Shown: in pieces, positions 1 through 64,000 of the stretch
Numbering within the stretch: position 1 is the first letter of the stretch
How the letters are laid out: every line of letters begins with the position of its first letter
From: Vicinamibacteria bacterium
GTDB lineage: Bacteria; Acidobacteriota; Vicinamibacteria; Marinacidobacterales; Marinacidobacteraceae
Length of the DNA: 64,000 nt
Assembly: GCA_963555995.3 (NCBI GenBank)
Contig: OY821641.1
Location: 1,408,001-1,472,000 of the forward strand
Reading direction: 5' to 3'
Made by a program: the position numbers and the translations under genes
Notes under the pieces: generated by a model
Database searches by the model: none
What the model saw: the letters and a program-made list of their open reading frames with translations, nothing else
What the model was told of the DNA's origin: nothing

Positions 1-1
1 C

Positions 2-937
2 CACGGCCAGTTCAACACGACCTGGGGCATGGACTCGGGTCTGTGGGGCATGTTCTGGCTCAATCGCGCCCCGCTTCTCGCCGCGTCCGAACAGCAACGG
101 ATGGCTCAGGTGTACGTCCTGGCGTTCCTGCGGGCCACCCTGCTGGGCGAGGCGGAATTCGTGCCGCTGCTCCGCGACCACCGCACCGGGGCGCCGTTCC
201 TCCCCGAGACCCGCTACCAGAGCCAGTACGCGGACTCCCGCACCCGCATCGTCGCGGGCTTCGAGGAGGACCTTCATCTCGCCACGGCGACCGCCGCCGG
301 CGCCACCATCGAGGCGCGCGGTCTCGCCGGCTGGAGCGAGGAGGAAGTCCTGTTCCGCGACGGTTCCAAGCAGGCCACCTCCGCCGTCCGGCTTGAGACG
401 TCGGGAGGCGAACAGGCCGAGGATCCGGTCTACGAGATTCGCTTCGCCGAACCGGTCGCCATGACCGGCGAGGACGATTTCGTGCTCTCCGTGGTCTGGC
501 GCCCGGAGCCGCCGGGAGACGGCGCCGAATCGCCGGCGGTGGCCCCGCCCCTCCCGATGACGGTGCAACTGCTGTTCCCCGACGAGGTGGAGGGGCCGGC
601 GTTCGCGATCGTGGACGCGATCTCCCCGGAGCCTCCCTTCGAGGTCCAGTTCCTGAAGTCGCGCCGGATGAATCGCGAGCGGTACCGCCGCATCGTCGAG
701 GAGATCCCGCAGACCGTCGCCGTCCGGGGCAGGAACCTCCTGCCGCCGCCACCTCCGCCCCCTCCCGTCCTGCCTGGCGTGGCGCCCGTCCCTCCGCCTC
801 CCGCCGCGCCGCCGCCGGTGATCGGCGTCCGCTTCCGGCTCGACCCGGAGATCGCCGGAAGCGTTCTGCTGGACGACGTGGGATTTCGGAGCGGTCTGGC
901 GGGCGGCCCGGGCGGGGCGGCGCCTGGCCCCTCGTGA
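2..937 (+). CDS. Alpha/beta-hydrolase family protein, C-terminal part (5' truncated by window edge)
   Basis: Frame is open from base 2 (HGQFNTTWG, a catalytic-His-like motif of chlorophyllase-type hydrolases). Pro-rich linker near the C-terminus. Stop overlaps the next gene. Confidence 0.6.
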   Translation, partial: HGQFNTTWGMDSGLWGMFWLNRAPLLAASEQQRMAQVYVLAFLRATLLGEAEFVPLLRDHRTGAPFLPETRYQSQYADSRTRIVAGFEEDLHLATATAAGATIEARGLAGWSEEEVLFRDGSKQATSAVRLETSGGEQAEDPVYEIRFAEPVAMTGEDDFVLSVVWRPEPPGDGAESPAVAPPLPMTVQLLFPDEVEGPAFAIVDAISPEPPFEVQFLKSRRMNRERYRRIVEEIPQTVAVRGRNLLPPPPPPPPVLPGVAPVPPPPAAPPPVIGVRFRLDPEIAGSVLLDDVGFRSGLAGGPGGAAPGPS

Positions 938-1713
938 TTGCCGGTTCCGTCGCCGCGGGACCGCCCGCGGCGGGACTCGAGGGCCTGGTCGCCCAACTGA
1001 CCGCGGCCGGGGCGGAGGGGGCGCGGCGCCGGCCCCGCGTCACCATCAGCTACGCCCAGAGTCTCGACGGTTCCATCGCCGCGAGGCCGGGGGAGCCGCT
1101 CCGGCTCAGCGGCTCGCGTTCGCTGGAACTCACGCACCGGCTGCGCGCCGGCCACGACGCCATCCTGGTGGGAATCGGAACGGTGCTGGCCGACGATCCG
1201 CGGCTCAACGTAAGGCTCGTAGCCGGCGACAGCCCCCTTCCGATCATCCTCGACGGCCGGCTTCGGCTACCGCCCACCGCCCGGCTCCTCCGGGGCCGTG
1301 GAGCTGTCGGGGCCGCTCCTCCGCCGCTCGTCGCGACGAGCTTCGAGGCGTCGCGTGAGCGGGCCGCCCGGCTTCGCGCCGCCGGGGTGACGGTGCGGAG
1401 GTTCCGTTCACCGAACGGGCGGGTGCCGCTCCGATCCGTCATGCGCGCCCTGCACCGGCGCGGCGTGCGGAGGCTGCTCGTCGAGGGCGGCGGCCGGGTG
1501 CTCACCTCGATGTTCGCCGAACGGCTCGCGGATTGGGTCGTGATTACCGTCGCCCCCCGGCTGGTCGGCGGCGAGCCGGCCCTCGCCCGCGTGCCGGCGC
1601 CCGTGGACCTCGCGGGACTCGGCTGGGCGCGTCTCGACGACGATCTCGTGTTCGCCGGGCGCCCCCGGTTCGGCGCCTCGCGGCGCGTCGCTTCCACGGG
1701 GCGCGCGGTCTGA
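934..1713 (+). CDS. RibD C-terminal (pyrimidine reductase) domain protein
   Basis: Motifs YAQSLDGSIA, HRLRAGHDAILVGIGTVLADDPRL and LLVEGGG; no deaminase domain. Confidence 0.9.
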   Translation: MIAGSVAAGPPAAGLEGLVAQLTAAGAEGARRRPRVTISYAQSLDGSIAARPGEPLRLSGSRSLELTHRLRAGHDAILVGIGTVLADDPRLNVRLVAGDSPLPIILDGRLRLPPTARLLRGRGAVGAAPPPLVATSFEASRERAARLRAAGVTVRRFRSPNGRVPLRSVMRALHRRGVRRLLVEGGGRVLTSMFAERLADWVVITVAPRLVGGEPALARVPAPVDLAGLGWARLDDDLVFAGRPRFGASRRVASTGRAV

Positions 1714-1717
1714 CTCC

Positions 1718-2755
1718 GTGACCGGACCGGCCTCGGTCGCGGAGCGGCTCTCCGTATGGTTCGAGGGGCCGCGCCGCGTCGCCGTGCGCCGCGGGCCGGC
1801 GCCCGAGCCCGGAGCCGGCGAGGCGCGGGTGCGAACGGGCGTCTCGGCGATCAGCACGGGCACCGAACTCGCCGCCTGGCGCGGAGAACTGGACCCTGCG
1901 CTTCCACGGGACGAAACCCTGGGCGCGCACGCGGGCGGCTCGTTCCGGTTCCCTTTTCCCTACGGCTATGCCTCGGTGGGCCGGCTGGAAGCGCTGGGAC
2001 CCGCCGCGCCGGCCGGCGCGCCGTCGCCTGGTTCCCGGGTGTTCGCCTTCGTGCCCCACCAGAGCGTGTTCTGCGCGCCGGTGGGTGACTTGCTCCCCGT
2101 CCCGGCGGGCGTCCCGGACGAGCGCGCGGCGCTCTTCCCCTATCTCGAAACGGCGGTGAACCTGCTCCTCGACGGGGCGCCCCGGATCGGGGAGCGGGTG
2201 GTTGTCGTGGGTCAGGGAGTGCTCGGGCTGGCCCTCACCGCGCTGCTCTCCCGGTATCCGCTCGGCGGGCTGATCGCCGTGGAACCGAAGCCCGAGCGCC
2301 GCCGCCGGTCGCTGGAGTTCGGGGCGTACGAGGCGGTCACGCCCGAAGAGGCCCGGGAGAGCGTTCACCGGGCTTTCCCCGGCGGCGCCGAACTGGTCTT
2401 CGAGGTCTCGGGCAACCGGTCGGCGCTCGACTCGGCGATCCGGGCCGCGGCGCGCGACGGGCGCGTGGTCGCGGGTTCCTGGCTGGCCGGGGGAGCGACG
2501 CCGCTCGACCTGGGCGGCTGGTTCCACCGGGGGCGGGTCCGGATCGTTTCGAGCCAGGTGAGCCACCTGCCCCCGCTGGAGCCGTCCTGGACCATCGAGC
2601 GCCGCCGCCGGACCGCGTGGGAACTGCTCGGCAGCGTTCCCCTCGAGACCCTGGTGACTCTCCGGGTCCCGCTCGCGGACGCGGGGAGGGCCTACGCGCG
2701 GCTCGACGCGGGGGAGGAACTCGCGGCGCTGCTGGTCAGCAGCAGTTCGGGCTGA
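1718..2755 (+). CDS. Zinc-binding alcohol dehydrogenase (MDR) family protein
   Basis: SAISTGTE, PFPYGYASVG, Rossmann GQGVLG, FEVSGN. Confidence 0.85.
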   Translation: MTGPASVAERLSVWFEGPRRVAVRRGPAPEPGAGEARVRTGVSAISTGTELAAWRGELDPALPRDETLGAHAGGSFRFPFPYGYASVGRLEALGPAAPAGAPSPGSRVFAFVPHQSVFCAPVGDLLPVPAGVPDERAALFPYLETAVNLLLDGAPRIGERVVVVGQGVLGLALTALLSRYPLGGLIAVEPKPERRRRSLEFGAYEAVTPEEARESVHRAFPGGAELVFEVSGNRSALDSAIRAAARDGRVVAGSWLAGGATPLDLGGWFHRGRVRIVSSQVSHLPPLEPSWTIERRRRTAWELLGSVPLETLVTLRVPLADAGRAYARLDAGEELAALLVSSSSG

Positions 2756-4902
2756 GCCGGTTCCGGAGCGTTCCCCTGCTCCACCGGGGGGGCGGACGGC
2801 GCCCGGGTTTCCTGGATCCTTGCGATCTGCGCGCGTTCCGCTTCGGCCTGTTCGGCGAGCCACCGGTAGATGGACTCCTGGGCGGCCCGCCGCGGCGTTC
2901 CCGGGGGAACCCGCTGGTTCCTGCCTGCCGAGTCGTGGTTTCGGGCCTTGCAGTTGTCGGCCCACTGCAGATCGAGGTAGCGCCGCAACTGGTTCTTGAT
3001 CCGCTCGTCGTAGATCGGGAAGGCGACCTCGATGCGCTGGCCGAAGTTGCGCGGCATCCAGTCGGCGGACGTGCAGTAGTAGAGCGGGTCCCCGCCGTTT
3101 CCGAAGACGAGGATCCGGGAGTGCTCGAGGTAGCGGTCGAGGATGGAGATCGCCTTGAAGTCGGCCCTTGCCGGCAGGTTCTCGGTGGGAACCGAGAAGG
3201 TGCCCCGGACGATCAGGCGGATCCGGACCCCGGCCTCGGCCGCTTCCTCCAGCAGGGCGATGACCTCCGGATGCGTCAGGTGGTTCAGCTTCACCTCGAT
3301 GGAGGCCGGCTCGCCGCGCCGGGCGCGCGCGATCTCCGCGTGGATGAGGTGATCCACCGTGGTCCGGAGAGTCCAGGGCGAGACGACGAGATGGTCCATC
3401 TCGCGGGTCTCGTACGGCCGGCGAATGACTCGGAAGAGGCGGGCCAGATCCCGGCAGATCCCTTCGTGGGTGGTCAGGAGGAAGTGGTCGGCGTAGAGGT
3501 TCGCGGTGTCCTCGTTCAGGTTCCCGGTGCCGATGAAGCCGTAGAGGGCGCGCCGGCCCCGCTCCCGGCGCTCGATGAGACCCATCTTGGCGTGGATCTT
3601 GAGGTCCTCCGGGCCGAAGACCACGCGGACTCCCTCGCGAGTGAGGACATCGGTGAACTCGATGTTGGTGGTCTCGTCGAAGCGGGCGGTGAGCTCCACC
3701 ACCGCGGTGACCTTCTTGCCGTTGCGCGCCGCGTTGACCAGGGCGTTCACCACCCCGGAGTTGTTCGCGACCCGGTACATGGTCACCGAGATCCGGGTGA
3801 CCTTGGGATCAATGGCCGCTTCCCGGAGCAGATCGATCAGGTACGAGAAGCGCTGGTAGGGCGTCTGGATCAGGATGTCCCGGCGCCGCATCGCCCGCAT
3901 GATGGAACGCTCGCGATCGATGGCGGGAAGGCCCAGGGTCGGCCAGGGCTCGTAGCGAAGACCGCTCCTGACCAGCGGAAAGCGGATGAAGTCCTTGAAG
4001 TTGTGATGCCGCCCGCCCGGTACCAGCACGCTCCGGTCGTGGATCTGGAGACTCCGGCAGAGGGCCTCCAGCAGGTCGCCGGGCATGGTCTGGTCGAAGA
4101 CGAAGCGCACGAGCGAAGCGGTCAGCCGCCGCCGCACGCTCTTTTCCACCTTGCGCAGATAGCTGTCCTGCGGGCTGCCGTTGAGGTCGAGCCCCGAATC
4201 CCGGGTGATCTTGACGACGTAGCCCTCGGCGGTTTCCACCTGGAAGATGGAAAAGATCTCCGGGAGCCGGTAGCGGATCACGTCCTCGAGCAGGATGACG
4301 TCGGTCCGCCCCGGCGCCGACGGCAGGCGGACGAAACGCCCCGCCGAGCGGGTGGGGATGTCCACGATGGCGTACATCGGCCGGCGCCGGCCGGAGCGCA
4401 GCACCCGGACGCCCAGGTAGATCTCCCGCTCGTCGAGATTGAGCGTCTGTCCGCTGCGTTCCAGCATGATCGGGGTCAGGTGTGGACGCACCTCGCGGAC
4501 GAAGTAGTCCTGGACGGTTTCCCCCTGCTCGGGGCTCAGGTCGGCTTCGGTGATGATGCGGATGCCGTGCTCTTCGAGTTCGCGCAGGAGGGCGTCGTAG
4601 GTCTGGAGAAAGAGCGCCTGGTCGCGCAGGATCTGGCGCTGGATGTCGGAGAGGAGGACCGACGGGTCCCGGTCGAAGAACCGCCGGCGGCTGGGACTGA
4701 TCTTCTGGATGCGCTGCAGCGCCGCCACCCGGACCCGGTAGTACTCGTCCTGGTTGCTCGAGAAGATGCCGAGGAAACGAAGCCGCTCGACAAGCGGAAC
4801 GGTCTCGTCCCGCGCTTCCTGGAGGACCCGGCCGTTGAACGCCAGTTGCGATACCTCGCGCGGAATGGCCGCGGTGGGACGGTGACGATGGTCGGGGGCC
4901 AT
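2692..4902 (-). CDS. ppk1: Polyphosphate kinase 1
   Basis: REVSQLAFNGRVLQEA, ERLRFLGIFSSNQDE, VELTARFDE, KIHAK, GTGNLNE, DRYLEHSR, SADWMPRN. Start placed at ATG 4902. Confidence 0.95.
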   Translation of the reverse strand: MAPDHRHRPTAAIPREVSQLAFNGRVLQEARDETVPLVERLRFLGIFSSNQDEYYRVRVAALQRIQKISPSRRRFFDRDPSVLLSDIQRQILRDQALFLQTYDALLRELEEHGIRIITEADLSPEQGETVQDYFVREVRPHLTPIMLERSGQTLNLDEREIYLGVRVLRSGRRRPMYAIVDIPTRSAGRFVRLPSAPGRTDVILLEDVIRYRLPEIFSIFQVETAEGYVVKITRDSGLDLNGSPQDSYLRKVEKSVRRRLTASLVRFVFDQTMPGDLLEALCRSLQIHDRSVLVPGGRHHNFKDFIRFPLVRSGLRYEPWPTLGLPAIDRERSIMRAMRRRDILIQTPYQRFSYLIDLLREAAIDPKVTRISVTMYRVANNSGVVNALVNAARNGKKVTAVVELTARFDETTNIEFTDVLTREGVRVVFGPEDLKIHAKMGLIERRERGRRALYGFIGTGNLNEDTANLYADHFLLTTHEGICRDLARLFRVIRRPYETREMDHLVVSPWTLRTTVDHLIHAEIARARRGEPASIEVKLNHLTHPEVIALLEEAAEAGVRIRLIVRGTFSVPTENLPARADFKAISILDRYLEHSRILVFGNGGDPLYYCTSADWMPRNFGQRIEVAFPIYDERIKNQLRRYLDLQWADNCKARNHDSAGRNQRVPPGTPRRAAQESIYRWLAEQAEAERAQIARIQETRAPSAPPVEQGNAPEPAQPELLLTSSAASSSPASSRA

Positions 4903-4952
4903 GAAACGGACGGTTTTCCGGGAAAATACCGGGCTCGGGGAAAGACTACGAC

Positions 4953-5753
4953 ATGGCAACGGACGGGTGGGCGCTGATCACCGGCGCCTCGACCGGGATC
5001 GGGCGCGAACTCGCGTCGCTCGCCGCCGCCGACGGGCGCGACGTGGTGCTCGTGGCCCGAAACGCGGGACGCCTCGAGCAGGCGGCGGAGGAAGTCCGCG
5101 CCGGGTACGGAGTGCGTGCGGTGGCGCTGTCGCTGGACCTCACCGAGCCGGGAGCCCCCGAGCGTCTCCACGCCGCCACCGGCGAGCGCGGCATGGAGGT
5201 TGACTTCCTCGTCAACAACGCCGGGTTCGGGATGAGCCGGCGCTTTGCGGACGTCCCGCTCGCGGTGCAGCGCTCGATGATTGGACTGAACCTGGCGGCG
5301 CTCAGCGACCTCTGCCACCTCTATCTCCCCGGGATGCTGGAGCGGGGCCGGGGAAGGATCCTGAACGTCGGCTCGGGCGCCGGTTACGTCCCGGGCCTCG
5401 GCTTCACGACCTACGCCTCCACCAAGGCCTTCGTCCTCCACCTCACCGAGGGGCTCGCCGGCGAGCTCGCGGGCACGGGGGTGACGGTGAGCGTGCTCTG
5501 TCCCGGCCCGGTGAACACCCCCTTCCTGGGAACGGCGGGCATCGAGGGCTTCTCGGGGATCCGCCGGCTCGCGCTCGCCGATCCGGGGCCGGTGGCCCGG
5601 GCGGGCTACCGGGGGGCTCTCCGCGGGAAGGTGGTGATCAACCCCGGCTTCTTTCCCCGGCTCGTCCCGTGGGTGCCGCGCCTGCTGCCGCGGTTCGCGG
5701 TGCGCTGGCTCGGGAGGCAGGTGGGCCGCCAGATGGCGCGGAGGACCGGGTGA
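4953..5753 (+). CDS. Short-chain dehydrogenase/reductase
   Basis: TGASTGIG, NNAG and YxxxK (YASTK) motifs. Confidence 0.92.
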   Translation: MATDGWALITGASTGIGRELASLAAADGRDVVLVARNAGRLEQAAEEVRAGYGVRAVALSLDLTEPGAPERLHAATGERGMEVDFLVNNAGFGMSRRFADVPLAVQRSMIGLNLAALSDLCHLYLPGMLERGRGRILNVGSGAGYVPGLGFTTYASTKAFVLHLTEGLAGELAGTGVTVSVLCPGPVNTPFLGTAGIEGFSGIRRLALADPGPVARAGYRGALRGKVVINPGFFPRLVPWVPRLLPRFAVRWLGRQVGRQMARRTG

Positions 5754-6232
5754 GCGGCGTCGCGCTGCCGGCGCACCGGCACCTCGACGCGCTCGGAGTC
5801 CCCTGGGAGCGGCGGACCTTCCCGGCGGCAACGCCCAAGGGCGCCGCTTCGGTGGCCCACGCGCTCGGCTACCGCGAGAGCCAGATGGTGAAGACGCTGA
5901 TCTTCCAGTCGGGAACGGGCGAGCGGGCGCTGATCGCGGTGGGCGGCGACCGGAACGTCATCTCCGGAAAGCTGAAGAAGGCGATGGGCAACCGGAACAT
6001 CCGGCTCGCGAGTCCGGAAGCCGTGATCGAGTTCACCGGCTACCGGATCGGCTCGATCCCACCGTTCTCCTGGCAGCGGGAAGGCACCCGGACGTTCATT
6101 GACGAAGACCTCATGGAGGAGCCGGTCCTCGGCGTCGGCGCCGGCGTCTGGGGCGAAGAAATCCTCATCACCCCCGCCAACCTCGTCCGCGCCTCGAACG
6201 GCATCGTCGTCAACCTGACCCGCCGCGAGTAG
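5750..6232 (+). CDS. YbaK/EbsC aminoacyl-tRNA deacylase family protein
   Basis: QMVKTLIF, TGYRIGSIPPF, VGAG; GTG start overlaps the SDR stop. Confidence 0.88.
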   Translation: MSGVALPAHRHLDALGVPWERRTFPAATPKGAASVAHALGYRESQMVKTLIFQSGTGERALIAVGGDRNVISGKLKKAMGNRNIRLASPEAVIEFTGYRIGSIPPFSWQREGTRTFIDEDLMEEPVLGVGAGVWGEEILITPANLVRASNGIVVNLTRRE

Positions 6233-6271
6233 GGGACGCCCCCACCCGGGACCGCATGACGCCCCCGGCCC

Positions 6272-6440
6272 GGACCGCCGGTCTCCAGACCGGCACGCGC
6301 GGCCCTCCGCGCCGCACACGTCCCGACCGCACCTACCCTCACAGCGCGTACGGCTCGGAACGTCATCCGGCGAAGATGGCGCCTCCGGCTTGGAACGCCG
6401 GTCTCCAGACCGGCACGTGCGGCGCTCCGCGTCGCACACA
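6272..6440 (+). repeat. Two direct copies of a ~49-bp REP-like palindromic element
   Basis: GGAmCGCCGGTCTCCAGACCGGCACGyGCGGCsCTCCGCGyCGCACAC at 6272 and 6392; core hairpin GCCGGTCT-CC-AGACCGGC. Confidence 0.8.
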
Positions 6441-6497
6441 GCACACCCCTGATCCACCTCAGGGCACCGCCGCCCGCCGCCTGCTAATTTCCCGGCC

Positions 6498-7590
6498 ATG
6501 AGCGCCCGGAAGAGCCGGCTGGTCGCGCTTGCCCTTCTGCTTCCGCTCGTCGCCGTGTCCTGGATTCCCGCTGCCCAGGACGACCGCACCCCTCGACGAC
6601 GCCTACACCGTCTGGCTCTGTCCCATGCACCGGGACCACCAGTCGCACGGAGAAGGGAACTGCCCGCTCTGCGGGATGGCGCTCGTCCGCCGGACCCTGG
6701 TGACCCGTTACGTCTGCCTGGCCCAGGAGGACGGCGTGGTGGAGGAGGGACCCGGCATCTGTCCCGACACCGGGGATCCGCTGGTCCCGGCGACACGGGA
6801 AGTGGTCTGGTTCTGCCCCTCCGACCCCGATCGGATGTTCGTGGAACCCGGGGTCTGCGAGGGCGACCGCCCCCGCGCGATGACGACCCGGGTGTCCGCG
6901 CACGGCGACCACAACCCGCGGCACGGCGGAATCCTGTTCATGGCGCCGGACGGAGTGCACCACCTCGAAGGCGTGCTCGAAGACGGGGCCTTCCGCCTCT
7001 ATTTCTACGATTCCTTCACCCGGCCCATCGAGCCGGAACCCTTCGGCGCGCGGGCGGTTCCGGCGGACGAGCGCGGGGCGCCGCTCGGCGAGCCGGTGGC
7101 GCTCGCGTCGGCCCCCGGCGCCCTCGATACGCCGGTCGAGGCCGCGGCCGGAGAACGGGCGGCCTTCACCGCCTTCGTGCAGTTCCCCGACCGCGACGAG
7201 GAAGACCGCTTCGACTTCATCTTCCTTTCGGATGCGGAAAAGGCCGCCCTTGCCGCGGAGACCGCCCCCACCGCGCTGCCCGAACTGCGGGTCCCCGACA
7301 CTCCCCAGGCGATCCTCGACGCCATCCGCGCCCGCGACCGGCGGGTCCAGGCGCTGATCGCCCAGGGCCGCTGGGCCGATCTCTTCATCCCGGCGCTGGA
7401 AGCCAAGGACCTGGCGCTGGCCTACGGCGAAGAGGCTTCGGATCGTCCCTGGGTGGCGCTCAAGCGGATCGTGCGGGGCGCCTGGCTGCTCGACCTTCAC
7501 GGCGATCAGGGCGACCGGGTCCGCGTCGGGGAGGCCTACGAGATCTTCGCGGAGGGGATGCGGGGGCTCCCGGAGCGGGCGCCGGAGTAG
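6498..7590 (+). CDS. Exported heavy-metal-binding (CPMH/HMBD repeat) protein with an apparent frameshift near 6585
   Basis: Signal peptide MSARKSRLVALALLLPLVAVSWIPAAQD is in the 6498 frame. WLCPMH, CPLCGMAL, CPDTG and HGDHNPRHGG are in the 6529 frame. Confidence 0.7.
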
Positions 7591-7600
7591 GGGCAATCGA

Positions 7601-8719
7601 ATGAAGCGACCCGGAAGAATCGCCGCGGTGCTGACCGGCCTCGCCGCCGGGACGGCGGCGATCCTGGTCGCGGTCCCCGGTTGGTTCGGCGCTGCGAGCG
7701 CCCATGAACCGGAACTCTCCCGCTACGGCTACTGGCGCGACATCCGTCCTCTCCTGGAGCAACACTGCGCTTCCTGCCACTCGGGGACCGGCCCCGCACC
7801 GGTCAACCTGATGCGCTACCTCGACGCGCTGCCGTGGGCCAACTCCATCGCCCGCCAGGTACTCCAGCGCCGGATGCCCCCCTGGTTGCCCGACGACGGC
7901 ACCGGCGATTTCGCGCATGCCCGGACGCTCGACGATCGGGAGACGGACATGCTCGTGGACTGGGCGATCGGGCTGGCCCCCGAGGGACCGGCTCCGGAGG
8001 ATGAGCCGGAGATTCCGGGCGCGGGGGCGGATTTGCCACCGAGCCGGCTCACGTTGGCCGAGCCGGTCGTCATCGGCGCGATGGAGTCCGTGGCAGCCGT
8101 GTGCCAACCGCTGGTCCGGGGTGAGGGAGTGGGGACGGCGGCAGCCGGTTTCGCGCTGATTCCCGGCGAGGCGGTCTCTATCCTGCGCCGGGCCGTGCTG
8201 TACGCCGGCGACGACTGCGCGAGCGGAGCGCCGCTCTTCACCTGGGTGGTGGGGCAGGGACCGCGCCTGCGGCCGGAGGGTGTCTTCGACCGCCTGCCGG
8301 AGCACACGGGTCTCTTCCTCCATCTGTCCTACCGCAAGGGCTTCGACACCGAGGGCCTGGAGTTCGAGGATGCGCCCCAGGTGGTGGTCTTCCCGCCCCT
8401 TGCGGACCGGACACGCGTCGTCGAGATGCTGGCGGTCGAGCCGGGAACCACCCCGGTGGGCCCGGCGACCCTCCTCTCCGTCCTGCCGCCCGAAGGACTC
8501 GACCCTGGCCCGGACGGATTCGCGGTGGAGGCCGTGGGAGACGACGGGGCGGTGACGCCGCTGCTGCGCATCCGCCGCTTCGATGCCGACTGGGCCGAGA
8601 AGTTCGCCTTCCGGGAGCCGGTGCGGCTGGCCGACGGCGCCGCCATCCGGGTCTCCCATCCGGGAGCGATTCTGGATCTGGTTCGCAGGCCGCCCGCCGG
8701 ACCCGACGACGATCCGTAG
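7601..8719 (+). CDS. Exported c-type heme protein (CxxCH), resembling cytochrome c/copper monooxygenase-like proteins
   Basis: Signal peptide; IRPLLEQHCASCH; RRMPPW; DWA..F.F..PV.L..G C-terminal pattern. Confidence 0.65.
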   Translation: MKRPGRIAAVLTGLAAGTAAILVAVPGWFGAASAHEPELSRYGYWRDIRPLLEQHCASCHSGTGPAPVNLMRYLDALPWANSIARQVLQRRMPPWLPDDGTGDFAHARTLDDRETDMLVDWAIGLAPEGPAPEDEPEIPGAGADLPPSRLTLAEPVVIGAMESVAAVCQPLVRGEGVGTAAAGFALIPGEAVSILRRAVLYAGDDCASGAPLFTWVVGQGPRLRPEGVFDRLPEHTGLFLHLSYRKGFDTEGLEFEDAPQVVVFPPLADRTRVVEMLAVEPGTTPVGPATLLSVLPPEGLDPGPDGFAVEAVGDDGAVTPLLRIRRFDADWAEKFAFREPVRLADGAAIRVSHPGAILDLVRRPPAGPDDDP

Positions 8720-8978
8720 GGGCGAGGTTTCTCGCCGCGATGAGCACCCCTGCGGGTCGGAGGCCGTCCGGCTCGCGCGGGCTCACCCGGCGCGCCCTGC
8801 TCGGGTTGGGTGCGCGGCGCGAGGCAGTTCAGCCCGATGATCTGAGTCGTTCGGAATACGCCGGTTGGAGGTCCGCGTGAAACGGAGGGGAGTGGACGTC
8901 CGGGCCCGACCCGGCTACGTGACGCGACGGTGAGGAACGGGGATGGGGGTCGCCACCCAGCCCGGTGGCGCAGACGGC

Positions 8979-9010
8979 CTGGAACGCCGGCCTCCGACCG
9001 GCATCGCGCG
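8979..9010 (+). repeat. REP-like palindrome, diverged copy
   Basis: CTGGAACGCCGGCCTCCGACCGGCATCGCG, same family as the copy at 6392. Confidence 0.6.
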
Positions 9011-9086
9011 GGAGCGCGAAACGAGCGCCCGTGGTCCACCGCCAGGCGAACGCGAGCGCGGCACTCGGAGTGCATTGTCGTCAGTG

Positions 9087-9137
9087 TTGGCCTTACATAT
9101 TGCATGTGTCAATGCAAAACACTATAGTCAAGGCCAA
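9087..9137 (+). promoter_or_regulatory. Sigma70-like promoter with nested inverted-repeat operator of the TA operon
   Basis: TTGCAT (9100)-17 nt-TATAGT (9123). Inverted repeats TTGGCCTT...AAGGCCAA and TTGCAT...ATGCAA bracket it. Confidence 0.65.
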
Positions 9138-9148
9138 TAGAAGCTTGC

Positions 9149-9382
9149 ATGCTTGAGTCCACGATCACTTCCCGGGGACAGACCACCGTGCCGAAGGCGG
9201 TCCGCGACGCCTTGGAACTGAAGGCCGGCGATCGGGTCCGCTACACGATCGAGGGTTCCGTGGTGCGGATCTGCCCGCTCAGGCCGATTGCAAGACTGCG
9301 TGGCATCGTGAAGCACAAGGGGCCGCCGTTGTCGCTTGAGGACATGGATCGGGCCATCGCCGAGGGTGCTTGCGAGTCTTGA
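9149..9382 (+). CDS. vapB: AbrB/MazE/SpoVT family antitoxin
   Basis: STITSRGQTTVPKAVRDALELKAGDRVRY; overlaps the PIN gene. Confidence 0.9.
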   Translation: MLESTITSRGQTTVPKAVRDALELKAGDRVRYTIEGSVVRICPLRPIARLRGIVKHKGPPLSLEDMDRAIAEGACES

Positions 9383-9792
9383 TCGCCCTTGACACGAACA
9401 TCCTCGTCCGATTTCTAACCGGCGACGATCCTGCTCAACAGGCGGAGGCGAGTGCTCTCCTCGATCGTTTGACTCCGGAGGAACCAGGTTTCATTGCGCG
9501 CGAGGTAGTGCTCGAACTGGTGTGGGTGCTTGGCCGCGGCTACGGCGTGCCGCGCAAACGAATCGCGGAGATCCTTGGCGAACTGCTCGAAACCCGAGGT
9601 CTGCTGTTTGAAAGTGCCGCAGATGTCGCCCATGCAGCCGCCGAATACGGACGGGGTGGCCCGGAGTTTGCCGACCGGATGATCCTCGCGGCGGCGCAGC
9701 GGGTGGAGGCCGTCCCTCTCTATACGTTCGACTACGGACTCTCCCGGTTACGTGACGCCGCCGCGGTCACGCGGCGTGATCTCCGGGAGTAG
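9379..9792 (+). CDS. vapC: PIN-domain toxin
   Basis: IALDTNILVRFL, ELVWVL, FADRMI, YTFD; TTG start overlaps the antitoxin stop. Confidence 0.9.
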   Translation: MIALDTNILVRFLTGDDPAQQAEASALLDRLTPEEPGFIAREVVLELVWVLGRGYGVPRKRIAEILGELLETRGLLFESAADVAHAAAEYGRGGPEFADRMILAAAQRVEAVPLYTFDYGLSRLRDAAAVTRRDLRE

Positions 9793-9822
9793 ACGCGGCG
9801 ACATCCCGACCGCCGTACAGCA

Positions 9823-9854
9823 AACGGGGGCGGCGCGGGTGCGCCGCCCCCGTT
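9823..9854. terminator. Strong hairpin between convergent genes (probable bidirectional terminator)
   Basis: AACGGGGGCGGCGC-GGGT-GCGCCGCCCCCGTT, a 14-bp perfect stem. Confidence 0.6.
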
Positions 9855-9871
9855 GCTGACGTTCGCTGGAC

Positions 9872-11479
9872 CTACTGCTGCATGTCCGTGGTCGCCGTGG
9901 CGTGGCTGCGGACCTCCTCGAGGAAGGGAACGTCGCCGTCGGCTTCGGTCAGGAAGGTCTGGAGCGTCGCGTAGGCGCGGTTCGCCGCGTCCTCGTCGCC
10001 GAGCGCGGTCGTCGCGCGGGCGAGTCCGAGCAGCGAAGCCGTCCGGTTCGGGGTCCGGGTGAGGCTGGTCTCGAACTGGGCGCGGGCCTTCTCCGCCTTG
10101 CCGGCGGCGAGGAGCAGTTCGCCCCGCAGCTCGTGCGACGGCTTCATCGGGTAGGTCGGGCCGGACGGCGGGTCCTGGGTCTCTTCGATCTTGGTCGCCG
10201 CCTTCGCGTGCTTCAGAGCGCCCTCGGTGTCCCCGGCGAGTTGGGCCGCCAGCGCCTCGATCTCGTGCTGCATGATGCGCACGGAGTCGGCCTGGTACGC
10301 CTCCCCGTCCGCGGCGCGCTTGTCGGCGAGCGCCTGGAGCTGCTTGGCGGCTTCGGCGGCCCCGGCCTCGTCCCTCTCGGCGAACGCCTTCATGCCCGCG
10401 GCGAGGAGCAGGTTCGCGGTGGAGTTGTAGCGGCTCGTGTCCACGTCGCCCTTCGGCAACGAGATCGCGTCGTAGCGGCCGGTCTCGATCGCGTGGCGGG
10501 CCACCATGGAGGCGGAGATCCGCCGGAGCCGGTTGTCGTCGGTCTCGGCGACGGCATCGTCCACAATGGCGATGGCGTCGAGGACGGCGCCGTAGACGCC
10601 GCGCTGGAGGTCCGCGTAGGCCTTCCACTCGAGGCTGTGGTAGTCCCGCTTGGTGATCGAGAGGTTCTTCCGCTCCACCCACTTGGCGGAGGCGTTGTAG
10701 GCCACGTCGTTCGAAGCCGAGACCCGGTTCCACATCCCGTGCTGCACGAAGATGTGGGAGGGCATGTGCTGCGCGTGGTGCGCCTCGGGCGCGATTTCGG
10801 CGTAGCGGTTCGCCGCCTCGAGGGCGAGGGGCGCGTGCTCGGGATCGTCGAAGGAATGGATCACGTAGTGCGCGGCGCCGGGGTGGTTCGGCTCGCGCTG
10901 GAAGAGGTCGGTGACGATGGCGCCCGCCTTCATCTGGCGGTGGAAGCCGGGCTCGCCGCGGCGGACGAGGCCGAGGTAGGAAAGGGCGTAGAACGCCTGG
11001 GCCTCGTTGTCCTCGGGATGGGCCTCGGCGAGGCGCCGCATCGCCTGGTGGTAGAGCTCGTCGCGCTCGTACTTGTCACCGGGGCCGTAGAGGACTTCCA
11101 CCGTGTCCATGTAGAGGCGTTCGCGGTCCGTCGGGGTCTTGGCCCGGCGTTCGGCGCGGGTGTCCCCGAAGCGCTTCAGGACATCCCGCGCGGCGCTGAT
11201 GTCCTGCTCCGACCACAGCGGGTGGTTGTGGCTGACCGCCTCGCCCCAGTAGGCGAGGGCGAAGTCGGGATCAATCTCCTGGGCGTTCTTGAAGGCCTCT
11301 CCCGCTTCCTCGTACCAGAAGCTGTGGAGCGCCGCGACACCCCGCTGGAAGGCGGCCTGGGCGGCCTCCGAGCCGGAGTTCGGGAAGTGCACGGTGCCGA
11401 GGTCGGACTCTTCCTCGGCGAAGGTCGGCGCCGCGATGAGTGCGAGGGCGGCGAGAGCGAGCATGGTTTTCTTGAACAT
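9872..11479 (-). CDS. Exported TPR-repeat protein
   Basis: Signal peptide MFKKTMLALAALAL; LGTVHFPNS, GVAALHSFWY, HPGAAHYVIHSFD, HAQHMPSHIF. Confidence 0.85.
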   Translation of the reverse strand: MFKKTMLALAALALIAAPTFAEEESDLGTVHFPNSGSEAAQAAFQRGVAALHSFWYEEAGEAFKNAQEIDPDFALAYWGEAVSHNHPLWSEQDISAARDVLKRFGDTRAERRAKTPTDRERLYMDTVEVLYGPGDKYERDELYHQAMRRLAEAHPEDNEAQAFYALSYLGLVRRGEPGFHRQMKAGAIVTDLFQREPNHPGAAHYVIHSFDDPEHAPLALEAANRYAEIAPEAHHAQHMPSHIFVQHGMWNRVSASNDVAYNASAKWVERKNLSITKRDYHSLEWKAYADLQRGVYGAVLDAIAIVDDAVAETDDNRLRRISASMVARHAIETGRYDAISLPKGDVDTSRYNSTANLLLAAGMKAFAERDEAGAAEAAKQLQALADKRAADGEAYQADSVRIMQHEIEALAAQLAGDTEGALKHAKAATKIEETQDPPSGPTYPMKPSHELRGELLLAAGKAEKARAQFETSLTRTPNRTASLLGLARATTALGDEDAANRAYATLQTFLTEADGDVPFLEEVRSHATATTDMQQ

Positions 11480-11611
11480 GGGACCCTCCATCCGGGAGGC
11501 GCGATCTGCGCTCGGAAAGGTCAATTTTAGCCGAGCGGAGGGAGTGGGCGCGAACGCATTGGGGTGGTGGGATTCCATGCCGAGGCGCCGTCGAGCCGGG
11601 TGGGGTTGCGA

Positions 11612-11665
11612 CGTGCGCGGCGCGGAGCGCCGCGGTGCCGGTCTGGAGGCCGGCGTTCCAAGCCG
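11612..11665 (-). repeat. REP-like element copy
   Basis: CGTGCGCGGCGCGGAGCGCCGCGGTGCCGGTCTGGAGGCCGGCGTTCCAAGCCG, the reverse complement of the 6392 family. Confidence 0.75.
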
Positions 11666-11726
11666 TGTGTGTCGTGGGGCCGGCTGGAGGTGGGAGCCCG
11701 CCGCCGCGCTCTCGGAGCGTGGCGGG

Positions 11727-12206
11727 TCAGTTCGCGTTCGTGAACAGGAGGCTGAAAACCGCGATAAGCACCGTGATCAGGAGGGCATAGGCCCCGACCA
11801 TGATCTGCCCCAGCAGTTTCAGCCCGTCGATGCGCGCGACGATCATGTCCAACCGATGGTCGCGTTCGGCTCCGGCCTTGGCAAGATTGCGTACCTCTAC
11901 TGTGAGGTCGCGTACCTCTACTGTGAGGTCGCGTACCTTCACGGTGAGGTCACGGACGATGGCGGCGAGATCGCGGACTTCCGCCTGGATCGGCTGGGTG
12001 TGCGCGGCGACGGTCTCCGATGTCATCGTGTGCATCTTCTTTTCCGCAGTATAGGCGAGCCTTGCCTCGACGCCCGCGTCGAGCAGTGCGTGGAAAATGG
12101 CGCTTTCCTCGGCGGGCTTCGGGGTGCCGGCGGGCGGAGTCTTCGGTAGCGGGGCCGATTCCGGCGCGGCTGCGGGCTCGGGCGTCGGCGGGGTGGGCTG
12201 GGGCAT
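11727..12206 (-). CDS. Hypothetical coiled-coil protein with C-terminal transmembrane helix
   Basis: Heptad repeats VRDLTVK/VRDLTVE; hydrophobic C-terminus; RBS AAGGAG upstream. Confidence 0.7.
   Translation of the reverse strand: MPQPTPPTPEPAAAPESAPLPKTPPAGTPKPAEESAIFHALLDAGVEARLAYTAEKKMHTMTSETVAAHTQPIQAEVRDLAAIVRDLTVKVRDLTVEVRDLTVEVRNLAKAGAERDHRLDMIVARIDGLKLLGQIMVGAYALLITVLIAVFSLLFTNAN
11889..11951. repeat. 21-nt tandem repeat x3 (in-frame heptad)
   Basis: GCGTACCTCTACTGTGAGGTC twice plus one variant copy. Confidence 0.85.
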
Positions 12207-12430
12207 CGGGAACTCCTTCGGGAACGCCGGAGGACACGGCGTCCTCCGCTACTTCCCTAGGCGCAATTCCGGCCCGTTTTTTCCCACTTCGCGAGGAAAT
12301 GTGGAAAAGTCGAAGCGAATGTGCACTTCCGCTGCGTGTTGTGGCGGTACCGGCGTTCCAGGCCGTCGCGCCGCCTGCGCTGGGGAACCGTGCACCGGGA
12401 CGGGCGCCGTTTTGGTGGGTGGGGTTGGGT

Positions 12431-12484
12431 CGTGCGCGGCGCGGAGCGCCGCGGTGCCGGTCTGGAGACTGGGGTTCCAAGCCG
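12431..12484 (-). repeat. REP-like element copy (direct repeat of 11612-11665)
   Basis: CGTGCGCGGCGCGGAGCGCCGCGGTGCCGGTCTGGAGACTGGGGTTCCAAGCCG. Confidence 0.75.
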
Positions 12485-12547
12485 GCTGGGGGGTCCCGGC
12501 GTAACATTCCGGGAACGGGCGGGGAGTCACGGGAGTTTTCTTGAGCG

Positions 12548-13543
<996 letters not shown>

Positions 13544-13563
13544 CAACCGGTCCGCTCGATAGC

Positions 13564-14568
13564 GTGGTGGCCTCGAAAGACGCGCCCGCCGCGGCGGGGC
13601 GCGGCAAGGACCGGACGGGCTTTTTCGCGTCGCTGTTTTCGCCGCGCACTCCGTCGGGGGAACCGGGGCCTGCTACCGAGGTCTCGACCGCGGAACTCCT
13701 CGCCCGGGTGCGGCACATCGAGATCCGCACCCGCAAGCTGGTGACCGAGGCGCTGGCGGGCGCCTACCTGAGCACCTTCAAGGGGCAGGGGATGGAGTTC
13801 TCGGAGGTCCGCGAGTACGCCCCGGGCGACGACATCCGCTCGGTGGACTGGAACGTCACCTCCCGGACCGGAGATCTCCACGTCAAGAAGTTCGTCGAGG
13901 AGCGCGAACAGACCGTGCTGTTCCTTCTCGACGTCTCGCGCTCCTTCGCGTTCGGCAGCCGTCGTGATTTCAAGCGGGCCACCGCCGCCGAGGCGTCCGC
14001 CGCCCTTGCCTTCTCGGCCATCCGGTCCGGGGACCGGGTCGGCGCGCTGCTCTTCACCGACCGCCCCGAAATTCGCCTTCCGGCGCGGAAGGGCCGCCGG
14101 CACGGCCTCCGGGTGCTGCGGGACCTCCTCTACTTCGAGCCCGAGGGCGCCGGGACCGACATCGCGGAGGCGCTCAGCGTGCTGAATCGGGCGGTGCGCC
14201 GGCGCGCGACCGTCTTCCTGGTCAGCGACTTCGTCGGAGATCCGCCCGAGCGCTGGGTGCGTCCCCTCCGGGTGGCGGCGCGCCGGCACGACCTGATCGC
14301 CGTCCGGGTCACGGACGTCCGGGAGCACGCGGTCCCGGACGTCGGCCTCATCGAACTCGAAGACGCCGAGTCCGGAGTTCCGGTGCGGCTGGACACCTCG
14401 GACCGGCGGGTGCGGGACGCCTTCCGCGACCGCGCCCTCAAGGCCCGCGCGGCGGCCTCGCGGGCGCTTCGCGAGACGGGCGTGGACGTGGTGGAGGTGG
14501 CGGCGGGAGAGCCCTACGACGCTCCCCTGCGCAAGTTCTTCCGGATGCGGGAGAAGCGGCGGCGATGA
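13564..14568 (+). CDS. DUF58 domain protein
   Basis: KGQGMEFSEVREYAPGDDIRSVDWNVT; typical gene after moxR. Start uncertain. Confidence 0.92.
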   Translation: MVASKDAPAAAGRGKDRTGFFASLFSPRTPSGEPGPATEVSTAELLARVRHIEIRTRKLVTEALAGAYLSTFKGQGMEFSEVREYAPGDDIRSVDWNVTSRTGDLHVKKFVEEREQTVLFLLDVSRSFAFGSRRDFKRATAAEASAALAFSAIRSGDRVGALLFTDRPEIRLPARKGRRHGLRVLRDLLYFEPEGAGTDIAEALSVLNRAVRRRATVFLVSDFVGDPPERWVRPLRVAARRHDLIAVRVTDVREHAVPDVGLIELEDAESGVPVRLDTSDRRVRDAFRDRALKARAAASRALRETGVDVVEVAAGEPYDAPLRKFFRMREKRRR

Positions 14569-15620
14569 GAGCCACCGCCCTCCTGACCGCGTTCTCCTGC
14601 CTGGCGGCGGCATCCGCCACCGGCGCATTCGCCCAGCCCGGACCGGAACCGGTTGCCGGCGCCATCGCCGAAGTGGTCTCCGAGCCGGTGGAGGTCGGGG
14701 ACGTCTTCGAACTGGAGATCGTCGTGGAACACTCCGAGGGCGCGGAGGCCGCCCCGGTGGTCGAGGAGAGCCTCGGCGACTTCCGGATCCTGGGGGCGGT
14801 CCCGGTCGCGCCGGACGGCGCCCCCGCCGGGGAGAGCCGGTTTCGCCTCCGGCTCGGCGCCTTCGTGCTTCCGGGCGACCACGAAATCCCCCCCGTGCCG
14901 GTCGGCGTCCGGGCCGCCGGCGGCGAACTGTCGCTCATCCAGACGCCGCCGGCGCCGGTGCGGGTGGTCTCGTCGCTGCCGCCCGACGCCGAAGCGGCCG
15001 GGGGAGACATCCATGACATCCGGGGACCTTTCGAACTGAACGTGCCCCCGCGCTGGGGAGCGATCGGCCTGCTCGCCCTGGGAGTCCTGGTCCTCCTCGC
15101 CGCCGCCTGGTGGCTCTGGCGGCGCCGTCGCCCCCGCGAGGCGCCGGCCGTCCCGCTTCCTCCGCCGGCGGCGGAGGCGGAGGCCGCGCTCGCCCGGCTG
15201 GCCCGGGCCGGACTCCTCGAAAAGGGCGACGTGGTGGGTTATTACGAGCGCCTCGCCGGGATCATGAAGCGCTACGCGGGGCGGCGGTTCGAGACGCCGT
15301 GGAGTGAACGGACCACCGGGGAGGTCCTCCGGGACCTGCGGCTGCGCGCCGCGTCCCGACACGGCGAGGCGCTGACGCTGCTCGCGTCCATCCTGGGTGA
15401 GGCGGACCTCGCCAAGTTCAGCGAACGGGCCTTCCGTCCGGACGCCGCGCAGTCGCGGTTCCGGGAGGCGGGGATGTTCCTGGACCGGACCCGCCCGCCG
15501 CTCACCCCGGAGCCGGATTCCGGGGACGGGGCGGGGAAGGAACGCGCGCTGCCTCCCGGCGGCGCCGGACCGCCCGCCCGGGTGTCCGGGAGGACGCCGC
15601 CCGAGGTGGAGGTCCGCTGA
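14565..15620 (+). CDS. Bat-operon membrane protein (DUF4381/BatD-like)
   Basis: Signal peptide, DIHDIRGP, TM helix, ERTTGE motif; operon position. Confidence 0.75.
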   Translation: MRATALLTAFSCLAAASATGAFAQPGPEPVAGAIAEVVSEPVEVGDVFELEIVVEHSEGAEAAPVVEESLGDFRILGAVPVAPDGAPAGESRFRLRLGAFVLPGDHEIPPVPVGVRAAGGELSLIQTPPAPVRVVSSLPPDAEAAGGDIHDIRGPFELNVPPRWGAIGLLALGVLVLLAAAWWLWRRRRPREAPAVPLPPPAAEAEAALARLARAGLLEKGDVVGYYERLAGIMKRYAGRRFETPWSERTTGEVLRDLRLRAASRHGEALTLLASILGEADLAKFSERAFRPDAAQSRFREAGMFLDRTRPPLTPEPDSGDGAGKERALPPGGAGPPARVSGRTPPEVEVR

Positions 15621-16597
15621 TGCGCCTGCTGTGGCCGGCGGCGCTCCTGCTGCTGCTCCTGGTTCCGCTGTTCGCGATCCGCGCGCGGCGGCTCGCCCCA
15701 CCGTCGCTGCGGTTCCCGGAGGCCGCCGGGCTCCGGGCGTTACCCCGCTCGCTCCGCTCCCGGCTCGCCTTCCTCCCCGGAGCGCTCGTGCTCGCCGCGC
15801 TGGCGCTCGCCGCGGTGGCGCTCGCCCGTCCCCAGACCGGGATCACCGAGGAGACCGGCGCCAGCCTCGGGGTGGACATCGTGCTTGCCCTCGACATCTC
15901 CTCGAGCATGCGGGCGGAGGACTTCGCTCCGGCGAATCGCCTGGTTGCCGCCAAGGAGGTGCTCGAGGACTTCATTGACCGGCGGACGGACGACCGCCTG
16001 GGAGCGGTGGCGTTCGCCCGGAACGCGGTGACGCTCAGCCCCTTGACGCTCGATCACGGCGTCCTCACGGACCGGCTCCGGGAAGTGGACATCGGCGACA
16101 TCCCCGACGGGACCGCCATCGGCAATGCCATCGCGGCCTCGGTCAACCGGCTCGCGGGTTCCGAGGCCGAGAGCCGCGTCATCGTCCTGCTCACCGACGG
16201 GGTCTCGAACGCCGGGGAGATCCACCCGTTGACCGCCGCCGGGCTGGCCCGCACCCGGGGGATCCGGGTCTACACGGTGGGCGCCGGGAGCCAGCAGGGC
16301 GGGCGGATGGTCATGCGGCGGCCGGACGGCTCCCTCGATGTCCGGACGGCGCCCGGCATTGACGAAGCGATGCTCACCGAGGTCGCGGACGCGACCGGGG
16401 GCCGCTACTTCCGGGCCCGCGACAGCGAAGGGCTCCGGGCGGTGTACCAGGAGATCGACGCGCTGGAGCGGACCGAACTCCAGGCGCCGACCTGGACGAG
16501 CTGGTCGGACGATGGGCCCCGGCTCGCCGGCTGGGCGGCGGTCCTCCTGTTTTCCGGCCTGGCGCTCGGCGCCACGGTGCTCAGGACGGCGCCATGA
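15620..16597 (+). CDS. batA: VWA domain protein BatA
   Basis: ALARPQ, MIDAS DISSSM, GTAIGNAI, LLTDG. Confidence 0.9.
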   Translation: MRLLWPAALLLLLLVPLFAIRARRLAPPSLRFPEAAGLRALPRSLRSRLAFLPGALVLAALALAAVALARPQTGITEETGASLGVDIVLALDISSSMRAEDFAPANRLVAAKEVLEDFIDRRTDDRLGAVAFARNAVTLSPLTLDHGVLTDRLREVDIGDIPDGTAIGNAIAASVNRLAGSEAESRVIVLLTDGVSNAGEIHPLTAAGLARTRGIRVYTVGAGSQQGGRMVMRRPDGSLDVRTAPGIDEAMLTEVADATGGRYFRARDSEGLRAVYQEIDALERTELQAPTWTSWSDDGPRLAGWAAVLLFSGLALGATVLRTAP

Positions 16598-16651
16598 CGT
16601 CCGGAACACGACCGTTGTCCGCGCCCCGTGCCCGACAGGGAGATCGCTGAA

Positions 16652-17680
16652 ATGCGCTTCGGCGAGCCGTCGGCGCTGCTTCTGCTGCTGCTCTTTCCGC
16701 TGGCGGCGGGCCTCGTCCTCCTGGCGGCGCGGCGCGGACGGAGGGTCCTGGGCCGCTTTGGAGTCCGCACGGCGGCGCTGATCGAAGGCGACAGCCGAAC
16801 CCGCCGCCGGTTCCGGGACTTCCTGTTGCTGGGCGCCGTCCTCCTGCTCGCGACCGCGGCCGCGCGCCCGCAGTGGGGACGGCAGGAACAGGAGGTGACC
16901 CTGGTCGGGGTGGACGTCGTCCTCGCAATGGACACCTCCTTCAGCATGGACGCCCGCGACGTGGCGCCTTCCCGGATGGAGCGGGCGCGCTACATCGCCG
17001 GCGAGCTGCTCGACCGGATGGTCGGGAACCGGGTGGGGATCGTGGCGTTTTCCGGGACGGCCTTCACCCAGTGTCCGCTCACCCATGATCTCGGCGCCGT
17101 TCGGACCCTGCTCGCCGGGATCGCCACCGGCGCCGTGGAGAGTCCCGGAACGAACCTGGCCGCCATGATCGAGGAGGCGGCCCGCGCCTTCGAGCGCCAG
17201 GAGAGCCGGCACCGCGTGGTCGTGCTGCTCACCGACGGCCAGCAGGACGACCTGCGGGTCACCGAGATCGCGGAAGTGGCCCGGACGGCGAACGAACGGG
17301 ACATCGTCGTCCTTCCGGTCGGGGTGGGGACGCCCGGCGGGGCCACCATCCCGGCGGACTCGGATTCCGGGCCGACGCTGATGCGCGACGCCGCCGGTTC
17401 TCCCATCGTGAGCCGGTTGGACCGCGCGGCGCTCGCCGAACTGGCGGCGCTGACCGGCGGCGTCTTCTTCGAGGTGTCCGCGGACGATCGGGAGATCGAA
17501 GGATTGACGGCCCGGATCGCCGGGATCGAAGGAGGAGAGCTCGGCGCCCAGATCTCCCGGCGCTATCGGGAGCGGTTCTGGATCCCCGCCGCACTTGCCG
17601 TCGGTTTGATCGCGGCGGCCGGGTTCGCAAGCCCGTCGCGCCGCCGCCGGTCGCCGGCAAGCCGGGGAGGGCTTTCGTGA
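16652..17680 (+). CDS. batB: VWA domain protein BatB
   Basis: ARPQWG, DTSFSMDARDVAPSRM, QCPLTHD, LLTDG. Confidence 0.88.
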   Translation: MRFGEPSALLLLLLFPLAAGLVLLAARRGRRVLGRFGVRTAALIEGDSRTRRRFRDFLLLGAVLLLATAAARPQWGRQEQEVTLVGVDVVLAMDTSFSMDARDVAPSRMERARYIAGELLDRMVGNRVGIVAFSGTAFTQCPLTHDLGAVRTLLAGIATGAVESPGTNLAAMIEEAARAFERQESRHRVVVLLTDGQQDDLRVTEIAEVARTANERDIVVLPVGVGTPGGATIPADSDSGPTLMRDAAGSPIVSRLDRAALAELAALTGGVFFEVSADDREIEGLTARIAGIEGGELGAQISRRYRERFWIPAALAVGLIAAAGFASPSRRRRSPASRGGLS

Positions 17681-18555
17681 TCCGCGCCGCTTTCGCCCTG
17701 TTGCTGGCGGCGCAGTTGTTCGGCGGGGGGGAACGGAACACCCGCGAGGGAGCGGAGCACTTCGAAGCGAACCGCCTGGAAGAGGCGCTGCGGGCCTTTT
17801 CGCGCGCGGAGGGGGAATTCCCGGACGCGCCCGAGAACGACCTGAACATCGCCGGGGTCCACTACCGGCTCGGCGAGGCGGAAGGCGCCCCGGCCGGGGA
17901 GGAGGGCCCGCTCGCCGAAGCGCTCCGTGGCTATCAGGCGGCGCTCGCGGGGGGCGCCGGCGGCCCGGACGGAGCGGTCCGGCGCGACGCCTTCTACAAC
18001 CTGGCCAACACCCTGTTCCGCGGCGGCGCGTTCCGGGAGGCGGCGGCCGCCTACGGGGAAGCCATCGCCCTCGACCCGGAAGACCTGGAAGCCCGGCAGA
18101 ACCTGGAGCGGGCGCTGCGCGCGGCCGATGAAGAAGAACGGCAGGGTGAGTCACCGGATCAGCAGCAACAGGATCAGCAACAACAGGGGCAGGATCAGGA
18201 GCCGCAGGACCAGGAGGGACAGGGAGCGCAGAGTCCCGAGGAACAGGGGCAGGACCGCCAGGACTCCCAGTCCTCCGAGGATCGGGACCCGGAGTCCGGC
18301 GATGAGCAACAGCCCCCTCCCGAAGGTTCCCCACAGTCCCACGACCAGCCACCCGCCGACGACGCGAGCGGCAGCGCACCCCAGGATGCCGGTCCGGACG
18401 CCGAAACGCCGGACTCCGCCCCCGGCGAGGTGCCCGAGATCAGCCCCGAGCAGGCGGAGCGCATCCTTGCCGCGCTCGCCGACGTGGAACGGGCGTTTCA
18501 GGAGGACCGGCTCGAGAAGCGCCGGGCCCGGGCCCTCCGGAGGGGCCGGCACTGA
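17677..18555 (+). CDS. batC: TPR protein BatC with Q/E-rich linker
   Basis: AFYNLANTLF, ARQNLERA, poly-Q region, EQAERILAAL. Confidence 0.8.
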   Translation: MIRAAFALLLAAQLFGGGERNTREGAEHFEANRLEEALRAFSRAEGEFPDAPENDLNIAGVHYRLGEAEGAPAGEEGPLAEALRGYQAALAGGAGGPDGAVRRDAFYNLANTLFRGGAFREAAAAYGEAIALDPEDLEARQNLERALRAADEEERQGESPDQQQQDQQQQGQDQEPQDQEGQGAQSPEEQGQDRQDSQSSEDRDPESGDEQQPPPEGSPQSHDQPPADDASGSAPQDAGPDAETPDSAPGEVPEISPEQAERILAALADVERAFQEDRLEKRRARALRRGRH

Positions 18556-20477
18556 TGAGACGGGGCTTCGTGACCGCGGTCCTGGCGGTCCTGCTCGCGC
18601 CGTCCGTCCACGCCCAGGAGGCCGCCGAGGCGAGCGTGGACGCGGACCACATCGGGATCGAGGACACGCTCACCCTGACGGTCTCGGTGCCCGAGGAGCG
18701 CGGCGGAGCCCCCGCGCTGTCCAGACTTGCCGGGTTCGAGGTGCTGGGCAGCCAGCGGATGTCCAGGACCGAGATCGTCAACTTCCAGATGACGCGCGCC
18801 ACGGAATGGATCTACCGGCTCCGGCCGCTTTCGGTCGGAGAACTGACGATTCCGGAGATTCCGGTTCCGGGGTACCGGCCCACGTCCCCGATCCGGGTGC
18901 GCGTGGAGCAGGGCAGCCTCCGCCCCGGCGCCCCCGATCCGTTCGCGTCTCCCTTCTCGTCGCCCTTTCCCTCTCCCTTCGGCCTCGGGGATCCCTTCGA
19001 CCCGCGGCGCCGCCGCGAAGCGACGGTTCCGCAGGTTCGCGAAGAGGACGTCTTCGTCCGGGCCGAGGCGCCGGACTCCGGGGTGCGGGTGGGCGAGCAG
19101 GTTCTCGTCCTCTACCGGCTCTGGTCGCGGCTCCCGGTGTTTGCGGCGGCGCCGGTGGAGTTGGCCCAGCCGGAGGGGTTCTGGACCGAGGAGGTGGAGC
19201 TCCCCGACGTTCCCTGGCAGGAGCGCGGCCTGAGCGGGAGCGAGATCCGGGAGCGCCGGAGTCTGCCGGGGCCCCGCCGCGAACGCCGCACCCTGAACGG
19301 GGTGGCGTACGAGACCTATCCGCTGCTCATGCGCGCGGTCTTCCCGACCGGCGCCGGGGAACGCGAGCTCCCGGGACCGCGCTTCGAGGTCGGGATCGAG
19401 GGCGCGCGCCGGTCCTTTTTCGGCCCGGAGCAGGTGGTGGTGGTCCGGGAGGCGCCCGCGGTCACGATCCGCGCCGAACCCTTGCCCGACGCCGGGCGGC
19501 CCGCCGGGTTCACCGGCGCGGTCGGGGACTACGGTCTTCGCGCGGAGGTCCGGCGGGACGGCTCGCCGCTCGGCGACCGGACTGCGGCGGCCGGCGAGGC
19601 GCTCGTGCTCCGCGTCGAGCTCGAAGGGAACGGCAACCTGCGGGCGGCCGGAACGCCGGTCCTTCCCGAGGGGCCCGAGACGCGGCGGGCCTTCCGCTTC
19701 TTCGACCCGGATGCGTCTTCCGAGACCGGCCTCCGGGAGGAGGGATCGGGACTCGCCTTCGGCGGCCGGCAGATCTGGGAGTTCCCGATGGTGCCCGAGG
19801 CCGGCGGGGTCCGGAACATCGCCGCCGTGACCCTCGATGTCTTCAACCCGCGGACCGGCGCTTACGAGGAGCTGGCTTCGGATCCCCTCCGGATTCGCGT
19901 GGAAGGAGCGGCCGCGGCGGCGCCGGGAGCCGAGGGCCCGGTCGGGGTGGAGCGGTTCGGGGAGGACATCCGGTATCTGAAGCCCGTGGGTCGCGAGACG
20001 GGTCCGCCGGGCGGTCCCTGGCGTCCCGGGGCGCTCTTCGGTCTGGGCCTCGCGCTGCCGGTGCTGTGGAACCTGGGACTCCTCGCGGTCCGGCGGCGGC
20101 GGGCCTGGCGGGAAGCGCATCCGGCCGAGTTCCGCCGTCTCCGGGCCGCCCGGGATGCCCGGCGGGCGCTCTCGCGGGTGACGGGAGACGGGCCGGAGGC
20201 CGCCGCCCGGGTCGGGGAGGCGCTCACCGAATACGCGGCGGCGCGGCTGGGCGGGTCCCGGCACGGCTTCACCCCCGAGAGCGCGGCGCGGCGTCTTCAG
20301 GACGCCGGCGCGGCGGCGGACGCCGCCCGCCGCTTCCGGGCGCTCCTCTCCCGCTCCGAAGCGGCGCGCTTCGCCGCGTCCGCAGGGGGAGACCGGGCGG
20401 GTTCCGACGCGAAGGAAGCCGCCGAACTCGTCCGCGAGCTCGAGGCGCAGCTCGGCGGGAAGCGAGGTGCGGGATGA
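18555..20477 (+). CDS. batD: BatD family protein
   Basis: Signal peptide, GELTIP, FTGAVGDY, EGNGNL, FNPRTGAY, TM helix. Confidence 0.85.
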   Translation: MRRGFVTAVLAVLLAPSVHAQEAAEASVDADHIGIEDTLTLTVSVPEERGGAPALSRLAGFEVLGSQRMSRTEIVNFQMTRATEWIYRLRPLSVGELTIPEIPVPGYRPTSPIRVRVEQGSLRPGAPDPFASPFSSPFPSPFGLGDPFDPRRRREATVPQVREEDVFVRAEAPDSGVRVGEQVLVLYRLWSRLPVFAAAPVELAQPEGFWTEEVELPDVPWQERGLSGSEIRERRSLPGPRRERRTLNGVAYETYPLLMRAVFPTGAGERELPGPRFEVGIEGARRSFFGPEQVVVVREAPAVTIRAEPLPDAGRPAGFTGAVGDYGLRAEVRRDGSPLGDRTAAAGEALVLRVELEGNGNLRAAGTPVLPEGPETRRAFRFFDPDASSETGLREEGSGLAFGGRQIWEFPMVPEAGGVRNIAAVTLDVFNPRTGAYEELASDPLRIRVEGAAAAAPGAEGPVGVERFGEDIRYLKPVGRETGPPGGPWRPGALFGLGLALPVLWNLGLLAVRRRRAWREAHPAEFRRLRAARDARRALSRVTGDGPEAAARVGEALTEYAAARLGGSRHGFTPESAARRLQDAGAAADAARRFRALLSRSEAARFAASAGGDRAGSDAKEAAELVRELEAQLGGKRGAG

Positions 20478-21286
20478 GCCGTCGCCTGCTCCTGGCCTCG
20501 CTGGGACTGGCCGCGGGGATCGGACTGCCTGGAGCCGCGGTCTCGCAGGAGAGTCCCGAGGCCGAGGCGGCGGCCGCCGCCCGGAGCTATGACGCGGGGG
20601 CCTACGAGGCCGCGGCGGCCGGCTATCGCCGGCTGCTCGCGGCCCCCGGAGGTCTCGACCGGGCCGCGCTTCACTACAACCTCGGAAACGCCGAGTACCG
20701 GACCGGCCGGCTCGGCCACGCGATGCTGCACTGGGAGCGCTCGCTCGCGATCCGGCCCGGCGACGGAGACGCCCGGGCCAACGTCGCCCTCGCGCGCGCC
20801 GTCCTCGACCGGCGGCTCACCGAGGCCGCGGCGGCCGGCGACCCGGACACGTTCCTGCTCGAGTTGCTCCGGTCCATGCAGGGGTTCCAGGTCTGGCTGC
20901 GCCGGACGCCGCCGTCGCGCTTTGCCGGGTCGCTCAGCGCGTTCGTGCTGCTGGCCGGCGCCTGCTGGACCTTCCTGATGATCCGGCGCGGCCGGCGGGG
21001 GTTGCTGCTGGCCGTTCTCGGACTCTCCCTCATCGCCACGACGGCCTCCGGGGTCCTCCTCCAGCTCCGGCTCACGGTTCCGCCGGTGGCGGTGGTGGTG
21101 CAGCCGGGCGCCGCGCTGCGCAGCGGCCCCGGCCATTCGTTCCCGCAGCTCGCCGCGCTCCCGGAGGGGCTCTACCTGGAACTCGACCGCGAGGGTGGGG
21201 CGCAGGACGGGTTCCGGCGCGTGGTCGCGGCCGGCATCGTGGGCTACGCCGACGGGGAGAGCGTCGTCCCGGTGGACGAGCGCTAG
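20474..21286 (+). CDS. batE: BatE-like TPR + SH3 protein
   Basis: ATG 20474 overlaps the batD stop; LHYNLGNAEY, ARANV, two TM helices, LRSGPG (SH3). Confidence 0.8.
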   Translation: MSRRLLLASLGLAAGIGLPGAAVSQESPEAEAAAAARSYDAGAYEAAAAGYRRLLAAPGGLDRAALHYNLGNAEYRTGRLGHAMLHWERSLAIRPGDGDARANVALARAVLDRRLTEAAAAGDPDTFLLELLRSMQGFQVWLRRTPPSRFAGSLSAFVLLAGACWTFLMIRRGRRGLLLAVLGLSLIATTASGVLLQLRLTVPPVAVVVQPGAALRSGPGHSFPQLAALPEGLYLELDREGGAQDGFRRVVAAGIVGYADGESVVPVDER

Positions 21287-21309
21287 CTAGCTGCTCAGGA
21301 CGGGCGTCG

Positions 21310-22632
21310 TCAGTCGATCGCTCCGTCCAGGCGCCGAAGGGACTCGAGGAGCACCCGGGCCCCGTTCGTGATGTCGGAGACGCTCGTGAACTCCCGGGGT
21401 GAATGGCTGATCCCGTCCTGGCTCGGGACGAAGATCATGCCGACGGGCGCCAGCACGGCGATGGACTGGGCGTCGTGTCCCGCTCCGGACGGCATGCGCA
21501 CGTTCGATAACCCGAGGCTTGTGGCGGCGGCCTCCATGGTGTCCATGAACAGCGGGTCGCAGGGGGCGGCGCGGCTCAGGTAGTACTCCTCGAAGGTGAT
21601 GTCCGTCTGGTTCCGGCGCGCGATCTCGCGTCCCAGCTCCTGGAAACGCTGGTAGAGGGCCTCGATCGTCTCCATCCTGAGGTCCCGGATTTCGAGAGTC
21701 AGGTCGACCGCGCCCGGAATGACGTTCGCCGCGCCGGGGTGCGCCTCGATGCGGCCGACCGTGGCTACCTGCCGCCCCGGCCACGCCTGGGTCTCCTCGT
21801 GGACCGCCACCAGGAAGCGGCCCGCGGTCACGAGCGCGTCCCGGCGGATCCCCATCGCGGTGGTGCCCGCGTGGTTTGCGAACCCGGATACCCGAACCTG
21901 GAAGCGTCGGATGCCGACGATGCCCTCGACGATACCGATGGCGATCCCCTCGGTGGCGAGGGTGGGGCTCTGTTCGACGTGCAGTTCGAGGAAGCCCGCA
22001 TAGTGACCGGGTTCGAGGGCCGCCTCGGTGATGCGTTCCGGCGAGCCGCCCACCCGGGCGAGCGCCTGGCCCAGGGTCAACCCGCCGTACACCGGCAGGT
22101 CCATCTCGTCCGGGGTGACTTCCCCGGCGAGCGCCCGGCTTCCGGTCTTCCCGTTCTCCTCGTTGAAGAAGTCGACCACTTCGAGGGGGTGCCGGAGCGG
22201 CGTGCCCGAGGCGGCGATGGCGGTCGCTGCCTCGAGGGAGGCGATCGAGCCGGCCACCCCGTCGAAGTTCCCGCCCGCCGGAACCGAATCGAGGTGCGAC
22301 CCGGTGAGCAGGGGAGGCAGCGAGGCATCGGTTCCGGCGAGGCGTCCGATCAGGTTGCCGGCGAGATCGGTGCGCACCTCGAATCCGGCCTCCTCGAGCC
22401 AACCGGCGAAGGCCTCGCGGGCCGCGAGATCGGCGTCGCTCCCCGCGGTTCGGAAGGCGCCCTCCGGCATCGCGCCGAACCCGGCGATGGCTTCCAACCG
22501 GCTGGCGACGCGTTCACCGTCAACGCCGTCCTGAAGGGTTCGGGACGCGCGGGCGAGGCGGGGGACGGAAGCGAAGGCCGCGGCGGCGGGAGCCGTACGG
22601 GCCAGGAATTCGCGGCGGGTGGGGTGGGGCAT
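21310..22632 (-). CDS. Tat-exported M20 Zn-dependent amidohydrolase (allantoate/N-carbamoyl-amino acid type)
   Basis: TRREFL Tat motif; GSHLDSV, GNFDG, NEE, ELHVEQ, NHAGTT, SGAGHDAQ, GISHSPRE. Confidence 0.92.
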   Translation of the reverse strand: MPHPTRREFLARTAPAAAAFASVPRLARASRTLQDGVDGERVASRLEAIAGFGAMPEGAFRTAGSDADLAAREAFAGWLEEAGFEVRTDLAGNLIGRLAGTDASLPPLLTGSHLDSVPAGGNFDGVAGSIASLEAATAIAASGTPLRHPLEVVDFFNEENGKTGSRALAGEVTPDEMDLPVYGGLTLGQALARVGGSPERITEAALEPGHYAGFLELHVEQSPTLATEGIAIGIVEGIVGIRRFQVRVSGFANHAGTTAMGIRRDALVTAGRFLVAVHEETQAWPGRQVATVGRIEAHPGAANVIPGAVDLTLEIRDLRMETIEALYQRFQELGREIARRNQTDITFEEYYLSRAAPCDPLFMDTMEAAATSLGLSNVRMPSGAGHDAQSIAVLAPVGMIFVPSQDGISHSPREFTSVSDITNGARVLLESLRRLDGAID

Positions 22633-22754
22633 CCGGGCAATTGTGCGCTTTCCGGATCGGCTGGTGTCCCCGCCCGCCCGGTACCGCCGTTTCGGCGTCT
22701 CCGGGCGGCGCGCTGGTATGTTTCCGCCGAAGTTCAGCGGAACCCCGGAAACGC

Positions 22755-23858
22755 ATGACGAGAGCGGCGCGCCCGATGACCCGCCGGGCGTTTCTGAAGC
22801 CGAACCGCCGACGCCGGTCCCAGGACGAGCGGCTCACGCCCGACGGATACGCGGAAATGGTGGCCGCCTACCGCGACGGCCGGTTCATCGAAATGGCCCG
22901 GCGGGCCGGCCTCCGCGTCCCGGTGGAGATGCGCGACGCGCAGCGGGGATTCCTCGACCGGCTGCCTCCGGTGCGTGATCCCGAGGGACTCCGGGCACGG
23001 ATGGCGGCGGCGCTCCTGCACGCGGAGACGGTGGCTCATTTCGGCTGGAACCGGGCGATCTGGTCCATCCGAGAACCCGTGGACGAGCTTCCGCGGCGCT
23101 GGCCCGGGGACCTCCCGGACCAGGCCCGTCAGGAGGCGGTCGCGAGCTGGGGAAGGGAGGGCGCCGGCAACTTCCGCAATCTGTTCTGGCGTGAAGTGGT
23201 GCTCATGGCGGCCCGGCTCCGGCTGGCGCGGATGGACCTGTTGTCCGCCAGCCGGATCCTCGTGGAGGCGGAGCCCGGGCGCGACGCCGCCATCGCCTGG
23301 CAACTCGCCGTGGTCTGGTCGGTGCGGGCTCGCTACGTTCGGGAGGACGGCCTCTGGAGCGATACGAGGGACCTGTTCCGGGAGGCGGCGCGGCGGAAGC
23401 TGGTGAGCCGGGAGGTGTCCGTGAACTCGTTCCGGACCGTCGCACGCGCTCTCGGGGATGAGGACGACCTGAACCTCCGGCTCGCGCTCGTCGCGCTCGG
23501 CGAGGGGCGGACCAGCCGCGCCGCCGACCGCCTGCGGGAGGTGAGGGACAAGCCCGCGCTCCGGCTCCAGTTGCCGCGGCTCATGCTGCTGGGCGAGACC
23601 CGGATCGCCGAGAACCGGCTCGATCACGCGGTCCGCGACCTGCGGCAGGCGGTGGAGCTGGCCCCCACCTCCCACGCCGTGGTCGCCGCGCTGGTCGCGG
23701 CGCTCGAGGCGCGGGGGCGCTGGGACGAGGCGGCGGAACTCGCGACCGAGCAGATGGGGCTGGAGCGCGGAGACCGCGCCTGGACGGATTTCCTCATCAC
23801 CTGGGCGAAACCGCAGGAGCCCGCGCTCGATTGGCTGCGCAACCTGGTCCGGACGTGA
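22755..23858 (+). CDS. TPR-like hypothetical protein
   Basis: Helical repeats (LRQAVELAP, GRWDEAAEL); translationally coupled to the VWA gene. Confidence 0.65.
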   Translation: MTRAARPMTRRAFLKPNRRRRSQDERLTPDGYAEMVAAYRDGRFIEMARRAGLRVPVEMRDAQRGFLDRLPPVRDPEGLRARMAAALLHAETVAHFGWNRAIWSIREPVDELPRRWPGDLPDQARQEAVASWGREGAGNFRNLFWREVVLMAARLRLARMDLLSASRILVEAEPGRDAAIAWQLAVVWSVRARYVREDGLWSDTRDLFREAARRKLVSREVSVNSFRTVARALGDEDDLNLRLALVALGEGRTSRAADRLREVRDKPALRLQLPRLMLLGETRIAENRLDHAVRDLRQAVELAPTSHAVVAALVAALEARGRWDEAAELATEQMGLERGDRAWTDFLITWAKPQEPALDWLRNLVRT

Positions 23859-24787
23859 CCCCGCGGCGCCGGGACGCCGGAGCGCCGTCGGCGCCGTTCC
23901 GGACCCGCCGTTTCGGGCCACTGACGCTTCTCGCCGCGGCCTCGGCGGCTCTCATCGCCCCGCCCGCTGCGACAGCCCAGTTCCGGGTGGAGACCCGCGC
24001 CGTCCTGGTGGACGTCTCGGTGACCCGCGACGGCCCGGTGCGCGGGCTCCGGAAGGAGGACTTCGAGCTGCGGGTCGCGGGTCAGCCCCGGGACTTCCGG
24101 CTGCTCGATCCGGAGTCGCTGCCGCTTGCGGTGCTCTTCGCGATGGACGTGAGCGCGAGCACCGCCGGGGAGCGGCGGCGGCGGCTGGCGGCGGGCGCGC
24201 GGCAGTTCGCCGGGGCGCTCACCGAACTCGACGACTGCGGCGTGGTGGCGTTCTCGAACCGCGCGCGCTGGGTCCGCGAGTTCGGGCCCTGCGGCCCCGA
24301 CGTGGGCGCGGGCCTGCTTCAGAGCAGCGGCGGCGGAGCGACGGCGCTCTGGGACGGCATCGTGATGTCCCTGGCGGCGCTCCACTGGGGGAGCGGCCGG
24401 CCGGTGCTGCTGCTGTTCACCGACGGGATGGACAACCTGAGCTGGGCGCGCGAGCAGCACATCCGACGCTCCGTCCAGGCCTCCGAAGTCCTCCTCTATT
24501 CGATCATCGCGCCCGTGCCCCGGGCCTCGCGGAACCTGCGGCCGGACCGGAGCGGGATCGAACTCCTCGAAGATCTGGTCCGGACTACCGGCGGCCGTTC
24601 GGTGACCATCCGTTCGGACGAGGATCTCGAGGAAGCCTTCCGGGAGGTCCTGCGCGATCTCCGGGTGCGCTATGTGCTCGCGTTCAGTCCCGACCCGGAG
24701 CGCCGGGGTTTCGTGCCCATCGAGGTCCGCGTGAAGCAGCGGCGGGTCCGGGTCCGCGCCCGCGAGGGGTATACGGCACGGCCCTGA
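23855..24787 (+). CDS. VWA domain protein (acidobacterial VWFA-related type)
   Basis: FRVETRAVLVDVSV, DVSAST, TALWD, LFTDG, YVLAF, VRAREGY. Confidence 0.85.
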   Translation: MTPRRRDAGAPSAPFRTRRFGPLTLLAAASAALIAPPAATAQFRVETRAVLVDVSVTRDGPVRGLRKEDFELRVAGQPRDFRLLDPESLPLAVLFAMDVSASTAGERRRRLAAGARQFAGALTELDDCGVVAFSNRARWVREFGPCGPDVGAGLLQSSGGGATALWDGIVMSLAALHWGSGRPVLLLFTDGMDNLSWAREQHIRRSVQASEVLLYSIIAPVPRASRNLRPDRSGIELLEDLVRTTGGRSVTIRSDEDLEEAFREVLRDLRVRYVLAFSPDPERRGFVPIEVRVKQRRVRVRAREGYTARP

Positions 24788-24851
24788 GCTGAAGGAGCCA
24801 CCGCCGGGAAACGTCGGCCGGTCCGCTGGTGGGCGAGATGCCTGCCGCGAC

Positions 24852-25268
24852 TCACGCGGGGACCGCGCTGTCCGCCGCCAGCCGCGCCGACCAGTTCGTC
24901 TCGGTGTCCTTCGCGAGGCTGTGGAGGACGCTGCAGTACTTGGCGAACGAGAGCTCGACGGACTGTTCGAGGCGGTCCTGGACCACGTCGCCGCCGGAGG
25001 CGGTGAACTCCAGCCGGATGCTGACGAAGCGCCTCGGGTGATCGTCGGCGCGCTCGCCGGAGACGCGGGCCGAGAGGCGTTCCGGCGCGCGGCGCATGCG
25101 CTTCAGGATGTGGACGATGTCAATCGCCATGCAGCCGGCCACGGCGGCGAGCAGGGACTCCATGGGCGACGGGCCGTCCCGCGCTTCGCTGTCGAGCGTG
25201 ACCGAGGCCCCGGAGGGGGTGGTGACGCGGTAGCCGGTGGCTCCGTTCCATTCGAGTTCTACGTGCAT
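24852..25268 (-). CDS. OsmC family protein
   Basis: GPSPMESLLAAVAGC, KYCSV. Confidence 0.9.
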   Translation of the reverse strand: MHVELEWNGATGYRVTTPSGASVTLDSEARDGPSPMESLLAAVAGCMAIDIVHILKRMRRAPERLSARVSGERADDHPRRFVSIRLEFTASGGDVVQDRLEQSVELSFAKYCSVLHSLAKDTETNWSARLAADSAVPA

Positions 25269-25357
25269 GGGGTTCTCTTGTTGGGGTGGGTCAGGGGGTT
25301 GCGGTAAGTGCGTTCTGGCTCCTTGGGGATTCGGGATTTCGCTGCGCTGCGCGCAGC

Positions 25358-25387
25358 GGTGCCGGTCTGAAGACCGGCGCTCCCTAC
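25358..25387 (-). repeat. GTAG-type REP element
   Basis: Minus strand reads GTAGGGAGCGCCGGTCTTCAGACCGGCACC, right after the fabB stop. Confidence 0.7.
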
Positions 25388-25392
25388 CCCCC

Positions 25393-26640
25393 TCAGCGTT
25401 CCCGGCGGAGGACCAGGGAGACGTTCGTGCCGCCGAAGCCGAAGGAGTTGGAGAGGGCCCATTCCGCATCGGTCGCGGTCGGCCGCACTACGGGCGGGTA
25501 GTCCTCCAGCTCGGGATCGAGAGGTTCGGCGTTCACCGACGGCGCGAGCCAGCCTTCGCGGAGCATGAGCAGGGTGAAGGCGGCCTCCAGGGCGCCGGCG
25601 GCGGATACGGTGTGGCCCGTGTAGCCCTTCGTCGAGCCGTAGGGGACCGGGGCGTCCTCGAAGACCCGGCGGATGGCCCGCACCTCCGAGATGTCGCCGA
25701 GCGGGGTGGAGGTGCCGTGGGTGTTGATGTATCCGACCCGCTCGCGGAGCAGCCGCGCGTGGCGGAGCGCCCGGCCCATCGCCAGTTCCGCCCCTTCGCT
25801 GTCCGGGGCCACCATCTCGCCGGTCCCGTCGGAGGACATGCCAAAGCCAGCGACGGAACCGAGGATCTCCGCGCCGCGCCGTTCGGCGGACTCGCGCGAC
25901 TCCAGCGCCAGGATGCCGGCGCCCTCCCCGAAGATGAAGCCGGCGCGGTCGGCGGCGTAGGGTCGCGACGCCATCTCGGGGCGGTGGTTGTCCAGCCGGG
26001 TATAGGCGCGCATGGAGTCGAACCCGAGATGGAAGTGCACGTCCTCGGCTTCGACGCCGCCCGCCAGCGCATGGTCCACGATGCCCTCCCGGATCCACGA
26101 AGAGGCGATGGCGAGGTTGTAGGCGCCCCCGGCGCAGGCCGCCGTCGCCGACAGCGACGGACCCCGCGTCTTCAGTACCGTCGCCAGGTTCGCGGACACC
26201 GTGGAGGCCATGATGCGCGGGATCGTGGTGGGGAGCACCTTGACACGGCCGCCGCGCTGGACGCGCCGGACCACCTCGCGGTGCGTCTCGATTTCTCCGG
26301 TGCCGGTGCCGACCACCACCGCCAGTTCCCGGGTCGGGAGCCCGGACTGTTCGAGGGCGAGCCGGGCGGCGCGGACGGCGAGCAGCGACATGCGGCCCAT
26401 GAAGCGCGCCTCGGAACGGCTGAGTCCCAGGTCCGCCGGATCGAGGGCGTCCCGGTAGGCGCCGACCAGTTGACACCCCGTCTGGTACTCGACCCCGGGC
26501 GGGTACACCGAACAGGGAACCTGAGCCCCCGCCTTCAAAGTCTCGCGGTGCGCGGCGGTTCCGGTGCCGACCTGGGACAGGAGGCCCATCCCGGTGACGA
26601 CCGGGTCACGCGGCGAGACGGAGGGGTGGGGTTCTGACAA
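25393..26640 (-). CDS. fabB: Beta-ketoacyl-ACP synthase (KAS I/II)
   Basis: TAACA (catalytic Cys), INTHGTSTPLGD, STKGYTGH, SNSFGFGGTN. Confidence 0.85.
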   Translation of the reverse strand: MSEPHPSVSPRDPVVTGMGLLSQVGTGTAAHRETLKAGAQVPCSVYPPGVEYQTGCQLVGAYRDALDPADLGLSRSEARFMGRMSLLAVRAARLALEQSGLPTRELAVVVGTGTGEIETHREVVRRVQRGGRVKVLPTTIPRIMASTVSANLATVLKTRGPSLSATAACAGGAYNLAIASSWIREGIVDHALAGGVEAEDVHFHLGFDSMRAYTRLDNHRPEMASRPYAADRAGFIFGEGAGILALESRESAERRGAEILGSVAGFGMSSDGTGEMVAPDSEGAELAMGRALRHARLLRERVGYINTHGTSTPLGDISEVRAIRRVFEDAPVPYGSTKGYTGHTVSAAGALEAAFTLLMLREGWLAPSVNAEPLDPELEDYPPVVRPTATDAEWALSNSFGFGGTNVSLVLRRER

Positions 26641-26737
26641 GAGATTCTCCTGACCGGACTAGGATGCCGACCCCGGAGCCGTCACGGAAGGATGCGCGGC
26701 AACTCGCGGCGGGCATTCCAGGGAGAAGGGAAGGCGC

Positions 26738-27892
26738 ATGATGGTCCACTCGCGAGTCGCGATCCTCGGTTTCGTTCTGCTGGCGGCATCCGCGTGGATA
26801 CCGGGATGCGGCGGCGGAACGGTAACGCCTCCGCGGGAGCAGGGGTCCGGAACACTCGGGGCCGCGGCGGCAGACCTGGAGTGGGCGCGGGACTTTGTGG
26901 CCCGGCAATTCGTGGTGGACGGCACCGCCAGCAGCCTCGCCAGGGTGGACCCGGACTGCTCCGCCGGGTGCGAGCGCAGCGTCTTTCCCGGTACCGGCCC
27001 GGGAGATTTCGGGACGCTCAAGGCGGTCACCGGGATTGACCTGGGGGTGTTCAGCATGAGTGGCTTCGGACTCGACGGCATGGTGGATTTCCGGGACCGG
27101 ACCACCGACGGGACGATTGCGAACGCACGGGTGGTTCTCAGCTATGACGACATCGAAACCGCGCGGGAGAACGGCGAATACGGCTACCTGTTCTACGTGC
27201 AGTCGCGGGTCCCGCCGCAATGGCAGCTCGGCGGGGGCCTCGCCCCTCTGGAGCGCTGGTACGACGAGGGTCTGCGGGTCCTGCAGCTTCGGTACGGGGA
27301 CAAGGAGGGAGACGATCCCGACGAGCGGCTCGCCTACGGTTCCTACGAGGGGGATGACCAAGGGGTTACGGAACTGGGCCGCAGGGCCATCGCCGAGATG
27401 AACCGGCTGGGCATGATCGTGGACGTTTCGCATCTCAGCCGGCAGTCCACGCTGGACGCGGCGTCCCTGTCCACGAAGCCGGTCCTCGCCACCCACACGA
27501 ACGCGGCGGCGCTGACCCCCCAGCCCCGCACCAAGGACGACGACGAACTGCGGGCCATCGCGGCCACCGGCGGCGTGATCGGGGTCACGCCGATCGGCTG
27601 GATGATGGACCGGGACGGTGACGGGAAGGCGGGTATGGCCGATCTGATCGCCCACCTCGAGTACATCGTGGGACTCGTCGGAGTGGACCACGTCGGCGTC
27701 GCGACGGACGCCGCGCTCGACGGCTGGGACCCGGACTCGCGTCACTATGCAGATGCCGAGACCGCGGCGTTGGATCGGTGGGTGCGCCTCACCGCCGAAC
27801 TCCACGCGCGCGGCTGGAACGAGGAGGACCTGGCGAAGCTGCTGGGCGGCAACTTCCTGCGGGTGTTCGCCGAAGTGCTCGGGACGCCCTGA
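26738..27892 (+). CDS. Membrane dipeptidase (M19) family lipoprotein
   Basis: Lipobox IPGC; EMNRLGMIVDVSH, THT, GVDHVGVATD, LLGGNFLRV. Confidence 0.85.
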   Translation: MMVHSRVAILGFVLLAASAWIPGCGGGTVTPPREQGSGTLGAAAADLEWARDFVARQFVVDGTASSLARVDPDCSAGCERSVFPGTGPGDFGTLKAVTGIDLGVFSMSGFGLDGMVDFRDRTTDGTIANARVVLSYDDIETARENGEYGYLFYVQSRVPPQWQLGGGLAPLERWYDEGLRVLQLRYGDKEGDDPDERLAYGSYEGDDQGVTELGRRAIAEMNRLGMIVDVSHLSRQSTLDAASLSTKPVLATHTNAAALTPQPRTKDDDELRAIAATGGVIGVTPIGWMMDRDGDGKAGMADLIAHLEYIVGLVGVDHVGVATDAALDGWDPDSRHYADAETAALDRWVRLTAELHARGWNEEDLAKLLGGNFLRVFAEVLGTP

Positions 27893-27954
27893 CCGGTCTC
27901 CGTACGCCCCGACTGGCACGCATCCTGCTAGATTCACTCTTTCGGGGATTTTCG

Positions 27955-28956
27955 ATGCGTGTCTCGGTAACGGCCTTCACCACCGCCCTCGCCGCGGTTC
28001 TCAGCTTCCCCGGCGCCACGTCGGCTCAGGGCCGCATTGACGGAGCCGGCTACCAGGAACTGTTGAACGAGGTCCGGGGCGGGCTTTTCATCAGTTCCGG
28101 CCGGGTGCTCGCCGGGTTCGATCCGGATTCCGTGGAACGGGTGGTCGGCGACTTCATCGCGTCCGCGCCCGGAGCGCGGGAACTCAAGACGGCCGCGCTT
28201 CTGCACACCGAGGCGACCGCGCACGGGCACCCCGAGACCCATATGGAGATGGCGCGGAATCTGCTCAAGGCGATTCCGGACCCCGCGGACCGCACCGACT
28301 GGACCCGGCGGTGGTGGCTGGCGCTTTGTTATTCCTACCAGGTGCAGCTTTCGGTCGGCCCCGGGGTGGCGGCTTTCGAGCGGGCGCTGGAGGACCTGCC
28401 CGACGACCACGAGGTCCGGCGGTCGTTCGCGGCGGCGCTCTGGATGTTCGGGAAACAGCGCGAGGAACCGACCTACCTGACGCGCGCCGGAGTCATGCTC
28501 CAGGAACTCCTCGAGGAGACTCCGGACGATCCCGACCTGCGGGTCCGCTTCGCCGGAGTGCTGCTCGATCTTGGGCGGCCGGAGGACGCCGCCTTCGTCC
28601 TCGACCAACTCGGCGACGCTCGTCTCCGGTCGGGCGCCCGGCTGGCTTCGCTGCTCATTCGCGGCGAGCTCGCGCTCGGGGCCGGAGAGTTCACCGCCGC
28701 CGAGGTCGCCTTCGCCGAGGCCGTCCGGCGCTCGCGGCGCTCACCGGCGGCCGTGGCCGGCCTCGTGGCGGCGCGCCTCAGCCAGGGTGACGCGGAGGGT
28801 GCTGCCGAGGCGGCCGGTGCCCTGCTTGCCCGGGCGCAAACGGGATGGGAACCGGAATGGCGCTACTGGCTCGGCCCGGCTCTCGAGTATCCCGGGATCT
28901 TCGAGGCGCTGAAGAACGAGGTGCGCGAGCCCGCGGAGGAAGGGGACGAACCATGA
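27955..28956 (+). CDS. Exported TPR protein
   Basis: Signal peptide; AALLHTE motif resembles AALLHAE in the 22755 gene; helical repeats. Confidence 0.7.
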   Translation: MRVSVTAFTTALAAVLSFPGATSAQGRIDGAGYQELLNEVRGGLFISSGRVLAGFDPDSVERVVGDFIASAPGARELKTAALLHTEATAHGHPETHMEMARNLLKAIPDPADRTDWTRRWWLALCYSYQVQLSVGPGVAAFERALEDLPDDHEVRRSFAAALWMFGKQREEPTYLTRAGVMLQELLEETPDDPDLRVRFAGVLLDLGRPEDAAFVLDQLGDARLRSGARLASLLIRGELALGAGEFTAAEVAFAEAVRRSRRSPAAVAGLVAARLSQGDAEGAAEAAGALLARAQTGWEPEWRYWLGPALEYPGIFEALKNEVREPAEEGDEP

Positions 28957-29834
28957 GAGAGTTCACGGCGCTGCTGTTCGCGATTCTGGTCCCGGGCTTC
29001 CTTTCCGCCGGCGGGATTTCCGAATCCGCCCGCGGGGAGAGTGTGTCGGAGCCAGCCCCGGCCGTGCGAATACAGGCTCACCCCGAGGCGCCATCGGCCC
29101 CCGGCGTCGGCGGCGCGGGGCTGGACCTGCTCCGGCGCCGGCGCGACGACTTGCCCCGTCCGGTCTGGACCGGGCAGGAACCGCTTTCCGTGGTCGTCGT
29201 GTTCGACCTGAGTTCCAGTGTCTCGGGAGCGCGGCTGCGGTCCGCGGTCGCCGGGGTGGAGGCGCTCTTCTCCGCGCTCGACGAAGAGGACCGTTGCGCG
29301 CTCCTCGGGTTCACCCGCTCGGTGGAACTCCACGCCGGCTGGGACGGAACCTGCGCCGATGCGGCGGCCGCGGCCGCGGAGTTGCGGAGCGGCGGTCCGG
29401 CGGCGTTCAACAACGCGCTCACCCTGGCGTTCGGCCTCCTCGCCGACCGGCCGGGACGCCCGGTCCTGGTGGTCTTCACGGACGGCGTGGACGGCGCCAG
29501 TTGGGCTCGCGACTCGTGGCCGCTCTTCGCCGCCGCCGGCGTGCCGCCTACCGTGCTGGCGATCACCGCCCCTCCCAACCTGACCCGGTCCGGCCGGGTC
29601 GGCGGGACCTACGGCAGCATCAGCGCCGAGGATCTGGCGAACCAGATCACGTTCGAAGGCCGGCATTTGCAGGACGAAGGCCGCGACATGCGGGGTCTCA
29701 GGAACGTGGATCCCTTCTGGGCGCTGACCTACCTGACCGCGATCAGCGGCGGGCAGTTGGTCCGGACCTCGGGCGATGCCGCGGAGATCGAATCGGCCCT
29801 CGCGGGCGCCCTCGACGCCCTGCAGCCGGAATAG
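28953..29834 (+). CDS. VWA domain protein
   Basis: VFDLSSSV, VFTDGVD, SGG; coupled to the upstream TPR gene. Confidence 0.8.
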   Translation: MREFTALLFAILVPGFLSAGGISESARGESVSEPAPAVRIQAHPEAPSAPGVGGAGLDLLRRRRDDLPRPVWTGQEPLSVVVVFDLSSSVSGARLRSAVAGVEALFSALDEEDRCALLGFTRSVELHAGWDGTCADAAAAAAELRSGGPAAFNNALTLAFGLLADRPGRPVLVVFTDGVDGASWARDSWPLFAAAGVPPTVLAITAPPNLTRSGRVGGTYGSISAEDLANQITFEGRHLQDEGRDMRGLRNVDPFWALTYLTAISGGQLVRTSGDAAEIESALAGALDALQPE

Positions 29835-29841
29835 CGCGGCG

Positions 29842-30954
29842 GTGGACCCCGGAGGCGGGGGGACGCCTCTCCGCGGACGGGGAGCGGTTTCCAACCCCGC
29901 GGGCCGGTTCGAGGCGCTGCGCGAGGAGGCGTTCGACGACGGCTGGGATGCGCGCGATCCACCGCCCGAGCGCGTTCCCACCGAGGTCATCAACGACCGG
30001 ACGAAGACGATCATCGCCCGGAACGACTCCCCGGACATCCCCTTCGACCGCTCGATCAATCCCTACCGGGGCTGCGAGCACGGCTGCATCTACTGCTTCG
30101 CCCGGCCGAGCCACGCCTACCTGGGCTTCTCGCCGGGCCTCGACTTCGAGACGAAGATCGTGGCCAAGCCGGAGGCGGCGAACCTGCTGCGCCGCGAACT
30201 CCGGAAGCCCGGCTACCGGGTCGGCCCGCTGGCGCTCGGCTCGAACACCGATCCCTACCAGCCGGTCGAACGGGAGCTCCGCATCACCCGGCAGATCCTC
30301 GAGGTGCTGGGCGAGGCGCGCCACCCCACCGGCATCGTCACCAAGTCGGCCCTGATCCTCCGGGACCTCGACCTCATCGTCCCGATGGCCGAGGAGGGCC
30401 TCGCCCAGGTCATGGTCTCGGTGACGACGCTGCGGCGGGACCTGGCCCGCACCATGGAGCCCCGGGCGGCGGCGCCCGAGCGGCGGCTCGCCACCATCCG
30501 GACGCTCCGGGAGGCCGGGGTGCCGGTGGGCGTGCTGGCCTCGCCCATGATCCCGGCGCTCAACGACTCGGAACTGGAGGCGATCCTGGAGGCGGCGGCG
30601 GAGGCGGGCGCCGGGTCCGCCGGGTTCATCCTGATCCGGCTGCCGCACGAGCTGAAGGAACTCTTCTCCGAGTGGCTGGAGACCCACGTTCCGACCCGCG
30701 CCGCGCACGTCGAGAGCCTGATCCGGGATACGCGCGGCGGCCAGCTCTACGAGGCGAAGTTCGGAGACCGGATGCGGGGGCAGGGACCCTACGCGGAGTT
30801 GCTTGCCAACCGTTTCCGGGTGGCGGCGCGGCGTTACGGCCTCGACCGGAAGCATCCCCTGTTCCGCCTGGACCTCTTCCGGCCGCCGCGGGCGCCCGGC
30901 GCGCCACGGTCGTTGTTTGACAAAGTAGCCCCTCCACAGGAGGAGTCGCCATGA
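29842..30954 (+). CDS. PA0069/Rv2578c family radical SAM protein
   Basis: RGRGAVSNPAGRFE, INPYRGCEHGCIYCFARP, NTDPYQP. Confidence 0.93.
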   Translation: MDPGGGGTPLRGRGAVSNPAGRFEALREEAFDDGWDARDPPPERVPTEVINDRTKTIIARNDSPDIPFDRSINPYRGCEHGCIYCFARPSHAYLGFSPGLDFETKIVAKPEAANLLRRELRKPGYRVGPLALGSNTDPYQPVERELRITRQILEVLGEARHPTGIVTKSALILRDLDLIVPMAEEGLAQVMVSVTTLRRDLARTMEPRAAAPERRLATIRTLREAGVPVGVLASPMIPALNDSELEAILEAAAEAGAGSAGFILIRLPHELKELFSEWLETHVPTRAAHVESLIRDTRGGQLYEAKFGDRMRGQGPYAELLANRFRVAARRYGLDRKHPLFRLDLFRPPRAPGAPRSLFDKVAPPQEESP

Positions 30955-32165
30955 GCAACGCTTCGCGCCCGGTTTCCGCCGTGCTCGTCCCGGCCGCCAT
31001 CGTGCTTTCAAGTTGGGCCGCCGCCGCTACCGCCCAGGATGGCTCGCGCGCCCGCGATCTTGGCGTGCCCTTCGACGGCACTCCCGGACCGCTCAACGCG
31101 ATCACCGACATCGCCGGGATCGAGGTGGGTCACCACACGATCATCCGCGGGGAAGGGGAACTGGTGGTCGGCGAGGGACCGGTACGCACCGGAGTCACCG
31201 CGGTGCTGCCACGCGGGCGCGCCAGCCGGGGGCGCGTCTTCGCCGCCTGGTTCACCCTGAACGGCAACGGCGAGATGACCGGGACCACCTGGCTCCGCGA
31301 CCGGGGGATCCTCGAAGGGGCGGTGATGATCACGAACACCCACAGCGTGGGCGCCGTGCACGAGGCCACCATCGCCTGGGCGCAGGCGAACCTCGACGCG
31401 CCCGACTGGAGCCTGCCGGTGGTCGCCGAGACCTGGGACGGGTTCCTCAACGACATCAACGGCTTTCACGTGCGGCAGGAGCACGTCTTCGCGGCGCTGG
31501 ATTCGGCCCGGGGCGGACCGGTCGCCGAAGGATCGGTGGGAGGTGGCACCGGGATGCGGACCTTCGGCTTCAAGGCCGGGATCGGCACCTCCTCCCGGAT
31601 CGTGGAGGCCGGGGGCAACGAGTACGTGATCGGCGTGCTGGTGCAGTCCAACTTCGGGAGCCGGAACCTGATGACGGTCGCCGGGGTCCCGGTAGGGCGG
31701 GAAATCCCGGACCTGACGCCCGAACGGGGTCCCTTCGACGCCTCGCCGGGCGAGGATGAAGACGACGGCTACGGGCGGGACGGCTCGATCATCATCGTCG
31801 CGGCCACCGATGCGCCGCTCCTCCCCCACCAGCTCAACCGCTTCATCCGCCGCACCACGCTGGCGCTCGGCCGGGTCGGCAGCATCGCCTCGAACGGCTC
31901 GGGCGACATCTTCATCGCCTTCTCCACCGCGAACGAGGAGGCCGCCCACAACGAGAGCGGGGTCGCCCCGCTCGAGAACCTCGCCAACAACAACATCAAT
32001 CCCCTCTTCGAGGGGGTGGTGCAGGCGACCGAGGAGGCCATCGTCAACGCCGTGGTGGCGGGCCGGGACATGGTCGGGGTCAACGGCCGCCGGATCTACG
32101 GGCTGCCGCACGACCGGCTCCGCGACATCCTCCGGCGATACAACCGGCTGAGCGAACCGGAGTAG
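30951..32165 (+). CDS. dmpA: P1/S58 family aminopeptidase (DmpA-like)
   Basis: GPLNAITD, VRTGVTAV, NGNGEMTG, EGSVGGGTGM, DG/SII cleavage site, GSGDIFIAFST. Confidence 0.9.
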   Translation: MSNASRPVSAVLVPAAIVLSSWAAAATAQDGSRARDLGVPFDGTPGPLNAITDIAGIEVGHHTIIRGEGELVVGEGPVRTGVTAVLPRGRASRGRVFAAWFTLNGNGEMTGTTWLRDRGILEGAVMITNTHSVGAVHEATIAWAQANLDAPDWSLPVVAETWDGFLNDINGFHVRQEHVFAALDSARGGPVAEGSVGGGTGMRTFGFKAGIGTSSRIVEAGGNEYVIGVLVQSNFGSRNLMTVAGVPVGREIPDLTPERGPFDASPGEDEDDGYGRDGSIIIVAATDAPLLPHQLNRFIRRTTLALGRVGSIASNGSGDIFIAFSTANEEAAHNESGVAPLENLANNNINPLFEGVVQATEEAIVNAVVAGRDMVGVNGRRIYGLPHDRLRDILRRYNRLSEPE

Positions 32166-32190
32166 TCGCCGCCGGGGCTCGGCGGGCGGC

Positions 32191-33780
32191 TCAGCGCCGG
32201 TGCGGTGGGGTCCCGTAGGGGTAGAACTCGCTCAGGTCCACGTTCTCGTAGGGCAGCGCGTCGAGGAAGGTGGTCCCCACGAACGGTTCGGGCGCCTCCA
32301 CGATCTGGATGGTGCGCGCGTAGCCGGTCTCGTCGAAGCCGCGCCGGAAGTGGACGCGGGACTTGACCACGAACACCTCGTAGTCCTCGGGGTTGATCGG
32401 CCCGATGCGGAACGCCTCCGGGTAGAGCACCTGTTCGTAGGCGGGAACGAGGAAGACGACGTTGCCGTCGCCGAAGGAGACGACCGCGATCCGGTCGTAG
32501 CCGAAGCCCTCGTCGAAGTACTCGAGGGTCCCGGTGATCCGCCGGGGCGAGCCGCCGGAGGGGGTGAAGCCGCCGATTTCCTGGTCGAAGGGGTCGCCCG
32601 GCTGGGCGTCGGTGGCTGCGAGGGTCTCGAGGGTGGCCGGTGAAGAGATCGTGCCGTAGAGCGTATTGCCGATGCCCGCCGCCAGGAAGGCGTTCAGGAT
32701 GTGCGTCGCGTCGCCGGGACGGTCGCTGTGGTCGCCCACCGCCACCGGCGTCTCCCCGGCGGCGATGGCCGCCGCCACGATCCGCGCGGCCTCCGCGGGT
32801 CGGGGATAGGTGCCGAGGGCGAAGTCCTCGCGGACCCGCCAGATGAAGTCGTCCATGTCGTCGGCGATCCGGTCCGCGAGTTCCTGGTCGCCGTTCGTCA
32901 TGACGTGGACGGTCGCGCCCACGTCGGGCACGTCCGACCAGGGATAGCCGTAGAAGACGCTCACCCAGGCGTCGTGCTCGCGCGCCTCCCAGCGCCGCGC
33001 CCGCTCCATGATGTCCATCGCGGGGGACTGGCCGGTCCACTGCAGCACGGTGGCGGTGATGACCCCCGGTTTGCGGGTCGCGGTGGTGGGCTCGTACTCG
33101 CCCCGCGCGGTGATCCGCAGCGCGCGGGCGGCGCGTTCACCCTGGATGTAGGAGTCGTAGTGGGGGAAGCGCTTGGTCACGAAGGCGAAGTCGGCATGCT
33201 CGAGGAACTCCCCGTCCTCGTTCCCGTGCAGGTCGAAGGTGCCGGCGATGGGCACGTCGGGACCGACGATCTCACGGAACCGGCGGGCGATCTCGGCTTC
33301 GGGACGCGGGACGTCCCGCACCGCCATCGCCCCGTGGAGCGCGAGATAGACCCCGTCCACCGGCAGTTGTTCCTCGAGCTCGGCGAGCATCGCGTCCAGG
33401 AAGTGGTCGAAGGTCTCCCTGGTATTCCAGCTTCGTGAGGAGCCCCCGAACACTCCCACCGGCGAACTCAGCGGTACGAGCTCCACGTCGCCGAACTCGC
33501 GGGCGCGCTTGACGAAGCCGCCGACGTAGCCGCCCGACCCGAGCAGCGCCTCGCCGGAAACGGGCTCGCTGACCTGAAGCCAGTCGTCAATTTCGGTGTC
33601 GCCGCCGGGACAGAAGGTGCAGGTCTCGTGCGCGAAGCGCGCCACCGCGATGCGGAGGTTGGGTTCGGCGGGAGGGGCGCCGCACGCGCAGAGCGCCGCG
33701 GTCGCGGCGGCGGCCAGCAGCGCCAGCCGCAGGAGTCGCCGGTCGGCGGCGGGGTGATCTGAAAACCGGTTTCGCATCAT
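32191..33780 (-). CDS. M81 family metallopeptidase (MlrC-like), probable lipoprotein
   Basis: HETCTF, LALHGAM, FDLHGN, FPHYD, VKSRVHFR. Confidence 0.9.
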   Translation of the reverse strand: MMRNRFSDHPAADRRLLRLALLAAAATAALCACGAPPAEPNLRIAVARFAHETCTFCPGGDTEIDDWLQVSEPVSGEALLGSGGYVGGFVKRAREFGDVELVPLSSPVGVFGGSSRSWNTRETFDHFLDAMLAELEEQLPVDGVYLALHGAMAVRDVPRPEAEIARRFREIVGPDVPIAGTFDLHGNEDGEFLEHADFAFVTKRFPHYDSYIQGERAARALRITARGEYEPTTATRKPGVITATVLQWTGQSPAMDIMERARRWEAREHDAWVSVFYGYPWSDVPDVGATVHVMTNGDQELADRIADDMDDFIWRVREDFALGTYPRPAEAARIVAAAIAAGETPVAVGDHSDRPGDATHILNAFLAAGIGNTLYGTISSPATLETLAATDAQPGDPFDQEIGGFTPSGGSPRRITGTLEYFDEGFGYDRIAVVSFGDGNVVFLVPAYEQVLYPEAFRIGPINPEDYEVFVVKSRVHFRRGFDETGYARTIQIVEAPEPFVGTTFLDALPYENVDLSEFYPYGTPPHRR

Positions 33781-34055
33781 TTCCTGTCCTCGTGAGTGGG
33801 TGGTTGGGGGATGGCGCGCGTCCGGGCGGCAGCGCCACGATGGTCACGCCGATCAGGATCCGGTAGCCGACGTTACCCGCGGCGAGAGGATACGCGCATT
33901 GGCCCTCCTCGCATGACGATGGCCCGGCGGGATGCCGGCCATGACGCGGCGGCGGATTCGGAGTCCAGCGACTTGCCGGGTGGTGCACGCGATCGGAGCC
34001 GGCCGTGGTGGCTCGTTGGCGGGGGCGTGGGGTGCGGTCCCGCGCCGGGTTCGGA

Positions 34056-34084
34056 TTGCGCGGCGCAGCCGCCACTCCTATACT
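34056..34084 (+). promoter_or_regulatory. Sigma70-like promoter upstream of the structured RNA and NYN gene
   Basis: TTGCGC-17 nt-TATACT. Confidence 0.55.
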
Positions 34085-34088
34085 CCGA

Positions 34089-34220
34089 TCGCGAAAGACG
34101 AACACGACGCCTGGTTAGCGTCACCCATCCAAAGAAGGGCCTTGTTGCCCTCACGCGGCCAGGCGTCAACCTTGCGAACAGAAACGGGACGCGGAGGGAG
34201 ATCCTCCGGACCGCGTTCCC
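34089..34220 (+). ncRNA. Candidate structured RNA upstream of the NYN gene
   Basis: GACGCCTGG (34106) pairs with CCAGGCGTC (34159-34167), enclosing hairpin AGGGC-CTTGTT-GCCCT; second hairpin at 34186-34220. Confidence 0.45.
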
Positions 34221-34334
34221 CGGCTTGGGCTCGCTGGCCGAGAGACCGGAATGGCTGGCGGTCCGGCGTCGGCGTCCGCCTGGCTGCGATCGGCTGGCGC
34301 ATTCCGCCCGGCCCGGGTGGAGGAGGAGGCACTC

Positions 34335-35015
34335 GTGCGGAGGGCGGCGCTGCTCATGGACGGCGGGTACGTCATCAAGAAGTTGGAGGGGCCCCGCCAT
34401 CGGTTCCCGTCTGCGACAACCATTCGGCGGCTGGCTGCGGAACTGGTTTCCGAGGCCGGTCTGCTGAACCTCTATCGGGTTTTCTTCTACCACGCCGATC
34501 CTTACCGCGGCTCGCTGCGGAGGCCGATGTTGGGGGAGCGAATCCACTTTGAAAGCACCAGGACGGCTCGAGACCACCGTCGGCTGCTCCAGGAGTTGGA
34601 AGGATCACGGGATTTCGCCGTGCGCCGCGGTGAAGTGGTGTTCCGGGGCTGGCGCATCCGCCGGGCGGTGCAGCGCCAGCTCCAGGCCGAGCCCGAGAGG
34701 CCGATTGCGGCCGGCGACTTCGTCCCCGACCTGGTGCAAAAGGGCGTAGACATGCGGATCGGCCTCGATATTGCCGCGCTGGCGCTCAAGCGGCTGGTGG
34801 ATACCGTCGTTGTGGTGAGCGGCGATGCCGACATGGTTCCCGCGATGCGTTTCGCACGCCGGCAAGGATTGCGGGTGGGACTCTGCACCCTCGGCGTCCG
34901 GGGAGCCAACCGCGAACTCCGCGCCCATGCGGACTTCATGCTGGACTGGACACCGGAAACGGCGCCCGCCGCTACGGCCGCCGCCGTTCCCGTTTCGCCA
35001 GCATCAGGTCACTGA
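34335..35015 (+). CDS. NYN domain (LabA/DUF88, PIN-like) ribonuclease
   Basis: RBS AGGAGGAGG; LLMDGGY, YRVFFYHADP, QKGVDMRIGLDIA, VSGDADMVPA. Confidence 0.92.
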   Translation: MRRAALLMDGGYVIKKLEGPRHRFPSATTIRRLAAELVSEAGLLNLYRVFFYHADPYRGSLRRPMLGERIHFESTRTARDHRRLLQELEGSRDFAVRRGEVVFRGWRIRRAVQRQLQAEPERPIAAGDFVPDLVQKGVDMRIGLDIAALALKRLVDTVVVVSGDADMVPAMRFARRQGLRVGLCTLGVRGANRELRAHADFMLDWTPETAPAATAAAVPVSPASGH

Positions 35016-35943
35016 GCTTCTGCCCTTGCCCGGGCTCCGACCAGGGGCAGACCTCGATGCAGATGGCGCAGCCGTAGGTCTTGGTGAAGTAGGGAACGCA
35101 CTTGTCGAAGTCCACGTACCAGCGCTGCTCCCCCCGGATCCACTGTTTTTCCTCGTGGATCGCGTCGGGGGGGCAGTCCATCACGCAGCGGCGGCAGCGC
35201 GTGCAGACGTCGTCCACCCCGATGTCCCGCGGGGCGTCCAGCGCGAGCGGCATGTCGGTGAGGACCGCGGCGAGCCGGAAGTTGGAGCCGTGCTCGCGGC
35301 TGATCATCGAGCCGTGCTTGCCGAGTTGGCCGAGTCCCGCCCGGACCGCGAGCGGGATGTGGAGGATGTCGGTGGCGTTCGGGTCGCCATAGGCCTTGGC
35401 GGGGAAGCCCCGGCGGCGGATCGTCCTGCCGAGCCGCATGGCGATGAGGCCGATCCGGCGGTAGGTCCGCATCACCTCGGCCGCCCCGCGGGGGCGCGCC
35501 GCATGCGCCATTTCCTCCCGGACCATCGGGAGCCCGATGCAGATGGCGGTGTGGTACGGCGCCTCGCGCCCCTCGAAGACGTCCGTTTCCCGGATCTCGG
35601 CGATCCCGACGAGGCTCGCCCCCGCGGCGCGGGCGGCGCTCTTCACGAACGCGGCATTCGCCTCGGGGCCTTCGTCCACGACCCGGCGCGCCACCGGGCC
35701 CCGCTCCTTCCGCAGCTCGAACTTGTTGAGGAGCCGGTGCCGCACCACCTGCCAGGGGTTCACGCACATGAAGAAGTCGTCGAGTCCCTGCCATTCGATG
35801 GGTCGGCTCGAGTCGGCGTTGTGGAACACCTGGGTGGCCCGGCGCGGCTCGCGTTCCCCGAAGCCGTTGATCTCGTTGCCCGAGCGCGGCGGAACCCGGT
35901 AGCCGAAGGCGTACTCGGCGCGCGGGACGTCGCGGATCTTCAT
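34972..35943 (-). CDS. Reductive dehalogenase / QueG-like cobalamin + 2x[4Fe-4S] protein
   Basis: GASLVGI, HIPLAVRAGLGQLGKHG, FRLAAVLTDMPL, CTRCRRCVMDCP, CAICIEVCPW. Confidence 0.85.
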   Translation of the reverse strand: MKIRDVPRAEYAFGYRVPPRSGNEINGFGEREPRRATQVFHNADSSRPIEWQGLDDFFMCVNPWQVVRHRLLNKFELRKERGPVARRVVDEGPEANAAFVKSAARAAGASLVGIAEIRETDVFEGREAPYHTAICIGLPMVREEMAHAARPRGAAEVMRTYRRIGLIAMRLGRTIRRRGFPAKAYGDPNATDILHIPLAVRAGLGQLGKHGSMISREHGSNFRLAAVLTDMPLALDAPRDIGVDDVCTRCRRCVMDCPPDAIHEEKQWIRGEQRWYVDFDKCVPYFTKTYGCAICIEVCPWSEPGQGQKLSDLMLAKRERRRP

Positions 35944-35953
35944 CGCCAGGCGG

Positions 35954-36169
35954 TCAGCTCGCGTCCTCTTCCGGTTCTCGGCGGAACGGGCCGTGGTCCA
36001 GCCAGATCGTGCCTCCGGACCGCTCGGCCGCGGCGTAGCGGCGCCGCACCGCGCGCCCCACGGTGAGGAAGAAGAAGACGAAGCGGAACGAAGCGAGGAA
36101 GAACCGGAGCGTCTGGAACCGGCGGAAGAGGAAGCCGCCGAGGCCGCGCGCGGTTTCGTCGAGGGGCAT
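35954..36169 (-). CDS. Small hypothetical protein with a Phe-rich hydrophobic segment
   Basis: 71 aa, MPLDETARGLGGFLF...; GGAGG upstream; ends 10 nt before the RdhA-like start. Confidence 0.55.
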   Translation of the reverse strand: MPLDETARGLGGFLFRRFQTLRFFLASFRFVFFFLTVGRAVRRRYAAAERSGGTIWLDHGPFRREPEEDAS

Positions 36170-36307
36170 CCGGGGCTCAGCCCTCCGTCGCGAGACTTCG
36201 TGAACGCCGAATCGCGGCGCGTAGCGCCGCGGGGGTGGGGTGTGGGGAGGGGTTTCCCCTCCCCACGAAAGATGGTGGCGTGTATCGCGTAGCGATTGGC
36301 GCCACCG

Positions 36308-36399
36308 CCCCGTGGTGAGAACACCCCGCACCAGCCACCGGAAGTCCCGCCTGCCGGATCTGCAGGTTCGTAGGGGTGCGGGGCGTTCTCACCACGGGG
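36308..36399. repeat. 25-bp inverted repeat (REP-like pair or terminator)
   Basis: CCCCGTGGTGAGAACACCCCGCACC and GGTGCGGGGCGTTCTCACCACGGGG, one mismatch; GTAG precedes the right arm. Confidence 0.75.
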
Positions 36400-36402
36400 C
36401 TG

Positions 36403-38490
36403 TCAGTTGCCGCCGGTGTCCGGCTCGGGATCCTTGAGCCGGACCGCCCAGAGGCCGCTGTTGAAATCGGCCAGGAAGATCGTGCCCTTGTGGGGCTGGG
36501 GGCCCCAGGTGAAGGCGGCGTTCGCGAGGAACCCGTCGTTGTCCTCCGGGAAGAAGCGGGCGATCTGGCGGCCCTGCCGGTAGAGGTCGCCGAGCAGGTC
36601 GCCCGAGACGTCCACGACCCGCAGGCCGGCGTCGTAATAGCCGACGTACATGATCTCCTCCTCCCAATCCACCCAGAGGTTGTGCGGCCCGGAGTCGGCG
36701 AGCTCGAAGCGGGCCACCTCCTCGGGGTTCTCCGGGTCGGTGAAGTCCACGAAGTGGAGCCAGCCCTTGGCCCGCGAGGGGATGCCCTCCTCCCAGAGGA
36801 TGCCGCCCCCGTCGGGCCGGCGCGGGTTCAGGTAGAAGGCCTCGTCACCGCCGATCACGTAGAGCTTGCCCGTCGAGGGGCTGCGGAAGGGCCACACGGC
36901 GTGGTTCCAGCCCGTGATCTGCGGGAAGCGTCCCATCTCGACCGGGGTGTTCGGGCTGCCGCCCAGGCCGCCGCCGCCCACGTCCACCATGATGAGGCCG
37001 TCGCTGCGGCCCGCCTGGTAGGCGATGCCGTCCCGGATCCAGACGTCGTGCACCGACCGTCCGGGGGTGTCCGTCTCGAAGCGGGACACCCGGAACGGGT
37101 TCCGGGGGTCCTCCACGTTCACCACGTCCCAGCGCCGGCCGTTGTTCACCGCATAGACGTGGTTGTTGTCGAGGAAGACGTTGTGCACCCCGCCGGTGAG
37201 CCCCTGGTCGAAGGAACTCAGGATCTCGGCGTCGTGCGGATCGGTGCAGTCAATCATCACGATCCCGTTCCGCCGGTTCGAGGCGCCCTCGCGGCTGATC
37301 ACGCAGAGGGTCCCGTCCTCGGAGACCTTCACGTCGTTCACGGTGCGGGCGTCCACCTGGACCGTGTCGATGAGTTCCATGTTCCGGGGGTCGGTGACGT
37401 CGTAGAAGTAGGCGTGCCCCTCGGCGTTCCAGGTGCCGTGCACCGCGTAATCGCGCCCGTCCACGCCCTCCCAGACCCAGAGGTCCCCGGTCACCCGGTC
37501 GGAGACCCGGGCGTGGCCGAGGAACTCGACCTCGCGCTCCACGTTGCGGGGGACCACCCGGACGGTCCGGCGGGCCAGCCGGTCGCCGCTCATCGCCACC
37601 ACGGTGTACACCCCCGGCTGCTCCGCGACGAACCGCCCGTCGGGCGTGACCTGCGCCGCCGCGCCGGCCCCGAGCGACTCCGGCCGGAACGCGTCCGGAC
37701 GGGACTCCACCGCGAACCGGATCGCCGGACCCGTGATCTCGTCCCCGGAGGCGTCGAGCGCGGCGGCCCGGAACTGCAGCACGTCCCCGGTGCGGACCTC
37801 GGTCCGGTCCGGCGCTTCGAGCGCCACCCGGGCGGTCGGATTGGGCAGGACCTCGACCTCGTGGTAGATCGTCATCTCGCCGTGCATGGCGGCCACCTGC
37901 ACCGACCCGGCGGTGAGGAAGGACGCCATCCCGACCTGGTCCACCACGGCGATGCTGCTGTCGCTGGTGGCGTAGCCCGCCTCGAGTCCGCGGCGGACCG
38001 CTCCCGCCGCGTCGCGTCCCGCGAGCGGGAATCGCACCTCGGTGCCCGCCCACACCCGGGGCGGCGCGTCCTCGAAGAAGATGTCGGCCAGCGAGGGGGT
38101 GCTCACGCTCACCCGGATCGAAGCCCGCAGGCCGGGGTCCCGGCTGCTGTAGTAGTCCCAGTTGCCGTCGAACGCCTGGTCCGGCAGCAGCGCCGTGACT
38201 TCGTGCTCCCCGGGCTGGTTCGCCGAGACGTGTCCGCCCGGCGTCACCGTCAACGCCCGCCGGTTGCCGGAGAAGAAGACCACCCGGGCGTCGGCGACCG
38301 GGTTGCCGGCGTTGTCCGTCACCGTCGCCGTGAGTTGCGCCGTTGCGCCGATCTCGAGGGTGAGGGCCGCGGGCTCGATGACGATGGTGGCGCCGGGCCG
38401 CGCCTCCTGGCCCGAGGCCGCGCCGAGCGCGAGGCTGAGCAGAGCGGCGGCCGCGGCGGCGCGGCGAAAGCGGATGGACGGACGGGGCAT
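36403..38490 (-). CDS. Exported Ig-like domain + LVIVD-repeat protein
   Basis: Signal peptide, Big_2-like repeats, DLWVWEGVDGRDYA, VNDVKV, GGVHN, HNLWV, GLWAV. Confidence 0.85.
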   Translation of the reverse strand: MPRPSIRFRRAAAAAALLSLALGAASGQEARPGATIVIEPAALTLEIGATAQLTATVTDNAGNPVADARVVFFSGNRRALTVTPGGHVSANQPGEHEVTALLPDQAFDGNWDYYSSRDPGLRASIRVSVSTPSLADIFFEDAPPRVWAGTEVRFPLAGRDAAGAVRRGLEAGYATSDSSIAVVDQVGMASFLTAGSVQVAAMHGEMTIYHEVEVLPNPTARVALEAPDRTEVRTGDVLQFRAAALDASGDEITGPAIRFAVESRPDAFRPESLGAGAAAQVTPDGRFVAEQPGVYTVVAMSGDRLARRTVRVVPRNVEREVEFLGHARVSDRVTGDLWVWEGVDGRDYAVHGTWNAEGHAYFYDVTDPRNMELIDTVQVDARTVNDVKVSEDGTLCVISREGASNRRNGIVMIDCTDPHDAEILSSFDQGLTGGVHNVFLDNNHVYAVNNGRRWDVVNVEDPRNPFRVSRFETDTPGRSVHDVWIRDGIAYQAGRSDGLIMVDVGGGGLGGSPNTPVEMGRFPQITGWNHAVWPFRSPSTGKLYVIGGDEAFYLNPRRPDGGGILWEEGIPSRAKGWLHFVDFTDPENPEEVARFELADSGPHNLWVDWEEEIMYVGYYDAGLRVVDVSGDLLGDLYRQGRQIARFFPEDNDGFLANAAFTWGPQPHKGTIFLADFNSGLWAVRLKDPEPDTGGN

Positions 38491-38658
38491 GGTGGAACTC
38501 CTTGAACCGGAGGCGGACGCTCCGGAGCGGCGGGCTGTCGAAATTAGCGGAAACGCCTCGATCCATGCTACGCGCGGCCTCCGGGCGCCTCCCCGAACGG
38601 TCCGGCAGACCGCGATCGGGCCCGCGCGCATAGGATTCCGCACTCCACCCCGGTATCC

Positions 38659-41250
38659 ATGACCCTCGAAGCCCTCTGGCCGCTCCTCCTGCTGCCGCTC
38701 CTCGGCGTGGTGGTGCTGGTGGCGCTCCGCTCGGACCTCCGCTGGCCGAAGCTGCGGCTGCGCGCCTCGCTGGTGCTGCGGCTGCTCGCCGCCGCCTTCC
38801 TGCTGCTCGCGCTCTGCCGGCCGGTGGTCCGCGCCGGATCGCGGGAGGTGGCCGTGGCGTTCGTGGTGGACGTCTCCCGCAGCGTGGCCTCGGGGGCGAT
38901 GCAGGACGCGGTCGCCTGGGCCCGGGAGGCAAGCCGGGCGCTCGGCAGCGACGACGCGCACTTCGTGGCCTTCGCCGACCGCGCGGTGTCCGTGCCGGAC
39001 GCGGACGCGCTGCTGGAGGTCCAGGTCTTCGACAGCGGGGCGGCGGCGGGGCTTCCGCCTCCGGACGCGCTGGACCAGGGCCGGACGAACATCGAGGCGG
39101 CGCTTCGCCACGCCGCGGCGCGCCTCCCGCCCGACCGGCTGAAGCGGGTGGTGCTGTTCAGCGACGGCAGGGAGACGGAGGGCGATACCGCCGCGGCGCT
39201 GGCGTTCCTCAAGGAGGCGGGCGTGCGGGTCTTCCCGGCTCCGTCGGGGGTGCGGAGCGACGGCGGCGGTTTCGTGAACGCGATCCGGCTGCCGCCCGCC
39301 GTGCGGGCGGGAGAGATGACCGGGGTCGAGGCCGAGGTGTTCTCGGCGGCCGGCGGCCCGGCCGAGATCCGGGTCCTCGCCGACGGCGAGGTGCTGGCCG
39401 CCATCGAGGTCGAACTCCCGCCCGGCGCTTCGACCGTGCCGGTGCCGGTGCGCATCGAGGATCCGGGCATGACGGTCCTCGAAGCGGAGATCCGGGTGGC
39501 CGGCGACCGCCTTCCGGTCAACGACCGGCGGGCCGTCGAGGTGCCGGTGGAAGAAGAGGCGAGCGTGCTCTACGTCGAGGGGCAGCCCGAGAGCGCCCGG
39601 TACCTCAGGACGGCGCTGGAGTCCGAGGGCGTCACGGTGAACACCGCCCCGGCGTCGGCGCTTCCCCGGCTCGACCTCAACACCTGGGACGCCGTGGTGT
39701 TGAGCGACGTGGCCCCCGACCGGCTTCCCGATCCGGTGATGGAGCAGGTGGCGGCCTACGTCCGCGACGAGGGCGGGGGGCTGGTGTTCGCCGCGGGCGA
39801 GTCCAGCTACGGGGAGGACGGGTACTCGGAGTCGGTGCTCGAAGAGGCGCTGCCGGTGGACTTCCAGATCGAGGAGAAGTGGAAGGACCTGTCCCTCGTG
39901 ATCGTGCTGGACAAGTCCTACAGCATGTACGGGAGGAAGATCGCGCTGGCCAAGGAGGCCACCAAGGCCGCGCTGGATCTGCTCGAGGACACCCACCGCT
40001 TCGGCGTCGTGACCTTCGACTGGAACCCCTACACCACGATCCCCCTGCAACTGGTCACCGACCGGGAGTGGATCAAGGAGGGGATCAGCCGGATCCAGGC
40101 GAGCGCCCAGACGAACATCTATCCCGCCCTCGACCGCGCCTACGAACAGCTCATCGAGAGCCCTTCCAAGGTCAAGCACGTGATCCTGCTCTCGGACGGG
40201 AAGACCTATCCCGACGACTACGAGGAGCTCGTCATCCGGATGATGGAGGACGAGATCACCATCTCGACCGTGGCGGTGGGCGAAGAGGCCGACCGGGAAC
40301 TGCTCTCGGACATCGCCGAATGGGGCGACGGACGCAGCTACTTCATCCGGGACGCGGGACGGGTGCAGCAGATCTTCGTCGAGGAGACCCAGATCGCCCT
40401 CGACGCCACCCTGGTCGAGGAGCCGTTCCGCCCGGTGGTGCGGCAGATGGCGCGCGTGCTCGAGGGGCTGGACTTCGACGCCGCCCCGGAACTCAAGGGC
40501 TTCGTGGCGACGATGGCGAAGGACACCGCGGAGGTGCTCCTCGAAGGCCCCGACGAGGAGCCGCTCCTCGCCCGCTGGCAGTACGGGCTCGGCCGGGCGT
40601 CCATGTTCACCTCCGACTGCAAGAACCGCTGGGCCGCCGACTGGGTGGAATGGGACGGCTACGGCAAGTTCTGGACGCAGGTGGTGCGCGACGCGATGCG
40701 CCGGGGAGAGGGCGCCGATCTCGACTTCGAGGTGTCCCGGCGCGGGAACGCCGCCGACGTGCGCCTGTCGCTGATCCGCGAGGACGGCAGCTATCCCGAG
40801 GACGTGGCGCCCGAACTCGAGATCTCGTACGCCGGGCTCGTGGGCCGCACCACGATCCGGCAGACCGGCCCGGGAAGGTTCGAGGCCGAGGTGCCGCTTG
40901 ACCTGCGTCCCGGCGACACGGCGCGCTTCCGCATCGTCGGCGAGTCGCTTCCCGACGATCTCGCCGAGGGCGCCGACCTCGAGCGGGCCATCCACCTGAG
41001 CTATCCCGACGAGTACCGCTTCCTGCCGGCGGACGGCGAGGCCCTCGCGGCGCTGGCCGCGGAGACGGGCGGCGTCGTGGCGCCGACCCCGGCGCAGGTG
41101 CTCGCGACCGCCGGCGACCGGGTGGTGCGCTCGCGCGCCCTGTGGCCGCTGCTCGCGCTGCTGGGCCTGATCGCCTACCTGCTCGACCTCTCGGTCCGCC
41201 GCGTCCCCTGGCTCTGGACGCGGATCGGCCGGCAGTTGCGGCCCGCCTGA
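38659..41250 (+). CDS. Membrane protein with two VWA domains and a glutamine amidotransferase-like domain
   Basis: DVSRSV, LFSDG, DKSYSM, LLSDG, PLLARWQYGLGR, RWAADWVEW. Confidence 0.88.
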   Translation: MTLEALWPLLLLPLLGVVVLVALRSDLRWPKLRLRASLVLRLLAAAFLLLALCRPVVRAGSREVAVAFVVDVSRSVASGAMQDAVAWAREASRALGSDDAHFVAFADRAVSVPDADALLEVQVFDSGAAAGLPPPDALDQGRTNIEAALRHAAARLPPDRLKRVVLFSDGRETEGDTAAALAFLKEAGVRVFPAPSGVRSDGGGFVNAIRLPPAVRAGEMTGVEAEVFSAAGGPAEIRVLADGEVLAAIEVELPPGASTVPVPVRIEDPGMTVLEAEIRVAGDRLPVNDRRAVEVPVEEEASVLYVEGQPESARYLRTALESEGVTVNTAPASALPRLDLNTWDAVVLSDVAPDRLPDPVMEQVAAYVRDEGGGLVFAAGESSYGEDGYSESVLEEALPVDFQIEEKWKDLSLVIVLDKSYSMYGRKIALAKEATKAALDLLEDTHRFGVVTFDWNPYTTIPLQLVTDREWIKEGISRIQASAQTNIYPALDRAYEQLIESPSKVKHVILLSDGKTYPDDYEELVIRMMEDEITISTVAVGEEADRELLSDIAEWGDGRSYFIRDAGRVQQIFVEETQIALDATLVEEPFRPVVRQMARVLEGLDFDAAPELKGFVATMAKDTAEVLLEGPDEEPLLARWQYGLGRASMFTSDCKNRWAADWVEWDGYGKFWTQVVRDAMRRGEGADLDFEVSRRGNAADVRLSLIREDGSYPEDVAPELEISYAGLVGRTTIRQTGPGRFEAEVPLDLRPGDTARFRIVGESLPDDLAEGADLERAIHLSYPDEYRFLPADGEALAALAAETGGVVAPTPAQVLATAGDRVVRSRALWPLLALLGLIAYLLDLSVRRVPWLWTRIGRQLRPA

Positions 41251-41320
41251 CGCGCGCGGTCAACAGCCGCGGGCGTAGAAGGCGCCGGTGCGGCGCGACC
41301 CGGACGAGAAAGAACGGCGA

Positions 41321-42268
41321 TCAGCGCAGTGCGTGGCTCGCGAGGACCTTGCCGCGCGCCCGGACCACGATGCGGCGGACCCCGCGATGCCGGTCCGGAG
41401 GCAGGTTCCAGAACCGGTAGCGGTGGGGCGGCCCGCCGGGCAGCGAGGCCACGATCTCCGGTTGGACGGCGCCCTCGAGCAGCACTTCGATCCGGTCCCC
41501 GGGAGATCCTCCGGCGAGCGAGAGGCCGATGCCGAGCGTCTGGTGCGGAGCGATTCGGTCCGCATTCGGCGGTGGGTCCTTGAGCGCGTCCTCACCCCCG
41601 ATCGGCCCGTCCCGGACGACCAGGTCCATCAGGGTGAGCGCGTTCTCGTAGGGCGGGGGATCGGTCCACAGGTTGGGCCGGAAGGGATCGAGGACCGCGC
41701 CGCCGGGACCGCGCACCTCGAAGTGGAGGTGCGGCGCCGTGGAACAGCCGGAACTGCCGACCTCCCCCAGCGGCTCTCCCGCCGCGACGGTCTGCCCGAC
41801 GGCAACCTTGACCGATCCCCGGCGGAGGTGGAGATAGCGGGAACGCGTCCCGTCGGCGTGGGTGAGTTCGACGAGATTCGGCGCCTTCAGGATGCCGAGG
41901 AATCCACAGGCGACGTTCCGGTCGAACTCACCGTCGTGCGTTGCGGTCACCCGGCCGCCGGCGGCCGCCAGGACGGGGAATCCCCGATCCATCCAGCGGA
42001 AGTTGGGCACGTCCCAATCGGTGCCCTGATGGCGGTTGTAGGTCCTCCGGCCGCCCCGGTAGTCGCGGACGCCGGCCCCGGGGTCCCGGTCCACGTAGTT
42101 GTTGATCACCCAGTCCCGGCCGGCGACCCCGCCGAGCGGCAGGACGAAGCGGACGCGCGGGTCGGGAGCGGGTTCGGACACCCCCGGGCCGCGGCATCCC
42201 GGCAGGACCGCGAGCCAGACGAACGCGGCGCCGAGACCGCGCCGAAACGGGCTGGCCCCGGCCGTCAG
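41321..42268 (-). CDS. M23 family metallopeptidase (start uncertain)
   Basis: YNRHQGTD, VLAAAGG, YLHLRRGS, GSSGCSTAPHLHFEV; lipobox-like LPGC. Confidence 0.85.
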   Translation of the reverse strand: MTAGASPFRRGLGAAFVWLAVLPGCRGPGVSEPAPDPRVRFVLPLGGVAGRDWVINNYVDRDPGAGVRDYRGGRRTYNRHQGTDWDVPNFRWMDRGFPVLAAAGGRVTATHDGEFDRNVACGFLGILKAPNLVELTHADGTRSRYLHLRRGSVKVAVGQTVAAGEPLGEVGSSGCSTAPHLHFEVRGPGGAVLDPFRPNLWTDPPPYENALTLMDLVVRDGPIGGEDALKDPPPNADRIAPHQTLGIGLSLAGGSPGDRIEVLLEGAVQPEIVASLPGGPPHRYRFWNLPPDRHRGVRRIVVRARGKVLASHALR

Positions 42269-43731
42269 GGCTGCTCCGCGGCTTCCGCCTGCCGGCGAAT
42301 GGAGTAGAGGTGGTTCTGCGTGCGGATCAGGAGGCGGTCTCCCACGATGGCCGGGGAGGCCAGGCTCCAGTCGCCCAGGTCGTTGACGCCGGCCAGGCGG
42401 TATTCGTCGTCGGCCTCGATCACGAAGGTGTCGCCCTCCTCCCCGAGGGCGAACACGTATCCTCCGTAGGCCCACGGCGAGGCGGTGAAGGCGGCGGCGC
42501 CCTCCGCAATCCGGGAGCGATAGACCCGTTCGCCCGTATCCACGTCGTAGCGGGCGAAGATGCCGCGCGAATACAGCACGTAGAGGGCGCCGTCATAGAT
42601 CACGGGGGTCGGCAGGTAGGTCCCGCCGGCGAGGCGGTCGTACCAGACGACGTGCTCGTTCGAGTCGGCGCCTTCGGGCGGGGTGATGTCTCCCGAGCCT
42701 CCGGGACGGATCGCGGCGAGCGGCCGGTACTGGCCGCCGGAGGCGCCGGCGGAGATGAAGAGGCGCCCCTCCCACGCGAAGGGGCTCTGGATTGGGCTTC
42801 CCGCCGTCCGCCCCATCCGCCAGAGCGGGTTGCCGTCGAGGTCGTAGCTGATCACGATCCCTGGTCCGACGGTCACGATCTCACTGCGCACCTCGTTCTC
42901 CCAGACGAAGGGAGTGGACCAGCCCGTCCTGCGCCGCTCGGTGATCTCGCGCGGGGTGCGCCAGAGTTCCTCTCCGCTGCGCTTGTCGAAAGCGGCGAGG
43001 AAACCCGACTCCTCGTTGTCGTTCAGGACGTAGAGGCGGTCTCCGGAGAGCGCCGGGGAGGCGCCGGTGCCGAAGTCGCGGACGGTCGGATGCGCCGCGA
43101 GAGGGGCGTCCCACGCCGGGTTCCCCTCCATGTCGAAGGCGAACAGCCCGTGATGGGTGAAATAGGCATAGACGTTCGTCCCGTCGGTCACCGGCGTCTC
43201 GGAGGCGTAGCTGTTCTTCCGGTGCCGGCCCCCGAGCGGCTGCCCGCGGTACACCTCCCGCTCCCAGAGCAGGGCCCCCGTCTCGAGGTCGAGGGCGAAG
43301 ACGTGGAGGCCGATCACGACCTCTTCGGGCAGTTCGCGATCGCGGGCGAAGAGGCGCCGGTTGACCTCCTCGGGGGGCAGGCCCTGGGCGCGCAGTTCGG
43401 CGATGTAGTTGTTGCTGAAATCGGTCCCGAGCGACGGTCCCTTCATTTCCTGGGGGCTGGTGGCGGCGGTCAGGAAGATGCGGTTCCCCCAGACCACCGG
43501 GGATGACCAGCCCACCCCGGGGACCGCGGCCACCCACTCGACGTTCTCGGTCCGGGACCAGGTGATGGGCAGGTCCGGGTGGTCGCCCACGGGGTTTGCG
43601 AGCGGCCCCCGGAAGCGGGGCCAGTTCGGGGAAGCCTCGGTTTCGGCCGGAGGCGTCTCGCCCGAACCCGGCGCGGGCGCGGCGGCGAGGACGACGAAGG
43701 CGGCGAGCGCCGCGAGCGGTAGCGGTCTCAT
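42265..43731 (-). CDS. PQQ-like beta-propeller (BamB-like) exported protein
   Basis: NWPRFRGP, GWSSPVVWG, NSYASETPVTDG, WSTP, ASPA. Confidence 0.9.
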   Translation of the reverse strand: MRPLPLAALAAFVVLAAAPAPGSGETPPAETEASPNWPRFRGPLANPVGDHPDLPITWSRTENVEWVAAVPGVGWSSPVVWGNRIFLTAATSPQEMKGPSLGTDFSNNYIAELRAQGLPPEEVNRRLFARDRELPEEVVIGLHVFALDLETGALLWEREVYRGQPLGGRHRKNSYASETPVTDGTNVYAYFTHHGLFAFDMEGNPAWDAPLAAHPTVRDFGTGASPALSGDRLYVLNDNEESGFLAAFDKRSGEELWRTPREITERRRTGWSTPFVWENEVRSEIVTVGPGIVISYDLDGNPLWRMGRTAGSPIQSPFAWEGRLFISAGASGGQYRPLAAIRPGGSGDITPPEGADSNEHVVWYDRLAGGTYLPTPVIYDGALYVLYSRGIFARYDVDTGERVYRSRIAEGAAAFTASPWAYGGYVFALGEEGDTFVIEADDEYRLAGVNDLGDWSLASPAIVGDRLLIRTQNHLYSIRRQAEAAEQP

Positions 43732-43741
43732 TCGGGGGATC

Positions 43742-44605
43742 TCATTCGGGAATCAGGGACGGAGGCATCCCGGTGCGCTTGCTGCCGGCATCCTTCCAGG
43801 CGTCGTAGCGGAGCCGGAGGGTGATGACGGGGTTGGCGTTCTCGTGGGGCTGGATGTCCTCGTCGGTGGCGCTGATGTAGGCGTAGTAGTCGCCGTCATT
43901 GTGCGAAGCGCCGAGCGCGTCGTCCCGGTTCGCAATGGCGATGTAGGCGACGTGCGAGGCCTTGCCGTCGCAGGGCGCGGCGGGCTTCGGTTCCTCCTCG
44001 CAGGTGCATCGCTTGTCGCCGCCGGCCCGGTCCGCGCCTTCCATGGCGGCCATCACCCGGTCGGCCAGGGTGCCCTTCGCCCGCATGAACGCGAGCACCG
44101 CGTCCTCCGCCACGTCGTCGTCGAAGAGGATGTTCCCCTGCACCTGGACGAAGATGTCGTCTCCGACCTGGCCCGCCACGTAGAGCGACGCGGCGCTGTT
44201 GCGGCTCCCGTTGAAGCCGGCGCTCCGGCCTTGGAGATCGAGGATGCCGAACTGCCGCCGTTCCATCTGGGGCTCGTCCTTGAGGTTCTCCTGCTCGCGA
44301 AGGAGTTCGATGATCCGCTCCGGATCGGTCCCCTTCCGGATTTCCTCATAGACGAGCATCTGGTTCGCGCGGGTGTTGTCCACGCCGGCCTGGCAGGCGG
44401 CGACCCCCACGCCGGGCACGATCACCGCCTGGATGTCCATCAGGTCCCGCGCCGGCCGCGGCGGAAACCGCGACTGGCGAACGCAGGTAGCGGACGCGAC
44501 GATCACCTGGCCGGAGTTCCGGTCCACCGCGATCACCGACCAGGTGGCGAGCGCCGCCGACGGCGCCAGCAGAACCAGCGCGAGTGCGATGCCGATGCGT
44601 CTCAT
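43742..44605 (-). CDS. DUF1028 (Ntn-hydrolase-like) exported protein
   Basis: Signal peptide followed by TWSVIAVD; RRQFGI, QGNIL, GGDKRC. Confidence 0.88.
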   Translation of the reverse strand: MRRIGIALALVLLAPSAALATWSVIAVDRNSGQVIVASATCVRQSRFPPRPARDLMDIQAVIVPGVGVAACQAGVDNTRANQMLVYEEIRKGTDPERIIELLREQENLKDEPQMERRQFGILDLQGRSAGFNGSRNSAASLYVAGQVGDDIFVQVQGNILFDDDVAEDAVLAFMRAKGTLADRVMAAMEGADRAGGDKRCTCEEEPKPAAPCDGKASHVAYIAIANRDDALGASHNDGDYYAYISATDEDIQPHENANPVITLRLRYDAWKDAGSKRTGMPPSLIPE

Positions 44606-44687
44606 GGAACGCCTCCTCGGAATCCGCCAATGGTGTCAGATCAGGGCAGGGCGGTGGGTCGCAAACGCCCAGCGAGGCGAACCGGAA

Positions 44688-44718
44688 GGGACCGCCGGTC
44701 TTCAGACCGGCATCGCGG
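44688..44718 (+). repeat. REP-like element upstream of cas3
   Basis: GGGACCGCCGGTCTTCAGACCGGCATCGCGG. Confidence 0.7.
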
Positions 44719-44994
44719 CCCGGCGGGCCGCAACGGCAGACAGCCACTCCGAACACGATGCCGGCGCTCAAGTCGGCATCGCGCGGAAGCGGGCCGCGTG
44801 TCACGACTCTCGGTTTGGCCAATCTCAATGGGGCTCGCGCTCAACCGGGCAAGCAAAGCGGGCATCGAGAGGTGACAGGTATTGGCGTATGGAGGGGTGA
44901 TACTGACCCACTGATGCCGCAATTGCCCCGTCGTCACTCGCGACGGCAGGTTCAGCGGGCGCAGCCCGCCGGCCATTCCGTTCGAGTCCACTGA

Positions 44995-47631
44995 ATGTCA
45001 GACGCCTCCGTACCCTTGTCCCAGGTGGACCCGAATCGGGCTGTCGCCTGGGCCAAGGTCCGCGAGGAAGCCGACGGCGGAGTTCGGCGTCTCAGCCTCA
45101 CGGACCACTCGGTGGACGTGGCGGCAATGGCGGAGGCCCTGCTGCGTTCCCCAACGCTGGGAGCGCGACTCGGACGGCTCGCGGGCCGGCCGCTGACCGA
45201 GGTGGACATCGCCCGATTCAGTTTTTTCGCTGGGCTCCATGATGTCGGCAAGGCCGTCCATCCCTTCCAGCGGCGGCTGCGCGACGGGTCGCGGGCCTCC
45301 CACACGGCGCCGGTCTGGGTCCTGTTCGGCTCCGGCAGCTTTCCCTCGGAAACGAGCCAACGGGTCGCCGCCTCGCTAGGGCGAGAGCGCTGGCGTACGT
45401 GGTTCGCCGCGGCGGACGACCAGAAGGCTCTCTGGGATGTCGTGCTGGCGCACCACGGCAGCCTTCCGGCAGATCCCGCGCCCCCGAGACCGGCCGACTG
45501 GGACGCGGATGCGCTTACCGGCTACGCCCCCCTCGCCGCCGTCGCGGAGGTGGTCCAGACGCTTGAAGCCATGTTTCCCGAGGCATTCAGCGGAGCCGAA
45601 ACGCCGTTGCCCGCGTCTCCGCGCTTCCTCCACGCGCTGGCCGGACTCATCGTCCTCGCCGACTGGCTTGGTTCGGACGAACAGCGTTTTCGTTTTCCGG
45701 TGGATGACGCTCCGGAAGGAAGAGCCAGGATCGACTGGTCGCGCGGAACGGCGGCGAAGTCTGCCCGCGCGCGGTGGTTCGACCTGTCCTCGACGCGCGA
45801 GCAGGCCGACCGGCTGCGCCTCGATTTCGGGGCGCTGTTCCCGGAGTTGGCGGACCCCCGCCCGGCACAGCAAGCCGTCCTTGATGCTCCCGAACCGCGC
45901 ACGGGCCAAGTAGTCGTCCTCGAAGCGGAGACGGGGTCCGGGAAGACGGAAGCCGCGCTGATCCATTTCCTGCGCCTGTTTCGGCTTGCCGAGGTGGACG
46001 GGCTGTACTTTGCCCTCCCGACGCGCGCGGCCGCCGTCCAGATTCATCGTCGCATCTCGGAGACGGTGCGGCGCTGGTTCGGCGAGACCGCACCCCCGGT
46101 GACGCTCGCGGTTCCGGGTTATCTGCGAGTGGACGATCAGAAAGGGCGGGCGCTCCCGGATGGCTGGCGCGTCCTTTGGGACGACGAGCGCACGCGCGAG
46201 CGGGGATGGGCAGCGGAGAACGCGAAGCGCTATCTGTCCGGCGCGATCGTCGTGGGGACGATAGACCAGGCGCTGCTGGGAGGGCTCCGGATCCGACACG
46301 CGCAGCTTCGCTCGGGACCGATGTTGCGGCTACTGCTGGTTGTGGACGAGGTGCACGCCTCGGACGCCTACATGACGACCCTTCTGCGGAACCTCCTCGA
46401 CCAGCACACGGCCAGCGGCAGCCATGCCCTGTTGATGTCGGCCACCCTGGGTGCCTCGGCTCGGGAACGGCTGTTGCAGCCGGCCCTTGCCCGGGTTCCC
46501 ACCCCAGCGCTGGAAGAAGTCCAGAAGTCCGCGTATCCGTCCATGCAGCGGAGTGGCGAGCGCCTCCGTCCGCTCGCGGCTGACGGCCGGTCCAGGCGGA
46601 TTGCGGTCGAGCTCTCCGATCCTGCATCGGACGAAGACTCCCTCTTCGCCAGGCTCCGGGACGCCGCCGCGTCCGGTGCGGTGGTCCTCTTCATCCGCAA
46701 CCGCGTCAGGGACGCCCAGCAGGCGGTTCTTCGGCTGGAAGCAATGGGGACGGCCCTGTTCCGTTGCCGCAATGTAGCTGCGCCCCATCACGGGCGCTTC
46801 GCACCCGAAGATCGGACGCTTCTCGATGAGTCTCTCGAACGGGCGCTCGGAAAGGGAAGGGAGCGACGGGGGGTCGTGGCGGTAGCGACCCAGACCGCCG
46901 AACAGTCTCTCGACATCTGCGCCGATTGGCTGGTGACCGACATCGCGCCAGGCGATGTGCTCCTGCAGCGCATCGGACGCCTTCATCGCCACCCCGAGAA
47001 TCCGCGCCCCGCCGGGTACGCCGAACCACTGGTCAGCGTCCTTGCACCCTCGGAGCAGAGTCTCGAGAGTCTCCTGAGGCCAGACGGACGGCTTCGACGG
47101 ACGAAGCTGCCGCTCGGCCTCGGATGGGTGTACGACAACCTGGTAGCCGTGCTCGCGACCCGCCGATGGCTCGCCGAGCGCGGCGAGGTCCGCGTCCCCC
47201 GCGACAATCGAGATCTCGTCGAGCACGTGACTCACGACGAAGCACTCCGGGCCTTGACCGAGTCGCTGGGCGGCGCGTGGCCCGCATATCTGGACGCCGT
47301 GCGGATGGGCAGGGCAGTGGAAGGCGGGGCGGCGCTCCCGGTGATGATCCGCTGGGACGAACCACTGGTGGACAATCAGAAGATCACGGAGTTGGCGGCT
47401 CCGACGCGACTCGGGCTTCGGGACCGCCGGGTGATGCTTCCCGATGCCTGCGAAGGCCCTTTCGGATCACCCGTGCGGACACTGAACCTGCCGGAGTGGA
47501 TGATCGAGCCGGACGTGGGGGACGACGCCCGGCCCGAAAACGTGATCGCCTCCGCCGGGACGATCCGGTTCCGGTTCGGCGGGTCGTCGTTCGTCTATGA
47601 CCGCCTGGGGCTGAGAAAGGGCAATGCGTGA
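44995..47631 (+). CDS. cas3: CRISPR-associated helicase/nuclease Cas3
   Basis: WAK, LTDHSVD, LHDVGK (HD), LADWLGS, AETGSGKTE, DEVH, MSAT, HGRF, QRIGRLHRH. Confidence 0.97.
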   Translation: MSDASVPLSQVDPNRAVAWAKVREEADGGVRRLSLTDHSVDVAAMAEALLRSPTLGARLGRLAGRPLTEVDIARFSFFAGLHDVGKAVHPFQRRLRDGSRASHTAPVWVLFGSGSFPSETSQRVAASLGRERWRTWFAAADDQKALWDVVLAHHGSLPADPAPPRPADWDADALTGYAPLAAVAEVVQTLEAMFPEAFSGAETPLPASPRFLHALAGLIVLADWLGSDEQRFRFPVDDAPEGRARIDWSRGTAAKSARARWFDLSSTREQADRLRLDFGALFPELADPRPAQQAVLDAPEPRTGQVVVLEAETGSGKTEAALIHFLRLFRLAEVDGLYFALPTRAAAVQIHRRISETVRRWFGETAPPVTLAVPGYLRVDDQKGRALPDGWRVLWDDERTRERGWAAENAKRYLSGAIVVGTIDQALLGGLRIRHAQLRSGPMLRLLLVVDEVHASDAYMTTLLRNLLDQHTASGSHALLMSATLGASARERLLQPALARVPTPALEEVQKSAYPSMQRSGERLRPLAADGRSRRIAVELSDPASDEDSLFARLRDAAASGAVVLFIRNRVRDAQQAVLRLEAMGTALFRCRNVAAPHHGRFAPEDRTLLDESLERALGKGRERRGVVAVATQTAEQSLDICADWLVTDIAPGDVLLQRIGRLHRHPENPRPAGYAEPLVSVLAPSEQSLESLLRPDGRLRRTKLPLGLGWVYDNLVAVLATRRWLAERGEVRVPRDNRDLVEHVTHDEALRALTESLGGAWPAYLDAVRMGRAVEGGAALPVMIRWDEPLVDNQKITELAAPTRLGLRDRRVMLPDACEGPFGSPVRTLNLPEWMIEPDVGDDARPENVIASAGTIRFRFGGSSFVYDRLGLRKGNA

Positions 47632-47637
47632 GTCAGG

Positions 47638-47714
47638 CCGAAGACCCCGCGAATGCGGGGGAATTCTCCGCTCCAAGAAAGCAGAGGGTCCATCCCCGAA
47701 GGATCGGGGCTATG
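47638..47714 (-). ncRNA. Degenerate CRISPR mini-array (CreR/crlRNA-like): pseudo-repeat, 20-nt guide, pseudo-repeat
   Basis: Minus strand: CATAGCCCCGATCCTTCGGGGATGGACC-C-TCTGCTTTCTTGGAGCGGAG-AATTCCCCCGCATTCGCGGGGTCTTCGG; both units align with the array repeat. Confidence 0.8.
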
Positions 47715-47740
47715 GAAGGAACCATCCGAGGACACGGAAA

Positions 47741-47801
47741 TTCCATGTACCGTCACAGAGTTTATACACTCTAATAATGCAGAATTTGCACTCACCGACA
47801 A
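47741..47801. promoter_or_regulatory. AT-rich promoter region for cas8e (and probably the divergent mini-array), containing the guide target
   Basis: TTCCAT...TTTATACACTCTAATAATGCAGAATTTG. Protospacer-like match at 47783->47764 with AAT at 47786->47784. Confidence 0.6.
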
Positions 47802-47871
47802 GAACGTCCACAATCCCGGATCTCGCCGCCGCGGCACTGGCCTCGGATCGCGTGCGAGAGGGGAGTTGAAC

Positions 47872-49416
47872 ATGAGGAACCTGTTGAGGGACGGGATCAT
47901 CCCCGTGCGCACCGGCCGCGCCGCGGACCGGGTCTCGTTGCCGGAGCTCTACGTCCGGTTGGCGGCGGATGAGGTGGACGCCTTTCCGGGACTTGCAGCC
48001 CACCAGTCGCCGGCGTGGTTCGAATTCCTGGCGCAGCTCGGAGCCCTCGCGGCACTCCACCGGGGCTCCGGCATCCCTCTCCACGACGCGGAAGCGTGGA
48101 GCCGGGTCCTCGCGGAACTCGCCGGCGACGCCGGTGCTTCGGCGTGGAACCTGGTCGGGGACGAGCCGGCGCAGCCGGCTTTCCTCCAGCCCCCGACGTT
48201 CCGGTTCGGCGAATACAGGCGGTTCGCAACAACCCCGGATGGCCTCGACCTTCTGGTGACCGCCAAGAACCACGACCGGAAACAGGCGCAGGCGGTCGGT
48301 GGAGACCCGCACCTCTGGCTCTACGCCCTCGTCAACCTGCAGACCCAACAGGGCTATTCGGGCCGAGGCCAGCCCGGCGTGGCCCGCATGAACGGAGGTT
48401 TCGCGAGCCGGGTGCTGGTGGACCGGCGCCCGAACGACCGTTGGGGAGCTCGGGTGGAACGCGCGATCCGGATGTTGGTCGCGCGGCGCGACGACGTGTT
48501 CCACAGCGTGGACGAAGCGGTGTACCGGGCTGAAGGCGGTTTGGCGCTCACCTGGCTCCGGGACTGGGACGAGGACCGGATGCTGACGCTTTCCGAACTG
48601 GATCCGTACTTCATCGAAGTGTGCCGCCGCGTGCGGCTCGTTCCGACCGACGAGGGCGCCGTCGAGGCCCGGGTTCGACCCGCGATGAAGCCCCGGACCG
48701 ACGCGAAGGCATTCCTCGGGAATCTCGGAGACCCGTGGGTCCCGCTGGATCTGCGCAAATCGCCGCCCACCGCCCTGACCGTGGGCGCGGGCGGCTTCGA
48801 CTATCGCCTGATGCAACGCATCCTGTTCCGTTCCGGCGAAACTCGGAAACCCTTGGCGTTCAAGGCCCTTCCGGGCGAATCCGGCAAAAACGCGGAAGTG
48901 CACTTCGCGGCCCTCGTCCGTGGGCAGGGGAAAACCGAGGGTTTCCACGAGCGCGTCATTCCCCTGCCGGCCGCGGTGGCGCTCCAGTTCGAGCGTGACG
49001 TGGACCAGGATGACGAAACGTCGCTCGAACAGCTCTCCGAACGCATGGTGGCCCACGCTGGAAGCGTGCGGAAGGTGCTGCGCCAGGCGGTGACGGTGTA
49101 CCTCCAGGGCCCGGAAAACCCGAACTTCAAGAAACCCGATGCCGCCTCCGTCGTCACCGGCTTCGACCGAAGGACCGATGAAGAGTTCTTCAAGCACCTG
49201 TTCGCGGCCCCCGAAGCGGGTTACACGCCATCCGAGCTGAAGTGGCAGCGATTCCTGAAGAACACCGCGGTCGAACTTGCCCGCGATGCCTGGAACCGGC
49301 TCTCCCCACCAAGCGCCCGTCGCGAAAAGGCGCAGTACGTCTCCGAAGTGGTGTTGTTCCGGGGCCTGCGCAAACAGCTACCGGACGCCTTCCCGAAAGC
49401 CGATCCCGCAAAGTGA
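47872..49416 (+). CDS. cas8e: Type I-E large subunit Cas8e (Cse1/CasA)
   Basis: MRNLLRDGII, HQSPAWFEFLAQL, AFLQPP, TAKNHD, ARMNGG, IEVCRRVRL, RGQGKTEG; RBS GGGGAG. Confidence 0.9.
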   Translation: MRNLLRDGIIPVRTGRAADRVSLPELYVRLAADEVDAFPGLAAHQSPAWFEFLAQLGALAALHRGSGIPLHDAEAWSRVLAELAGDAGASAWNLVGDEPAQPAFLQPPTFRFGEYRRFATTPDGLDLLVTAKNHDRKQAQAVGGDPHLWLYALVNLQTQQGYSGRGQPGVARMNGGFASRVLVDRRPNDRWGARVERAIRMLVARRDDVFHSVDEAVYRAEGGLALTWLRDWDEDRMLTLSELDPYFIEVCRRVRLVPTDEGAVEARVRPAMKPRTDAKAFLGNLGDPWVPLDLRKSPPTALTVGAGGFDYRLMQRILFRSGETRKPLAFKALPGESGKNAEVHFAALVRGQGKTEGFHERVIPLPAAVALQFERDVDQDDETSLEQLSERMVAHAGSVRKVLRQAVTVYLQGPENPNFKKPDAASVVTGFDRRTDEEFFKHLFAAPEAGYTPSELKWQRFLKNTAVELARDAWNRLSPPSARREKAQYVSEVVLFRGLRKQLPDAFPKADPAK

Positions 49417-49424
49417 GAAGAACC

Positions 49425-49970
49425 ATGGCTGAACAACAAGCAAACGGCAGCGAGCCGGTCCGTCTGGGCCAGTTGCTCGGCCGCCTGTCGCACCAACTCC
49501 ATGCCGGCCGCATCGGAGCCGGGTCGCTGGCGGAACTGCGCCGGATGACCCGCTCCAACCGGCCGCCTGCCTTCTGGAAGCTCTACCTCCAGATCGTGCC
49601 CGATGTCTGGCGGGAACCCGGGGGACGCCCGGACGTGCGCGTGGACGACGCCTGGGCCGCCATCATCCGGGGCATGGCCGAAATGGCGCCCGACGCACTG
49701 GCCTTCGGCCGGTCGTTCGGAGCCGAATTGTCCCGAGCCGGGTATTCCGAGAGCCGCTTCGTCCGCCTGCTGCGCGCAGACCACGCGGACCTCGCCCGCG
49801 AGTTTCGGGTCGCGGCCGGATGGCTCGGGGCGAAGGGAGCGAAGGCGAACCTGACACCGGTGGCCGAACTGCTTCTGGGCCGCCCCTACGTCGGTCTCGA
49901 CGTCAGGCCGGACTACGCCGCCCGCACGCTTGCCCACGACTTCTTCCGCGCCGAGACGACGCGGACCTGA
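49425..49970 (+). CDS. cas11: Type I-E small subunit Cas11 (Cse2/CasB)
   Basis: LAELRRM, PAFWKL, YSESRFVRLL; position between cas8e and cas7. Confidence 0.85.
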   Translation: MAEQQANGSEPVRLGQLLGRLSHQLHAGRIGAGSLAELRRMTRSNRPPAFWKLYLQIVPDVWREPGGRPDVRVDDAWAAIIRGMAEMAPDALAFGRSFGAELSRAGYSESRFVRLLRADHADLAREFRVAAGWLGAKGAKANLTPVAELLLGRPYVGLDVRPDYAARTLAHDFFRAETTRT

Positions 49971-49998
49971 TCCCGTTCCACTCAAGGAGGAAACATCC

Positions 49999-51180
49999 AT
50001 GACACCTCGATTCCTGCAGATCCACACCCTTACCGGTTATGCGGCAACGCTGCTGAACCGCGATGACATCGGCAAGGCGAAGCGCCTGCCCTTCGGGGGC
50101 GCGGAGCGAATCCGGGTCTCCTCGCAGTGCCTAAAGCGCCACTGGCGGGAGGCGACCGGGGAATGGTCGCTCCGTGATCTCGGCAGCGGCAAGTCGCAGC
50201 GTTCCCGCCGACTCTTCAGCCAGGTGATCGCAGAGCGGCTGCGGAAGGAGGGGATGAAGGACGACGCCATCGTGACCGTCCTGACGCCGGTCCGATCCGC
50301 CGTACTCGGCGAGAGCATCAAGGCCCGGGAAACCCGCAAGGCGCGGAAGGCAGGCGACGAGCCCGCCAATCCGCTCGACGAGCTCCGGACCGAACAGGTG
50401 ATCGTCCTGGGAGAACCGGAGATCGGGTTCCTGACGCGACTCGCGCAGGACCTGCATCGCGACAGCGCCGACGAGACCGCGAAGGCCGTGGCGAGCTATT
50501 TCAAGGACAAGGAGACCCGGGGCAACCTCGCCGCCCTCCGGCAGGAGGTCGGGATGGGCATTGACGCCGCCCTCTTCGGACGGATGGTCACCTCCGACGT
50601 GATGGCCCGATCCGATGCGGCCGTCCACGTTTCCCACAGCTTCACGGTGCACCGGGAGAACGCGGAACCGGACTATTTCTCCGCGCTCGACGACCTCGTG
50701 ACGGAGGAAGGAGAACTCGGATCGGGGCACATCAACACCAGCGAGCTGACGAGCGGACTCTTCTACTCGTACGTGGTGGTGGATCTCCCGCATCTGACTT
50801 CCAACCTCTCCGGCGATGCCGAACTCGCCGCGAACGTGCTGCGCCGCCTGCTCCACCTGATCGCGACCGTTTCCCCGGGGGCCAAGCGGGGAGCCACCGC
50901 ACCGTACGCGTGCGCCGAGCTCATGGTCGCGGAGATCGGTTCCCGGCAGCCGCGAACCCTGGCGAACGCGTTCATGAAGCCGGTCCCGCAGGGAAAGGCG
51001 GATGTCAAGGCGGACGCCGCCCGGGCGCTGGATGGCTACCTGGAGCGCTACGACGCGATGTACGGCGCCCACGAAGAGCGGCGTTTCGCGACCATGATCG
51101 AACCCGGTCCCGCCCATTCCGGCGAACGGGTGAATCTGGCCGCGCTGGCGGACTGGGCGGCGGCCCGGGTCGCGGAGTAG
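49999..51180 (+). CDS. cas7: Type I-E Cas7 (Cse4/CasC)
   Basis: FLQIHTL, LLNRDD, RVSSQCLKRHWR, ALFGRM, DYFSALDDL; RBS AAGGAGG. Confidence 0.96.
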   Translation: MTPRFLQIHTLTGYAATLLNRDDIGKAKRLPFGGAERIRVSSQCLKRHWREATGEWSLRDLGSGKSQRSRRLFSQVIAERLRKEGMKDDAIVTVLTPVRSAVLGESIKARETRKARKAGDEPANPLDELRTEQVIVLGEPEIGFLTRLAQDLHRDSADETAKAVASYFKDKETRGNLAALRQEVGMGIDAALFGRMVTSDVMARSDAAVHVSHSFTVHRENAEPDYFSALDDLVTEEGELGSGHINTSELTSGLFYSYVVVDLPHLTSNLSGDAELAANVLRRLLHLIATVSPGAKRGATAPYACAELMVAEIGSRQPRTLANAFMKPVPQGKADVKADAARALDGYLERYDAMYGAHEERRFATMIEPGPAHSGERVNLAALADWAAARVAE

Positions 51181-51184
51181 CGGC

Positions 51185-51964
51185 GTGGACGTCCTGCTGC
51201 TCAGCCTGCAGGCGCCGCTGATGAGCTTCGGCGGCCCGCAGGTGGACCAGGTCGGGCCGACCGGGCGGTTCCCCACGGTCAGCCAGATGGCCGGGCTCTT
51301 CGCGAATGCCCTTGGATATACACACGCCGACCATCGGCGCTTGCAGGTCCTCCAGGACCGCATTGCGCTGGCCGCCGCACTGGTCCGCGAGGGAGAGGAA
51401 CGGGAGGACTACCAGACGGTGGACCTCGGACAGCCGCATTTGGCGAAACCCTCCTGGACGACGCACGGTCGGCGCGAACACCGGGCCGGCGGTCCCGACG
51501 CCAGACTTGGGACGCACATCCGCTTCCGCCGTTACCGCGCCGATGCGCGGGTGCTCGCGGCGGTTGCGCTCGATCCTCCCGAGCCCGGGCCGGGTGTGGA
51601 AGAGATCGCGGCGGCGCTCGACAATCCCTGCCGCCCGCTCTTTCTGGGGCGCAAGAACTGCCTTCCGGCCGATCGCCTGGTTTTCGGCCTCTGCTCCGGC
51701 GTCCCGAATCTGACCGACGCGATTTCCCGAGCGCGCCGGAACTTCCCTGATCGTTGGACCGCCGCGTTCGGAGCGCCGGCGATCACCGAGGTCACCGCCG
51801 AGTGGCCCATCACGGAGCAGGATGTCGCGGTGGGGAGCCGGTCGGAAACGCATCGCGTCGTGGACCGGCGAGACTGGCGCAACCAGCTTCACGGCGGCGA
51901 GCGGGTGGTGGGACGCGGCGCGCTGCCGCTGGACGAGGCCGAACCCTCAGGAGGACCGGCATGA
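51185..51964 (+). CDS. cas5: Type I-E Cas5 (CasD)
   Basis: LQAPLMSFG, FPTVSQMAGLFANALG, DYQTV, PLFLGRKNC. Confidence 0.95.
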   Translation: MDVLLLSLQAPLMSFGGPQVDQVGPTGRFPTVSQMAGLFANALGYTHADHRRLQVLQDRIALAAALVREGEEREDYQTVDLGQPHLAKPSWTTHGRREHRAGGPDARLGTHIRFRRYRADARVLAAVALDPPEPGPGVEEIAAALDNPCRPLFLGRKNCLPADRLVFGLCSGVPNLTDAISRARRNFPDRWTAAFGAPAITEVTAEWPITEQDVAVGSRSETHRVVDRRDWRNQLHGGERVVGRGALPLDEAEPSGGPA

Positions 51965-52827
51965 CCCAGGTGTATCTCGTTCAAACTTCGTTGCGTCTTC
52001 GGTCGTTCACGAAGTGGGCGCTGGAGAGGCGCTTTCTCAGCGTGCCTCCCGGCGACGGCCGCGGGCGTCCTCGGGAACCCGATCTCGGGTATGCGCTGCA
52101 TGCCGCACTCACCGGCCTGTTCGGAGAGCAGGCGCCGAGACCGTTCACTCTTCTCCCGGAGGGAGGCGAGCGTCATGGTTGGTGCCTCGGGGGGCGCGAC
52201 AGGGACGTCGTTCCGGTACTCGGCTACGCCAAGGTGGATCAGGAGCAACTCGCGGGCCTGGCAGGACTGGCCCGTGAGGATTTCCGGGAGATCTTCGATT
52301 GCGACGCGCTGCGGGTGAAACCCCTCCCGGCGACCTGGCCGGACGGGATGCGACTCGGATTCGAGTTGCGCGCGTGCCCGGTACGGCGACGGCTGGCAAA
52401 GCGTCCGTTCACCACGAACACGTCCGGTCCGGCCCACAGGCAGGTGCTGTACTCGCAGCGCGGCCGGGAAGTGGACGCCTACCAGTTGGCGACGGCCCGG
52501 GCCGCGGAGCGCGGAGATCCGGTCCCGCGGCGTGACGAGGTGTACGCGGCCTGGCTCGGCGAGCGGTTCGCGGGATCACCGGATCGCCCTCGGGCGTTTT
52601 CTCTCGTGTCCGGGTCACTGCGGGTGCAATCCTTTCGCTCGACCCGTCTGCTCCGGCGGCCACATGACGGTAACGGGCGCTCCGCGCGCTGGCTGACGCG
52701 GCCCGAGGTCTGGTTTTCGGGCCAGATCGAAGTCGCAGCCGGCGGCAGAGTGGCGGAGTCGCTCCTGACCGGTGTCGGCCGGCACAGCGGTTTCGGATTC
52801 GGGATGTTGCTCCTCCGCCCCGCCTGA
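51961..52827 (+). CDS. cas6e: Type I-E Cas6e (Cse3/CasE)
   Basis: DLGYALH, LGFELRACPV, Gly-rich GVGRHSGFGFGML. Confidence 0.93.
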   Translation: MTQVYLVQTSLRLRSFTKWALERRFLSVPPGDGRGRPREPDLGYALHAALTGLFGEQAPRPFTLLPEGGERHGWCLGGRDRDVVPVLGYAKVDQEQLAGLAGLAREDFREIFDCDALRVKPLPATWPDGMRLGFELRACPVRRRLAKRPFTTNTSGPAHRQVLYSQRGREVDAYQLATARAAERGDPVPRRDEVYAAWLGERFAGSPDRPRAFSLVSGSLRVQSFRSTRLLRRPHDGNGRSARWLTRPEVWFSGQIEVAAGGRVAESLLTGVGRHSGFGFGMLLLRPA

Positions 52828-52851
52828 CGGGGCGCCGGGATTCCGCGCGCG

Positions 52852-53736
52852 GTGGTGCTCGAAGGCCGGCTCGGGCTGGATACGGCCCGGATTCCCCATG
52901 CGGACCGGCACGGCCTGATGTGGCTGTCGCGAGGCAACCTCTGGGTGGAGGCCGGGACGTTGAGGTTCCGCGCGGCGAAAGGCCCGATCCTGGAGGCGGG
53001 CGACTACGCAATTCCGTTCCAGATGGTTTCGGTGCTGCTCCTCGGGCCGGGCAGCACCGTGAGTCACGATGCCTTGCGACTGTGCGCCCGCCACGGCACC
53101 GGAATCATCGCGGTGGGAGATGACGGCGTTCGCGCGTACACCGCTCCGCCCTTCGGCCCCGACGAGTCCGCGATCGCGCGGAAGCAGGTACGCCTCTGGT
53201 CCGACGAGGACAACCGGATCCGGACCGCCCGACGCATGTACGCCTGGCGCCTGGGAGAAGTGCTGCCGCACCGGGATCTGAACGCCCTGCGAGGCATCGA
53301 GGGCGCACGGATGCGGGCTCTCTACAAAACCGTGGCGATGCAGCACGGCATCCGGTGGGAAGGCCGCCGCTACAAACGCGATGTCCCGGACTGGGCGGAC
53401 CTGCCGAACCAGGCGATCAACCACGCCGCCACCGCCGTGGAGGCGGCAGCGACGATTGCGGTGGCGAGCCTCGGGGCGCTGCCACAGTTGGGCTTCATCC
53501 ACGAGGACTCCGGGATCGCGTTCGTTCTCGACGTCGCCGACCTGTATCGCGGCGAAGTGACTCTGCCGGTGGCCTTTGCAGCGGTGAAGGAATACGAGCG
53601 GAATCCGAAGATCGAACTGGAGCGGGTCGTGCGCAAGCGGGCGGGCAAGGAAATGCGCCGACGGAAACTCATCCCTCACATGATCGACAGGATCAAGGAG
53701 CTCTTCGATGGCGATGTGCGTGATCGTGACCCGTGA
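52852..53736 (+). CDS. cas1: Type I-E Cas1
   Basis: GRLGL..ARIPHADRHG, LLGPGSTVSHDA, LRGIEGAR, LGFIH, FVLDVADL. Confidence 0.97.
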   Translation: MVLEGRLGLDTARIPHADRHGLMWLSRGNLWVEAGTLRFRAAKGPILEAGDYAIPFQMVSVLLLGPGSTVSHDALRLCARHGTGIIAVGDDGVRAYTAPPFGPDESAIARKQVRLWSDEDNRIRTARRMYAWRLGEVLPHRDLNALRGIEGARMRALYKTVAMQHGIRWEGRRYKRDVPDWADLPNQAINHAATAVEAAATIAVASLGALPQLGFIHEDSGIAFVLDVADLYRGEVTLPVAFAAVKEYERNPKIELERVVRKRAGKEMRRRKLIPHMIDRIKELFDGDVRDRDP

Positions 53737-54067
53737 CGTGCCGGCGCGTTTCCGCGGGTTCTTGGCGTCCTGCATGTTGGAGATAGCTCCGGGGGTCTAT
53801 ACGCAGCCCGACATGTCGGCGGCGGTGCGCGAACGGGTCTGGAAGGTTCTGCGGGACTGGTGGATTCACTACACGCAGGGCTCCGTGGTGATGACCTGGG
53901 CCAGTCCGGCGGCGGATGAGCGCCAGCAGGTGCTGACCCTCGGGGAGCCCGCCAAGGAACTGATCGAATACGAAGGCATGTACGTGGTTCGGCGGGAGGA
54001 AAGCGAGCAGACCCCGGAATCTGGGCGAGAGTCAACTCGGTACGGTCCAAGAAGGCAGAACCGTTAG
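53708..54067 (+). CDS. cas2: Type I-E Cas2 (no DnaQ fusion)
   Basis: VIVTRDVPARFRGFLASCMLEIAPGVY, AVRERVW. Confidence 0.95.
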   Translation: MAMCVIVTRDVPARFRGFLASCMLEIAPGVYTQPDMSAAVRERVWKVLRDWWIHYTQGSVVMTWASPAADERQQVLTLGEPAKELIEYEGMYVVRREESEQTPESGRESTRYGPRRQNR

Positions 54068-54146
54068 CCGCCCACCGGTTCACCGAACCCCGGCCCGCGT
54101 TCCGGGCCTGTAGGGTTCGGTTTGTGAATTTTCAGAGACAATTAGG
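54068..54146 (+). promoter_or_regulatory. CRISPR leader (79 nt)
   Basis: Lies between the cas2 stop and repeat 1; hairpin at 54082-54121 followed by an AT-rich tract. Confidence 0.7.
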
Positions 54147-57100
54147 GCTTCCCCCGCACACGCGGGGATGGACCTCAACCAGGTCCACGCCGACCACCGT
54201 CCGAAAGGCTTCCCCCGCACACGCGGGGATGGACCGCAGGTCGGCGGCTCGTTCGTCCAGGTTCGACCGCTTCCCCCGCACACGCGGGGATGGACCCTCC
54301 TCCGCCGAGCCCGACTCCCGGACGAGCTGGCTTCCCCCGCACACGCGGGGATGGACCCCTCGAGACCCGCATCTATCCGATCACGATCGAGCTTCCCCCG
54401 CACACGCGGGGATGGACCCGCGCCGACGGGCTCCGCCGCACGAGCCCCGCCGCTTCCCCCGCACACGCGGGGATGGACCGAGCGCCGTCGCCGCCCAGGT
54501 GGCCGCCGGACTGCTTCCCCCGCACACGCGGGGATGGACCGCAGGCCGGCCTCCTGGCGGAGCTGAACATCGAGCTTCCCCCGCACACGCGGGGATGGAC
54601 CCGTAACCCCGGCCCCCCTGACAATTCCCTTTAGGCTTCCCCCGCACACGCGGGGATGGACCCGAGTCAGTAGCGATGATGAAGCCGGCCGTACGGCTTC
54701 CCCCGCACACGCGGGGATGGACCCATGCTCCGCAGTGCCAAACAGAAACGACCGCGGCTTCCCCCGCACACGCGGGGATGGACCGCGTGAGACCAGCTCT
54801 GGCCGAATACCCGCGCTGCTTCCCCCGCACACGCGGGGATGGACCCGTCATCGAGAGGCGTCGAGAGCGGGATCCGGTGCTTCCCCCGCACACGCGGGGA
54901 TGGACCGATCGCCTCCCAGGCCTGCTGGGTGAGGATGAAGCTTCCCCCGCACACGCGGGGATGGACCCCACCAGGAGCTGTCCCGCCATGCGATGTTCCA
55001 GCTTCCCCCGCACACGCGGGGATGGACCTTATGGGCGCTCCCGGATTTTTGGACCGATCGTGCTTCCCCCGCACACGCGGGGATGGACCGCCTGGGCGGG
55101 GACGATCCTCCCGATTGACGACGCTTCCCCCGCACACGCGGGGATGGACCCTGAACCGGGTGCTCGACCTGCTGGACTCGAAGGCTTCCCCCGCACACGC
55201 GGGGATGGACCCTGGGCGAGCTCGCGCCAGAGCGCGCCCCCGGCGCTTCCCCCGCACACGCGGGGATGGACCGTTCCCGTTCCGGACGTAGATGTCCACG
55301 ATGAAGCTTCCCCCGCACACGCGGGGATGGACCCCACCGCGAGGCGCGCGCCCGGCGCGATGTAGAGCTTCCCCCGCACACGCGGGGATGGACCGTCGTT
55401 TCACACGGCGCTGTTGCAGGCCTCCTCGCTTCCCCCGCACACGCGGGGATGGACCCGCGACCTGGACGTTCGCCAGGACGGGCCGGCCGCTTCCCCCGCA
55501 CACGCGGGGATGGACCGTCCACGAGCTCCACCGCTCGACCGGCCTTCCTGCTTCCCCCGCACACGCGGGGATGGACCGCAGCAACACGGCCCGAAGTAAT
55601 ACCAGCCTGGGCTTCCCCCGCACACGCGGGGATGGACCCAGCGCCGCCAGCATCAGCCCCGTGTCGAGCGCGCTTCCCCCGCACACGCGGGGATGGACCG
55701 TCGACGGGCGATCAGTACCCCCCCGATGCCGAGCTTCCCCCGCACACGCGGGGATGGACCGCCCGCCGACCACCTGGCGCCGGCTCCGATACAGCTTCCC
55801 CCGCACACGCGGGGATGGACCTCGCGGAGGTTGATGCCCTGGGCGGGCTGGGAGGCTTCCCCCGCACACGCGGGGATGGACCCCATGTATTGGGCGGATC
55901 GGTCGGCGCATAGGCGCTTCCCCCGCACACGCGGGGATGGACCCTCGACCTCCCCGTAATCCGCGAGCGCATCATCGCTTCCCCCGCACACGCGGGGATG
56001 GACCCACGTCGATCTCATCCGCGCCATCCGTTGCCGGGCTTCCCCCGCACACGCGGGGATGGACCGCCCAAGATCAACCCCAGAATTAAGCAGGTTCTGC
56101 TTCCCCCGCACACGCGGGGATGGACCCTAGCCACCGGCTACCCACCTAACCCGGCGAGCGCTTCCCCCGCACACGCGGGGATGGACCTCAGCCTGATTCC
56201 GCGAGCATACGGGGTAGCTCGCTTCCCCCGCACACGCGGGGATGGACCCATCCGATACAGGTCGAGCGGCCGGTCCGCCGCGCTTCCCCCGCACACGCGG
56301 GGATGGACCGGTCTCGCGCCGCAGCCGCCGCCGCTCCTGGAGGCTTCCCCCGCACACGCGGGGATGGACCCTGGGCTCCAAGGTCAACGAGCTCTACCGG
56401 CGGGCTTCCCCCGCACACGCGGGGATGGACCGGCACCCGGCCATTGCGGTCGCCATCAGGATTTGCTTCCCCCGCACACGCGGGGATGGACCCGTGGCCT
56501 CGTCCAGGAACCGGAGCCCGCGATCGCTTCCCCCGCACACGCGGGGATGGACCCGCCTTGATCTCATCCCCCCATAGCACCCACGCGCTTCCCCCGCACA
56601 CGCGGGGATGGACCGCAGCGTGTCGTCGACCATGACGCCCGTTTTCGGCTTCCCCCGCACACGCGGGGATGGACCCCCCGCCAGCTCCTGGGCGGACGAA
56701 CTGTGGACGCTTCCCCCGCACACGCGGGGATGGACCCCCGTCGCGGCATTGGCTCCTGTTGGCAATCCTGCTTCCCCCGCACACGCGGGGATGGACCGGT
56801 TTCGTCCTCGTTGGCGTTGACCGAAGGGAGGCTTCCCCCGCACACGCGGGGATGGACCCCGGGCGCCCGGGCCGCCCACCGAATACTCGATGCTTCCCCC
56901 GCACACGCGGGGATGGACCTGAGGGTGGCGCCGGCGCCGGCGGCCTTGCGCAGCTTCCCCCGCACACGCGGGGATGGACCCTACCGGAACCTGGTCGCCG
57001 GCGCCGCGGAGGCGCTTCCCCCGCACACGCGGGGATGGATCCTCAGGGGGTGCGCCCAGTGATCGGGCAGCTCAGCTTCCCCCGCACACGCGGGGATGGA

Positions 57101-58199
57101 CCTCCGCCTTCATGCTCCAGGACGTGAGCGATAGCGCTTCCCCCGCACACGCGGGGATGGACCTGAGCCCCATGTTCACGACCTACGCCCTGGCCGGCTT
57201 CCCCCGCACACGCGGGGATGGACCTGAGCCCCATGTTCACGACCTACGCCCTGGCCGGCTTCCCCCGCACACGCGGGGATGGACCCCTCACTGCCGGCCA
57301 GATGTCGCTCCCGAATCCGCTTCCCCCGCACACGCGGGGATGGACCCGAAGCTGTGGGCGTGTTGTCGGTTCCGTACGAGCTTCCCCCGCACACGCGGGG
57401 ATGGACCCTTCGGGGCGACGATGGAATAGTTAGCCGCCGCGCTTCCCCCGCACACGCGGGGATGGACCCACCTCCGGGAGACCCGCAACGATGCGGCCAC
57501 CGCTTCCCCCGCACACGCGGGGATGGACCCCACCGGGGTAGCGTGCCGCCAGCTCGGGCGCGGCTTCCCCCGCACACGCGGGGATGGACCCAAGTTCTCA
57601 TGGATCGGATCGGCTACGCGGTGGCTTCCCCCGCACACGCGGGGATGGACCGCTGCCCGGGTCGTGATCCGGGTCACCGCCGAGGCTTCCCCCGCACACG
57701 CGGGGATGGACCCATCCTCGTCTGCTCATCGCAGGCGCTGGAACGGCTTCCCCCGCACACGCGGGGATGGACCGTACATGGCCGAAGCGCGGAAGGATCT
57801 CGGCGGGCTTCCCCCGCACACGCGGGGATGGACCGCAGACAGGACCGTAGCGGGAGCCGTCGACGTCGCTTCCCCCGCACACGCGGGGATGGACCGCTGG
57901 AACGGTGCGCCCTGGCGGACGAGTTCGCGCTTCCCCCGCACACGCGGGGATGGACCCGGATTACCGATCCGGACCAGTGGATATACGGAGCTTCCCCCGC
58001 ACACGCGGGGATGGACCCCCTCCGGGCAGGCGGATCTGTCCGCCGCCCTGGCTTCCCCCGCACAAGCGGGGATGGACCGAGCGCCTCCAGCCGCAGGGTG
58101 CGGCCTTCCAGGCTTCCCCCGCACACGCGGGGATGGACCCCGGATCGGGAGCGTCGTGGTCTGGCTCGGATCGCTTCCCCGCACACGCGGGGATGGACC
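54147..58199 (+). CRISPR. Type I-E CRISPR array, 67 repeats and 66 spacers
   Basis: 28-nt repeat GCTTCCCCCGCACACGCGGGGATGGACC with a 61-nt period (33-nt spacers). Variant repeats at 57014, 58051 and 58173 (one C deleted) lie at the leader-distal end. Confidence 0.99.
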
Positions 58200-58217
58200 C
58201 GATGCTCCGTCCTCGGG

Positions 58218-58487
58218 TGTCAATGGGCGCCGAAAATGTCCCACTTTTGGGCTTCGAAAATGTCCCACTTTTCTGGTGGGCTGGGGGTTGTGGAACGGGT
58301 CCGATGAGGGGAGTTCTGGCCGGGCGTCCGCCGCGGATCTCCGCTCACTCCGCTCCCGATGCTGACTCGCTCCGCGGCAACCCCGCTGAACCCCTCCCCC
58401 TGAACTCCCCCCAAAACTCCGTCTCCAACCCAAAAGGTGTCAAGTTTTCAGATCCCATTTCTGTCCACTTTTCTAATCCCATTGACA
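58218..58487. mobile_element. Non-autonomous IS21-family miniature element (MITE), 270 bp
   Basis: Termini TGTCAATGGG...CCCATTGACA; subterminal repeat CGAAAATGTCCCACTTTT x2 on the left and related repeats on the right; no transposase. Confidence 0.85.
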
Positions 58488-59218
58488 GCTTGACTCCCGC
58501 CAGCTCCGGCCCAATCGCGGATCGCGGTGCGACTGCCGTTGAGACAGTGCAGCACGATCTCGGCAGCGGCCCGGGCATCCTCCCCGGCGTCGTGATGCCG
58601 GAAGCGAATGCCGAGCCGATCCGCGATCGGCGCCAGGCCGCGCGAGCCGCGCGGAAACCGACCCGGCCACACGAGATTCGGAATGCGGGAGCTGTCGAGC
58701 CAAGCTCGCTGAAACGTCGGCAGGCGGTTCCGGCGACAGGCTTGGAGGAGTGCCGCCACATCGAAACCGGTGTGCGTGACCACGAACTCCGGCAAGCGTC
58801 TTTCGAGTTCGGAGTGGAGTTGGGCGAAGGGGGGAGCGTTCGCCACCGCCTCGCTCGTGATCCCGTGGATCCGGATGTGACGGCGGCTGAATCGTCCCGC
58901 GGGACGGACGAACTGGGTCCACACCTGCGTGACCCGGCCTGCTCGCACCGTGGCGATACCGATTTGGCAAATGCTGGTCGGGTCTGGGTTTGCCGTTTCG
59001 ACATCGAGTGCGGCGAAATCAACCTGTTCGCTGGGTGTTGCCGGAACATGCGAGTCGGGAGTGTGATCGGACCGGTGTCGCCGCGAGTCACGCGATGACG
59101 GCGTGTCTGGAGCCGACGTTCCTCCTCGACCGTGTGGTGTTTCCCGCGCTGGACGGTGAGTCTCCATGGGGCAGGGCTCGTCAGCCGCGAGACCGCCGTG
59201 ACAGAGGAGGTGGCTCAC
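58448..59218 (-). CDS. DEDDh 3'-5' exonuclease (DnaQ-like); 3' end runs into the MITE; start uncertain
   Basis: FAALDVETAN, SICQIG, IHGIT, HTGFD, WLDS, HHDAGEDARA. Confidence 0.85.
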   Translation of the reverse strand: MSHLLCHGGLAADEPCPMETHRPARETPHGRGGTSAPDTPSSRDSRRHRSDHTPDSHVPATPSEQVDFAALDVETANPDPTSICQIGIATVRAGRVTQVWTQFVRPAGRFSRRHIRIHGITSEAVANAPPFAQLHSELERRLPEFVVTHTGFDVAALLQACRRNRLPTFQRAWLDSSRIPNLVWPGRFPRGSRGLAPIADRLGIRFRHHDAGEDARAAAEIVLHCLNGSRTAIRDWAGAGGSQAVNGIRKVDRNGI

Positions 59219-59516
59219 CCGCAGCCGCGAGGCTCGCGAGATAGAAGCCGACAGAGGTGGTAGTCGCCGCCAGCAGGGCCAGGAGGAGCGCGATCAGGGT
59301 CATGCGGGCATGTTGACGGCGCGTTGCGCCAAAAACGGACACCCCTTTTGCCCCGTGCGGCGGTGCGTTCGGATGGGTCGGGTCGCCTTCGTAGCTGTAG
59401 GGCGTTCCGGTGCCGACCTGGAGGTCGGCGGTCCCTGACCGGGGACGCCGCTTGTGGGACGGCCGGTCCGTGAGCGGTTCGAGCGTACGGGCCTCGTCCG
59501 TGTCCGCGCCGACGAT

Positions 59517-59666
59517 CTACGCCGCGCCGATGCCGCCGACGAGGGCGGCGGCCTCGTGGCGCAGCCGGACGCGGGTGGTGATGAGGCGGCGGCACTCCTC
59601 GGCGAGTTGCCGGGCGGTCTCCGGGGAGCGGGGCACGGGGAGCGCCAGCCGCGGGCGGGCGTACAT
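59517..59666 (-). CDS. Small hypothetical protein (49 aa) coupled to rmuC
   Basis: TGATG stop/start overlap with rmuC; MYARPRLALPVPRSPETARQLAEECRRL... Confidence 0.35.
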   Translation of the reverse strand: MYARPRLALPVPRSPETARQLAEECRRLITTRVRLRHEAAALVGGIGAA

Positions 59667-60883
59667 CAGGAGAGGAGGGTCCGGTCCGGCGGGATGTCCG
59701 TGTCCTCGGGGCGGAGGAGACGGGGGGCGATCTCGACGGGGGCGGGGAGCCGGTCGGCGGGGGTCTCCTCCGGGCGGTCGCCCAGTTCGCGGAGTTTCCG
59801 GAGCTGCGGGGTGAGGCGAGATTCCGACGAGCCGACGGCGCGGTTGTAGGCGGCGGTGGCCTTGTGAAGCTGGCTGCCGACGTCCGCGAAATGGCCGAGG
59901 AAGGTGTCCAGCCGCCTCTCCAGTTCGAGCCCGGCGTTCCGCATCTCCTCCGCATTCCGGGTGCTGGTCTCGTTCCGCCACATGGCGGCGACGCTCCAGA
60001 GCAGCCCCATGAGCGTGTGGGGGGTGGCGAGCACCACCCTCCGGTCCGCCGCGTACTGGAGGAGGTCGGGCTCGTGGCGGATGGCCGCCGCGAGCAGCGA
60101 CTCGATCGGGAGGAACAGGACGGTGAAGGGCGGGCCGTCGCCCAGTTTCGCCGGGTAGCTGCGCTTGGCCAGCGCGTCGGCGTGCAGCTTGACCTGCTTC
60201 GCGTGCTTCGCCAGCGCGGCGTCCTGGAGTTCGGGCGATTCCACCTCGGCGGCGGTCAGGTAGTCGTCCATGGGCGCCTTGGCGTCCACCGGGAGGACGG
60301 CGCCGCCGGGGAGCCGGAGCACGAGGTCGGGCCGGACGCCGTTCGTCCCGGTCTGGGTCGTGAAGTCGGAGTGGGCGGTCAGCCCCACCGACTCGACCAG
60401 CGTCTGGAGCTGGATCTCGCCCCAGCGGCCGCGCGCCTGCCGGTCGCCCTTCAGCGCTTCGCGGAGGGAACGGCTGCTGCCGAGCACGCTCTGGACCTGC
60501 TCGGACAGGTTCCGGGCGACCTGTTCGAGGGCGCCGTGGTCCCGGGCGCGCTTTTCTTCCAGTTCGCTCGCGAGCCGCCGTACCTGGGTGAGGGATTCCC
60601 GCAGCGGGGCGGCGGTCTCGGCGAACTGGGCCCGGCCGAGTTCGCGGTCCGAGCGGGTGGCGGCCTCGAGGCGATCCACCGCCTGGCCGGTGGCGCGTTC
60701 GTACGCCTCGCGGGCCTGCCGGTTGCTCTGGTCCGCCGCCGTCCGGGCGATGGCCTCGACGTCCGAGCGGGTCTGCCGGCGGCCGAGCCGTTCGCCGCGC
60801 CGGAGCCCGCTGAAGTAGGAGATGGCGCCGACGAGGGCGGCCACGAGGAGGGAGAGGAGAACGGTCGTGGTCATGGGCGGCAT
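59666..60883 (-). CDS. rmuC: DNA recombination protein RmuC
   Basis: N-terminal TM helix, coiled coil, RGRWGEIQL, RPDLVLRLPGG, VDAKAP, LFLPIE, LATPHTL. Confidence 0.95.
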   Translation of the reverse strand: MPPMTTTVLLSLLVAALVGAISYFSGLRRGERLGRRQTRSDVEAIARTAADQSNRQAREAYERATGQAVDRLEAATRSDRELGRAQFAETAAPLRESLTQVRRLASELEEKRARDHGALEQVARNLSEQVQSVLGSSRSLREALKGDRQARGRWGEIQLQTLVESVGLTAHSDFTTQTGTNGVRPDLVLRLPGGAVLPVDAKAPMDDYLTAAEVESPELQDAALAKHAKQVKLHADALAKRSYPAKLGDGPPFTVLFLPIESLLAAAIRHEPDLLQYAADRRVVLATPHTLMGLLWSVAAMWRNETSTRNAEEMRNAGLELERRLDTFLGHFADVGSQLHKATAAYNRAVGSSESRLTPQLRKLRELGDRPEETPADRLPAPVEIAPRLLRPEDTDIPPDRTLLS

Positions 60884-60950
60884 TCTCGGGGCGCGCTGCG
60901 ACAGAACGTGACATGCCCCGCCGGTGGGAGCGGGGAGGCCGCCGCGGCGC

Positions 60951-61178
60951 TCATTCCGGGTCCCCCGGGGCCGGGCGGGCGCCGGGCGGCTGCCGGAAGA
61001 GCGGGCCGCGCCGGAAGATGTAGGCGGCTACCGCGTCGCGGACCACCCAGGCCAGCGAGACCCGCTTCTCGGCGGCGATCCGCGTCAGTTCGTCGTAGTC
61101 GGCGGGGTCGAAGGAGACCGAGACGCGGCGGACCGCGCGGCCTGGGGCGGGACTGTCAGCGGGACCTTTTTGCACCAT
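60951..61178 (-). CDS. CopG/ribbon-helix-helix transcriptional regulator
   Basis: RVSVSFDPADYDELTRIAAEKRVSLAWVVRDAVAAY. Confidence 0.85.
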   Translation of the reverse strand: MVQKGPADSPAPGRAVRRVSVSFDPADYDELTRIAAEKRVSLAWVVRDAVAAYIFRRGPLFRQPPGARPAPGDPE

Positions 61179-61204
61179 GCTGCACCATTGTGGTGCAGCG
61201 GTGC
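61171..61204. promoter_or_regulatory. Palindromic operator at the RHH gene start
   Basis: GCTGCACCA-TTG-TGGTGCAGC (61179-61199) plus TGCACCAT direct repeats. Confidence 0.6.
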
Positions 61205-61286
61205 GGACGGGTCAAACGCGACCGGAGGAAGCACGGGTCCCGCCGGCCGGAGGCCGGCGCTCCGGGGCGTTTCGCGGTCCGGCCGG

Positions 61287-62231
61287 TCAGGTCTCGACGA
61301 GGCGGGCGCTCGGGCCGCGCAGGATCCGGACCGAGGCGCCCGCCGGGACGTCGGCGGAGACGACCGCGAGGGCGAGGCCGGCGGGGCCGCTCCAGCGGTC
61401 CGGGCGGCCGGCGGCGCTGGTGACTCGGCCGGCGGGACCGTCGCCGAACAGGACGACCGATTCGGCCTCGGGCACGAATTCCTCGTCGAACTCCAGCCGG
61501 CGCAGGAGACGGGGGATCCGGCCCCGGTGCGCCTGCCGCGCCACGTACTCCTGGCCGATGTAGCACCCCTTGCCGAGGCGGACGTGTGCGGACAGCCCGC
61601 TCTGGAGGGGCAGGGACCGCTCGTCGAGTTCGGCGCCCCACCGCGGCTCGCTCGCGAGGATGCGGAGGTACTCCTGTTCTTCGGGTGATGCTTCCACGGA
61701 CTCGCCGCCGCCCTCGATCAGGTCCCGGAACGAAATCCGGCCGCCGGTCCGGAGTCCGACGTGGACGACCGTCTTCGCCGGCCAGGGCCGGAAGTCCCGG
61801 CGCACGAACCCGGCGCCCGTTTCCACGACCCGTCCCGGGGGACCCGGGTCCGGTCCGCCCGGCCGCGGCGCGGCGTCCGTGCCGACGATCTCGAAGTCGC
61901 CGCGTTCCGCGAGCGCGATCTCCACGTCGTCCGCGATCCGGTAGCGGTCGAGCGCGGCCGCGAGCGCTTCCCCGCGGGGCCGTTCGCATTCGAGCAGGAC
62001 CGCCCCGCTGGTGACCGTCGCGACCGCGGCGGCGATCAGGTTGCCCTTCGGCCCGAGGAGGGCCGTCCGCGCGGCGCCGGGAGCCGCCGGCAGACCGCCC
62101 GACATGATGCGCGTGAGGAACGCGATGCGGTCGGTCCCGGTGACGACCACGATGCCGCGGCTGCCGGTCCGCACCGAAAAAAGCGGATCTCCGCCCGGAA
62201 ACGCCAGCATCTGCGGCATCGGATTCTCCAT
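61287..62231 (-). CDS. ygfZ: YgfZ/GcvT-like folate-binding protein
   Basis: VTGTDRIAFL, LLGPKG, KGCYIGQE signature, GRVTS. Confidence 0.9.
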   Translation of the reverse strand: MENPMPQMLAFPGGDPLFSVRTGSRGIVVVTGTDRIAFLTRIMSGGLPAAPGAARTALLGPKGNLIAAAVATVTSGAVLLECERPRGEALAAALDRYRIADDVEIALAERGDFEIVGTDAAPRPGGPDPGPPGRVVETGAGFVRRDFRPWPAKTVVHVGLRTGGRISFRDLIEGGGESVEASPEEQEYLRILASEPRWGAELDERSLPLQSGLSAHVRLGKGCYIGQEYVARQAHRGRIPRLLRRLEFDEEFVPEAESVVLFGDGPAGRVTSAAGRPDRWSGPAGLALAVVSADVPAGASVRILRGPSARLVET

Positions 62232-62300
62232 GGATCGGCCCTCGCGCTTTATCCTAGTCGGGGGTGGGCGTTCGTTCCGGCCCGGAGGCCCCCGCCACTC

Positions 62301-63437
62301 ATGGATCTCCCACTCTCGCTCGTCGCCGAATCCTTCGCTCCGCCGCCGGCCCGCCTGCTCGACTTCGACAGCGTGGGGTCCCCCCGCAGCCTGCGGCCGC
62401 GCCCGGTGGGGGCCGATGCGTCGGCGGAAGCCGACCTGCGGGCCGACCTGGCCTGGTTCTGGAACTCGAACGCGGACTGGGCGGACGATCAGATCGCGGT
62501 CGGCGAGACCTACGCGGACCTGGTGCGCCGCCTGGTCCTTTCGCTCGGACTTCGCGAGGGGGACCGCATCGTCCTCAGCGCTTCGGAGCCCGACGACCGG
62601 CGGGCCGCCTGGAAGGCCGCCGTCCCGGACGGGGTCGAGGTGTCCGACTGGCGTCCGCGCCCGCTGGGCCGGGTCCTGCTCCGCGACCTCGAGGCGCTGC
62701 TCCACCAGCGGACCCGCCTCGTGCTGCTGACCAAGGCGTGTCCGGTGACGGGCTCGCTGAACGAGATCATTCCGGTCGCGCAGCTTCTCGAGGGGACGGG
62801 CGCGACGCTCGTCACCGAGGCGAGCCACTTCCTGTCGCACGGTTCGCTCGACATCCGGAACCTGCGCTGCGACGCCGTCGTCGCCGACGCCGCGGAGCTC
62901 TTCGGCGCCCGCGGCGCGACGCTCTGGGCCCGCCGGCTCGGTCCCGCGGCCTCCGCGAACGGGGCCGTTTCGCCGCACGTCCTCGCGGGGCTCGCCCGGG
63001 CGGTGTCCTATGCCGAACGGCTGGGCGAGGCGCCGGGCGCCCCGGTGGCGCCTCCCTCCGAGCGCTTCGGACGCCGGGAACCGATGCGGAAGGGGATGCA
63101 GGGCATCCGCCAGGAGGAACGGATCCTCTCCCGCTGGATGCTCCGGGGACTCGCGCGGATCGAGGGTGTTTCCGTCCTCGGGGAGGACGACCCCCGCCGG
63201 GCCGCCTACCGGATTCCGACGTTCAGCTTCACCTGCGAGGGGGAAAGCGCCGCGGCGCTCGGCGCCGCGCTCGAGGCGGAGGGGGTTCAGGTGGCTTCCG
63301 GGGACCTCGGGTGCTCGACCACCCTGGAGAACCTCGGCCGCGATCCGGAGAACGGCGTGCTGCGGGCGTCGCTCGGGCACTACCACACCCGGGACGACGT
63401 CGAGCGTTTCCTGCGCGCGCTGCGCTCGCTGCTCTAG
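62301..63437 (+). CDS. Class V aminotransferase / cysteine desulfurase-like protein with degenerate PLP site
   Basis: RTRLVLL, VTGSLN, RIPTFSF, GVLRASLGHYHTRDDVERFL; the expected SxxK reads DAAE. Confidence 0.8.
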   Translation: MDLPLSLVAESFAPPPARLLDFDSVGSPRSLRPRPVGADASAEADLRADLAWFWNSNADWADDQIAVGETYADLVRRLVLSLGLREGDRIVLSASEPDDRRAAWKAAVPDGVEVSDWRPRPLGRVLLRDLEALLHQRTRLVLLTKACPVTGSLNEIIPVAQLLEGTGATLVTEASHFLSHGSLDIRNLRCDAVVADAAELFGARGATLWARRLGPAASANGAVSPHVLAGLARAVSYAERLGEAPGAPVAPPSERFGRREPMRKGMQGIRQEERILSRWMLRGLARIEGVSVLGEDDPRRAAYRIPTFSFTCEGESAAALGAALEAEGVQVASGDLGCSTTLENLGRDPENGVLRASLGHYHTRDDVERFLRALRSLL

Positions 63438-63706
63438 CAGCCTGTGGATACAGTGACGTGAGCACCGAGAACGCCGAGGCGCCCGGCTGACAAGGCGCGT
63501 GAGGGAGGAATACCGGGTGGATTCCGACCGAAACGCAACGCAAAGCGCCTCCTAGAGGCGCGGTTCAGGCGGGATGCATCGGCGTTCGCGTCGTTAGCGG
63601 GGCGTGAGCCCCGCGCAGACCCCGGAGCGAGAGGGATAGGGGACGGGTTCACCCGGCTCCTATCCCTCTTGGCTCGGGAATGGCGCGTGACTTTGTCCAC
63701 AGGCTC
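63438..63706. mobile_element. IS5/IS1182-like MITE, 269 bp, flanked by a CTAG duplication
   Basis: TIRs CAGCCTGTGGATACAGTGACG and (reverse complement) GAGCCTGTGGACAAAGTCACG, 17/21 identical; CTAG at 63434 and 63707. Confidence 0.8.
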
Positions 63707-63776
63707 CTAGCCGGAGCAGGCTTTTCCTGCACGCCGCCGCCGGGGCGCGTACGATCGGCGGTCTGGGAGGCACGCC

Positions 63777-64000
63777 ATGACCGTCCGTTCCGCGTCCATG
63801 CCTGTTCCGCCGCGGCTCCTGCCGCTGCTCCTCGCCGGGGTGCTGGCCGGCTGCGGGTCCGAACCGCCCCCGCCGCCGGCGGCCGGGCCGGGCGCCCACG
63901 CCGACCTCGTCGCGCTCTTCGAGGAGTGGCGGGAGTTCGAGCGGCCGGAGTTCCGGGACGGGATTCCGGACTACAGCGCCGGGGCGATGGCGCGCCAGCA
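63777..64000 (+). CDS. DUF885-like lipoprotein, N-terminus (runs off window)
   Basis: RBS GGGAGG; lipobox LAGC; DLVALFEEWREFERP...GIPDYSA. Confidence 0.7.
   Translation, partial: MTVRSASMPVPPRLLPLLLAGVLAGCGSEPPPPPAAGPGAHADLVALFEEWREFERPEFRDGIPDYSAGAMARQ

Follow-up and report, generated by a model that had tools for sequence, protein, structure and literature searches.

A conserved hairpin RNA precedes a widespread family of NYN nucleases: a candidate RNA-antitoxin module with a PIN-like toxin fold

In the genome of a Vicinamibacteria bacterium, one promoter-like site is followed by a structured RNA and by the gene of a predicted NYN ribonuclease, and the arrangement raises the question of whether the RNA is a separate partner of the nuclease or only the leader of its mRNA. 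The original prediction, made from the letters of a 64,000-nt stretch of contig OY821641.1 (hereafter the window), proposed a cognate antitoxin or cofactor. As judged from sequence alone, both the arrangement and the conservation of a short RNA between one promoter and a nuclease gene are present. We therefore asked what the protein, the fold, the distribution and the natural rearrangements of this cassette say about the relation between its two parts.

The protein matched the Pfam family NYN (PF01936) at 43.3 bits, with a gathering score of 24.2 (E = 6.7e-11). Its AlphaFold2 model (pLDDT 93) most closely resembled the NYN domain of MARF1 (5yaa; Z 17.2, rmsd 2.5, 144 aligned) and VPA0982 (2qip; Z 17.0, rmsd 3.1, 153 aligned), with the next-best structure at Z 11.1; Foldseek agreed with this fold assignment, and a sequence search of solved structures gave no real match. 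Translation likely starts at GTG 34335, 5 nt after GGAGGAGG and in agreement with the starts of homologues; an ATG at 34251, giving 254 aa, was rejected because homologues begin at the equivalent of 34335. The acidic catalytic motifs had been described as intact, and D9, D139, D164 and D166 are indeed present here and kept in 192, 191, 191 and 189, respectively, of 192 non-redundant homologues with a full N terminus and enough upstream sequence. Across this set, basic and aromatic residues outside the acidic site are also invariant, including R48, R97, K136 and R175. In the AlphaFold2 model, ~50 residues inserted after the first strands and ahead of the catalytic half have no counterpart in 5yaa or 2qip, and this family-specific segment may bind the RNA. 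The protein family comprises 462 clusters at 50% identity (E ≤ 1e-30), or 1502 at 1e-10. PADLOC gave only weak partial matches, and PADLOC and NCBIfam matches were all weak and of NYN type.

The NYN gene lies between an M81 peptidase gene and a 4Fe-4S protein gene. ORF and Pfam calls confirmed that it opposes both of these minus-strand genes, in keeping with the original claim that it has no adjacent protein antitoxin. Its 3′ end (34972-35015) shares 44 nt with the convergent 4Fe-4S protein gene, and a terminator scan of the window found none between the two. Among 108 neighboring ORFs from 45 loci (108 of 155 called, long ones cut to 270 aa), no partner protein recurred. Neighbors vary by locus and most are ordinary; the few others are integrases, a type I restriction subunit, an IS4 transposase and a Panacea antitoxin. 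In several family genomes, the cassette sits beside an S58 or M81 peptidase gene (window 30951-33780; L004, L009, L011, L027, L002), which suggests an old insertion site; other copies of the cassette have moved.

The promoter, predicted to drive both the RNA and the NYN gene, was found where it had been proposed (Table 1). It is a rare form of site: the 3.8-Mb contig C1 holds just 16 TTG-nnn-17-TATAAT sites with at most one mismatch, this one among them. A consensus promoter scanner returned 0 sites, this promoter falling short of its threshold. In each of the 11 family loci examined, a TAnnnT box lies 17 to 26 nt 5′ of the stem, and a promoter-like site precedes the RNA in 19 of 61 loci chosen by sequence anchors, compared with 5 in shuffles. 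Among the changes listed for a variant contig from run X4, five fall in the promoter spacer and none in either hexamer.

Table 1. Features of the NYN locus (window positions) and loci representing the other RNA motif types
Feature	Position	Strand	Basis or remark
Predicted sigma-70-type promoter (TTGCGC 34056-61, TATACT 34079-84, 17-nt spacer)	34056..34084	+	sequence
Outer helix, 34089-34094 with 34172-34177	34089..34177	+	pair probability 0.56-0.70
Conserved RNA motif, class A1, 62 nt	34106..34167	+	fold z, covariation, single copy
Stem P1, 34106-34121 with 34153-34167	within 34106..34167	+	
Internal loop 34122-34135 opposite C34152 (13x1 internal loop)	34122..34135	+	conserved, unpaired
Cap hairpin P2	34136-34151	+	
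Lineage-specific spacer, 166-167 nt, with second hairpin 34186-34220	34168..34334	+	
Natural deletion allele, 622 nt skipped	34269..34890	+	joint 34268-34891
Ribosome-binding site GGAGGAGG, 5 nt 5′ of GTG	34322..34329	+	sequence
NYN (LabA/DUF88-type, PIN-like fold) predicted ribonuclease, 226 aa	34335..35015	+	Pfam, model
Type A2 loci	L177, L222		
Type B loci	L227, L054, L063, L064 and 23 more		
Type C loci	L229, L012, L097		
Type D loci	L059, L076, L190		

Both arms of the predicted stem and the inner hairpin lie where they had been placed. The core (34104-34170) has a folding energy of −31.8 kcal/mol (z −4.9), and none of 300 dinucleotide shuffles was equally stable; the complete 256-nt leader folds unremarkably (z −1.07). 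A structured, conserved RNA was borne out at a smaller size, as the conserved part spans ~62 to 75 nt rather than a whole leader of 90 to 130 nt. The class A1 stem has 12 to 16 bp and ends in an invariant CG/CG core, and the cap hairpin is free in sequence and length across the class. The internal loop measures 12 to 14 nt in 52 of 52 sequences, with the consensus GAUYYAAG opposite one C and most positions held, its AAG end having served as a selection anchor. We regard this loop as a predicted protein-binding or inhibitory element. The pair 34134/34152 is G-C in 42 and A-U in five of 49 aligned sequences, and G34134 may accordingly pair with C34152. Two outlying elements of the original prediction fared less well: the outer helix is plausible in this strain and is not seen in relatives in the family alignment, and the second hairpin is present, lacks conservation and lies outside the conserved motif. 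The spacer that holds this hairpin has no full-length homologue in 27 family genomes, just matches of 21 to 43 nt; relatives have an RNA-to-gene spacer of 24 to 60 nt, and the segment 34180-34334 folds like its shuffles (z 0.0).

The complement of the loop occurs in the cognate coding sequence in two of 52 cases, with 1.6 expected, and antisense pairing with NYN mRNA was rejected on this count. The pairs of highest mutual information form the nested helices and no loop-flank pairing stands out, so that a pseudoknot has no signal in an analysis in which the invariant loop bases cannot show covariation. No tandem repeat was found in 33780-34400.

A search of 61 related genomes placed close NYN homologues, 51 to 73% identical in the parts that matched, in the same family; upstream they share a −10 box and, after it, the same hairpin. 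We also drew NYN loci from genome (at least 80), metagenome (at least 80) and viral (80) collections. The motif adjoins NYN genes in about eight phyla and in prophages, a count that rests on 19 named loci and on pattern assignments that can err; the groups, going by record titles, are Acidobacteriota, Pseudomonadota, Gemmatimonadota, Verrucomicrobiota, Lentisphaerota, Myxococcota, Planctomycetota, Bacteroidota and Eisenbacteria. In an alignment of 49 sequences, 85% of stem cells are paired, compared with 62% in shuffles and 39 to 49% with slid partners; changes on both sides number 248 against 94, and RNAalifold recovers the same helices. In 26 sequences outside the training set, 86% of cells are paired in an alignment fitted to the model. 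Because these two sets had been chosen or aligned with pairing in view, we repeated the test on 61 loci picked by sequence anchors alone, with misfits kept. Here, 413 of 549 cells pair on register, compared with 230 to 280 off register. When 30 disjoint pairs of nearest neighbors on the NYN protein tree are compared, 29 of 50 double changes preserve pairing on register, and 2 to 7 of 25 to 39 do so off register. The covarying structure anticipated upstream of NYN homologues was thus found both on and off the training set. Rfam gave no match at gathering score in the window and none to E 10 in 33700-34400, and 0 of 20 homologous NYN loci tested match any family at the leader.

Copy number and strand bear on a reading in which the hairpin acts as DNA, as a repeat end or a single-stranded recognition site through which the cassette is moved. 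Its appeal is that the cassette is patchy (one of 401 genomes in one class sample), has unrelated neighbors and can invert. Covariance model R1, however, has one match in the window's genome, and a genome-wide repeat or REP element unlinked to NYN was rejected on this ground; there is one copy per locus and genome and no transposase partner, and the promoter stands at a fixed distance upstream in both orientations. In the anchor-chosen loci, stem cells hold 74 G-U and 15 A-C combinations, an excess that fixes the folded strand, although by itself it cannot separate RNA from single-stranded DNA. Taken together, we consider an element acting at the DNA level very improbable. Two tandem copies of the motif stand upstream of NYN at L130 (1733-1865) and at L050, the only two-copy loci among types A1 and B, and recall repeated antitoxin units.

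The tie between RNA and gene is tight when approached from either side. At E ≤ 0.001, 83 of 83 R1 matches lie within 250 nt upstream of a NYN match (198 NYN loci, 1.08 Mb, training copies included). A search from the RNA side gave at least seven new matches in two samples of 150 genomes (33 candidates scored per genome): three precede an intact NYN gene, one a NYN start at a contig end and one a NYN gene cut after ~36 codons, and two lie in genomes without a NYN match. Weaker model matches (E > 1e-4) at eight places had no NYN gene nearby, fell mostly in reading frames and were taken as chance, as were the 95 stretches from an RNA-first pattern scan of viral contigs (80 examined, 0 scored by the model).

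The class A1 hairpin is one of several such RNAs. Four further uncatalogued types precede other clades of the same NYN subfamily, type A2 sharing the architecture of A1 with a different core, and clear tails of a hairpin plus T residues come after several of these motifs. One of the five types is present at 171 of 192 non-redundant NYN loci (A1 67, A2 40, B 27, C 23 and D 14, inverted copies included), a loose A2 pattern also matching 14 of 164 control windows. Most of the 21 loci left unclassified by pattern show a hairpin by eye; L153 among them looks chimeric. Intact-looking NYN genes at L107 and L099 have no recognizable RNA nearby, which counts against strict dependence. On the protein tree the motif type changes 14 times, compared with a mean of ~91 and a minimum of 84 in 100 shuffles; because the patterns were drawn up by eye with the lists in tree order, and because kin have the same labels, this low number overstates co-evolution. 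The distribution shows clade-specific RNAs, not proven co-evolution, as far as sequence patterns tell.

Such diversity would also suit a ribonucleoprotein enzyme akin to the unexplained pairs of DUF3800, drum and skipping-rope motifs or to an early step toward RNA-guided nucleases; here the nuclease would require the RNA as a cofactor, sensor or scaffold for its activation or targeting. Several unrelated RNA folds for one protein family, in either orientation, are what the DUF3800 RNAs display in the available text of PMC5737381, and the invariant basic and aromatic residues outside the acidic site point the same way. The RNA nevertheless has no variable single-stranded segment of a guide-like kind, its variable part being a closed hairpin, and the lack of enrichment of the loop complement in the cognate coding sequence also speaks against a guide.

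The survey of classified loci favors, at first sight, a purely cis-acting role, in which a nontoxic NYN protein binds or cuts the hairpin of its own mRNA and thereby keeps down its own production, whether through attenuation, decay or a block to translation, and in which the RNA has no separate life. Nucleases commonly autoregulate through leaders, and this general precedent adds to the appeal of the idea. Of 171 classified loci, 167 have the motif in the sense direction between the promoter and the start codon, usually 20 to 70 nt 5′ of the NYN start, and an RNA type that tracks the protein would be equally expected. The remaining four loci, which fall in three motif types, carry the RNA facing away from an intact NYN gene, in three lineages and with its own promoter in two. 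At L124/L127 and L138, the strand opposite NYN carries the RNA, together with a TTGACA-17/18-nt-TACATT/TACTTT site of its own located between the RNA and the NYN start codon. The NYN proteins of these loci are intact sisters (support 99) of 72% identity, with pN 0.17 and pS 0.93, and the nearest relatives of these proteins have the forward layout; the pairing of the RNA was kept through this 28% protein divergence. Separate inversions were seen at L064 (type B), with a promoter and a terminator-like hairpin, and at L190 (type D), where no clear promoter was seen. A search of 401 genomes gave no further inverted copy, only a forward copy in G062. A purely cis-acting leader should not survive inversion beside intact genes, whereas a separate protein-binding transcript can. 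Expression of NYN at the inverted loci is inferred from purifying selection, and the RNA need not, by this comparison, be part of the NYN mRNA. With three independent inversions beside intact genes, one of them persisting as described, we judge autoregulation in cis an unlikely account of the family.

Natural losses of the gene provide a second line of evidence. All 13 close NYN copies in 28 family genomes are accompanied by the RNA (at the 12 copies outside the window, 11 by model match and L005 by pattern); ten of the genes are intact and three are frameshifted, which could reflect assembly errors. Five more RNA copies precede deleted or truncated NYN genes with different breakpoints, and three of these remnants retain the first ~20 codons. 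In the window's own organism, a natural deletion allele loses the ribosome site and most of NYN and keeps the promoter and the RNA. Its joint is present in four of four public runs that hold the stretch (one study), with 10 letters that fit both sides, and contig breaks and depth steps occur at both ends of the skipped segment. With moderate confidence, the deletion allele segregates in this organism's own populations, the short side of the joint amounting to 20 letters. Loss of the gene with retention of the RNA is what a toxin and its antidote would leave, and a deletion that spares the promoter end could also be neutral. The RNA occurs without a NYN match in four genomes (G001, G014, G744 and G652), which fits remnants and equally a role without NYN. 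At two of them (L404, G744:C8; L408, G652:C79), promoter and RNA are intact and are followed by unrelated reading frames, as remnants or through reuse as a leader. At L082:140-623 and L066:1161-1657, the RNA abuts, by coordinates, the middle of the NYN match, suggesting more cases in which the N-terminal part was deleted and the RNA spared. That the protein alone is lost suits a burden better than a useful complex, and we hold an RNA-dependent NYN enzyme of the kind described above to be rather unlikely.

Inverted copies and one-sided gene loss together lend support to a free RNA that would restrain the nuclease. We favor, with a probability of roughly 0.6, a module resembling AbiF and type III systems, in which the RNA would be the antitoxin and the PIN-fold protein the toxin. 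The promoter would make an abundant RNA of ~65 to 90 nt and less read-through mRNA, and the nuclease would bind the conserved internal loop, probably via its ~50-residue insert, and be held inactive. No intrinsic terminator was found for the window copy, the sole scanner match being on the minus strand and at chance level (1, compared with 1.4), and a T-rich tail is absent from this copy and from 10 of 10 family copies. Across class A1, a hairpin followed by a T-tract occurs in 32 of 65 copies and, on the reverse strand, in 48 of 65, so that a class-wide terminator test is not discriminating. The 3′ end of the RNA may here be formed by processing through NYN or a host RNase, and NYN may itself trim the RNA out of the leader where a terminator is absent. 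If the RNA supply stopped, for example when a phage shuts off host transcription, or if the cassette were lost, NYN would become free, cut cellular RNA and arrest growth; the outcome would be abortive infection or maintenance of the element.

NYN homologues occur in 47 plasmid and 65 phage records, and in lambdoid prophages they take accessory positions beside xis/int or directly after cI, the latter presumably the position of rexAB in lambda. Copies in Klebsiella and E. coli prophages bear the class A motif, and an E. coli isolate from a river has a cassette with the same motif in a lambdoid prophage. One prophage homologue of the NYN protein is WP_179292477.1. In phage ev099 (NC_049953.1; L395:2373-3358), a distant NYN homologue, preceded by a hairpin and a promoter-like site of its own, stands directly after cI and before N, and similar NYN matches are listed in 48 records of Stx2a-converting phages. 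A further homologue is found on conjugative Campylobacter plasmids (28 records; L394:1333-2178, NZ_CP076508.1), where the leader is AT-rich and the class A model does not match. On one viral contig (L228:908-970), a Pistol ribozyme match (35.7 bits, gathering 34.5) lies 2 kb from the NYN gene. On chromosomes the defense context is modest, few neighbors being defense or mobile genes.

A wider reading, to which we give slightly better than even odds, is that of a widespread, undescribed family of RNA-controlled PIN/NYN nucleases. It would be the first RNA-antitoxin system with a PIN-fold toxin, made up of hundreds of protein clusters, each with a clade-specific RNA that can switch strands and still work; it would serve as prophage-borne defense, and it would represent a second, HEPN-independent case in which a small RNA has domesticated a nuclease. 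Few toxin folds (ToxN-type, AbiF HEPN and AvcD) are known to have a protein-binding RNA as antitoxin, and the textbook partner of a PIN-fold toxin is a protein antitoxin. If true, the present reading would add a new toxin fold to the RNA-antitoxin class and give a function to part of the large uncharacterized LabA/DUF88 group, plus several new RNA families. AbiF-RNA pairs are reportedly forerunners of Cas13, which makes other nuclease-RNA pairs of direct interest for evolution and for tools.

A literature search found no description of a NYN-RNA pair, subscription journals lying largely outside its reach. NYN and LabA are absent from the main text of two 2026 bioRxiv surveys of intergenic elements, as far as that text was available, and "NYN" in PMC12704755 denotes a codon and is unrelated. 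The accessible part of PMC8040213 lists, without sequences, a few candidate RNAs no more than 5 kb from NYN/LabA domains, and overlap with the present motifs is possible. The conserved RNA-NYN pairing is thus real and apparently undescribed, and the supplements of RNA-motif surveys could hold the motif.

How, then, does the cassette relate to known systems? As a LabA/DUF88 NYN protein (PF01936, NYN.COG1432; 2qip, 5yaa), it has the fold and acidic site of its relatives, from which it differs by the ~50-residue insert and a dedicated RNA; in section 22 of the 2017 PIN classification (PMC5499597), as far as available, the function of NYN.COG1432 is given as unknown and no RNA partner is mentioned. 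It shares with VapBC the PIN-superfamily RNase fold but has no adjacent co-oriented protein antitoxin in the window and none that recurs among the 108 neighbors. In Weinberg et al. 2017 (PMC5737381, available text), the DUF3800-I to -XI, drum and skipping-rope motifs combine one protein family with several unrelated RNAs in either orientation, a diversity matched here by five motif types and four inverted loci in three of them. Protein and RNA are nevertheless different, with no neighboring DUF3800 gene and no Rfam DUF3800 motif, and at NYN loci, unlike those of DUF3800 RNAs, the RNA lies upstream in nearly all cases.

The closest likenesses are to type III and AbiF systems. As in ToxIN, CptIN and TenpIN, whose promoter, RNA and nuclease form one unit (PMC13682666, available text), the cassette is a unit of these three parts without a protein antitoxin. 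It differs in that the protein has no ToxN, CptN or TenpN homology, only NYN in Pfam and the NYN fold, and in that a single hairpin stands where those systems have tandem repeats, of pseudoknotted units in their case, with a terminator that is not general. For AbiF, the available text of two reports describes action of RCd22 from C. difficile in cis and in trans through RNA-protein contact (bioRxiv 10.1101/2025.04.15.648962) and inhibition of AbiF by a single-stranded bulge of AbiFr (PMC12737573). The NYN cassette resembles the pairs in these reports (AbiF/AbiD-F) in its stand-alone RNase gene, which follows a shared promoter and a short folded RNA whose single-stranded bulge is conserved, in its carriage by prophages and in the occasional presence of two motif copies. 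Its nuclease, unlike AbiF (Abi_2, HEPN), has a NYN/PIN fold, with NYN only in Pfam; its RNA, unlike abiF RNA, gives no RF03085 match in the window or at 20 homologous leaders, and the window copy has no terminator. Since toxin homology, Rfam motif and tandem repeats are all lacking, membership of either group does not follow, and our best reading is that the NYN-RNA module works like AbiF or type III systems while standing apart from both.

Follow-up and report, generated by a model that had tools for sequence, protein, structure and literature searches.

The 240-nt gap between cas3 and cas8e in this Vicinamibacteria bacterium's type I-E CRISPR-Cas locus contains, on the minus strand, a degenerate mini-array that is most likely (with a probability of about 0.9) a functional CreR gene, the predicted RNA of which would guide Cascade to the promoter region of cas8e. 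A regulatory RNA of this kind, loaded into Cascade and directed to the region of the cas8e promoter, was proposed in an initial annotation of this DNA, and we retain the proposal because of the comparative evidence that has accumulated across related loci. The features supported both by the sequence itself and by comparison are the in-register hairpins, the intact handle, the seed-perfect match beside AAT, the correspondence between guide, target and PAM, and the guide lengths that change in steps of six. The locus is complete within the window (the whole stretch of 64,000 nt that was analysed) and lies on the plus strand, with every cas gene an open frame; the gap extends from the cas3 stop at 47631 to the cas8e ATG at 47872. 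The components of the locus and of the mini-array are:

44995 to 47631, plus strand: cas3, HD nuclease-helicase of 878 aa (TIGR01587 and TIGR01596, both above the cut-off)
47638 to 47665, minus strand: pseudo-repeat 2, sharing 17/28 positions with the array repeat; the hairpin (6 bp, 4-nt loop) is intact and the last 7 nt are decayed
47666 to 47685, minus strand: guide of 20 nt (32 minus 12 nt, with two fewer Cas7 subunits predicted)
47686 to 47693, minus strand: predicted 8-nt 5' handle, consisting of the last 7 nt of pseudo-repeat 1 and the variable 29th base, in the register of the array
47687 to 47714, minus strand: pseudo-repeat 1, sharing 19/28 positions with the array repeat and in register with it, the last 12 nt being identical
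47872 to 49416, plus strand: cas8e (cse1), TIGR02547 with E 1e-15, under the curated cut-off; heads the predicted regulated operon
49407 to 54067, plus strand: cas11 (cse2), cas7, cas5, cas6e, cas1 and cas2, assigned by NCBIfam models (cas6e, TIGR01907, under the cut-off, the rest above)
54147 to 58199, plus strand: CRISPR array of 67 repeats with a period of 61

The initial annotation described the length of the gap, the register, identical end and compensated stem of pseudo-repeat 1, the handle base C, the 20-nt guide and the intact stem of pseudo-repeat 2; on comparison with the array repeat all of these are correct, as are the coordinates. In pseudo-repeat 1, the stem of 6 bp and the 4-nt loop are retained through a compensatory change from C-G to A-U, and the handle base is the C at 47686. 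The Cas6e cut site at the predicted 5' handle is presumed from the biology of this enzyme. The upstream repeat thus retains the 8-nt 5' handle and the downstream repeat the 3'-handle hairpin, which is the layout of CreR, whereas two degenerate repeats with a single 20-nt spacer do not amount to a canonical CRISPR array. The 12-nt repeat end is found at five genomic sites beyond the array, one of which is pseudo-repeat 1. A terminator-like segment at 47698->47682 was set aside because it competes with the stem of repeat 1 (probability 0.96). The element matches no Rfam family (a single chance match to CrfA has an E value of 0.42) and is therefore missed by standard annotation, as had been anticipated.

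The matches to the guide, together with the PAM next to the first of them, are located as follows:

47764 to 47783, minus strand: target (protospacer-like site), matching the guide at 14/20 positions, or 16/22 with the extension
47784 to 47786, minus strand: putative PAM AAT, the distal base of which coincides with the opening base of the candidate -35 box
54040 to 54059, minus strand: second guide match, 16/20 with 13 of the first 14 positions identical, flanked by GGT, within the final codons of cas2

The seed of the target is perfect (7/7), and the mismatches fall at positions 6, 9, 12, 16, 18 and 20; since pseudo-repeat 2 begins with AA (the array repeat begins with GC), the match extends through positions 21-22. 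The 14/20 match reported initially, with its perfect seed, AAT and mismatches that include positions 6, 12 and 18, is thus reproduced in full. Among 20,000 dinucleotide shuffles of positions 47715-47871 (157 nt), 13 yield at least 14/17 matches at non-flipped positions, three combine at least 14/17 with a perfect seed and so equal the target, the PAM being left uncounted, and 21 have a perfect seed along with AAN. In the genome, two non-self sites combine a perfect seed with at least 13/17 matches, and the AAN flank is present only at 47783->47764; conversely, four genomic sites have a perfect seed and AAN, among which the target scores 14/20 and the others 9, 11 and 12. In the array, the 29th base, following the 28-nt repeat, is C in 37 cases, G in 22, T in 8 and A in none. 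In type I-E systems, this variable base stems from the last base of the PAM, and its distribution is consistent with a PAM that has C, G or T as the final base. The Cascade of E. coli recognises both AAT and AAC, AAT less strongly, according to the available text of the respective report (10.1101/2021.10.18.464778). The second guide match, at 54059->54040, is the best ungapped one in the genome and is located approximately 90 nt before the array, but its flank is GGT, it is absent from G013, a genome from the same genus, and it is covered by no variant in the sequencing runs; the reversed control pattern likewise has one genomic match. Probably, this match is due to chance, and a function for it appears quite improbable.

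Relatives of the Cas8e protein were collected from genome contigs (10 loci), from the best 80 of 143 metagenome contigs and from genome searches that identified them in 4/61, 9/401 and 4/28 genomes, the own genome included. Nine entries were discarded, being the own locus or else duplicate, superseded or truncated, and 100 loci were then mapped in addition to the window; 54 loci, with near-duplicates among them, have at least 90 nt of scannable sequence upstream of cas8e. A handle-like repeat is present upstream of cas8e in 21 of these 54 loci, the metagenome part being the best 80 of 143 contigs, and in 15 of the 21, the best intergenic guide match follows AAT or AAC even though the PAM does not contribute to the score. 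Four loci (L032, L070, L071 and L076) were dropped because the second repeat was not seen, and L056, for which that scan likewise showed none, was retained for its clear target, at the cost of a slight bias of the set. Of the resulting 18 loci, including the window, 16 have AAN in front of their best site, always AAT or AAC, compared to 1.3 expected from shuffled guides; the exceptions are L003, which has no target, and L103, with AGT. Across the 17 guide-target pairs, there are 14, 13 and 15 mismatches at positions 6, 12 and 18, respectively, and between 0 and 2 at each seed position, whereas positions 19-20, which played no part in the selection, have 5 and 8. The guide lengths are 20, 26 or 32 nt in 15 of the 18 loci; binding by Cas7 advances in steps of six bases, as stated in the available part of PMC5159557. 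In the six mini-arrays with 20-nt guides, 86% and 94% of the cells assigned to stems pair.

The guides are mostly unrelated in sequence, apart from three kin pairs (the window and L015, L003 and L005, L053 and L060). The co-variation of guide and target that had been suggested as a check on homologous loci is present, save for L003, without a target, and L015, with a short match. Among the 11 closest mapped loci with upstream DNA (Cas8e identity of 50-69%), six have a mini-array, and none was detectable in the other five (L006, L008, L009, L010 and L025). L015 belongs to the same genus as the window and has a guide identical at 18/20 positions; the ungapped match to its target ends after position 8-10. 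In the family-wide DNA search, G013 is the sole match among 27 genomes. The guides of L003 and L005 are 20 and 32 nt long and share the 5' part; the difference of 12 nt, corresponding to two Cas7 subunits, is exact. The orientation of the mini-array varies (L018, L058, L090; L026, L056, L064, L092, L103), some mini-arrays pointing the same way as the cas genes; L018, L058 and L090 have the target on the strand opposite to that of the mini-array.

Additional evidence comes from a 152-nt variant contig that was assembled from a single run at a depth of 3.1 and is weak when taken alone; it differs from the window by 20 substitutions and four indel events across positions 47712-47806 (95 nt). The search that yielded it covered four runs of one study, three of which may be the source of the window itself. 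In the target, this contig is changed only at guide positions 6, 9 and 12, two of the changes being towards a match, and all 14 paired target positions are unchanged (14/14; P=0.027). Its PAM is AAA, although A is absent from the 29th base of the array, which counts against the functional reading.

Two promoters can be predicted around the target:

47786 to 47814, plus strand: candidate cas8e promoter, with -35 TTGCAC (47786-47791), a spacing of 17 nt and -10 CACAAT (47809-47814)
47761 to 47790, minus strand: candidate mini-array promoter from the relaxed scan, TGCAAA-18-TATAAA, with 8/12 consensus positions and the target between the boxes

A strict promoter scan detected no promoters in the gap of the window or in L004, and the candidates in the window, which score 7-8/12 consensus positions, come from a relaxed scan; on the plus strand, these are candidates that end in CACAAT (47809-47814), with the -35 box at 47785-47791, and another one that ends in AATAAT inside the target. 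The words TACACT and TAATAAT, from which the initial annotation derived the cas8e promoter, indeed lie inside the target but are probably not the -10 box of cas8e: the variant contig has lost TAATAAT, and L015 does not retain it. The PAM-side promoter is preferred because, unlike TAATAAT, it is kept in both. In L015, TTGACA-17-AACAAT occupies the homologous place, and in the variant contig, the -35 box is improved and the -10 box unchanged. Thus, the cas8e promoter is probably the pair of boxes at 47786-47814, with the -35 box overlapping the PAM. In L001, the target overlies a TTGACA-17-TACACT promoter. For the mini-array, TGCAAA-18-TATAAA could be the driving promoter, which is a weak prediction; the variant contig keeps TATAAA unchanged, and in L015, the homologous word is TAGAAT. 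In 8 of the 11 minus-strand targets listed, the complement of the PAM continues into a plus-strand TTG word, the loci with TTG beyond the PAM including the window as well as L015, L058, L060, L093, L004 and L018. In many cases, the AA of the PAM may correspond to the TT of a -35 box; promoters would then, by their nature, carry a PAM for targeting.

It is highly unlikely that the element is a CreA-type antitoxin, that is, an RNA through which Cascade shuts down a small toxin RNA or peptide (CreT) expressed from the targeted promoter, thereby imposing addiction to the cas genes, with the repression of cas8e a secondary effect. Such a system exists in the type I-B locus of Haloarcula hispanica, where, according to the available text (10.1101/2023.03.10.532045), the degenerate CreA crRNA takes Cascade between divergent promoters and represses those of the toxin and of cas8 simultaneously, in the latter respect resembling what is predicted for the element described here. 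Among the relatives of the window, a strong ribosome-binding site is located between the target and cas8e in L005 and L007, together with a small plus-strand ORF (14 codons at ~7790-7835 and 43 codons at ~7870-8000, respectively); L006, which lacks a mini-array, has a 4-codon version of this ORF that contains ATA (~7860-7885, plus strand), and L003, the cas genes of which are near-identical to those of L005, has lost both the target and the ORF. This is reminiscent of a creTA-like toxin being gained and lost. However, the only plus-strand pair of a ribosome-binding site and a start codon in the gaps of the window and L015 is that of cas8e itself (GGAG/GAGG in the window), and the leader, 47790-47875, shows no unusual structure (z -0.4). 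CreA, as far as described, guards a toxin RNA and belongs to another subtype and another domain of life, whereas no toxin candidate (a ribosome-binding site with a mini-ORF, or a small protein) was found in the gap of the window, and the element is therefore assigned to CreR rather than to CreTA, although a toxin of another design is conceivable.

The guide itself has an unusual property. Together with the handle base, it folds into a hairpin of 8-9 bp that covers the seed and has an energy of -9.4 kcal/mol on the minus strand compared to -3.7 kcal/mol on the plus strand, the G-U pairs favouring the RNA strand. The hairpin has a z score of -2.4 against dinucleotide shuffles and -3.8 against mononucleotide shuffles, and only 72 of the 16,384 possible fillings of the seven free guide positions fold as stably. 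In L015, the corresponding z scores are -3.4 and -5.5, and the closing pair is compensated from C-G to U-A although the target has drifted. These two guides, which are mutual kin, are the only ones of 17 with an individually significant hairpin, with several of the other 15 leaning likewise; the mean hairpin z of 97 array spacers is 0.08. Accordingly, a seed-masking hairpin as a general rule is unsupported, given that 15/17 guides are individually non-significant. The hairpin may simply safeguard the folding of repeat 2, the stem of which has a probability of 0.94 with the real guide and 0.78 with shuffled guides. Alternatively, at -9.4 kcal/mol, it could hinder Cascade loading. A more elaborate version of the latter possibility, which appears rather unlikely, is a built-in lock: the bases mismatched with the target would fold the 3' half of the guide onto the seed, so that the RNA loads less readily than ordinary crRNAs, this handicap would fix the crRNA threshold for switching the operon on, and the bound complex would also shut the divergent promoter of the mini-array. 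No description of a seed-masking guide hairpin was found in the accessible portion of the literature on the CreR/crlRNA class.

The hairpin also bears on the possibility that the element is a relic, namely, a former regulatory mini-array that is decaying and whose expression or loading has ceased in this lineage. The strong masking of the seed, the six mismatches out of 20 positions, the weak promoter consensus and the patchy presence among relatives all could be signs of decay, and L003, where the mini-array is kept but the target is absent, indicates that such elements can outlast their function. Against this, neither the handle nor either stem is damaged, flipped positions account for three of the six mismatches, and it is precisely the paired positions that are preserved in the variant contig; furthermore, L015 retains the stems, the guide, the seed and an AAC PAM at 69% Cas8e identity. 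A relic is highly improbable as well. Least probable of all, and hardly tenable, is a role of the hairpins without DNA targeting, either as a decoy for Cas6e or Cascade (a Racr-like sponge) or as a stabiliser or terminator at the 3' end of the cas3 message: although the palindromic repeat stems form on either strand from 7 nt past the cas3 stop, and repeat-mimicking anti-CRISPR RNAs reportedly exist (PMC10651486), this explanation leaves the PAM-flanked targets with flip-out periodicity in 16/18 loci unaccounted for, the handle is intact only on the minus strand, on which the guide hairpin is also the more stable (-9.4 versus -3.7 kcal/mol), and a scan of the window found no plus-strand terminator.

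Under the preferred reading of the element as a CreR gene, antisense transcription would start from a minus-strand promoter near 47761-47790, and Cas6e would cut the transcript at 47693 and 47645, releasing a 49-nt RNA (47693->47645) with the 20-nt guide. This RNA would be incorporated into a shortened Cascade containing four Cas7 subunits instead of six, which would form an R-loop at 47764-47783, with Cas3 remaining unlicensed owing to the mismatches at positions 9, 16 and 20, the short guide and the sub-optimal PAM. RNA polymerase would then be sterically blocked at the -35 box, so that the operon from cas8e to cas2 is repressed with no cutting by Cas3. By analogy with the tested CreR systems, crRNAs from the array or anti-CRISPRs would pull Cascade off the site and so turn the operon on; conceivably, the bound complex could also cover the predicted promoter of the mini-array and close a self-limiting loop. 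The premise of the initial annotation that short guides allow binding without Cas3 cleavage holds in one system and fails in another: in the available texts, the shortened Cascade of S. thermophilus does not support cleavage in vitro (PMC6859484), whereas that of E. coli, with the spacer shortened by 12 nt, still mediates interference in vivo (PMC5159557). The latter result implies that a 20-nt guide alone is no guarantee of escape from Cas3; escape is probably aided by the mismatches at positions 9, 16 and 20 as well as by the comparatively weak PAM, AAT.

The mechanism is already published, and the conclusion that the element is a new example of the CreR/crlRNA class is well supported by the sequence comparison; the supplementary lists of the respective papers may include this clade. 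The class, rightly recognised in the initial annotation as known, was described in 2023 (10.1101/2023.03.10.532045; 10.1101/2023.03.03.530964, in the text available). A characterized counterpart with the same layout is the type I-E CreR of Salmonella enterica (Liu et al. 2023; 10.1101/2023.03.10.532045), which, according to the available description, represses the casA promoter approximately 8.6-fold, as shown in E. coli, and responds to the crRNA load and to AcrIE8. Both elements are degenerate two-repeat mini-CRISPRs in which the 5' handle comes from repeat 1 and the 3' handle from repeat 2; in both, the spacer can pair in part with a site upstream of cas8e/casA that is flanked by a PAM (a putative one in the present case), and no toxin gene is evident. 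In that description, the Salmonella CreR has 15 consecutive matches and an AAG PAM ~140 bp upstream of casA, whereas the element described here, as predicted from the sequence, has a self-paired 20-nt guide, interrupted pairing (14/20, 16/22) and an AAT PAM that overlaps the predicted -35 box ~90 bp upstream.

Mini-arrays encoding cr-like RNAs have been detected in ~19% of bacterial type I-E loci (Shmakov et al.; 10.1101/2023.03.03.530964 / PMC10120712) and, as far as the available text goes, share with the element the location near cas3 with transcription opposite to it, the better conservation of the upstream repeat, the target in the cas8 promoter region, the PAM (putative in the element described here) and the tolerance of sixth-position mismatches. 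The worked type I-E example in that text comes from E. coli (AAG, H-NS site) and the experiment was performed on type I-F1; a self-pairing guide is not among the features that it describes. Viral Cracrs (10.1101/2024.10.29.618823, in the part available) are also crRNA-like RNAs with short spacers (21-24 nt in type I-E) by which Cascade is brought to the promoter of casA, but they reside on phages and plasmids and act against the host, whereas the element lies inside the host cas locus. The mobile location that characterizes Racrs and Cracrs does not apply to a site between cas3 and cas8e on a 3.8-Mb contig, and viral contigs contain no exact match to the handle and guide start. The comparative evidence thus extends RNA-guided self-repression of Cascade to a divergent type I-E clade of high G+C content with an apparent preference for AAT/AAC PAMs. 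This clade is a natural series, with guides of 20, 26 and 32 nt and loci that lack the target, the mini-array or the associated small ORF, and is suitable for asking how guide length and structure tune the feedback. With the mechanism published, the advance is incremental, except if the hairpin that masks the seed proves to have a function.

The genome, of 3.8 Mb and 70% G+C, contains only one array as judged by a repeat-hairpin scan. When the 64 distinct spacers of the window were compared with the genome, the best non-array matches were 21-25/32, with a single match of 28/32 that lacks an AA flank. Thus, no array spacer matches its own genome with an AA flank, and there is no sign of self-priming. 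The matches listed for the spacers of 11 arrays against the genome of the window and the related loci are short chance matches and include no protospacer. In the array, the same spacer is present in two adjacent units (57136-57257). Just past the last repeat, at ~58215-58260, there is a stretch starting with TGT, along with a short direct repeat, which we take to resemble the end of an IS21-type insertion sequence. The Cas2 protein (53708-54067; 119 aa) has a C-terminal tail of ~28 residues past the family model (match 3-91), and the tail of Cas2 in G013 is unrelated to it in sequence. Finally, contigs from other organisms in the same runs contain pieces of cas1/cas2 that are 80-90% similar to positions 53394-53853, which indicates that related type I-E systems co-occur in the same samples.
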